Source: an uncultured Chloroflexia bacterium (lineage in GTDB: Bacteria; Chloroflexota; Anaerolineae; B4-G1; SLSP01). From it: a DNA stretch of 34,820 bases. How positions within the stretch are numbered: the first letter of the stretch is position 1; every line of letters begins with the position of its first letter. The notes beneath the pieces were generated by a model that saw nothing but the letters and a program-made list of their open reading frames with translations, ran no database searches and had not been told where the DNA came from. The stretch is taken from contig CAVVUS010000007.1 of NCBI GenBank assembly GCA_963751345.1, forward strand, positions 1-34,820. Direction: 5' to 3'. This document shows positions 1-34,820 of the stretch, piece after piece. The position numbers and the translations under genes were made by a program.

Positions 1-1
1 C

Positions 2-424
2 CTGGGACCCGACAAAGTGCGCGCTTCGTTCTATCACACGATCCGCCAGATCACGATCAACTGCCTGTGCCTCTGTCTTTTCGTGCCGTGGAGTCCCGAG
101 GAGCAGGTCAAGATCGTGCAGGCAGCGACGGGTTGGAATGTCTCGTCCTACGAGCTCTTCCGGGCGGGGGAGCGGGCGTTGGCGCTGGCGCGGGTTTTCA
201 ACGCGCGCGAGGGCTTTGGGCCGGAGGACGATCATCTGGCTGAGCGCAGCTACGGTCCCACGACCGGAGGGGCGTTGGCCGATGGTGGCATCGATCGCGA
301 GGCGCTGCGTTCCGCGATGCATACCTACTACGCGATGGCAGGGTGGGACGCCGAAACGGGCGTGCCGACCGAGGCAAAGCTCAACGAGCTCGATGTGGGG
401 TGGGCGGCGGCGTATCTGCCGTAG
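2..424 (+). CDS. Aldehyde:ferredoxin oxidoreductase family protein, C-terminal fragment (5' end outside window)
   Basis: Frame open from base 2; AOR C-terminal motifs CLF, ATGW, GER..LAR.FN.REG, YY..AGWD..TG.PT..KL.EL. Confidence 0.88.
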   Translation: MGPDKVRASFYHTIRQITINCLCLCLFVPWSPEEQVKIVQAATGWNVSSYELFRAGERALALARVFNAREGFGPEDDHLAERSYGPTTGGALADGGIDREALRSAMHTYYAMAGWDAETGVPTEAKLNELDVGWAAAYLP

Positions 425-435
425 CGTCCCGAATA

Positions 436-471
436 CAAAGACCGCACAGCTTAGTAGCTGTGCGGTCTTTG
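436..471. terminator. Bidirectional terminator-like hairpin between convergent AOR and csp genes
   Basis: Perfect 16-bp stem CAAAGACCGCACAGCT (436-451) / AGCTGTGCGGTCTTTG (456-471), loop TAGT, just after the AOR stop. Confidence 0.75.
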
Positions 472-509
472 AACTCACGGCTCACACCGTGACTCTCATT
501 GAGAGTGGA

Positions 510-740
510 CTAGAGCGCCTTCACGTTGGCCGCTTTTAGGCCCCGATCGGACTGCTCCACTGTGAACTCAACGCGCTGACCTTCCTGAAGCTCACGGTAG
601 CCGCCTACGCTGGTCTCCTGAATCGCTGAGAAGTGGACGAAGACATCCTCTCCACTATCGCGCGAAATGAAGCCAAAGCCTTTTCCGGCGTTAAACCACT
701 TGACGGTTCCGGTCTGCACTGCATTTTCTGTCTGTGACAA
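510..740 (-). CDS. cspA: Cold-shock protein (CspA family), about 76 aa
   Basis: [15 protein letters not shown] and [12 protein letters not shown] motifs; AAGGAG SD upstream of TTG at 740. The ORF-track start at 809 is probably too long; paralog identity is not resolvable. Confidence 0.93.
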
Positions 741-785
741 AGTACTACGCTCCTTACATCTAAAGTGGACGAAGTTCGGCCGAAC

Positions 786-823
786 AAAAAAGGCCGCCCA
801 GCTCAGCAAGAGTGGGCGGCCTT
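786..823 (-). terminator. Intrinsic-terminator-like hairpin inside the csp 5' leader
   Basis: 11-bp GC-rich stem (plus 790-800 AAGGCCGCCCA / 813-823 TGGGCGGCCTT) ending in T6 on the minus strand; lies between promoter and start codon. Confidence 0.6.
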
Positions 824-908
824 GGGGTTCACGACCTACACTTACTTCGTCCTACATTCAGCAGTATACCACAGAACGACACAATGTCGAGTTACTCCAG
901 ACCCAGGG
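800..908. repeat. Long direct repeat flanking the IS, copy 1 (109 bp; last 3 bp overlap the IS end)
   Basis: 800-908 equals 2385-2493 except C817/T2402. Confidence 0.95.
863..890 (-). promoter_or_regulatory. Sigma70-type promoter of csp (copy 1)
   Basis: Minus strand TCGACA (885-890), 16 bp, TATACT (863-868) with extended -10 TG. Confidence 0.65.
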
Positions 909-915
909 GTGCATT

Positions 916-1866
916 CTAGGACGGGGGCAAGTTGTCGTAGGCCTTTGACCACAGGTCGTTGAAGCGCGCCCTACCGGACATCACGGCCATACGCACCGGC
1001 AATAGGTTCTCGGCCCCCTGGCGACTCCAGCGCATTCCCGGTCCGGTGAAGCGGGCCTTGAACTGCTTGGCCGCACTCTCCACCGCCCCGCTGCCAATCG
1101 GCCAGCCCGCGTCACGCAGGTCCTGGTAGTGCATGCGGTCGCGATTGTTACGGAAGTAGCCTCCGGCCGTGCGCAGCGCCTTGGCGCGCTCTTCATCCGC
1201 TTCATGCTCCGCACTGGCCAAGAGATTCCGGGCGATCTGTTCGGCGTGCCCTTGGAAGAGCGCCTTGCGGCTGCGGTTATACCACTGGGTGCCGGCGAGT
1301 CCTCCTTCAGGGTACAGCAGCCCCTGGGCCGCGCTCAGATGATCCAGGGCATGCCACCAATCCACCCCCGCCACACTCGTATGAAAGTGTTCCTGATGCA
1401 GCCCCCAGATCCACGGAGCACCATCACCCAGCATCTGCGTGTCACACGCTTTGACCCACCCCCGCCGTTGCGCCTCCGCCCACACCTCCTTCCCGAAGGG
1501 TTCCGGCCCCCCGAGATGCGCCACGTAGCTCATGCCCACGGCGTGACCAAACTCGCCTTCATCCCCCGTGACCTCATCCACCCGGTGCTCCAACTCGACC
1601 CGGTAGACGGTCCCGATCTTGCACTCCTTCCACCCTTCGTCCCGGATATGCACCATCGCCCCATCTACGGCCACGCCCATCCGCTGCTGAGCGTCGGGGC
1701 GACCGCCGGGGGTGCTCCACTCCCGTGTGGCGGCCTTCTGCTGTTCTACTTCGCGTGCCAGTTCCTCTCCGATGCGCGTGCCCCACGCCTGACCGATGTA
1801 CCAGCTACTACTGGGCGCCAGCCGGATCTGGCCGATATCCGCCAACATCCTGGCTCGCTTCGGCAT
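916..1866 (-). CDS. ISKra4-family transposase, catalytic (DDE) part
   Basis: Motifs VAVDG, WKECKIG, GDGAPWIW, DWWHALDHL, PIGSGAVESAAK...GMRWS. The ORF start is probably artificial; it connects to the upstream ORF through frameshifts at about 1958 and 1855. Confidence 0.88.
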   Translation of the reverse strand: MPKRARMLADIGQIRLAPSSSWYIGQAWGTRIGEELAREVEQQKAATREWSTPGGRPDAQQRMGVAVDGAMVHIRDEGWKECKIGTVYRVELEHRVDEVTGDEGEFGHAVGMSYVAHLGGPEPFGKEVWAEAQRRGWVKACDTQMLGDGAPWIWGLHQEHFHTSVAGVDWWHALDHLSAAQGLLYPEGGLAGTQWYNRSRKALFQGHAEQIARNLLASAEHEADEERAKALRTAGGYFRNNRDRMHYQDLRDAGWPIGSGAVESAAKQFKARFTGPGMRWSRQGAENLLPVRMAVMSGRARFNDLWSKAYDNLPPS

Positions 1867-1946
1867 ACGGCAGACGCGCCACGACGCCCGTCACCAGCCT
1901 TTGCAGATGTGGACTCCACGGCGTACGCCGCAAGAGCCCCAGCGCC

Positions 1947-2318
1947 TCATCCAGGGGGAAAAACGCCCCGTTGACACTCGGGGCAGTAGTAGTGACCGCG
2001 TTCTAGATCGGTCTCTCCGATACTACTCACCACCCGTCGCTGTTTCTGCCCTTTGTAGCGCATCTCCGCCCCGCACTCCGCACAGCGGGGGCCCGGCACC
2101 GGTCGCACCTCTTCCCGCTGCCCGATCAGGGCTTGCATCAAGGCCTCGCCATACTTCTTCCGGGCCTCCAGCACCACCTCCTCAAGTTCTGCAAACGTCG
2201 CGTGCGGGTGGGCTGCCTGCCACGCGCTCACTTCCGTGTCAATGGTCGCCACGACTTCCTTCATGGCCGCTTGCAGTTCGGCTGCCTTCCGCTCTTCATA
2301 CGTCTTGTTGTCTGCCAC
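1947..2318 (-). CDS. ISKra4-family transposase, N-terminal ORF
   Basis: AGGAGGTG SD before GTG 2318; TFAELEE, CAECG...YYCPEC Cys motifs; ends at a TTTTTCCCCC run. Confidence 0.8.
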   Translation of the reverse strand: MADNKTYEERKAAELQAAMKEVVATIDTEVSAWQAAHPHATFAELEEVVLEARKKYGEALMQALIGQREEVRPVPGPRCAECGAEMRYKGQKQRRVVSSIGETDLERGHYYCPECQRGVFPPG

Positions 2319-2384
2319 GCTTCACCTCCTGGGCTTTGCCAGACCATTGTCTCTCTTTTGCCCCAGAGGTGAAATGCACCCCAG

Positions 2385-2493
2385 AGCTCAGCAAGAGTGG
2401 GTGGCCTTGGGGTTCACGACCTACACTTACTTCGTCCTACATTCAGCAGTATACCACAGAACGACACAATGTCGAGTTACTCCAGACCCAGGG
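2385..2493. repeat. Long direct repeat flanking the IS, copy 2
   Basis: Identical to 800-908 apart from one base; starts 2 nt after the right IR. Confidence 0.95.
2448..2475 (-). promoter_or_regulatory. Duplicated csp promoter (copy 2) pointing into the transposase
   Basis: TCGACA (2470-2475), 16 bp, TATACT (2448-2453) on the minus strand, about 130 bp upstream of the transposase GTG. Confidence 0.6.
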
Positions 2494-2503
2494 CGAATCT
2501 ATG

Positions 2504-4522
2504 TTAGGCGGAGATCCCGACCTCGGCCCGCTCCCAACGCGCCATCAGGCGGGCCAGTTCGGCTTCGACCTCTCTGTACTCGCGGTCGAGCGACTGCACT
2601 TGGTCCCACTCTTTCCCCTCGGTAGCGACGACCATCTGCCGGGCGAGGGCGTCCAGCCGCGCTTCCAGCTCGTGAATGGCTACGATGAGCGCGTCGATGT
2701 CAACCGGCGGCTTGGCGGTCGCGCCCTCCGTTCCATGTCGTCGAGTCTCTTTGCTTGTGGCTTCTGCCTCTGCAGCGGCCTTTCTCGCAGCGAGGGCTGC
2801 CTTCTCCGCATCACGGGCTGCGAGGTAGGCGGTGTAGTTCCCCGGATAGACGTGTAGGCGCCCGTCGCGCAGTTCCCACACCTGCGTGGCAAGCCGGTCG
2901 ATCAGATAGCGGTCGTGCGAAACCATCAACACGGTGCCCTGAAAGTTGCTGAGCGCGTCTTCCAGCATCTCCTGCGCCTCGATGTCCAGATGGTTGGTCG
3001 GCTCGTCCAGCAGCAGGAAGTTCACCGGCTGGAGGGCGAGAACCAGCAGCGCGAATCGCCCGCGCTCGCCGCCACTCAGCGCGCTCATTGGCTTGAAGAC
3101 GTCGTCGCCACGGAAGAGATAATGCGCCAGGACGTTGCGCGCTTCGCCAAGTCCCATGCGCTGGTATGCCTGGAGTTCGTCGAGCACAGTCTGGTCCGGG
3201 TCCAGGATCTCGTACGCTTGGGCGAAGTAGCGGATGTCGAGATTGGCGCCCAAGGTCAGCCGGCCCTTCACCAGCGGCAATTCGTCCAGGAGCGTGCGTA
3301 GAAACGTAGATTTCCCGGTGCCGTTTGCACCGATCAGAGCGGCGCATTCACCGCGGTGGAGCAGGAGCTCGTCGATCTCGAAGAGCGGTGTGCCCGGATA
3401 GCCGATCGCCACGTCACGCGCGCGGAGTACCTCGTTGCCGCCCCGCTGACTCATACGGAGACGGAGCCTGAACCGGTCGGTCGACGGGTCCGGAGCGCGT
3501 AGCGCTTTGACGGCGTGTTCGATCTCCGGAACGTCCCAGGTCCGCTTGGAGATCGCGGGGCCATCCTCCATGAACTCGCTCCACTTCTGGCTGAGCGCCT
3601 CGGTGCCCCCCAACGCCACCGCCTGGACCGCACGCGCCAGGCGCTTGAGTCGGCCTTTTGCCTGGTCGGAGCCGCTCGGCATAAAGCGTTTGATGTACTC
3701 CAGCTCCTTGAGGAAGCGCTCCTCGACCGCAGCAAACTCCTTGATGCGCCACGCCCAGCGTTCCTCACGTTGCATCACATAGGCCGTATAGTTCCCGCGA
3801 TAGGTCTCCAGTCCCAGCCCCCGCATCTCCCAGATGACGTTAACCACTTGGTCGAGAAAGTAGCGGTCATGGCTGACTACCAGGACGGCGCCGTCCCAGC
3901 GCTGTAGCGCCGACTCCAACCATCCGACGGCCTCAATGTCCAGATGGTTGGTGGGCTCGTCGAGGACGAGGAGATCCGGCTGCTCCAAGAGCAGGCGTGC
4001 CAGGAGCGCCCGCGTCTTCTGACCTCCGCTGCAATGGGCCAACGGCATGTGCTGCTGCTCGTCCTGGAAACCCAGGCCGGTGAGTACCTGCTGGATGCGG
4101 AGCTCGTACTCGTAGCCGCCATCCCTGGCGAAGGCCTCCTGGGCCACGCCATACCGCTCCAACAGCGCCTCGGTGTCGCCGCCGTCAGCCATCGCGGCTT
4201 CCATCCTGTGCAGCGCTGTCTCCCGGGCGCGCAGCTCAGTGAAGACGGTGAGCATTTCCTCGAAGACCGTGTGCTGGGGTGCGAGGAAGGCGTCGGCAGC
4301 TTCCTGCTCCAGGATGCCAATTCGAGTGCCCTTGGCGAGGGTCACGGTGCCGGCGGTTGCCGGCTCCCGTCCGACGAGGACTCGCATCAGTGTGGTCTTG
4401 CCCACACCGTTAGGGCCCACCAGGCCGATGCGCGCACCGCGCGGCACGTCGCCCGAGAGGCCTGCGAAGATGTCCAGGTCACCGAATGCTTTGCCGAGAT
4501 CGCGGAAACTCACTACCGACAT
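2504..4522 (-). CDS. ABC-F family ribosome-associated ATPase
   Basis: Two ABC domains (GPNGVGKT / SGGQ / LDEPTNHLD / VSHDRYFLD and GANGTGKS / LSGGE / LDEPTNHLD), no TM segments, C-terminal coiled coil; GAGGTG SD. Confidence 0.95.
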   Translation of the reverse strand: MSVVSFRDLGKAFGDLDIFAGLSGDVPRGARIGLVGPNGVGKTTLMRVLVGREPATAGTVTLAKGTRIGILEQEAADAFLAPQHTVFEEMLTVFTELRARETALHRMEAAMADGGDTEALLERYGVAQEAFARDGGYEYELRIQQVLTGLGFQDEQQHMPLAHCSGGQKTRALLARLLLEQPDLLVLDEPTNHLDIEAVGWLESALQRWDGAVLVVSHDRYFLDQVVNVIWEMRGLGLETYRGNYTAYVMQREERWAWRIKEFAAVEERFLKELEYIKRFMPSGSDQAKGRLKRLARAVQAVALGGTEALSQKWSEFMEDGPAISKRTWDVPEIEHAVKALRAPDPSTDRFRLRLRMSQRGGNEVLRARDVAIGYPGTPLFEIDELLLHRGECAALIGANGTGKSTFLRTLLDELPLVKGRLTLGANLDIRYFAQAYEILDPDQTVLDELQAYQRMGLGEARNVLAHYLFRGDDVFKPMSALSGGERGRFALLVLALQPVNFLLLDEPTNHLDIEAQEMLEDALSNFQGTVLMVSHDRYLIDRLATQVWELRDGRLHVYPGNYTAYLAARDAEKAALAARKAAAEAEATSKETRRHGTEGATAKPPVDIDALIVAIHELEARLDALARQMVVATEGKEWDQVQSLDREYREVEAELARLMARWERAEVGISA

Positions 4523-4548
4523 GCTTCACCTCACCGATTGCATACAAA

Positions 4549-4577
4549 CAGCCGCGGGCTGGGTGCGCCCGCGGCTG
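4549..4577 (-). terminator. Second GC-rich hairpin in the ABC-F leader
   Basis: 11-bp stem CAGCCGCGGGC / GCCCGCGGCTG followed by TTTGTAT on the minus strand. Confidence 0.45.
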
Positions 4578-4596
4578 GGTTTCTGCTTGGATCAAC

Positions 4597-4631
4597 AAAA
4601 AAAGCGTGGGCGGTTGTGCGCCCACGCTTTT
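4597..4631 (-). terminator. Premature intrinsic terminator in the ABC-F leader
   Basis: 13-bp stem (plus 4600-4612 / 4619-4631) ending in a T7 tract on the minus strand. Confidence 0.75.
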
Positions 4632-4659
4632 GGCTGTGATTGATCGTCACGCAGGCGCA

Positions 4660-4722
4660 CTACGACAAGGAATCCTCCCCGTCGTCTCTGACTGCCAGAT
4701 AAACCCGTGCCTTGTCGAGCAT
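4660..4722 (-). CDS. Putative leader peptide(s): MLDKARVYLAVRDDGEDSLS* with nested in-frame TTG-TCG-TAG mini-ORF (4660-4668)
   Basis: Open frame from ATG 4722 to TAG 4660; strong SD GGGGAGG (4674-4680) 5 nt before TTG 4668; directly precedes the antiterminator arm. Confidence 0.45.
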   Translation of the reverse strand: MLDKARVYLAVRDDGEDSLS

Positions 4723-4779
4723 GCTTTGTGTGCCTGTATCCCTGCTATCATCAGGCGTGCATCTCACGCCATCAAGAAC

Positions 4780-4807
4780 ATTATAGCCGATCCTCGGGAT
4801 TGCACAA
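4780..4807 (-). promoter_or_regulatory. Sigma70-type promoter of the ABC-F leader
   Basis: TTGTGC (4802-4807), 16 bp, perfect TATAAT (4780-4785). Confidence 0.6.
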
Positions 4808-5136
4808 GTCCGGACCCCGTCGCAGGATATCTTTCGCCTTGGGGCAAGCCTGCAGCCCCGAAAATGGGTTCGTTTCGCAAAATGGGGGGGCGGCGAACCC
4901 CTCAGATGTGTAGTCGACCATTTGTTCTATTGTACAACAAGATGGTCGCGCGGTCTAGAGGCCAAGAGGGATTTCGTCGCGAGAGCAAGACGACCGGTAA
5001 TGCCAGACCGCGGGCAGGGTGGATCCTGAAAGATCGTAGTGCAGTAAGGAGAATCCCGATAGTGTCAAGACATCGTGCGACGACTGGCAGTTAGGTGCCA
5101 ACAAGCTAGAATACGGCAGGAGTTGGATCTGATACA

Positions 5137-6472
5137 GTGGAGAGAAGGACGGCTAACACTGTGACAACGGAAGATCGAATGAGTGAGTTTGAGGTGGCAG
5201 ACTCCCACCTGACGGACGAGGAGGCCGAACGGGGTCGCGTGGAGGAAGATGGCCACGAGCGCCGGCGCTACCTCGAGGCTATCTTGGCGGCCGCTCCGGA
5301 TGCGGTCATCGCACTGGACCTTGACCACCGCGTGCTGGAATGGAACCCCGGTGCCGAGCGCCTCTTCGGCTATTCGGCCAAGGAGGCCGTAGGTAAGCTG
5401 CTGAACACCTTGATCGCTGGGCCGAAGACGCCTGTGGCCGAGGAGGCTATCGCATACACGCAGGCAGTGAGCGATGGGCTGCCCATCGCTGGTGTCGAGA
5501 CCATCCGTTATGGCAAGGACGGCACCGCGATTCCGGTTGTTCTTTCGGCTGCGCCCACGCTGATCGAGGATCGTGTGGTTGGGGCAGTCGGCATCTACAC
5601 CGACATTTCCCAGCAGAGGGCGGCGGAGGAAGCGCTACGCACCAGCGCCCAGCTTCGCGAGGCACGAGACCTCTTGGAAGTTCGGGTGAAGGCCCGCACG
5701 GCTGAGCTGACACAGGCCAATGAGGAGATCCGGCAGTTTGCCTACATTGTCTCGCACGACCTTCGGGCGCCGTTGGTCAATCTTAAGGGTTTTTCCACTG
5801 AGCTGAGGTATGCGCTGGATGAGGTGCGGGAGGTACTACCGACGGCTGAGCCCTATCTCGACCCACCACAGCGAGAGCGGCTGCGCCGCGCGCTCGACGA
5901 AGATGCGACGGAGGCACTCGACTTCATCGAGAGCTCCGTCAGCCGAATGGATCACTTTATCAGCGCCGTGCTGACGCTTTCGCGGCTCGGGCACCGCGAG
6001 CTCCGGCCCGAGGATCTGGACGTCGAAGCGCTGGTTCACGAGGCGTTGATTCCCCTGACCCATCAAATCGAGCAGTATCGGGTGACCGTCACGGTTGGCG
6101 ATCTGCCGCGGATCACGGCCGATCGCACGTCGATGGAGCAGATCATGGGCAACATCCTTGGAAATGCCTTGAAGTACTTGGTGCCGGATCGGCCCGGCGA
6201 ACTGTGTATTACCGCCGATGAGTCGCCGGAGTGGGTCGCGTTCCATATTCGGGACAATGGTCGCGGGATCGCCGAGGATGACATGCCCAAAGTCTTCGCA
6301 CCGTTCCGTCGTGCCGGACGCCAGGATGTACCCGGCGACGGCATGGGTCTGGCCTACGTGCAGGCCCTGATACGTCGGTCATGGCGGCCACATTTGGTGT
6401 GAATCCGAGCTGGGAGTGGGTACGACCTTCCATTTCACGATCGCAAAGCAAGAGGTGGTCTGTGCAAGTTGA
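5137..6472 (+). CDS. PAS-domain sensor histidine kinase (one frameshift near 6379)
   Basis: PAS (WNPGAERLFGYS), H-box VSHDLRAPL, N-box NALKY, DNGRGI, GMGL; the alternate frame continues HGGHIWCESELGVGTTFHFTI to TGA 6470-6472. Start may be 5161 or 5179. Confidence 0.88.
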
Positions 6473-6906
6473 TCAGGTGGTTATTCTGTTGGTTGAGGAC
6501 AACCCCGGACACGCCCGTCTCATCGTCAAGAACCTCCGGCGTGCCGGCATCAACAACGAGATCGTGATTGCGGACGATGGCCAGAAGGCGTTGGATTTCC
6601 TCTTTGGCGAGGGCGACTACGCCGGACAGGAACCCGCCGCGCCACTGATGGTGCTGCTTGACCTCAACCTCCCGGTACTGGATGGCTATCAGGTGTTGCA
6701 GCGGATGAAGGCGGACAAGCGGACACGGCGTATTCCGGTGATTATCCTCACCACCACAGACGACACACGCGAGGTCTCACGGTGCTATGAACTCGGCTGC
6801 AGTGTTTACATCACCAAACCGGTGGATTACACTAAGTTCAGTGAAGCCATCCAGCGCATAGGGCTCTTCCTCACCGTCGTAACGGTGCCTACAGAGGTCG
6901 CCGTGA
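6462..6906 (+). CDS. Receiver-domain response regulator (Rcp1-like)
   Basis: GAGGTG SD plus GTG 6462; ILLVEDN, LLDLNLP..DG, IPVIILTT, YITKPVD. As read it runs in frame into the next receiver; end inferred from a GTGA overlap at 6903-6906. Confidence 0.8.
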
Positions 6907-8460
6907 CCGGCGAACCCAAGATCCGTATTCTATTGATGGAGGATGACCCTGGCCTGGTGCGGCTCTTCGAGCGACGTCTGGCTCGGGCCGGCTACGAGGT
7001 CACGGCGGCTACGAACGGCGAGGAGGGGCTGGCGATGTATGCGGCGCATGACTACGACGTGGTCGTTCTCGACCACGTGATGCCGACGATGACGGGGCTC
7101 GACGTGCTTCGCACTTTGAAGGAACGGGGCCGCTTCCTCCCTGCATCATGGTCACCGGAACCGGCAGCGAGCAGATCGCGGTGCAAGCGCTCAAGTTAGG
7201 TGCCAGTGACTATGTCGTCAAAGATGTCGACGGCGGATACCTGGAATTGTTGCCCGCCGTGATCGAGCAGGCAGTACAGCAGGCGCGTTTGCAGCGTGAG
7301 CGGATCGCCGTGGAAACTGCGCTGCGTGAAAATCAGCGGATGCTTTCTACGCTTATGGACAATCTTCCCGGCATGGCCTATCGATGTCAAAATGATGCAG
7401 AGTGGACGATGGAATTCGTGAGTAGCGGATGTAAGTCACTCACCGGTTATCCGGCCGCCGACTTATCGGCAGCCACGGCATGAGTTATGCCGGGATCATC
7501 CATCCCATAGACCGGGCCTACGTCCGTCGAGCTATTAAGGAGGGTCTGCAGGAGAGACGGCCATTCCAGTGTGAATATCGGATCGTGACTGCTTCCGGCG
7601 AGGAACGCTGGGTCTGGGAGCGTGGTGTGGGGATCGAGGAGGATGGAGGCATCGGCGCGTTTGAGGGGTTTGTTACTGACGTGACGGATCGCCGGGTCGC
7701 CGAGTTGAGACTACGTGACTACGCCGAACACCTTGAGGAGATGGTGGTGGCGCGAACACGTGCGCTGCAGAAGGCACAGACACAACTGGTCCGGCGCGAG
7801 AAGCTGGCCGTCCTGGGGCAGATGGCCGGCACCCTTGGACACGAGTTGCGAACCCCGCTGGCGGTGATCAAGAATGCTATCTATCTCCTTCGCATCGAGA
7901 TGCCTGAACTCCGGGCTGTGTCGCCGACGCGCTGGACATGATCGATACGGAGGCCGGGACGGCCAATCGTATCGTGAGTAACCTGCTGGACTTCGCGAGG
8001 ACGGGCACGATGCATCCGCTCTCGATAGAACCTGGAACGTTGGTCTCAAGCGCTATCACACGGGTTTCGGTTCCCGACGGTGTACAGGTCGTTGTTGACG
8101 TACCCGCTGAGGTGTCGAGTCTATTGGCTGACCCGGTCCAGATGGAACAGGTGCTGGTCAATCTCATCACTAATGCGTATCAGGCAATGCCCGATGGTGG
8201 GACGCTCACGCTTCGTGCGCGCGACCACTCGGATGGCGGATGTCCTGCTATCGGTCGCCGACACAGGCTGTGGCATGACCACAGAAACGATGGATCAGCT
8301 CTTCGAGCCGCTCTTCACCACCAAGCCGAAGGGCATCGGGTTGGGCCTGGCGCTCTGCAAACTCCACGTTGAGGCCAACGGCGGCACGATCAAGGCCGCG
8401 AGTACCGAGGGGGTCGGGACCACGTTCACGATCACGCTTCCGGTGGCGGACGTTCCGTAG
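6903..8460 (+). CDS. REC-PAS-histidine kinase hybrid, broken by about 4 frameshifts (near 7135, 7465, 7915, 8230)
   Basis: Consecutive fragments: ILLMEDD...VLDHVMP, ASDYVVKD, NLPGMAYRC...IHP.DR (PAS), LGHELRTPL, NLITNAYQAM, DTGCGM, GIGLGL. Confidence 0.8.
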
Positions 8461-8523
8461 TGCTTTCTATCGCCAGACACCTCACACGGCAGGCGTAAGC
8501 GCCTGCCGTGTGGTCCGGCCCAA

Positions 8524-9291
8524 CTAGCTCTCCGGCAGTTCTTGCGCGTATACCTTCATCGCCGCTGCCAGAAAGTCCGCCAGTCCCTCTGCGTATTCAT
8601 CGTAATGGGCGCGGAACTCGGGATTTTCGGTATAGAGAGAGGCCAGGCCGACATAATAGTCGGCAGTCACCGGATGGAAGTGCTCGAGCCATGCGCGGTG
8701 GCGTGCCATTAAGGCTTGTACTTCCGGCGCATCGGGCGTGGTGTGACCCATAAGGTCGGCCAGCTCGCTGCTGATCGCATCACTCTCGGCCTTGATAGCA
8801 GTCCATTCGGCTTTGGAAAGCTTCCGCAGCTTCTGTTCGCTTGCGTCCACTGCTTTGTCTCCGTATCGCTCCCGCGCCTCGCGTGGATAGCGTTCTCGCT
8901 GCTCCGGAGTGAACCCTTCGTAGAGTTCTTCGTCGGTCATCGTCATAGTATCCTCCGTTAATCGACGTATTGTTTTGTCCACGGTTTCCAGGAGGCGTGA
9001 CAGGCGGGCCGCGCGCTGCTGCAGCAGGGCGTGATGCCGGCGAAGCGCCGTGACCAGATCGAACCCTGGGTCATCGAGGATATCGCGAATCTCCTCCAGG
9101 CTCAGGTCCAGCTCTTTGAAGAAGAGGATCTGCTGCAGCCGCAGCAACTCCTGTTCTCCGTAGCGCCGGTACCCCGTTTCGCTTCGTGAGGCGGGGTGCA
9201 GTAACCCGATCCGGTCGTAGTGATGGAGCGTCCGAATGCTCACCCCCGCCATCTTTGCCAGCTTCCCCACGGTATAGGTCCCTGATGTCAT
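8524..9291 (-). CDS. MerR-family regulator of TipA/Mta type (HTH plus TipAS antibiotic-binding domain)
   Basis: YTVGKLAKMAGVSIRTLHHYDRIGLL.P...GYRRY, LQQILFFKEL, and C-terminal EARERYG...PEVQ...LASLY..NPEF..HYD...GLADFL; GGAGG SD. Confidence 0.92.
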   Translation of the reverse strand: MTSGTYTVGKLAKMAGVSIRTLHHYDRIGLLHPASRSETGYRRYGEQELLRLQQILFFKELDLSLEEIRDILDDPGFDLVTALRRHHALLQQRAARLSRLLETVDKTIRRLTEDTMTMTDEELYEGFTPEQRERYPREARERYGDKAVDASEQKLRKLSKAEWTAIKAESDAISSELADLMGHTTPDAPEVQALMARHRAWLEHFHPVTADYYVGLASLYTENPEFRAHYDEYAEGLADFLAAAMKVYAQELPES

Positions 9292-9308
9292 CTTGCCTCC
9301 AAGGGCTT

Positions 9309-9339
9309 ACTGTACACTATGACGCTACGTCAGGGTCAA
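9309..9339 (-). promoter_or_regulatory. MerR-type promoter with 19-bp spacer and dyad operator
   Basis: TTGACC (9334-9339), 19 bp, TACAGT (9309-9314); spacer holds TGACG-N3-CGTCA (9320-9332), the architecture of tipA/mta promoters. Confidence 0.85.
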
Positions 9340-9354
9340 GGGGCAAAGGGATGG

Positions 9355-9400
9355 AAAAAAGCGCGGCCTAACGTTGCCACGCCCCAACGTTAGGCCGCGC
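9355..9400 (-). terminator. Intrinsic terminator of the LysM gene
   Basis: Perfect 16-bp stem (9361-9376 / 9385-9400) followed by T6 on the minus strand. Confidence 0.85.
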
Positions 9401-9411
9401 AAATGCCGTAC

Positions 9412-9822
9412 TTACCAGCCGGGGATGTAGAGGACCTGTCCGGTGTAGATACAGTTCAGGTTGTAAATACCGTTGGCTTGCGCGAGGCTCCAGACATCGA
9501 CGCCGTGCCGCCAGGCGATGCTGGTGAGTGTATCTCCGCAGCGAACCACGTAGCGATAGCCGACATTGTACATGGGCCAACCGCCACAGCAGCCATAGCC
9601 GGTAGGGATGACCAGTCGCTGCCCACACCAGATGTAGTTGGGGTTAACGAGGCCGTTTGCTCGGGCGATGGCCCACGGGTCCACCCCGTACCAGCGCCCG
9701 ATGCTGAAGAGGGTCTCACCCCGCTGAACGATGTGGACGTTGCCGCCACCCCAGGCCATGACCGGTGTTGCGAAGCTCAGCGCCAACACAAGAAGCACGA
9801 TGACCACCAGTGCTCGTTTCAT
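9412..9822 (-). CDS. Secreted protein with two LysM domains
   Basis: Signal peptide, then HIVQRGETLFSIGRWYGV...IARANGLVNPNYI and YVVRCGDTLTSIAWRHGV...GQVLYIP; AGGAGG SD. Confidence 0.92.
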   Translation of the reverse strand: MKRALVVIVLLVLALSFATPVMAWGGGNVHIVQRGETLFSIGRWYGVDPWAIARANGLVNPNYIWCGQRLVIPTGYGCCGGWPMYNVGYRYVVRCGDTLTSIAWRHGVDVWSLAQANGIYNLNCIYTGQVLYIPGW

Positions 9823-9920
9823 AACGCCTCCTCCTGCTCTAAGGGGACCTACAACCGCACAACCTGACCAAACAGGACTGCGGTGAGGGGCGTGGTGGGT
9901 TGTGCTAGTTTGTCATACTC

Positions 9921-9949
9921 ATCATACGATGAAATGCCAACGAGGTCAA
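9921..9949 (-). promoter_or_regulatory. Sigma70-type promoter of the LysM gene
   Basis: TTGACC (9944-9949), 17 bp, TATGAT (9921-9926). Confidence 0.65.
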
Positions 9950-10183
9950 GTGCATGTGCGCTGATCGTGCCTGGCCCGCCCGCCCTACACCTTCTTCCCA
10001 ACCGCGCAGTCTTGCTGCACATGCTCAGTTCGCCGTAAAGTCAGAATTGAACATTATCGATTAGGGGCCTTGCGCCACTGCGGATCTGTGGCATTATAGC
10101 TTTCGCTCAATCGCGGACGTGGAAGGTGGCCACACTTTCCGGCGGTTCGGCGACCTCGATTCGCATTCTTCCCATACACTGCT

Positions 10184-10756
10184 ATGGAGATCAACCCTAC
10201 GGGAGTCACGTCAATGTACTTTCCTGGTAGTCTAGCCCTGGCACTAATCCCGCTCATTCTCACTCCCCCAAATATCCTGGAAGTTCCTGGCATCGGCCTG
10301 CAGGTGCCGACTATTCTAGCCGAACGCGTCGATCTCGATAACAACAGGCACACGTGGACGGTGCCTTGTACAATGTCTGCAAGCAGCATCACCGAGGGTG
10401 GCAATATCACGCTCTTCGGACACCGAGATATCTGCGGCGGTGTTTTCGATGGTTTGCCCCAACTCACACCCGGTGATGAGGTGTTCTACGATGGCCATCG
10501 GTACATCGTCAGCGAAACAGACGTTGTGGGTCCGACCGAGGTGTGGCCTCTTCAGGATTTTGGCGACGTACGACTCACGCTCATCTCGTGCTGGCCGCCG
10601 GGCAGCACGACACAGCGATACGTGGTTGTGGCCTTGCAGGCATCAGGTGAAACCTCTGGACCGGCTGTGGCGCAGCCCCCGGCCCCCTTGCGCACCGGAA
10701 CGTCCCGGCTCGGCGCGGGATCAAGATCCTATCGTCAGCGCTGTATGTTCGTCTGA
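10184..10756 (+). CDS. Sortase (class D/E-like)
   Basis: GNITLFGHRD (His), LTLISC (Cys) and TQRYVV (Arg) triad; short hydrophobic N-terminus; start may be ATG 10214. Confidence 0.88.
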   Translation: MEINPTGVTSMYFPGSLALALIPLILTPPNILEVPGIGLQVPTILAERVDLDNNRHTWTVPCTMSASSITEGGNITLFGHRDICGGVFDGLPQLTPGDEVFYDGHRYIVSETDVVGPTEVWPLQDFGDVRLTLISCWPPGSTTQRYVVVALQASGETSGPAVAQPPAPLRTGTSRLGAGSRSYRQRCMFV

Positions 10757-11005
10757 CCCCCCTCCACGCCGTCGCAGCACCCGGGCGAACTGAGGGGTTT
10801 CCACAGCGCGCCTGCCAACTCAAAGCCAACACAATGACAACCGAAGCCAGCCCGACGCCGATCAGTCCCGCCTTTTATTCTAAATAGATCACTCTATTAT
10901 GATAAATGTGGTTTCTGTCGTGCTGAGTCGGGGTCTTAGGCCCACTCTGGCTGATCCAAGCACACTAGTGATTCAGGGCCTAAAATGAAAAAGGATGGCA
11001 ACAAG

Positions 11006-12025
11006 ATGGTTAGGCTACGAAGGGTTGGCGCTGTGTTCGTGATGCTGGCAATGCTGGCATTTGCTGCTGGCTTGGTCAGTGCCCAGGCCATGACACCGAG
11101 TGTCACTGTCGAAGGTCAAGCTCTCACGGTCACGGTTCAATCGGTGCTCAGCGATGGGCCGGGATGGCTTGTCATTCACGCCGACAACAAGGGCGCGCCG
11201 GGAGCAGTGCTCGGCTGGGCGCCACTGTCCGACGGTGAGAACAGCAACGTCGTTGTCCCCATTGATCCGGCCGGGCTTACGCCCACGGTGTGGGCTATGC
11301 TGCACATAGATGCTGGAGTGGTGGGGACGTATGAGAACCCGGGTCCCGATGCTCCGGTCATGGTCGATGGGGCGATCGTGGAAGAGCCCTTGTCGCTAGA
11401 TCCCACGGGGACGATGTCAACACTCATGCCTTCTGCGACCACAAGTATGACGTCGAGCGTCACCGTACAGGACCAGGTACTCACGGTAGATGTCGCATCC
11501 GTCGTCAGTGACGGGCCCGGCTGGGTCGTGATCCATGCCGACAATAATGGTGCGCCGGGGACGGTACTCGGCCACGCGGCTGTCTCCGACGGCGAGAACA
11601 CCAACATCTCCGTTCCCATTGTCCCCAGTGGCGTTACGCCCACAATCTGGGCTATGCTGCACACGGATGCCGGTACGGTCGGCACCTACGAGTTCCCGGG
11701 TGTCGATTCTCCTGTCGCGCTGAACGGACAGATTGTCATGCAGTCTGCACCGCTGGTCACCAGCTCGATGGCGCCATCCGAAGGTACCGCAGCGGTTAAA
11801 GCTACGGCGACGCCCGAGGCTACGGCGACGCCTGAGCCTACGGCGACCGCTCAGCCCGCTGCCACGGCCACACCGATGCCTTCGGCAACGGCGACGCCTT
11901 CCGGCGGTGCAGTTCTGCCTCAGACGGGTGCTGCTTCGTTGGTCCCGTTGGTGTTGGTCGTCGCTATCGGCATACTCTTGGTGGGTGGCGGCCTTGCGCT
12001 GTCTTTCCGCAAGGTTAGGAAATAG
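11006..12025 (+). CDS. Secreted two-repeat surface protein with LPQTG sortase sorting signal
   Basis: Signal peptide; two ~100-aa repeats (SDGPGW.VIHAD...G.VLG.A..SDGEN.N..V...WAMLH.D.G..G.YE.PG.D.PV; resembles DUF7282 from memory); T/P/A linker; LPQTG, hydrophobic helix, RKVRK. Confidence 0.88.
   Translation: MVRLRRVGAVFVMLAMLAFAAGLVSAQAMTPSVTVEGQALTVTVQSVLSDGPGWLVIHADNKGAPGAVLGWAPLSDGENSNVVVPIDPAGLTPTVWAMLHIDAGVVGTYENPGPDAPVMVDGAIVEEPLSLDPTGTMSTLMPSATTSMTSSVTVQDQVLTVDVASVVSDGPGWVVIHADNNGAPGTVLGHAAVSDGENTNISVPIVPSGVTPTIWAMLHTDAGTVGTYEFPGVDSPVALNGQIVMQSAPLVTSSMAPSEGTAAVKATATPEATATPEPTATAQPAATATPMPSATATPSGGAVLPQTGAASLVPLVLVVAIGILLVGGGLALSFRKVRK
11801..11854 (+). repeat. 18-bp coding tandem repeat (ATATPE-like linker)
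   Basis: GCTACGGCGACGCCCGAG GCTACGGCGACGCCTGAG CCTACGGCGACCGCTCAG, with degenerate copies to about 11900. Confidence 0.8.
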
Positions 12026-12121
12026 GCAGAGCTCACAAGACGCGTTAACTGGTCGAGGGGATGGCGCAGCAGGGACGCGACGCACGATCTCATCGTTTAT
12101 CTGCGACCGCCATCCATATCA

Positions 12122-12157
12122 AACCGGGCGCCGAAACTGCAGTTTTGGCGCCCGGTT
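12122..12157. terminator. Long hairpin between convergent genes
   Basis: Near-perfect palindrome AACCGGGCGCCGAAACT-GC-AGTTTTGGCGCCCGGTT. Confidence 0.6.
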
Positions 12158-12184
12158 CGTGGTGTCGGGCCAGTCTCCCGGTGG

Positions 12185-13135
12185 TTAGCTATCGGATGCG
12201 GCCAGCCCGGCCCGAATGAAGATCCAGGGGGCACCGACGCTGGCCCACAGGCCAATCAGGACGTAGCGTATGAAGCGGAAAATCAGGGCAGGTTCCAGCG
12301 CGGCGAACGCTACCTTGAGCCCGGCGTAGAGGATCAATACCCCGACCATTCCAAGCGGATAGCGCAATGCTCTCTGCCACCACTCACCGGCAGATGCGTA
12401 GTGCAGCCAACGCCGCTCCGCGGCGAATCCGATCCCCAATCCCATAAATGCTGAACCGGCGGTGACGATGATCTCCCGGGGAAACAGCACCATTGCCAGC
12501 GCCGGGACAACTGTGGCGAGGGTCAATTGCCAGCCAAGCTCCACGCCTGCCAGCCGCCGGCTGGCTCCGGGCTCGAGCCAGAGATAGAGGAATAGCAGTG
12601 CCGCGCCGATGACATAGCCGCCGACTACATCGTGCGGAAAGTGAACCGCCAGGTAGATCCTGGATAAGGGTACCAGCACGATCAGCAGGATTGCCAGAGC
12701 AAGAAACACCGAACGCACAGCCGCGTAGCGAGTGCCGCGCAGGCGATGTGCGTGCATCGTGAGGTAACCCCAGATCGCGGTCGCGTTCTCGGTGTGCCCG
12801 CTCGGAAAGCCATAGCCCGTGGCTTCGTAGCGCTGCCGGGCGATCCCAATCGGCACGCGAAAGAGGGTGGCCAGCCGGTCCGGGGCATAGTCGATCGGCC
12901 GTGGCAGTCTGAAGAGCTCCTTTATCCCCTCGTTGGAGGCAGCTGAGATGATGAGAATGACGATCACGCGTACCCCCGTCCAGCGGTCGATGCACCAATA
13001 GACGAAGGGGAGGAAGAGCAAGAAGAAGAGTTCGTTGCCCAAGTAGGTCAGGACCTCAAACGGGCCGACGAGACCCGGGATGGTCTGGCGCAGCCACAGG
13101 ATCCAGCTGATTTCCAGGTCAAATAGGTGCGTCAA
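12185..13135 (-). CDS. PAP2-family membrane phosphatase
   Basis: K..F.LPRP, FPSGH and SRIYLAVHFPHDV motifs; several TM helices; GGAGG SD before TTG. Confidence 0.92.
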   Translation of the reverse strand: MTHLFDLEISWILWLRQTIPGLVGPFEVLTYLGNELFFLLFLPFVYWCIDRWTGVRVIVILIISAASNEGIKELFRLPRPIDYAPDRLATLFRVPIGIARQRYEATGYGFPSGHTENATAIWGYLTMHAHRLRGTRYAAVRSVFLALAILLIVLVPLSRIYLAVHFPHDVVGGYVIGAALLFLYLWLEPGASRRLAGVELGWQLTLATVVPALAMVLFPREIIVTAGSAFMGLGIGFAAERRWLHYASAGEWWQRALRYPLGMVGVLILYAGLKVAFAALEPALIFRFIRYVLIGLWASVGAPWIFIRAGLAASDS

Positions 13136-13361
13136 CAGCGACCTCCTCTCGAAGTATCTTGCGGTGTCTGAGCGTTCTAGGGCGGAAACGTGTTAACTTC
13201 CTGTGGCCATCATGCTCCGGATTCGTCTCGCCAACGGAGCGCCCATCGCGCTGCCGGTGTTGGTGAAGAGATAGCAGAAGACCCGGTCACGGGGGCGCCA
13301 GATGATGGCGGCGTCGAGGCAGGCCAGCTTGTTTGTGATCAGATCATTCGGGACACCCTCC

Positions 13362-14622
13362 TCATGCTGACTCTCTCATCGACCGTGACACCCGGTGCGA
13401 GATCGCAGCCATCAGCACAGTTCCGGCGGCAGCCAGTCCAATGCCAAGCCCAAATAGCTTCTGATAGCCATGGGCGTCGATGAAGTAGCCTCCGAAGAGG
13501 CTCATGGAGCCGAATCCCGAGCCCATGGCCATCGTGACGGCCCCATAGGAGAGCCCACGCCATCCCTCCGATACCAACTCCATCTGGAAGACCTGGAGCG
13601 ATGGCAACCAGAGCGAGGCGGCGACCTGTATACCCAACATCCCAAACCCGACGGTGCTCCAATGCGATGCCGTCGCCAGGATGCCGAGACTTACCGAGAG
13701 GATCCCGGTAGACGCGGTTACAATCCACCCATAATCCCAGCGCTCGGATAGGCGTGGGATGAGGAAGGCAACACCGATGGCCGCGACCTGACCTACTCCG
13801 TTGATCAGGCCGATGGTCGATGTGGGGATCCGCAGCTCGGTATCCAAATATGGTGTACAGAAGGACTGGCACGTGGTCCAGCCAGTGTGTCGCAGAAAGA
13901 CGTAGACGATCATCGCAGCGACCGGCAGCAGCGGGAAAGGGCCACGCTGCCGCACAATCCTGGTCATCTGTTGCGGGTCGGCCGCCTCCCCGAATCTTCA
14001 GTAGCGGGCCAATGGAGAGCAACCCCAGGAATGCTCCCGCCAGAAGTGCATAGCCGTAAGGTGCCGCATCCTGGACGTCCGTACCCGCGATTGCCGCAAG
14101 AAGGCCCGGCAAGACGCCGCCCACCACGGTCCCGCCGAAGGTACCGATGCCGCGCAGCGCGCTGGTCATCGCGTAGGCACTGCTGCGGTCCGGAGCGCGG
14201 GTCACGGCCATCAGCGCGGGCACCGTGTTCACATTGATCAAAGACCAACCGATGGTCATCACGAGTTGCGAAGCGAAGGGCCACGTAGCGGCATGGGCCG
14301 GCACGAGCATCTCGAGGAGGGGCAGTATCGACATGCCGCCGACCGTCAGCCAGCTCCCGACAATCATCATTCTGCGGGTGCCGAAGCGCTGCCCCAGGAG
14401 CCCACTCGGCACGCCCATCGCCATAAACGTGAAGGCGCCGGTGGCATAGTAGGCGCCGACGTAGGGTGCCCCGAAGCCCAGCCGCAGAAGATAGAGGCTG
14501 CGGAGCAATGAGAAAACGCCAAAGAAGCTGACGGCGATCAACCCGGACGCGAGAATCAACTGCCTTGCATCGTGGCTGAAGGCCCGCAGTGAGGGAAGGC
14601 GCAAAGGTATTCGTGTGTTCAT
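13362..14622 (-). CDS. MFS transporter (one frameshift near 13960)
   Basis: N-half from MNTRIP (motif A GLLGQRFGTRR) in ORF 13339..15087 and C-half (LSERWDY) in ORF 13362..13967; about 12 hydrophobic segments. Confidence 0.82.
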
Positions 14623-14734
14623 ACGTTGTTCTGCGGGGATTGTACGCGAGGTGCAAGAAAGCGACAAGATCAGCAGTCGACAGGCGGCTGTTCTTACTTG
14701 CATAGCCATTGTAGAATGGGGGCAGGAGGCATTG

Positions 14735-16057
14735 ATGAACCTGGACATTCCCTTTGGGACGCAGTCTTTTTCGATAGCGGTCGATGAAGCCCGGGCAGAC
14801 GTGCTGGTCGCCAGCGCGAAGGATCCCGCGGGCACAAAGTCGTGGGAGGAGGTCGTGGCGCAGGCGATGGCTTCCCCGGTTGGGGCTAGCCCTATCGAGT
14901 CGCAGGATCTGGGCGGCAAGCGAGTTGCGATCATCACAGATGATTGGGGACGCCCCACACCCGCACATCGGGTCGTTCCGTTGATCCTGGAGCGGCTCGC
15001 GGCGACAGGGGTCGCCGATGATGGCATTACCTTCGTCACGGCCAGCGGGATGCACGACCCAATGTCTGCGGATGATCTGGCGCGCAAGTTGGGGGCTGAC
15101 GTAGTCGCCCGCTATCGGTGCATCAGTCACGACGGTGGTGACTGGGGGATGCTGCGCTTTGTGGGCATCAGTGCGATGGGCACCCCGGTATGGGTCAACC
15201 GCCACATCGTCGAAGCAGATTACGTCATAGGGCTGGGGAGGGTGGCGCCGCACGTCACCCACGGCTATGAGGGAGGCTACAAGCTGATCTTGCCGGGCGT
15301 CTCCGGATTCGACACGATCCTGCGCGATCACAGCTTCAACTACTCGCTTGACTCGATTCCCGGGCAGCACGACAATCCGAGTCGTGCCGAGACAGACGCG
15401 GTCGGCAGGATGGTCGGAATCGACTTCCTAATCAACGTCGTGGTCAACCGTCAGGACGAGCCAATCGTGGCCTTCGCCGGACGTGTGGAGCCTGTGCACC
15501 AGCGAGCGATGGCTTTCGGTGATGCGTCGGTGTGGGGGGCCGAGGTGGGCGAGCCGGCTGACGTCACGTTGGCCTCGCACGGGACCGGGCCGGTGCCGCA
15601 TCAGGGATTCGATCCCGAGACGGTGCGAAGGGCCTGCGAAGTAACGCGACCGGGAGGAACCGTGATCGTCGTGGGTACAGCCGCTCCGGGTCTGGGCGTA
15701 CGTGATTGGCGTGCTGGAGCCCTTGCGGACGATGGGATGTTGGAGACGCTGTCGCGCGAAGCCTTTGGACCTCATCTGCGCGATCTGGCATTCAGCGAAT
15801 TGATGCGGCTCCACGAACGGCGAGACTGGCCGCTCCCTCCGCGCGAGATTCAATGGCGGGCCAAGTCGATCCGCGGCGAGTTCTACCGTCGGCGCTGGCT
15901 GATGGCAGCGGAGTCCCTCAACGTCATCTTTAGCGAGGATCCGCAGGCTGCTTTGACTGAGGTGCTGGCCCGGGCTGACAAGCGCATCCGACTGCTCGTT
16001 CTGCCGGATGGTCGCTCCACTTTGCCCAAGGTGGCACTCCACAAGGCGACGGAATAG
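14735..16057 (+). CDS. LarA-superfamily (nickel-pincer nucleotide) racemase/epimerase
   Basis: IITDDWGRPTP, ASGMH, GTPVWVNR, PHVTHGYEGGYKLILPGVS motifs; AGGAGG SD before ATG 14735. Confidence 0.85.
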   Translation: MNLDIPFGTQSFSIAVDEARADVLVASAKDPAGTKSWEEVVAQAMASPVGASPIESQDLGGKRVAIITDDWGRPTPAHRVVPLILERLAATGVADDGITFVTASGMHDPMSADDLARKLGADVVARYRCISHDGGDWGMLRFVGISAMGTPVWVNRHIVEADYVIGLGRVAPHVTHGYEGGYKLILPGVSGFDTILRDHSFNYSLDSIPGQHDNPSRAETDAVGRMVGIDFLINVVVNRQDEPIVAFAGRVEPVHQRAMAFGDASVWGAEVGEPADVTLASHGTGPVPHQGFDPETVRRACEVTRPGGTVIVVGTAAPGLGVRDWRAGALADDGMLETLSREAFGPHLRDLAFSELMRLHERRDWPLPPREIQWRAKSIRGEFYRRRWLMAAESLNVIFSEDPQAALTEVLARADKRIRLLVLPDGRSTLPKVALHKATE

Positions 16058-16077
16058 CCTGTCGTGAATTCTCTCGC

Positions 16078-16105
16078 TTGACAATTCTCTAACCGTTGTT
16101 AAACT
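16078..16105 (+). promoter_or_regulatory. Sigma70-type promoter upstream of the 7TM kinase
   Basis: TTGACA (16078-16083), 16 bp, TAAACT (16100-16105) with extended TG. Confidence 0.65.
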
Positions 16106-16164
16106 TATGGTGATGGTTGGTGCGCTGAGGGATTCGCGGTGCATCGACCGGACTGCGATGGTCT

Positions 16165-18551
16165 ATGGTACGTTCACTGGTAGTTTACACGGGAGCCCTG
16201 GTCGCCGCAGCCGCGGTCTTGACGTGGCTCGCGATCTACACGTGGCGCCGTGCGAGCGTAGCCGGTGCCCGCTTTTTCTCCGTGTCTATGGCCGCCGTGG
16301 CCGGGTGGTCGTTGGCCAGTGTGGCGACCCATCTGAGTAGCTCGCTGGGGGCCAAGCTCTTCTGGACCAATCTCCAGTACGTGGGCATTGCTCTGGTGCC
16401 TGCTACCTGGCTGCTGTTTGCGCTGGCGTACACCGGTCGAGGGGGCTTGCGTGACGCCGCGGCTCCTGGCACTGTTAGCGGTACACCCTGTGTTGTTGCA
16501 GGTCTTCGTCTGGGCCAATCCGTATCACCTGTTTCGGACGCGCGTCTGGCTCGATACTACCGGTGCGATTCCGACGATGGGCAACGATCTCGGCCCAGCA
16601 TTCTGGGTGCACACGGTCTACTCCTACTGTATCCTGGGCTTGGTGGCCTATCTGCTTATCCGAGCTCATTGGTCTACGGCACGGATCTACCGAAGACAAG
16701 GGTTAGCTTTGATGATCGCTATCTCGGCACCATGGATGGCCAACGTTGCGACGATCGCCGGCGCGACTTCCCTGTCGCACCTTGATCTGACGCCCTTTGC
16801 CTTTGCTATCAGCGGGGTTGTCGTGACATGGGGGCTACTGCGCCACGGATCTGCTCGATCTCGTGCCGGTCGCTCGCAGCATCGTCATCCGAAGCCTCTC
16901 AAGTGGCATCGTGGTCCTGGATCACCGTGATCGTGTCGTGGATCTGAACCCGGCGGCGGAGGAGATCCTCGGGGTGAAGCGGGAGAAAGTGGCCGGCAAG
17001 GTGTTTGGCGAGGTCCTGCCGCACTATTCCTACTTGATGACGAGGCATCGGGATATCCACGAGACACGCGATGAATTGGTCGTGGGCGAGGGAGATAACC
17101 GCAAGGTCTACGACCTGCGGATTTCGGCACTCCACGATATCCGCAAGCGCGTGGTTGGTCATCTCCTCAGCCTCCAGGATATCTCCGAGCGCAAGGAGTC
17201 CCAGACCACGCTCAGCCGCTATGCAGAGCGGCTGCGCATCCTCCACGAGATCGACCAAGCCATTCTGGCAGCCCAATCCCCACAGAAGATCGCGGCGGCG
17301 GCCCTGGAGCAGATCCATCATTTGCTGCCGGTTCAGCGAATGTCGGTCGTCGCGTTTAGCGGGACAAACCAGGTGCGACTACTGGCTATCCGGGCACCGG
17401 GTAGACTCAGTCGCGGTCGAACGCCGTGGGAAGAGGCCGTAGCTTCAGGTCACTTCGCGTTGCGTGAGGTCGTCTGCGTGAATCAGGTCACCGATGGAGA
17501 GAGCGGTGACTGGCTCTCTCGACGGCTCTATCACGAGGGGGTGCGTGCCTATCTCGTCGTGCCTTTGGTCGTGCAGCAGACAATGGTCGGGACGCTCAAT
17601 CTTGAGTCCGCCACATCAAACGCCTTTACCGCCGAGCACATTGACGTTGCGTCTCAGATCGCGACATCATTGGCGGTGGCGTTGGAGAATGCCCGCCTCT
17701 ATGCAGCGGCGCAACAGGAGATCTCCGAGCGCAAACTTGCAGAGACGGCGCTGCGGGCGAGTGAGGCCTCATTGCGTCAGAAGGCTGAGGATCTGGCGGC
17801 CCGCAACGCCGAACTGGATGCGTTCGCCCATACTGTGGCCCACGACTTGAAGACGCCGCTCTCGTTGCTGACCGGTTATACCAGCTTTATCGCCGCCGGT
17901 GAGGTCGCGGACAGCCCGGACCAACTGGATTGGTGTATCCGCGCCATCGGCCAGAGCGCGCGAAAGATGCACAATATCATCGATGAGCTGCTGCTACTGT
18001 CGAGCGTCCGCAAGATGGATGAGGTGGCCCTGCAGCCCCTCGATATGGGTGAGATCGTCTCCGATGTGCTGATTCGTCTCACGGATATGACCGATCAGGA
18101 GCACGCCAAGATCGATGTGCCCAAGGTATGGCCTATTGCCTGGGGCTACGCGCCGTGGATTGAGGAAGTGTGGGCCAACTACATCAGCAACGCGCTCAAG
18201 TATGGCGGTGTCCCGCCGCAGATCGAGCTCGGCGCGACGATCCTCGACGGCGGGCGAGCCGGGTGACGTAACGTTCCGCCACAGGGTCTCTTGGTGCTGG
18301 AGATCATGTAGAGCGGATCACAGTTCTGGGTCAAGGACAACGGAGGCGGCCTCACCGAAGACCAGCAGGCGCGTCTCTTCATTCCCTTCGAGCGGCTCGA
18401 TCAGGCCCGGGCCAAGGGTTACGGTCTGGGGCTGTCCATCGTCCAGCGGATCATGGAGAAGTTGAGCGGCTCGGCAGGCGTGGCGAGTTCCGGCATAGAC
18501 GGAGAGGGCAGCACTTTCTACTTCATCCTGCCCCGCGCCGAGTTGCCGTAG
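16165..18551 (+). CDS. HisKA_7TM-PAS-GAF sensor histidine kinase, about 3 frameshifts (near 16445, 16850, 18260-18320)
   Basis: Hydrophobic N-terminus with WLLFALAYTG and DLTPFAF; PAS (VDLNPAAE); GAF (VPLVV...LAVALENARLY); VAHDLKTPL; NALKYG; final frame WVKDNGGG...GYGLGLSIV...GSTFYFILP. Confidence 0.82.
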
Positions 18552-18641
18552 CTCACTCTCTTGTGTTGCTCCTCTCCCCGCATGTAGCATAGGCGCCCGA
18601 CGGGGCACAGCAGAAGCTGCATAGTCGCGTCCCCCCGGGAT

Positions 18642-18669
18642 TTGCGTGGCTCCTCGCTCTCCCTATACT
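18642..18669 (+). promoter_or_regulatory. Sigma70-type promoter upstream of the DinB-like/araA run
   Basis: TTGCGT (18642-18647), 16 bp, TATACT (18664-18669). Confidence 0.5.
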
Positions 18670-18706
18670 TGGACATACATAGCTGGAGGCTGGAAGGGCA
18701 GACAAG

Positions 18707-19291
18707 ATGGGCTTTCAACCGATCGACAAACGCGGCAGGCCTCGCCGGTATGCGATGCAGATCCCCAGCGGCTTTGCCGACAGCGGGGTCGCGATCGCGG
18801 CTGCGGCACTGGACGAGCTTCGAGCTCGCGTGATCGACCAGATCTCCGACCTACCGCCGGATGCGCTACGCTTCGTGCCGGAGGGGAGCACGCTTTCCAT
18901 CGCGGCCTTGGTGGAGCATCTTGTGTGGGCTGAGGAGGGCTGGATCCGGCGCATCTCGGACGTCAAGGTCGCCGGCTGATTTGCAGGCGGCGGTCCTTGA
19001 GGCCGGACGAGCCGTCCCCGCCGGGGAATCCGTCGTTCCCAATGTGGACGCCGGCGACCTGATGGTGCTCTGCGATCGCGTCCGCGACGAGCTGACGCTG
19101 CCGGCGCTGGTGTCGCTGACCAGCATCGACACCGAGTTCAGGGCCGGCACTGTCAGCCCACTACGCCGCGGGGCGTCCTGATGCACCTCATCTGGCACTG
19201 GACCTACCACTCGGGCCAGATTGGGCTCCTGCGCGAGCTCTGGGGCTCGGGGTACACGTGGACGTTCGAAGGGGATGGGAAACCGAGGTAG
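18707..19291 (+). CDS. DinB/DUF664-like protein (two frameshifts, near 18972 and 19160)
   Basis: SIAALVEHLVWAE and final frame GVLMHLIWHWTYHSGQIGLLRE (His triad pattern), ending TAG 19289-19291. Confidence 0.7.
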
Positions 19292-19324
19292 TGAATGAGC
19301 GAGAAAGCGAATGGGGGTACTTGC

Positions 19325-20827
19325 ATGATCGACCTTACGCACTACGAAGTATGGTTTGTCACAGGGAGCCAGCACCTTTACGGTGAGGAGACGTTGCGGC
19401 AGGTCGCGGACGATGCACGTCGGATCGCCGAGGCGCTCGCGGCGTCCTCAAGACTCGCGGTCAACGTGGTCTTCAAGCCGGTGGTCAAGACTCCTGAGGA
19501 GATTGCCTCGGTCTGCGCTGCGGCGAACAACGCCGATGCGTGCATTGGGCTGATCACGTGGATGCACACATTCTCGCCTGCCAAGATGTGGATCGCAGGT
19601 CTGAGCGCGCTGAGGAAACCTTTTGTTCATCTCCACACCCAGGCAAACCGCGATATCCCCTGGGCTGACATCGATATGGACTTCATGAACCTCAATCAAT
19701 CTGCCCACGGTGGACGTGAGTTCGGGTTCATCGGCACGCGTATGCGTCGGGCCCGCAAGGTAGTTGTGGGTCACTGGCAGGACGAAGAGGTCCTGGCCGA
19801 GTTGGACACGTGGATGCGCGCTGCGGCGGCCTGGCGGGATATGCAGGGCGCCAGGTTCGCCCGCTTTGGCGACAACATGCGCGAGGTCGCTGTCACCGAA
19901 GGCGACAAGGTGTCAGCGCAGATCCAGTTCGGCTACAGTGTCAACGGCTACGGTCTGGGTGACTTAGTGGCGTACGTCGATGCTGTGACCGACACCGACG
20001 TCGAGGGGCTCATCTCCAAGTACGAGGCACAGTATACGGTAGCTCCGAGTCTCCAGGCCGGCGGCGTTCAACATGCCTCGCTGCGGGACGCTGCGCGCAT
20101 CGAGCTGGGCATGCGCGCTTTCCTAGAGGACGGTGGCTTCAAGGGATTCACCACCACGTTCGAGGATCTCTACGGGCTCTCGCAACTGCCGGGTCTGGCG
20201 GTCCAGCGGTTGATGGCCGATGGCTACGGATTCGGTGCTGAGGGCGACTGGAAGACCGCGGCCCTCGTGCGAGCCATGAAGGTGATGAGTGCGGGGCTGG
20301 TGGGTGGCACGTCCTTTATGGAGGATTACACCTATCATCTTGAACCGGGCAACATGAAGGTGCTGGGCGCCCATATGCTCGAGGTCTGCCCGTCAATTGC
20401 CGATGGAAAGGCCTCGTTGGAGATGCATCCGCTTTCGATCGGGGGCAAGGCTGATCCGGCGCGCCTGGTTTTCAATGTTGCTGACGGCCCGGCTGTGAAC
20501 GCGTCGATCGTCGATCTGGGGGACCGCTTCCGGTTGATCGTGAATCCGGTGGATGTCGTGTCTCCCGATGCGCCGCTGCCGAAGCTGCCGGTCGCACGTG
20601 TCGTCTGGGTGCCCAGGCCCAATCTGAAGGTTGGGGCGGGGGCCTGGATTCTTGCCGGCGGCGCACATCACACCAGCTTCAGCCAGGTGCTGACGAGCGA
20701 GCACCTCGAGGATTTCGCCGAGATGGCCGGGATCGAGTGTCTGGTCATCGATGAGACGACCGACCTGCGCGCGTTCAAGAATGAGCTGCGGTGGAACGCG
20801 GCGTATTACCGGCTGGCAGGAATCTGA
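19325..20827 (+). CDS. araA: L-arabinose isomerase
   Basis: [73 protein letters not shown]; about 500 aa. Confidence 0.97.
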
Positions 20828-20915
20828 GAATGGGAGAAAACAGAATGAGAGAATCAAGAATGGAAGAATCGGGCGTGAGCCGGCCGGTTCTGAATGCTTC
20901 GAATCTCTCATTCTG
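20826..20915. repeat. Degenerate 7-8 nt AGAAT tandem repeat with an inverted arm
   Basis: GAGAATGG GAGAAAA CAGAATGA GAGAATCA AGAATGG AAGAATCG; 20841-20852 is the exact reverse complement of 20904-20915. Confidence 0.65.
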
Positions 20916-20926
20916 CATCTGAGACT

Positions 20927-21992
20927 ATGAAAGCTATCATCCTCAAAGAACCACGCAATCTACAGCTTATTGAGGTGCCGCGCCCCATCCTGACGGCGCC
21001 GGAGCACGTCCTGATCGAGGTCAAGGCTTGTGGTATCTGCGGGAGCGACCTGCGTTATTGGGCGGGTGAGAATCCCTGGGCACTCCATACTCTCGGCAAG
21101 CACGTCGACAACCCCGCGAATATGACGCTGGGGCACGAGTTCTCGGGGATCGTAGTGGAGGTCAATGACGCCCGGTACGAGTCTCTCCTGGGCCAACGGG
21201 TGGGCGCGCAGGCCTTTCGCACTTGCGGTGTCTGCGAACTCTGCCGCAGCGGCCACGAGAACCTCTGCAGGCAGACGCTGCACATCGGACACGCCCAGGG
21301 GTGGGGAGAACGGTCCTTCTATCCGGGCGCCTACGCTGACTACTGCCTGGCCTGGGCAGACCTGCTGCACCCCATGGCGGATCACGTGAGCTTCGAGGAA
21401 GAGGCGATGCGCGACTTCCTGGGCGTCGCCGTGCACGCGGTGGGTCGCACCGACTTCACGTCGGGCGCGACGGTCCTCTGTATCGGCGGCGGCCCGGTGG
21501 GGTTGAGCATCGCCCAGGTCGCCAGGGCGATGGGAGCCGGAAGGATTGTCATCTCCGAGCCTGCGCCGGTGGCTCAAGCCGTGATCACCCGCTATGAGGG
21601 GTTCACGTGCCTCGATCCGGATCAAGTCGACCTCGTCGAGGCGCTTGGGCCCGCCACGTGTGCTGCGGTCTTCGACACCGTAGGCACGCCGGAGACTATG
21701 GCAACCGGGCTGGCCCTGCTCTCGGAGGCCGGGACCTACGTCAACCTGGCGGTGCACGACACCGCACTGACTTTGAACGCGATGGACCTGGGCTCCGAGC
21801 GGCGGATGACCACGTCATCGAACGCTCTCTATCGCGACGAGCGAGAGGCGCACGAGCTGATCGCCTCGCGGTGCCGTCAACATGGCCGAGATGATCACCC
21901 ACCGCTTCCCCCTAGAGGACTTCGCCGATGCCTACGCGCTGCTCCTGGCGGAGCCCAAGCAGGCATACAAAGTCGTCTTCACGACGGAATAG
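20927..21992 (+). CDS. Zn-dependent (MDR) sugar/polyol dehydrogenase (frameshift near 21868)
   Basis: CGICGSD, GHEFSG, CGVCELC...C, GGGPVG; alternate frame ends MITHRFPLEDFADAY...YKVVFTTE. Confidence 0.88.
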
Positions 21993-22004
21993 GAGACTTA
22001 CGCT

Positions 22005-22958
22005 ATGATTCGTGTGTCCGTTTGGTATCGCGATCTTTCCGACAGCTATCTGCGCATGGTCTCCCAGCTGGGTGCCGATTGTCTCGACTTCGGGGCCGGG
22101 GACGCCTTTCCAGGCGTCAAGGAGCAGGGATACGCCGATCTCGATGGCGTCCTTGCCATGAAGAAGACGATCGGGTCGTGGGGACTCGGGATCAACCGGG
22201 TGACCCTTCCCGACATTCCCGAGGCGTATATGGCGGGCGATATCGATGATGAGACCGCTATCGAGAACGCCTGCAGGGCGCTCGAAGTTTTCGGCGAGGC
22301 AGGCATCCCCATTGCGCGCCAGCGGTTCGGCGGGGACGCGATGCCCCACTTGACCAAGACCTATGCCGCGGTGCATCGGGGCGGATACCGTTCGCGTGGC
22401 GAGTACGCCCACTGGGCGGACCCGGTGCTGCGCTCGCCGGAAGCCGTGGATGCCTGGTGGGCACGGTTCCGCCGGGTCTTTGAGCGGCTTGTGCCCGCAG
22501 CGGAAGCCGCAGGTGTGAAGCTGGCGGTCCACCCGTCCGATACGCCCTACGCCGGCACAGCATTCGACAGCCTGGGCTTCCACCGCATCATCGACGCTTT
22601 CCCAAGCCGGGCGGTCGGCTATCTCTACTGCATTGGCACCCGCGCCGAGGCAGGGGGCTCCGCTCTCGTCCTCGACGAGATCAACCACTATGGCCGCAAG
22701 GGTCGCATCTTCACCGCACATTTCCGCAACGTCCGCGGGAGCCTGGCGACGGCAGGCGGCTTCGAAGAGGTGCTGCTTGACGATGGGGATATGAATATGG
22801 CTACGATCCTGGCAGCCCTGCACAAGGTAGGCTTTGACGGCTGCGTCAATCCCGATCACATCCCCGAACTTGAGGGAGATCATGGCAACGTCAGCCTCGG
22901 TCTTGCCTACTCGGTCGGCTACATCAAGGCGCTGTTGGCGGCGCTGGCAGCTTTCTGA
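22005..22958 (+). CDS. uxuA: Mannonate dehydratase family protein (divergent, short)
   Basis: LVPAAEAAGVKLAVHPSD, YCIGT, I..AHFRNVRG, F.E...DDGDMNM, PDHIP, AYSVGYIKAL. Confidence 0.78.
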   Translation: MIRVSVWYRDLSDSYLRMVSQLGADCLDFGAGDAFPGVKEQGYADLDGVLAMKKTIGSWGLGINRVTLPDIPEAYMAGDIDDETAIENACRALEVFGEAGIPIARQRFGGDAMPHLTKTYAAVHRGGYRSRGEYAHWADPVLRSPEAVDAWWARFRRVFERLVPAAEAAGVKLAVHPSDTPYAGTAFDSLGFHRIIDAFPSRAVGYLYCIGTRAEAGGSALVLDEINHYGRKGRIFTAHFRNVRGSLATAGGFEEVLLDDGDMNMATILAALHKVGFDGCVNPDHIPELEGDHGNVSLGLAYSVGYIKALLAALAAF

Positions 22959-23001
22959 TCAATCGTCACTTGTTACTCGTCGTTAAGAACAGGACACACG
23001 T

Positions 23002-23946
23002 ATGAACATCGACACTTCTCCCCTTTTCGAGCCGCTGCAGATCCGCGACCGCGTACTCCGCAATCGTATCGTGGTGCCGCCGATGGTGGTGAACCGCGAT
23101 CTTGGCGGGCCGTCCGGCGCTGCGTGGTATGGGCGACGCGCACAAGGCGGCGCGTCCCTGGTCACGGTGGAATCCACCGACATCGGTCGCTTCGGCCGCG
23201 AGCTCACTGCCGACAACCTGGCGCCCCTGGTCGATGCAGTTCACGCCGCGGGCGCGCTGGTCTCGATTCAGCTCTTTCCTACCGTCCGTCTGCGGCGGGT
23301 GACGCCTGAAGAGCTCACCTCGGAGGAGATCACGGCTATACACGCGGCGTATCGCAAAGCCGTGGACATCTGCGTCCGTGCGGGCTTCGACGGCGTGGAG
23401 CCACATGGGGCCCACGGATACGTCCTCAACCAGTTTTTCTCTCCCGTGCAGAACCTGCGGACCGACCGCTATGGCGGCGACCTGGAGAGCCGTATGCGTA
23501 TGGCCATCGAGATCGTGGAGACGATCAAAGCCGTCGCAGGCGACGCGCTGTTGCTCTTCTACCGGCACACGCCGGTGGGGCAGGGCTATGGCATTGAGGA
23601 GAGCCTGGTGCTGGCCGAGGCGCTGGTGGACGCGGGCGTCGACGTCCTCGATCTCTCGCCTTCCAGCGTGGACGCGCCGGGCGATCGCGCGGCGCCCTTC
23701 ATGTCTCTTGGCGTCCCCATCATCGCAGTCAATGAGCTGGACGAGGTCGACCGGGCACTGACGGTGCTCAATGAGGGGCGTGCCGACTTGGTGGCCGTCG
23801 GGCGCGCCATGATCGCCGATCCCGACTGGCCGATCAAGGTCAAGCAGGGGCGCTTCGACGATATTGTGCGCTGCACCCGCTGTGACGGCTGCCACGCGGA
23901 TCTGCGCAGGGGTGTTGAGGTGGGATGTGCGCAGTGGGACGAGTGA
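23002..23946 (+). CDS. NADH:flavin oxidoreductase (Old Yellow Enzyme family) with C-terminal Fe-S-type Cys motif
   Basis: LRNRIVVPPM, AGFDGVEPHGAHGY.LNQF.SP..N.RTD.YGG, GRAMIADPDW, CTRCDGC...C. Confidence 0.92.
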   Translation: MNIDTSPLFEPLQIRDRVLRNRIVVPPMVVNRDLGGPSGAAWYGRRAQGGASLVTVESTDIGRFGRELTADNLAPLVDAVHAAGALVSIQLFPTVRLRRVTPEELTSEEITAIHAAYRKAVDICVRAGFDGVEPHGAHGYVLNQFFSPVQNLRTDRYGGDLESRMRMAIEIVETIKAVAGDALLLFYRHTPVGQGYGIEESLVLAEALVDAGVDVLDLSPSSVDAPGDRAAPFMSLGVPIIAVNELDEVDRALTVLNEGRADLVAVGRAMIADPDWPIKVKQGRFDDIVRCTRCDGCHADLRRGVEVGCAQWDE

Positions 23947-23965
23947 CATCGCAGCCCTCGTTGTT

Positions 23966-25123
23966 CTATCCCAGCCGCTTCCGAAACGTGACCGCCGCCA
24001 GCACCATCACGACCGTGCTGTAGATCGCCAATGCGATCACGTCGCTCCATAGGAAGGTGATCCCAATGCCCTTGGTGATGATGCCGCGCACGATGCGGAT
24101 GTAGTACGTCAGGGGGATCAGGTTGCCGATCGCCTTGATCACGGGAGGCATCGGCCCGCGGGGGTAGATGAAGCCGGTCAGCAACTGGCTTAACATCATC
24201 AGCAACGACGTGAGCTGTTGCGTCTCCTTCTGGTTGCGAGCCGCGGTGGAGATCAACAGTCCCAACCCCAGGCCCGACACGAGGAATACCAACGACAGCC
24301 AGGCGTAGAGCCATACATTCCCTCGGAAGGGGACGCCGAACCACGTAACGCCCAGCACGGTCACCACGATCTGGTCGAACACTACCAGCGCGATATTGGG
24401 GATGAGCTTGCCGACGACAAGCTCAATCGGTCGGACCGGAGTGACCAGGATCTGCTCCAACGTACCTAGCTCGTACTCGCGCACGACCGACTGCGCGGTC
24501 GTGTTTACGGCAAGCACCTGGAGCAGCATAGCGATAAGGCCGGGCATCACAAAGATCATGTCGTTGAGGTTTGGGTTGTAGAGCACGCGGGAGGAGGATC
24601 GGATTGGGATCGTCTCCAGGTGCTGCCCCACCTGTTCGAGTCTGGTCGTCAGCAGGTCCAGCGACCGCGCATTAGCAATGGCGACCGCGGCACTGTAACC
24701 GGCTTGCACCGAGAAGGAATCGGAGCCATCCAGGATCACCAGCGCCTGGGCAGTGCCTGCCCCGATCTGTGCTTCGAAATCCGGCGGGATCACCACGCCC
24801 GCCCGGGCCTCGCCGCGGTCAATTGCAGCCAAGACCTCACGCTCATCCTTGACATACTCAAGGATGTCGAAGTAACCGGAGACCTCGAGGGCATCGACGA
24901 AGGCATAGCTCTGGTTGTCGAGGCTCAGGTCCGCAACGACCGTGGGGAGGTGGTCTGCGGTGAGTCTCACAGCATATGCGAAAAGCACGAGCTGGATCAC
25001 CGGCATCATGAGGATCAGCGCCAATGTGCGCTTGTCGCGCACGCGCTCAATCAACTCCTTCTGCATGATCGCCAGCAGACGTTGTGCGCTCCGCCGTGCC
25101 CGCTCCCGAATCCCGTGGCCCAT
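23966..25123 (-). CDS. ABC-2 type exporter permease (YbhR/YbhS-like)
   Basis: KE......RD, LFAYA, YNP.L, VREYELGTLEQILVTP, P..YY...RGII.KG; start probably ATG 25123. Confidence 0.9.
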   Translation of the reverse strand: MGHGIRERARRSAQRLLAIMQKELIERVRDKRTLALILMMPVIQLVLFAYAVRLTADHLPTVVADLSLDNQSYAFVDALEVSGYFDILEYVKDEREVLAAIDRGEARAGVVIPPDFEAQIGAGTAQALVILDGSDSFSVQAGYSAAVAIANARSLDLLTTRLEQVGQHLETIPIRSSSRVLYNPNLNDMIFVMPGLIAMLLQVLAVNTTAQSVVREYELGTLEQILVTPVRPIELVVGKLIPNIALVVFDQIVVTVLGVTWFGVPFRGNVWLYAWLSLVFLVSGLGLGLLISTAARNQKETQQLTSLLMMLSQLLTGFIYPRGPMPPVIKAIGNLIPLTYYIRIVRGIITKGIGITFLWSDVIALAIYSTVVMVLAAVTFRKRLG

Positions 25124-25128
25124 CGCGG

Positions 25129-26263
25129 CTAGTCCAACTTCGTCCTGAATGCCCGAATCGCCACACCCATCACGATGATGACATAGATCGCCAGCGCCAC
25201 GACCTGCTCCCACAGCACTTCAAACCCGACGCCCTTGGTGATAATACCTCGTGCGATTGGGATGAAGTATGTGAGGGGGAATAGGTCGCCGATGACGCGC
25301 ACCACGGGCGGCATCAAGTAGCGGGGAAACATGAAGCCGCCCAGGACGAGTCCGATGAGCATGATGAGCATCGCCTGCTGCTGGGACTGTTTCTGGTTCT
25401 CCGAGATCGTGGACACGAGCAGTCCCATCCCCAGTCCTGAGAAGACGTACAGGAAAGCAAGCCACGCGAAGAGCCCAAAGTTCCCCTTGAACGGCACGCC
25501 GAACCAGAAGATCCCAATCGCCAGGATGGTCAGCATGTTGACCATTGCGATGACGACCTGGGGGAGTATTTTCCCAAACATTAGCTCACCGGCCCTGATA
25601 GGGGTGACCAGGAGCTGCTCCAGAGGTCCCTGCCTCACGCTCCCGCACGATCGCAGCCGCCGTTAACGTGATCGTCTGGGTCTGCAGGATCGTGGCGATC
25701 ATCCCGGGAATCAGGAAGATCAGGTCCTTGAGGTCGGGGTTATAGAGGATGCGAACCCTAAGATCGAGGGGCATCAACTCCGCAGCATTCGTGACGGCGC
25801 CCGAGCGCTCCAGGCGTGTCCAGACGATCTCCGTAGCGTGTGCCTGGGCAATGGCGTTGATGTTGTTGTAGGCTGTCTGCGAGGTGAAGACATCCGACCC
25901 GTCCACCAGAAGGAGCGCCTGGGCATCACCTTGTACCACATGCGCAGCGAATCCAGGCGGGATCACAATGCCCGCCTGAGCGGCACCCTCGTCAATCGCG
26001 CGGACTACGTCTCTTTCGGTGGCAACATAGTACACCACGTCGAAGTAGCCGGACGACGTCATCGCTGCGACGTACGAGTGGCTCTCGCGATCCAGGCTCT
26101 GGTCGGCGACGACCGTCGGGATATGCTCCACGTTCATCCGGATGGCGTAGGCGAAGATGATCAACTGCGCGATGGGCAGGCCGATCTGGATCGCCAAGCT
26201 CCGGCGATCTCGCAGGGTCTGGATGAACTCTTTCTGAATGACGGCCCAAATACGAAGCCACAT
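25129..26263 (-). CDS. ABC-2 type exporter permease (YbhS-like; frameshift near 25628)
   Basis: ORF 25586..26263 (KEFIQTLRD...IVRERE.G) joins ORF 25129..25638 (LEQLLVTP...FRTKLD). Confidence 0.88.
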
Positions 26264-26265
26264 GG

Positions 26266-26350
26266 AGAATCAGCGAATGAAAGAATCACAGAATGGAGAA
26301 TGGAAGTGCGAGAGAGTGCGGGAACAAGAGAGATCGGCAGGTGGGTCGGT
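26266..26350. repeat. Degenerate ~8-nt purine-rich repeat tract
   Basis: GAGAATCA GCGAATGA AAGAATCA CAGAATG GAGAATGG then GAGAG/GTGC variants; same unit as 20826-20870. Confidence 0.6.
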
Positions 26351-26386
26351 AAGAGCCGGCAACGGTGTGGTTCAGCATGTCGGAAG

Positions 26387-26449
26387 ATGGTAGTGCAGCG
26401 AAGGGGATTGTCAACACAGCTTTGACAGCCGGTGGCGTCCCTCTATACT
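26387..26449. promoter_or_regulatory. Back-to-back divergent sigma70-type promoters (permeases / rbsK)
   Basis: Minus: TTGACA (26409-26414), 16 bp, TACCAT (26387-26392). Plus: TTGACA (26422-26427), 16 bp, TATACT (26444-26449). Confidence 0.65.
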
Positions 26450-26528
26450 CCAGCGCGATGGTTCGATTCGATGCGATCGTTTCCGGCCCAAAGAGCCGGC
26501 GCACACGGGCCCGGAGTCCCAAGGAGGC

Positions 26529-27477
26529 GTGATGAACCAACGACCCAGGATTGCTGTCGTGGGCAGCTTCAACACCGACCTGCTGGTGAGAACGCCGCGC
26601 ATCCCCGTGCGTGGTGAGACGATCCTCGGACGGGACTACCGTACCGGCCCAGGGGGCAAGGGCGCCAACCAGGCGGTAGCGGCGGCCCGGCTGGGTGCCG
26701 ATGTCACGATGGTGGTGAAACTCGGGACGGATGACCTGGGCGATCGAGCCGAGCGGAATCTGCGGGCGGAAGGCGTCCGGGGCGACTACATCCTGCGCAC
26801 CGGCGCCACACACACCGGGGTTGCCTTCATCATCGTCGACGACGGGGGCGAGAACGTGATTGTGGTCGCTCCAGGGGCCAATGAGGCGCTGTCACCCGAG
26901 GACGTGGAGGCGGCCCAGGAGGCGATCGCTTCGGCGAATGTCGTATTGGTCCAGTTGGAGGTGCCGCTGGCAACAGTCGAATCGTGCCCTGCGGATCGCC
27001 CACGAAGCCGGTGTGCGAACCGTCCTCAATCCCGCACCGGGTCGTCCGCTGGACCGAGATCTCCTGGGGATGGTCGACGTGCTCACGCCCAATGAGACCG
27101 AAGCCACAATTATCGCCGGGCTGCCGACCGGAACACTCGGCGAGGCGGAAGCGGCAGGTCGCCACCTGCTGCAGATGGGTGTGCGCACCGTCGTGATGAC
27201 GCTGGGTGCGAATGGTGCGCTCATTGTCTCCGGAGGGGGGCGCGACGACGTGGCGGGCGTGCTGCACGTGCCCGGACGGCGCGTGGGGGTTGTGGACACC
27301 ACGGGTGCCGGCGATGCCTTTAGCGGGGCACTTGCGGTTGCCCTCGCGGAGGGCTTGCCGGTGTCTGAGGCCGTGGTCTTCGCCAATGCTGCGGCTGCCC
27401 TTCAGGTGACCAAGATCGGCACGGCTCCGGCGATGCCTTACCGGGGTGAGGTCGAGGCGTTTCTACGATCCAGCTGA
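26529..27477 (+). CDS. rbsK: Ribokinase (PfkB family; frameshift near 26980)
   Basis: VVGSFNTD, GGKGANQAVAAARLG, GENVIVVAPGAN, QLEVP, LNPAP, PNETE, DTTGAGDAF; AAGGAGG SD. Confidence 0.9.
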
Positions 27478-27526
27478 GATTCCCTATAGATTCCTTGCGC
27501 ATAGCCCGAAACACCTACGGAGGCCG

Positions 27527-28981
27527 ATGATGCCAGACCGTCCGAATATCATCGTGATCATGTGCGACCAGATGAAGGCCACGGCGAGCCATCTGTACGG
27601 CAATACCTTCTGCGAGACGCCGTCGTTAGCGCGCCTGGCCGATGCGGGGGTGCTCTATGAGAACGCATTTACGCCGCACCCCCTGTGTATGCCCGCACGC
27701 GTGTCACTGTGGACTTCCCAGTACCCACACAGCACCGGATCGCGTCGCAACGAGACCCCTATGCCCGCCGATGCCGTCCACGCTTTCGAGCTGTGGACGG
27801 AAGCGGGCTACCATACAGGCTTGATCGGTAAGAACCACTGCTTCCAGGCGCCTGAGGATTTGGATCGCTTCGACGTCCGCTGTGAGGAGCCGGAAAGCGG
27901 TGTCACGAAGGGTCTCGCGTGGTGGCGACCGATCGAGGGGGTCCGGGCTGCCGGCGAAGCTCGACGGACGATGCCCCAGCAGAGTCCTCGCTTTGGTTAT
28001 GCTACGACCGATGCTCCGCTGGAAGATCTGAACTCTGGACTGCTGGCGGGCCAGGTCGTGCGTTACCTGGAGACCTATGGCGATCGTCCCTTCGCGCTGT
28101 GGGTGTCGTTCTCCGATCCACACGAGCCGTGGGTCGCACCGAAGGCGTACGCGGAGCGTTTCCCGCCCGAGGTCATCGAACTGCCCCCGTGGCGGGAGGG
28201 AGAGTTCTCCGGGCCCGAAGTGCCCGAGCGCAACCGCGTGCTGCACGAGATCCTCGGGATGGAGGAAGACAGCCTCGACGACGTCTACGGTGTGATGGGC
28301 TGCTACTACGGGATGGTGCGTTTCCTCGATGACAGCGTCGGTCGGATCCTGGAAGCCCTGGACCGGCTGAGGCTGCGCGAGAGGACCATCGTCGTCTTCT
28401 GCTCCGACCACGGCGACTTCATGGGCGAGCACCGGATGCAGTGCAAGGGTGGGGTCTTCTACGACTGCCTGACTCACGTGCCATTGATTGTCTCATGGCC
28501 CGGCGGGATCCCGGCGGGGAGGCGAGATGACAGTATGGTCAGCCTGATCGATATCGTGCCGACGCTGTTGCAGCTGCAGGGGATCGACATCCCGCGCTCG
28601 ATGCATGGCCACGGGCTTCCGTTGGCCACGGACGCCTCACCCCGAGATGTCGTCTTCTCGGAGTACGGCGCCGGCGGACCGCCTTTTACGATGGCGGATC
28701 TAGAGAAACTCCCGAAGCCCTACGGACGCAGAGCGCTGATGGCATCGCTGCGCTGGCGAGAGGCCGAAGGGCGCCGCAAGATGGTGCGCACGCGAGAATG
28801 GAAGTACGTCCACGACGCGATGGGCGATGCCGACGAGCTTTACGACCTGGTTAACGATCCCTGGGAGCTGACCAACGTGGCCGGTGACCCGGCAAACTCC
28901 GCGGTCGTTGCGGACATGATGCGACGGCTTGCCGACTGGTCGATCCGCACGGAGGATGCGCGACCCGTGCCGCTGCCGTGA
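27527..28981 (+). CDS. Formylglycine-type sulfatase / sulfatase-like hydrolase
   Basis: RPNIIVIMCDQ, CMPAR (CxPxR), GLIGKNH, DPHEP, SDHGD, ELYDLVNDPWE. Confidence 0.92.
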   Translation: MMPDRPNIIVIMCDQMKATASHLYGNTFCETPSLARLADAGVLYENAFTPHPLCMPARVSLWTSQYPHSTGSRRNETPMPADAVHAFELWTEAGYHTGLIGKNHCFQAPEDLDRFDVRCEEPESGVTKGLAWWRPIEGVRAAGEARRTMPQQSPRFGYATTDAPLEDLNSGLLAGQVVRYLETYGDRPFALWVSFSDPHEPWVAPKAYAERFPPEVIELPPWREGEFSGPEVPERNRVLHEILGMEEDSLDDVYGVMGCYYGMVRFLDDSVGRILEALDRLRLRERTIVVFCSDHGDFMGEHRMQCKGGVFYDCLTHVPLIVSWPGGIPAGRRDDSMVSLIDIVPTLLQLQGIDIPRSMHGHGLPLATDASPRDVVFSEYGAGGPPFTMADLEKLPKPYGRRALMASLRWREAEGRRKMVRTREWKYVHDAMGDADELYDLVNDPWELTNVAGDPANSAVVADMMRRLADWSIRTEDARPVPLP

Positions 28982-29025
28982 TCTTCGGCACCCTGTGTCC
29001 CGTGGGACAATAGCGCTAACCGTCC

Positions 29026-29847
29026 CTAAGGCTGCGTTCGCGAGGCTGAGTTGGCGGGCGCGACAATCAGGAGGATCCCGACCGCCACGATGCTGAGCGC
29101 GACCTGGATGACGTTGTACGCGACCGGTATGGGGAAGACCAGGCCAAGGGTGAAGTTGAAGAAGAAGTGGAGCATCACGGCTGAGAGAAGGCTGCGACGG
29201 TTGGCATTATAAACTCTGGTGATCAGGAACGTCAGCGGGAAGATGTTGATGAGGAACAGCCAGAACGGCAGTGTCCCCACGCCGAACTTGTGCTGGGTGG
29301 TGCCCCTGATGAAGAAGAGGGGGAGGTGCCAGGCCCACCAGAGGGCACCCAGGAGGAGGTTGGCCTTCCACGTCGTCCACCGTGCCTGAAGGCGATCGAG
29401 GGCGAACCCCCGCCACCCCAGTTCCTCCGAGAGCGGTCCCGCGACGATACCGCTGATCACGAGCGATATGAGGACCAACGGCTGCACAGCTACCTGCTTC
29501 AGTGCATCCATTCCGGGTGTTGTCCCGCCGACCAGTGCATTGATGCCATAGGTGAGCGCAAAGATCACCGGGAAGAAGGCGATGATGACGATATACCATC
29601 CGGGACCGATCCGTCTGGCGTCGGACAACCGCCGCCATAGATCGCGGCGCTCACTGTGATCCGCCTGCCGGTAGGTGAGCCAGATACCCGCTATGGACGG
29701 CCCGAATCCGCCCAGCAGGAAGAGCAGGATGGTCGGGAACTCGGTTGAGGTCTGGCCCAACAGGGCAGCCGGGACCCAAGATCCCCAAGATAGTAGAAAG
29801 GTGAGGATGAAGTAGCGCCAGAGGCCGGATGCTCTTGTCATGGACAA
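29026..29847 (-). CDS. CPBP-family intramembrane glutamic endopeptidase (CAAX-like)
   Basis: EELGWRG, W.AWHLP, H...N motifs; multi-TM; AGGAGGTG SD (start TTG 29847 or ATG 29841). Confidence 0.92.
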   Translation of the reverse strand: MSMTRASGLWRYFILTFLLSWGSWVPAALLGQTSTEFPTILLFLLGGFGPSIAGIWLTYRQADHSERRDLWRRLSDARRIGPGWYIVIIAFFPVIFALTYGINALVGGTTPGMDALKQVAVQPLVLISLVISGIVAGPLSEELGWRGFALDRLQARWTTWKANLLLGALWWAWHLPLFFIRGTTQHKFGVGTLPFWLFLINIFPLTFLITRVYNANRRSLLSAVMLHFFFNFTLGLVFPIPVAYNVIQVALSIVAVGILLIVAPANSASRTQP

Positions 29848-29994
29848 TCACCTCCTGGATTTGGCAGTCGAACAGGCAACAGGACCTAAACGGCCACATT
29901 TTACATCAAGCGTGGCCATTCGCGAGGTTGGCGGCCCGGGGAGTACTGGCTCTGACGCTGTTGGGGCGAACCAGGGCCAGATCGGCGATTGTCC

Positions 29995-30885
29995 CTAGCC
30001 TAACTGCGGCGGCTTCTGGGCCACGATCCCGATCCATTCTGATGCGTCGGTGTAGGCGTCGCCTCTGAGATTGCCGCCCACGACCTCGACCAGGAATCCA
30101 CTTGCCTCAAGTTCTCCGATGATTGTCGTTGGGCTGTAGGTCTGGAACCAGTTACGGTAGATCGTAGCCGTTCCGTCCTCCTCGATGATGGTATACTGGT
30201 TGACGAACGCCTCCTCGCGCGGATAGCCAAATCCCTCCTCCAGGACGAGGTGCCTCTCCGCCCGCCAGAACCCGTGCTCCGCAACGTACCAGCGGTTCTC
30301 GATCTGATGCGTCTCCTGGAATCGCGGCGTGATCACGTCCAGCGCGAATCGCCCGCCGGGCTTTAGGGCACGGTAGATATTGCCCAGCAGCTTGCGCCGA
30401 TGCTCCGGCGAGAGGGCACAGAAGTCCCCGTTGGCGAGCAACGCCGCATCGAAGCGGCTCTCGACAGCGAGCGTGAGGTAGTCCTGGTAGACGTAGGTGA
30501 CGTCCAGTTCATGTGCCCTCGCGTAGTCACGGGCATAGGCCAGCGCCAGGTGCGAGTAGTCAACGCCCGTGACCCTTACACGGCGTTGGGCCAACCCAGA
30601 GGCATAGAGCCCCGGCCCACAGCCGAGGTCGATCGCGCTCATGCCTTCCCCCAGATGAAGTGCCACGATGAGCCAGGCAACTTCGAGGTCGATGATCTGG
30701 TGCCGGCGGCTCGCCGCGTCCGCCTGTGGCGTAAGGTGAGCAGCAAGCATCTGTTGAGATATATGCGGATCATCCCAGAAGAGTGGTTCGCCCGGCGCAA
30801 AGGGCTTGGGGCGTCGCTGAATCTCGGCAAGCACCGCCAGGTCCAGCTTTATCCCATCGATGATCAGGTTGGTCATCTTTGCCAT
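29995..30885 (-). CDS. Class I SAM-dependent methyltransferase
   Basis: FWDDPHIS..ML.AHL, DLGCGPGLY, VTGVDYS, ALKPGGRFALDV; AAGGAGGAG SD before ATG 30885. Confidence 0.9.
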   Translation of the reverse strand: MAKMTNLIIDGIKLDLAVLAEIQRRPKPFAPGEPLFWDDPHISQQMLAAHLTPQADAASRRHQIIDLEVAWLIVALHLGEGMSAIDLGCGPGLYASGLAQRRVRVTGVDYSHLALAYARDYARAHELDVTYVYQDYLTLAVESRFDAALLANGDFCALSPEHRRKLLGNIYRALKPGGRFALDVITPRFQETHQIENRWYVAEHGFWRAERHLVLEEGFGYPREEAFVNQYTIIEEDGTATIYRNWFQTYSPTTIIGELEASGFLVEVVGGNLRGDAYTDASEWIGIVAQKPPQLG

Positions 30886-30951
30886 TGCGAACTCCTCCTT
30901 TGTCACAACCCTATCCGATTGTACCGCGGCAGGCGACTCGGGCAACGGGTA

Positions 30952-30979
30952 TTGCGTCCCCTCCGAAGGTCAGTACACT
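30952..30979 (+). promoter_or_regulatory. Sigma70-type promoter upstream of melA
   Basis: TTGCGT (30952-30957), 16 bp, TACACT (30974-30979). Confidence 0.5.
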
Positions 30980-31013
30980 AGGCGCACAACTCACACGACA
31001 AGGAGCATCTGCT

Positions 31014-32342
31014 ATGACCAAGATCGTGATCATCGGGGCGGGCAGTGGCTTCGGCAGCCGTCTTTCGGTGGATATTATGTCCCGCGAGCCCCTCCAGGAC
31101 GCGACCATTGCGCTCTGCGACATTCACCCGGGGCGGTTGGCACAAGTGACCGGCTACGTGCAACGCACGGCGGAGAAGTACAAACTACCCACGCGCGTGG
31201 TCTCGTCTACCGATCGTCAGGAGCTCTTGCCGGGCGCCGACTTTGTCATTACCTCTGTCGCCGTTGGCGGGGGTGCCTACTGGGGTGAGCCGTACAAATC
31301 CGAGATCGAGATCCCGCAGAAGTACGGTATCTACCAGACCGTTGCCGATACCGTGGGGGTGGGGGGCATCTTCCGGTTCCTAAGGACCGGCCCGGTACAG
31401 CACCAGTTCTTCCGCGATATGGAGGAGCTCTGCCCCAATGCCTACGTGCTCAATCACACCAATCCTATGGCGATGCTCACCTGGCTGCACTCGGTGGACT
31501 CCGACGTTCGCAACGTGGGCCTCTGCCATAGCGTTCAGGGCACGACGCAGCAGTTGGCCACGATTGCCGGCGTGCCTTGGGAGGAGGTCTCGCACTTCGT
31601 CGCGGGCATCAACCATCAGGCATGGGTGCTGGAACTCAATCACGGCAAGGAGGGCCTCTACCCCAAGATCTGGGAGGCGATGGAGGACCCGGAGGTCGTC
31701 GCCAAGGACCCCGTCCGGTTTGAGATGATGCGGTACTTCGACTATTTCGTCACCGAGAGCAGTCGCCACAATGCCGAGTACCTGCCCTACTTTATGCAGA
31801 CGCCGGAGCTGCTAGAGCGCTTCGACCTCACCCCGCGCGAGGTCCCCACAGAGCCACGACGGGTCCGCGAATGGCAGGCCGATGGGATGGGTGGCGATGC
31901 CCCGGTCGGTGAACTGCACCGCTCGCAGGAATACACGACGGGCATCATCGAGGCGATGCTGACCAACGTGCCCTTCCGGTTCAACGGAAACGTGATGAAC
32001 ACCGGCCTGATCACCAACCTGCCGGATGGCTGCTGCGTCGAGGTGCCATGCATGGTCGATGCCAACGGTGTGAATCCCTGCTATGTGGGCGCTCTGCCCG
32101 CGCAGTTGGCGGCGCTCAACCAGTCGAACGTCGCCGTGCAGGAGTTGGCCGTCCAGGCCGTGTTGGAGCGGGACCGTGAGGCAGCGTTCTGGGCCTGTGC
32201 CGTCGATCCGCTGACCTCGGCCGTGTTGCCACTTCACAAGATCCATGAGATGTTCGACGAGCTCTGGGATGCGGTGTCGGATCATCTACTGTGGTTTGAT
32301 CCGGACTTCACGGGGTCTCTACCGGAGATTTGCGCGCCGTAG
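31014..32342 (+). CDS. melA: NAD-dependent alpha-galactosidase (GH4)
   Basis: KIVIIGAGS, IPQKYGI.QT.ADT.G.GGIFR.LRT, NHTNPM, VGLCHSVQ, AGINH, VTESS.H.AEY, DPLTSAVL. Confidence 0.92.
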   Translation: MTKIVIIGAGSGFGSRLSVDIMSREPLQDATIALCDIHPGRLAQVTGYVQRTAEKYKLPTRVVSSTDRQELLPGADFVITSVAVGGGAYWGEPYKSEIEIPQKYGIYQTVADTVGVGGIFRFLRTGPVQHQFFRDMEELCPNAYVLNHTNPMAMLTWLHSVDSDVRNVGLCHSVQGTTQQLATIAGVPWEEVSHFVAGINHQAWVLELNHGKEGLYPKIWEAMEDPEVVAKDPVRFEMMRYFDYFVTESSRHNAEYLPYFMQTPELLERFDLTPREVPTEPRRVREWQADGMGGDAPVGELHRSQEYTTGIIEAMLTNVPFRFNGNVMNTGLITNLPDGCCVEVPCMVDANGVNPCYVGALPAQLAALNQSNVAVQELAVQAVLERDREAAFWACAVDPLTSAVLPLHKIHEMFDELWDAVSDHLLWFDPDFTGSLPEICAP

Positions 32343-32386
32343 GGATAGGAGCAGGGGACAGAATTCAACCACACAAGGAGCAGATT

Positions 32387-33655
32387 ATGATTCACCTTGG
32401 GACACAGTACTACCGCCCGCCATTTCCCAACACGCGCTATTGGGAGGACGACATCATGCAGATGGCCGATGCGGGGCTCAACACGATCCAGCTCTGGGTA
32501 GTGTGGGCGTGGGTCGAGGCGAAGCCCGACGAGTTCCGCTTCGACGACTACGACCGGTTGGTCGAGCTGGCCGACAAACATGGGCTGGAGGTGGTGTTGA
32601 GCACCATCGCTGCGATCCATCCCTACTGGATCCATCGGGTCGTGCCGGGGAGCCAGATGGTGGATAACTTTGGCCACAAGGTGATCTCATCCAACCGCGG
32701 CGAGGTGCACTTCGGCCTGACGCCCGGCGGCTGTTTCGACCATCCCGGTGTCTGGGAGCGGATGGAGCAGTTCCTCACGGCTACTGCGACCCACTATCGC
32801 GCGGCGAGTAACCTCTTCGGCTGGGATGCCTGGAACGAACTGCGGTGGAACGTACAGTCCGACGGCCTCGTGTGCTACTGTGACTACACGATCAACCGCT
32901 TCCGCTCGTGGCTCGATGCCAAGTATGGCTGGCTGGACGGGCTCAACTCGGCTTGGCAGCGGCGGTACACCTCGTGGGAGGACGTGCGTCCGGGCAAGAT
33001 GCCCGACCGGCCCTACACTGAGATGATGGCGTTTCGAGGATTTCATCACCTGGCGTTCGGTACAGCACGCCTACGACCGCTACGACGTGCTCAAGGGTAT
33101 CGATGCTCAACACCCTGTGTCCATCCATGGTGCGCAGCCGACCGTGCTGCACGGGACTGACGCTTATCCGACGGCGACCGCGCTCCACCGCGGCAACGAT
33201 TGGGGATTCTCGGATAGGGTTGACGGTATCGGTACCTCCAGCTTTCCCAAGTGGGGCGGGCTGGAGATGGATCCCGCACAGTTCATCAACCGCATCGACT
33301 TCTCAGCTTCGGCCCGGCAGGGGAAACGGCTCTGGCTGAGCGAACTCCAGGGGGGGCGTTCCAACATTGGCTTCAGTGTAGCCCAGAGCGTCGACGCGGC
33401 ATCACAACAGGGCTGGCTCTGGACGGGGCTCGCAGCGGGCGCCGACGCGGTTCTCTTCTGGTGCTGGCGCGACGAGGTCTTCGGTCGCGAGAGTACTGGG
33501 TTCGGCCTGGCAGGGAATGATGGCTTGGCGCCGGAGCGTATCGCGGCGATGCGAAAGACGGGCGAGGTGCTCAGAGACGCACGGCGAGCTGCTGGAAGCT
33601 TACGAGCCTGCGCCGGCGCAGGTGGGCATCCTATTCAGTCCGCAGTCGTACTGGC
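32387..33655 (+). CDS. GH42-like beta-galactosidase, N-terminal part (frameshifts near 33035 and 33578; cut off near 33655)
   Basis: GTQYYRPP.P, D...M...G.N, W.WVE.KP..F.F, WNE, CYC, WLSELQGG, LFWCWR.E..G.E; homology ends at VGILFSPQSY. Confidence 0.82.
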
Positions 33656-33672
33656 CGGAATGCGGCCTGGCC

Positions 33673-33700
33673 TTGTTCTGCACTTCGTTCGTCGTCTTGT
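33673..33700 (+). other. Probable degenerate Oxford Nanopore adapter at a chimeric junction
   Basis: TTGTTCTGCACTTCGTTCGTCGTCTTGT aligns by eye to the ligation-adapter core TGTACTTCGTTCAGTTACGTATTGCT (exact ACTTCGTTC at 33682-33690); genes on both sides end abruptly here. Confidence 0.65.
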
Positions 33701-33704
33701 CCGC

Positions 33705-34493
33705 CGGCCTCGACCCCGCCAGCCTGGAGAGCTTCCACCGCCTTCGCGCGCGCCTTCGCGGCCGGGCTCGTCGAGGTCGAACACAACCGCTACGCGGTCC
33801 ACGCCCGCCTCTCGCAGCTCGCGCGCAAGGTCGGCGGTCGGTGGCGTCCCCTCGCCGGCGCACGTGCAGACTGCCGGCACGCCAGACTGTGCGCACGCCC
33901 AGACGCTCGGCTCGCCGTTCACGAGGTAGAGGCGCTCGCGCCCGCCGTGGTCGAGCGCAAGGGGTAGGCCATACCAGTCGGCCTTGCCGCCTTCTCCTTC
34001 CCCAGGTCATCTTCGGCAAGCTGCCGTCGAGGAACTTCACGCGGTCGATGCCTTGCCGGGTGGGGAAGCGGAGCGCCGGCCGGCCGTTGTGCGTGGTCTC
34101 GCTCACGCGCCAGACGGTCGCGAGCTTCTGTTGATCGAGCTTGCGGCGGCGGCAGAACTCCGCCAGCGTGCGCTCAGGCGCCGGCGCGGGTCTTGAGGGT
34201 GGCGGGCTCGAGTGAGATTGCCGGGGGTCGAGGTCGAGCAGGCGCGCAGGTCAGCCATCGAGCCGTGCTCGCCGGTGGCGTGGTCTTTCCAGCCTCCCGG
34301 GTCGGTCTCGCTGTCCGGCTTCACGCTGAATGACGGGTGCGCGTCCTCTCGCAGCGGCGAATGAATCGGGCCGATCCAACCGTCAGCGTTTGGCCGCCGC
34401 GGCCAGCGCGAGCGCTCGGGCTGATTGCTCTCGGATGAGAGGCTCGAGCCGCGGCCACAGCGGCTCCCAGCGAGCGGCCGGCATGGCGGTCAT
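33705..34493 (-). CDS. Mobile-element primase-like protein (degenerate CHC2-type N-terminus plus TOPRIM), frameshifted and 3'-truncated
   Basis: Stitched frames give IHSPLREDAHPSFSVKP...GGWKDHATGEHGSMADL, then WYGL...LYLVNGEPSVWA...VVFDLDEPGREGA; ATG 34493 after GAGG. Confidence 0.6.
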
Positions 34494-34807
34494 CGCCTCA
34501 ACCATCGCGCGGCGGTTCGCAGCGGTTCGGTCAGGACGTCGTCAGGCCAGTTGGTGGCGCCCATGTGGCGCTCGCTATGCCGCGTCGCCGCTGGCCACCG
34601 GCTCCCGACGCCAGCCGCCCGGGAGGCGCCTGCCCGCCGGCCGCGATCCACGTCTCGACGGCTTCGAGGTCGAAGTAACCCGCCGCCCGACGCGAACACA
34701 AGGGACACGCCGTCAACGGCTAGCGCGTACACGCGCCGCGTGTCCGGGAACAGGGTCGGCCACCTTTCAGTGAGAGTCTCTGCGGTCACGAATCGGTCTG
34801 CGCTCAT
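34490..34807 (-). CDS. Excisionase/AlpA-like HTH DNA-binding protein (frameshifted)
   Basis: AAGGGAG SD plus ATG 34807; stitched RRVYALA...CVRVGRRV.FDLEAVETWIAAGG matches the HTH_17/Xis pattern; true end uncertain. Confidence 0.6.
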   Translation of the reverse strand: MSADRFVTAETLTERWPTLFPDTRRVYALAVDGVSLVFASGGGLLRPRSRRDVDRGRRAGASRAAGVGSRWPAATRHSERHMGATNWPDDVLTEPLRTAARWLRR

Positions 34808-34820
34808 GTCTGTCTCCCTT

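Follow-up and report, generated by a model that had tools for sequence, protein, structure and literature searches.

A single ISKra4-group insertion sequence flanked by a 106–110 bp duplication of a csp promoter in an uncultured Chloroflexia bacterium

An insertion sequence (IS) of the ISKra4 group lies upstream of a cold-shock protein gene (csp) in an uncultured Chloroflexia bacterium, and its flanks carry a direct repeat of 106–110 bp in place of the 8–9 bp target duplication of the family. We consider it probable that the element inserted at a canonical csp target, and that the repeat is native DNA that was duplicated once, in a non-canonical event on the side of the left inverted repeat (IRL), rather than a property of the clade. 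The window analyzed here is a stretch of 34,820 nucleotides, to which all coordinates refer.

A repeat search of positions 1–4000 finds one long direct repeat and no second: 800–908 and 2385–2493 match at 108 of 109 nt (99%), far beyond chance. The sole mismatch is a C at 817 versus a T at 2402, and alignment shows that the T is the ancestral base, shared with the congener G002 and with contig C41 of the same assembly. Both IS ends are abutted by the repeat, so that the initial annotation, which described two copies differing at one base and adjoining the terminal inverted repeats, is borne out by the search. The length of the repeat is ambiguous (106–109) because copy 1, with its core at 801–906, overlaps the GGG of the IS terminus on the left. 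On the right, 2–4 nt (AG or CAGA, 2382–2385) separate the IS end from copy 2, and repeat base 800 is another possible reading of the final A.

The IS itself is 1475 bp long (907–2381, minus strand) and ends in GGGTGC...GCACCC, in agreement with the consensus GGGTGC(A/G)TTT(C/T)A of 48 related elements. Its right inverted repeat (IRR, distal to the transposase start) is at 907 and IRL (proximal) is at 2381; the inverted repeats (906–930/2358–2382) have arms of 25 nt that are 76% complementary, within the 18–39 bp described for the ISKra4 family. The transposase is split into an N-terminal ORF (1947–2318, minus strand, 123 aa, with a CxxC...CxxC motif) and a C-terminal ORF containing the catalytic part (916–1866, minus strand, 316 aa, PF06782), which score 35.6 and 182.5 bits respectively against the ISKra4 model NF033572. 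Both are under the cut-off of 205 only because the gene is split, and a full-length homologue (P0010, 65% identical) scores 279.8 bits. The only other NCBIfam models matched are ISLre2 (NF033529, far lower at 52.9 bits, cut-off 200) and ISH6, with no IS4- or IS1634-type model among them, and the assignment to the ISKra4 family made in the initial annotation is thus upheld by NF033572. In its transposase family and its GGG/CCC-ended inverted repeats the element resembles the ISKra4 group (p-MULT 4 of the Mutator-like DDE transposases) as described in the part of Guerillot et al. 2014 (PMC3942029) available to us, but the copy here differs in its 106–110 bp flanks and its 2–4 odd junction bases. 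The atypical duplication belongs to the insertion event and not to the element, and family membership is therefore not excluded by it. The IS is single-copy in the assembly by blastn, tblastn and a PF06782 search. Among 21 congeners the best match is partial, at 52%; a search of 400 genomes from the same phylum yielded no relative at E≤1e-40; a GTDB scan gave one relative at 30% identity; and the closest protein in a collection of 5.8 billion sequences is 84% identical.

Two frame breaks interrupt the transposase gene. The first coincides with a hairpin (1985–1964) followed directly by T5C5 (1963–1954; the whole at 1954–1985, minus strand), and this apparent frameshift can be recognized as the known hairpin-plus-T5C5 slippage signal. 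Programmed transcriptional slippage of this type is known from a Roseiflexus IS (Atkins et al. 2016, PMC5009743, its ref 99, in the part of that article available to us), in whose transposase gene TTTTTCCCCC likewise follows directly on a GC-rich hairpin and the downstream frame is at +1, as expected if the mRNA drops one C. The likeness is one of signal, and for the element here slippage is predicted from sequence; the accessible part of PMC3711429 contains nothing on T5C5. A promoter and terminator scan flags the hairpin and TTTTTCCCCC as terminator-like. Of 81 elements, 67 have the motif with a +1 frame change and 76 have a T/C-run motif. The second break (1849–1851, minus strand), placed by the ORF frames and corresponding to one extra base in the area, is unique to the present copy among the 81 elements and is missing from both a 97%-identical soil contig and P0002; this comparison identifies it as a lesion specific to this copy.

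The origin of the repeated segment is evident from its neighborhood. The contig opens within an aldehyde ferredoxin oxidoreductase gene, of which the 3′ end remains (2–424, plus strand; Pfam AFOR_C, 1.9e-28); next comes csp (510–740, minus strand; Pfam CSD, 1.3e-27), with a predicted TTG start 8 nt after AAGGAG, and on the far side of the IS is an ABC-F ATPase gene (2504–4522, minus strand; two ABC_tran domains and ABC_tran_Xtn). Upstream of csp is a predicted sigma-70-type promoter (863–890, minus strand) consisting of TCGACA, a 16 nt spacer and TG-TATACT, matching 10 of 12 consensus positions and having an extended −10; the promoter scan of 400–2700 returned only two sites, this one among them, against a mean of 0.5 in shuffled sequence. 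The csp leader contains a terminator-like hairpin (785–826, minus strand; arms 792–800/813–821, with a minus-strand T-run at 790–785) within a larger predicted fold (735–858, −49.4 kcal/mol, z −4.27), and the hairpin has two compensatory pairs relative to the genome G011. Rfam gave only a sub-threshold match to the cspA thermoregulator (31.3 bits versus a gathering score of 78). Copy 1 spans the csp promoter plus the leader's 5′ half. Copy 2 provides a second csp promoter (2475–2448, minus strand), oriented into the IS in the direction of the transposase start, together with a truncated leader hairpin whose left arm is missing. This content of the repeat was not mentioned in the initial annotation.

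In the same-genus genome G002 (C13:281999–283378, 93–94% identical), a single copy of the segment lies in an uninterrupted series from csp and its leader hairpin to the ABC-F stop codon, and the alignment contains no IS. The empty site that had been reconstructed by collapsing the IS and one copy, and the allele with a single 109-bp copy that it had been suggested to look for, thus have an actual counterpart in a congener. Two further genomes, G011 and G015, have partial matches to the segment (∼76 nt, 81–87%) beside csp, also with no IS. A possible second IS at the same site, in the stretch of about 3 kb that separates csp from the ABC-F gene in G011, was rejected: the stretch contains an ordinary 440-aa ORF and lacks IS ends. 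These alignments mark the 109-bp segment as native DNA, namely the predicted csp sigma-70 promoter and half of its leader, and not part of the IS. That the segment belongs to the mobile element and travels with it would account for its position at both IS ends and nothing more; it is refuted by the empty site, where the promoter and leader occur natively with no IS, and is further opposed by the partial matches in G011 and G015, by the termination of related elements at GGGTGC...GCACCC, and by their flanks, which share only local matches of up to 24 nt that do not abut the ends. We give it virtually no credence.

The two junctions differ in character. The csp-side junction is canonical for the ISKra4 group: the IS end at 907 is separated by 16 nt from the −35 box TCGACA (890–885), and the available part of PMC3942029 gives the target of the group as ∼16 bp upstream of the −35 box of a sigma-A promoter. 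In 16 of 40 related elements a −35 box is found 14–17 nt from the IRR end, and in 10 the distance is exactly 16 nt. TnGBS/ISLre2 elements (p-MULT 3) are also described there as inserting in an oriented manner 15–17 bp upstream of sigma-A promoters with IRR on the promoter side, but their homology to the IS here is weak (NF033529, as above; PF06782) and they constitute a different lineage. The promoter-upstream position of the left junction was not remarked on in the initial annotation.

The IRL-side junction, in contrast, is non-canonical. The right flank begins with CAGA, the first 4 nt of the 9-bp sequence CAGACCCAG that adjoins the IS at 898–906 and whose duplicate is expected from a canonical insertion, and then jumps back to 801. 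The initial annotation had read the flank in this way, and the reading holds with the family-consensus ends 907/2381; the choice of CAGACCCAG as the expected duplication derives from those ends together with the 9-bp duplications of relatives. The chance of a CAGA match is about 1/256, which is less impressive after allowing for alternative alignments, and the flank can also be read as native 797–805 with two mismatches, or as 799-CAG with an AG insertion. At the 800/801 breakpoint, the stem arm of the stable leader hairpin passes into its loop. Template-switch paths via CCCAG (797–801, 902–906) or CTCAG (802–806) predict junctions that are 1–2 nt off the observed CAGAGCTCAG; the microhomology that does fit CAGAGCTCAG is only 1 nt (A).

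Apparent long duplications classically arise by recombination between two nearby IS insertions. If sister chromosomes had each independently received one canonical insertion of this IS, ∼106 bp from the other, homologous recombination of the two copies would leave a single IS flanked by the intervening segment. This would need no new chemistry, and the right flank equals native 797–805 at 7 of 9 positions. An exact join would be expected from such events, however, whereas the flank CAGAGCTCA has two adjacent mismatches to the native CCCAGCTCA, or 2–4 extra nt. Moreover, position ∼800 is inside the leader and not 16 bp upstream of a −35 box, and so is not a preferred target, and the IS is single-copy and carries a lesion. 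We regard this origin as very unlikely.

The initial annotation had also proposed a long-stagger or strand-displacement mode of integration in this clade, with duplications of 8–9 bp at all other copies to be taken as the sign of a one-off event. No long flanking repeat is present in any of 38 related metagenomic elements with both flanks, and on those terms the event here is a one-off, although contigs through repeats in metagenomes are probably chimeric, which would mask long and short repeats alike. Clean 9-bp duplications are present in three of 37–38 relatives (L062, L072 and L119), chimerism probably accounting for the remainder, and a 120-bp miniature relative in the same genome (C17:22125–22244) has the 8-bp duplication GATTGGGC. 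In all p-MULT families the target duplication is 8 or 9 bp according to the part of PMC3942029 available to us, and the family norm of 8–9 bp assumed in the initial annotation is in accord with both these relatives and the literature; the 106–110 bp of the present copy fall outside it. It is highly improbable that long variable duplications are the regular integration mode of this clade, as they are for IS1634/IS1549. The repeat does abut both IS ends, and IS1549/IS1634 (IS1634 family, IS4-related) show that DDE elements can make flanking direct repeats of 8–514 bp, which have no mechanistic model in the available part of PMC2266710. Nonetheless, the relatives have short duplications or none, and the right junction is not a clean join of IS end and target. 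In the IS1634 family long repeats are a recurrent feature of the copies, whereas here there is a single event among relatives with 8–9 bp; neither recurring long repeats nor an IS4-related transposase is found, the transposase being Mutator-like.

The most likely mechanism, drawn from a single instance (n = 1) in assembled sequence, is as follows. The insertion would have begun as a normal event with a 9-bp stagger, placing CAGACCCAG on both sides, and a 101-nt copy templated on 801–901 would then have split the IRL-side copy behind CAGA. One possible route, named in the initial annotation as its second option, is faulty repair of a gap or break with template switching; it is compatible with the CAGA remnant. 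Alternatively, a sister chromosome with the IS may have undergone illegitimate exchange with an empty one, or a tandem duplication of 1585 bp may have arisen first, its second IS then being lost between the 9-bp repeats. Within the same explanation, the chief competitor of these routes is uncoordinated strand transfer, in which IRR would have joined at 906/907 and IRL in the leader hairpin loop, at a distance of ∼106–110 bp. There is no evidence for new transposition chemistry.

A true single-step duplication would invoke a transposase tethered to the transcription machinery at the csp promoter, with IRR at 16 bp upstream of the −35 box and IRL ∼106–110 bp downstream in the hairpin loop, where the DNA might be exposed by hairpin extrusion or by an RNA polymerase that is pausing or terminating. 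We think this quite unlikely; if true, promoter-targeting p-MULT transposases would read RNA polymerase positions and not DNA sequence, and stagger lengths could be set by transcription complexes.

It is also unlikely, in our estimation, that the structure is an assembly artefact or reflects a mixed population, with the chromosome having the empty site and the IS plus one copy existing in a minority allele or on a molecule of its own, such as a 1585-bp circle, the two having been threaded into one path by the assembler. An identical stretch of 91 nt joins four graph edges, giving a short-read assembler two consistent paths; the window is the whole 34.8-kb contig, and the IS is 900 bp from its end; and the left 900 bp have a 93–94% paralogue on C41, which itself ends at the homologous point. 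Contigs from four public sequencing runs (123–445 nt) lie inside the IS and over csp, and none spans the repeats or the three junctions, the best run for the locus having 0.33 of sampled words present. Against an artefact, each of the three junction sequences occurs once in the assembly, and the one base by which the repeat copies differ goes with different flanks, which favors two physical copies rather than a collapsed graph node. There is also no other contig end with an IS fragment or matching duplication. We know of no transposition intermediate in the form of a circle with a 110-bp spacer, and such a circle would in any case be most simply derived from a repeat-IS-repeat chromosome. A second IS copy beside C41 was also considered, and no contig end with IS sequence or a matching 8–9-mer was found.

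We favor a single duplication of native DNA on the IRL side of a canonical insertion, and the event looks like a one-off accident, not a new jumping mode. In the literature naming ISKra4 together with direct repeats, mostly judged by titles and the beginnings of abstracts, we found no report of such a duplication; for PMC3942029, which tabulates repeat lengths per element in its supplementary tables S1 and S2, this covers passages of the article itself, which give 8 or 9 bp. If the junctions are real, this would be a documented case of a Mutator-like prokaryotic IS with a flanking duplication on the scale of 100 bp and with the empty site in hand, and a warning for IS annotation pipelines that seek short duplications only. 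For the family, the 40 uncurated metagenomic elements provide independent support for targeting 16 bp upstream of promoters, and the predicted hairpin-plus-T5C5 slippage signal appears to be the rule in the clade. As a consequence of the duplication a second csp promoter is now aimed into the transposase gene, and the insertion of an IS can thus duplicate a strong promoter and point the copy at its own transposase.

The window is the complete contig C7 (34,820 bp, in a 5.4 Mb genome of 49 contigs), and the only long direct repeat in its first 4,000 positions is a 109-nt segment present at 800-908 (copy 1) and 2385-2493 (copy 2), the copies being 99% identical with a sole mismatch, C817 in copy 1 and T2402 in copy 2. 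Between them lies an insertion sequence whose terminal inverted repeats occupy 906-930 and 2358-2382. Its left-hand neighbors are an aldehyde ferredoxin oxidoreductase (AOR) gene, represented by its 3′ end (2-424, + strand), and the cold-shock gene csp (740-510, minus strand); to its right is an ABC-F gene (4522-2504, minus strand). The description in the initial annotation is thus correct. AOR and csp are convergent, and the space between them also holds a 21-nt inverted repeat (431-476; 90% complementary, 4-nt loop), which is kept in a paralogous locus on contig C41 and in the same-genus genome G002 and is probably a terminator common to both genes.

It had been suggested that an empty allele with one 109-bp copy be sought, and G002 provides one. 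Its segments C13:281999-282471 and C13:282363-283378 match window positions 436-908 and 2385-3400 respectively, the overlap of the two matches is exactly the 109-bp segment, and csp, the hairpin, a single copy of the segment and the ABC-F stop codon follow in unbroken succession. Because G002 carries one copy at a locus free of the IS, the segment is native DNA; two further comparison genomes, G011 and G015, match it in part, over ∼76 nt (81-87%) on the csp-proximal side, adjoining csp and with no IS. The base that differs between the copies is T in both G002 and the C41 paralogue, and copy 2 therefore retains the ancestral base.

A promoter scan of 400-2700 gives only two sigma-70-like sites (shuffle mean 0.5), both on the minus strand: the csp promoter (TCGACA, 16 nt, TG-TATACT; 890-863) and its duplicate in copy 2 (2475-2448). 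The csp 5′ leader downstream of the first promoter (735-858, minus strand) has a stable predicted fold (-49.4 kcal/mol, z -4.27), with a long outer helix around a terminator-like hairpin with a U-run (arms 792-800 and 813-821, T-run 790-785, minus strand). This hairpin has two compensatory pair changes in G011, and its stem contains an A.C mismatch in G002, C41 and copy 2 that is a G-C pair in copy 1; an Rfam search of the leader gives only a sub-threshold cspA match. The leader may be of the attenuator type, doubling as the ABC-F terminator. The repeat thus consists of the csp promoter and the 5′ part of the leader, with its boundary where the left stem arm meets the loop.

The transposase is encoded on the minus strand by an N-terminal reading frame of 123 aa (2318-1947; 35.6 bits against the ISKra4 model NF033572) and a C-terminal one of 316 aa (1866-916; 182.5 bits), and a homologue of full length (466 aa, 65% identity) reaches 279.8 bits, the cut-off being 205. 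Full-length relatives have one uninterrupted 466-aa reading frame; two +1 frame changes are required here. The first is at TTTTTCCCCC (1963-1954), immediately 3′ of a GC-rich hairpin (1985-1964), both on the minus strand within the transposase gene. An identical change at the identical point is present in 67 of 81 related elements (loci L052-L131 among them), and 76 of the 81 have a T/C run there, T5C5 in 47 of those. In a Roseiflexus IS, according to Atkins et al. (2016, PMC5009743), a nascent-RNA hairpin together with T5C5 yields mRNA lacking one C; hairpin, T5C5 and a downstream part in the +1 frame are common to both elements. Because of this match and the 67 carriers, we regard the first frame change as the group's normal, known expression device, and this ISKra4 clade appears to have a programmed transcriptional slippage signal as a rule. 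The second break (∼1849-1851) is unique to this IS among the 81 elements and is absent from both a soil-metagenome contig of 445 nt, ∼97% identical apart from this, and the 84%-identical protein P0002; it is either a copy-specific lesion or a sequencing error. In the protein collection searched, identity to the nearest entry is 84%; the IS joins the ISKra4 group as a new and rare member.

Prokaryotic Mutator-like elements, according to Guerillot et al. (2014, PMC3942029), use circular forms and generate direct repeats that are 8 or 9 bp long, and some of the ISKra4 group shares with TnGBS/ISLre2 a fixed insertion distance of ∼16 bp upstream of a sigma-A -35 box. By the family consensus the ends of the IS are 907 (IRR, distal to the transposase start) and 2381 (IRL, proximal). 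The IRR end lies 16 nt from TCGACA (890-885), which makes the left junction a textbook insertion for the group. A 30-homologue profile yielded 80 uncurated metagenomic loci, in 48 of which both ends could be placed by the conserved terminus GGGTGC(A/G)TTT(C/T)A-N6-GGGGC. Among the 40 loci that extend 60 nt or more past the IRR end, a sigma-70-like promoter with its -35 box beginning 14-17 nt from that end occurs in 16, and in 10 of these the distance is exactly 16; beyond the IRL end such a promoter lies at 15-16 nt in 4 of 38. Target choice and slippage signal are both as already described for the ISKra4 group.

Of the 38 relatives with flanks of 12 nt or more on either side (23 of them with at least 110 nt on each side), none has a long repeat abutting the ends, and the best local matches between their 700-nt flanks are at most 24 nt and non-adjacent to the ends. 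Exact duplications of 9, 8 and 7 bp are seen at L062, L072 and L119, all three becoming 9 bp when ambiguity in the terminal G-run is allowed (3/37); no duplication was detected in the other 34 of 37. We attribute the missing duplications to chimeric flanks where metagenome contigs run through repeats, and the sample is therefore weak evidence against rare long repeats.

The same genome contains several small elements. A 120-bp miniature (MITE-like) element with IRL-like and IRR-like ends (C17:22125-22244) is flanked by an 8-bp duplication, GATTGGGC, with TTGACA 15 nt from its IRR-like end; a 61-bp one (C12:52510-52570) has TTGACA at 15 nt, counted from one of its ends, and lacks a clear duplication, and the ends of a third, of ∼85 bp (C22, around 110290-110372), are less clear. 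All three are MITE-like derivatives of ISKra4-type elements. A 1253-bp stretch between inverted GGGAGCGCATCA...TGATGTGCTCCC ends (C14:178400-179652) may be a further small IS, belonging to a related group.

The initial annotation had taken 8-9 bp as the family norm, and this agrees with the three relatives, the C17 miniature and PMC3942029; the same observations, with no long repeat in 38 relatives, do not support long-stagger integration throughout the clade, one of the two options it had offered. It had also held that short duplications at homologous copies would mark the long repeat as a one-off event, and by this criterion it is one.

The right junction is where the structure departs from the expected. 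With ends at 907/2381 the left flank terminates ...CTC CAGACCCAG, the right flank opens CAGA GCTCAGCAAG..., and copy 2 continues into ...CAGACCCAG GGCGAATC. As previously proposed, the right flank can be read as CAGA, after which the sequence resumes at 801. Such an arrangement is what a canonical 9-bp insertion would look like if 101 nt, copied from 801-901, stood behind the fourth base of the duplication on the IRL side. By chance CAGA would match with a probability of ∼1 in 256, and there are two alternative readings: one takes the flank as native 797-805 carrying two neighboring mismatches, so that a 110-bp repeat adjoins the end without a gap, and the other as native 799-CAG with an AG insertion. 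Two canonical insertions followed by IS-IS recombination could also be considered, but we argue against this because none of the three readings gives a clean join of IS end and target. Nor did we find a derivation from the nearby CCCAG/CTCAG microhomologies, a 1-nt overlap alone fitting. The junction sequence therefore points to illegitimate joining on the IRL side.

Each of the three junction sequences occurs once in the assembly, and the one-base difference is linked to distinct flanks, with the caveat that four edges of the assembly graph are joined by 91 identical bases. The paralogous AOR-csp-promoter locus (C41:1-992, against window 1-906) is 93-94% identical, these two being closer to one another than either is to G002 (∼87%). 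The C41 contig breaks off 15 nt upstream of the -35 box of that locus, at the position homologous to where the IS inserted, as though a promoter-targeting element there had been left unassembled; no contig end in this genome has an IS fragment or matching duplication.

Illegitimate joining could have come about by gap or break repair gone wrong, with templated filler; by exchange between IS-bearing and empty sister chromosomes; by tandem duplication of 801-2385, the second IS then being lost between its 9-bp repeats; or by strand transfer that took the IRL end to the hairpin loop, ∼106-110 bp away. On a single instance all four are candidate routes. In IS1549/IS1634 long flanking repeats (8-514 bp) are regular and have no model (PMC2266710); the repeat here is similar, but it arose in one event, and the family is an unrelated one in which the other members have 8-9 bp. 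A literature search, judged mostly at title and abstract level, found no report of a long repeat for the ISKra4 family. As far as the assembled sequence goes, the structure is real and neat and its empty site documented, with no evidence here for a new mechanism.

As for its consequences, csp should keep its own promoter and intact leader through copy 1, while ABC-F would be deprived of the hairpin that is probably its terminator. Copy 2 would place a second csp promoter (2475-2448), with a truncated leader hairpin, ahead of the IRL end and aimed at the transposase start, and by reading through that end the duplicated promoter could raise transcription of the transposase.
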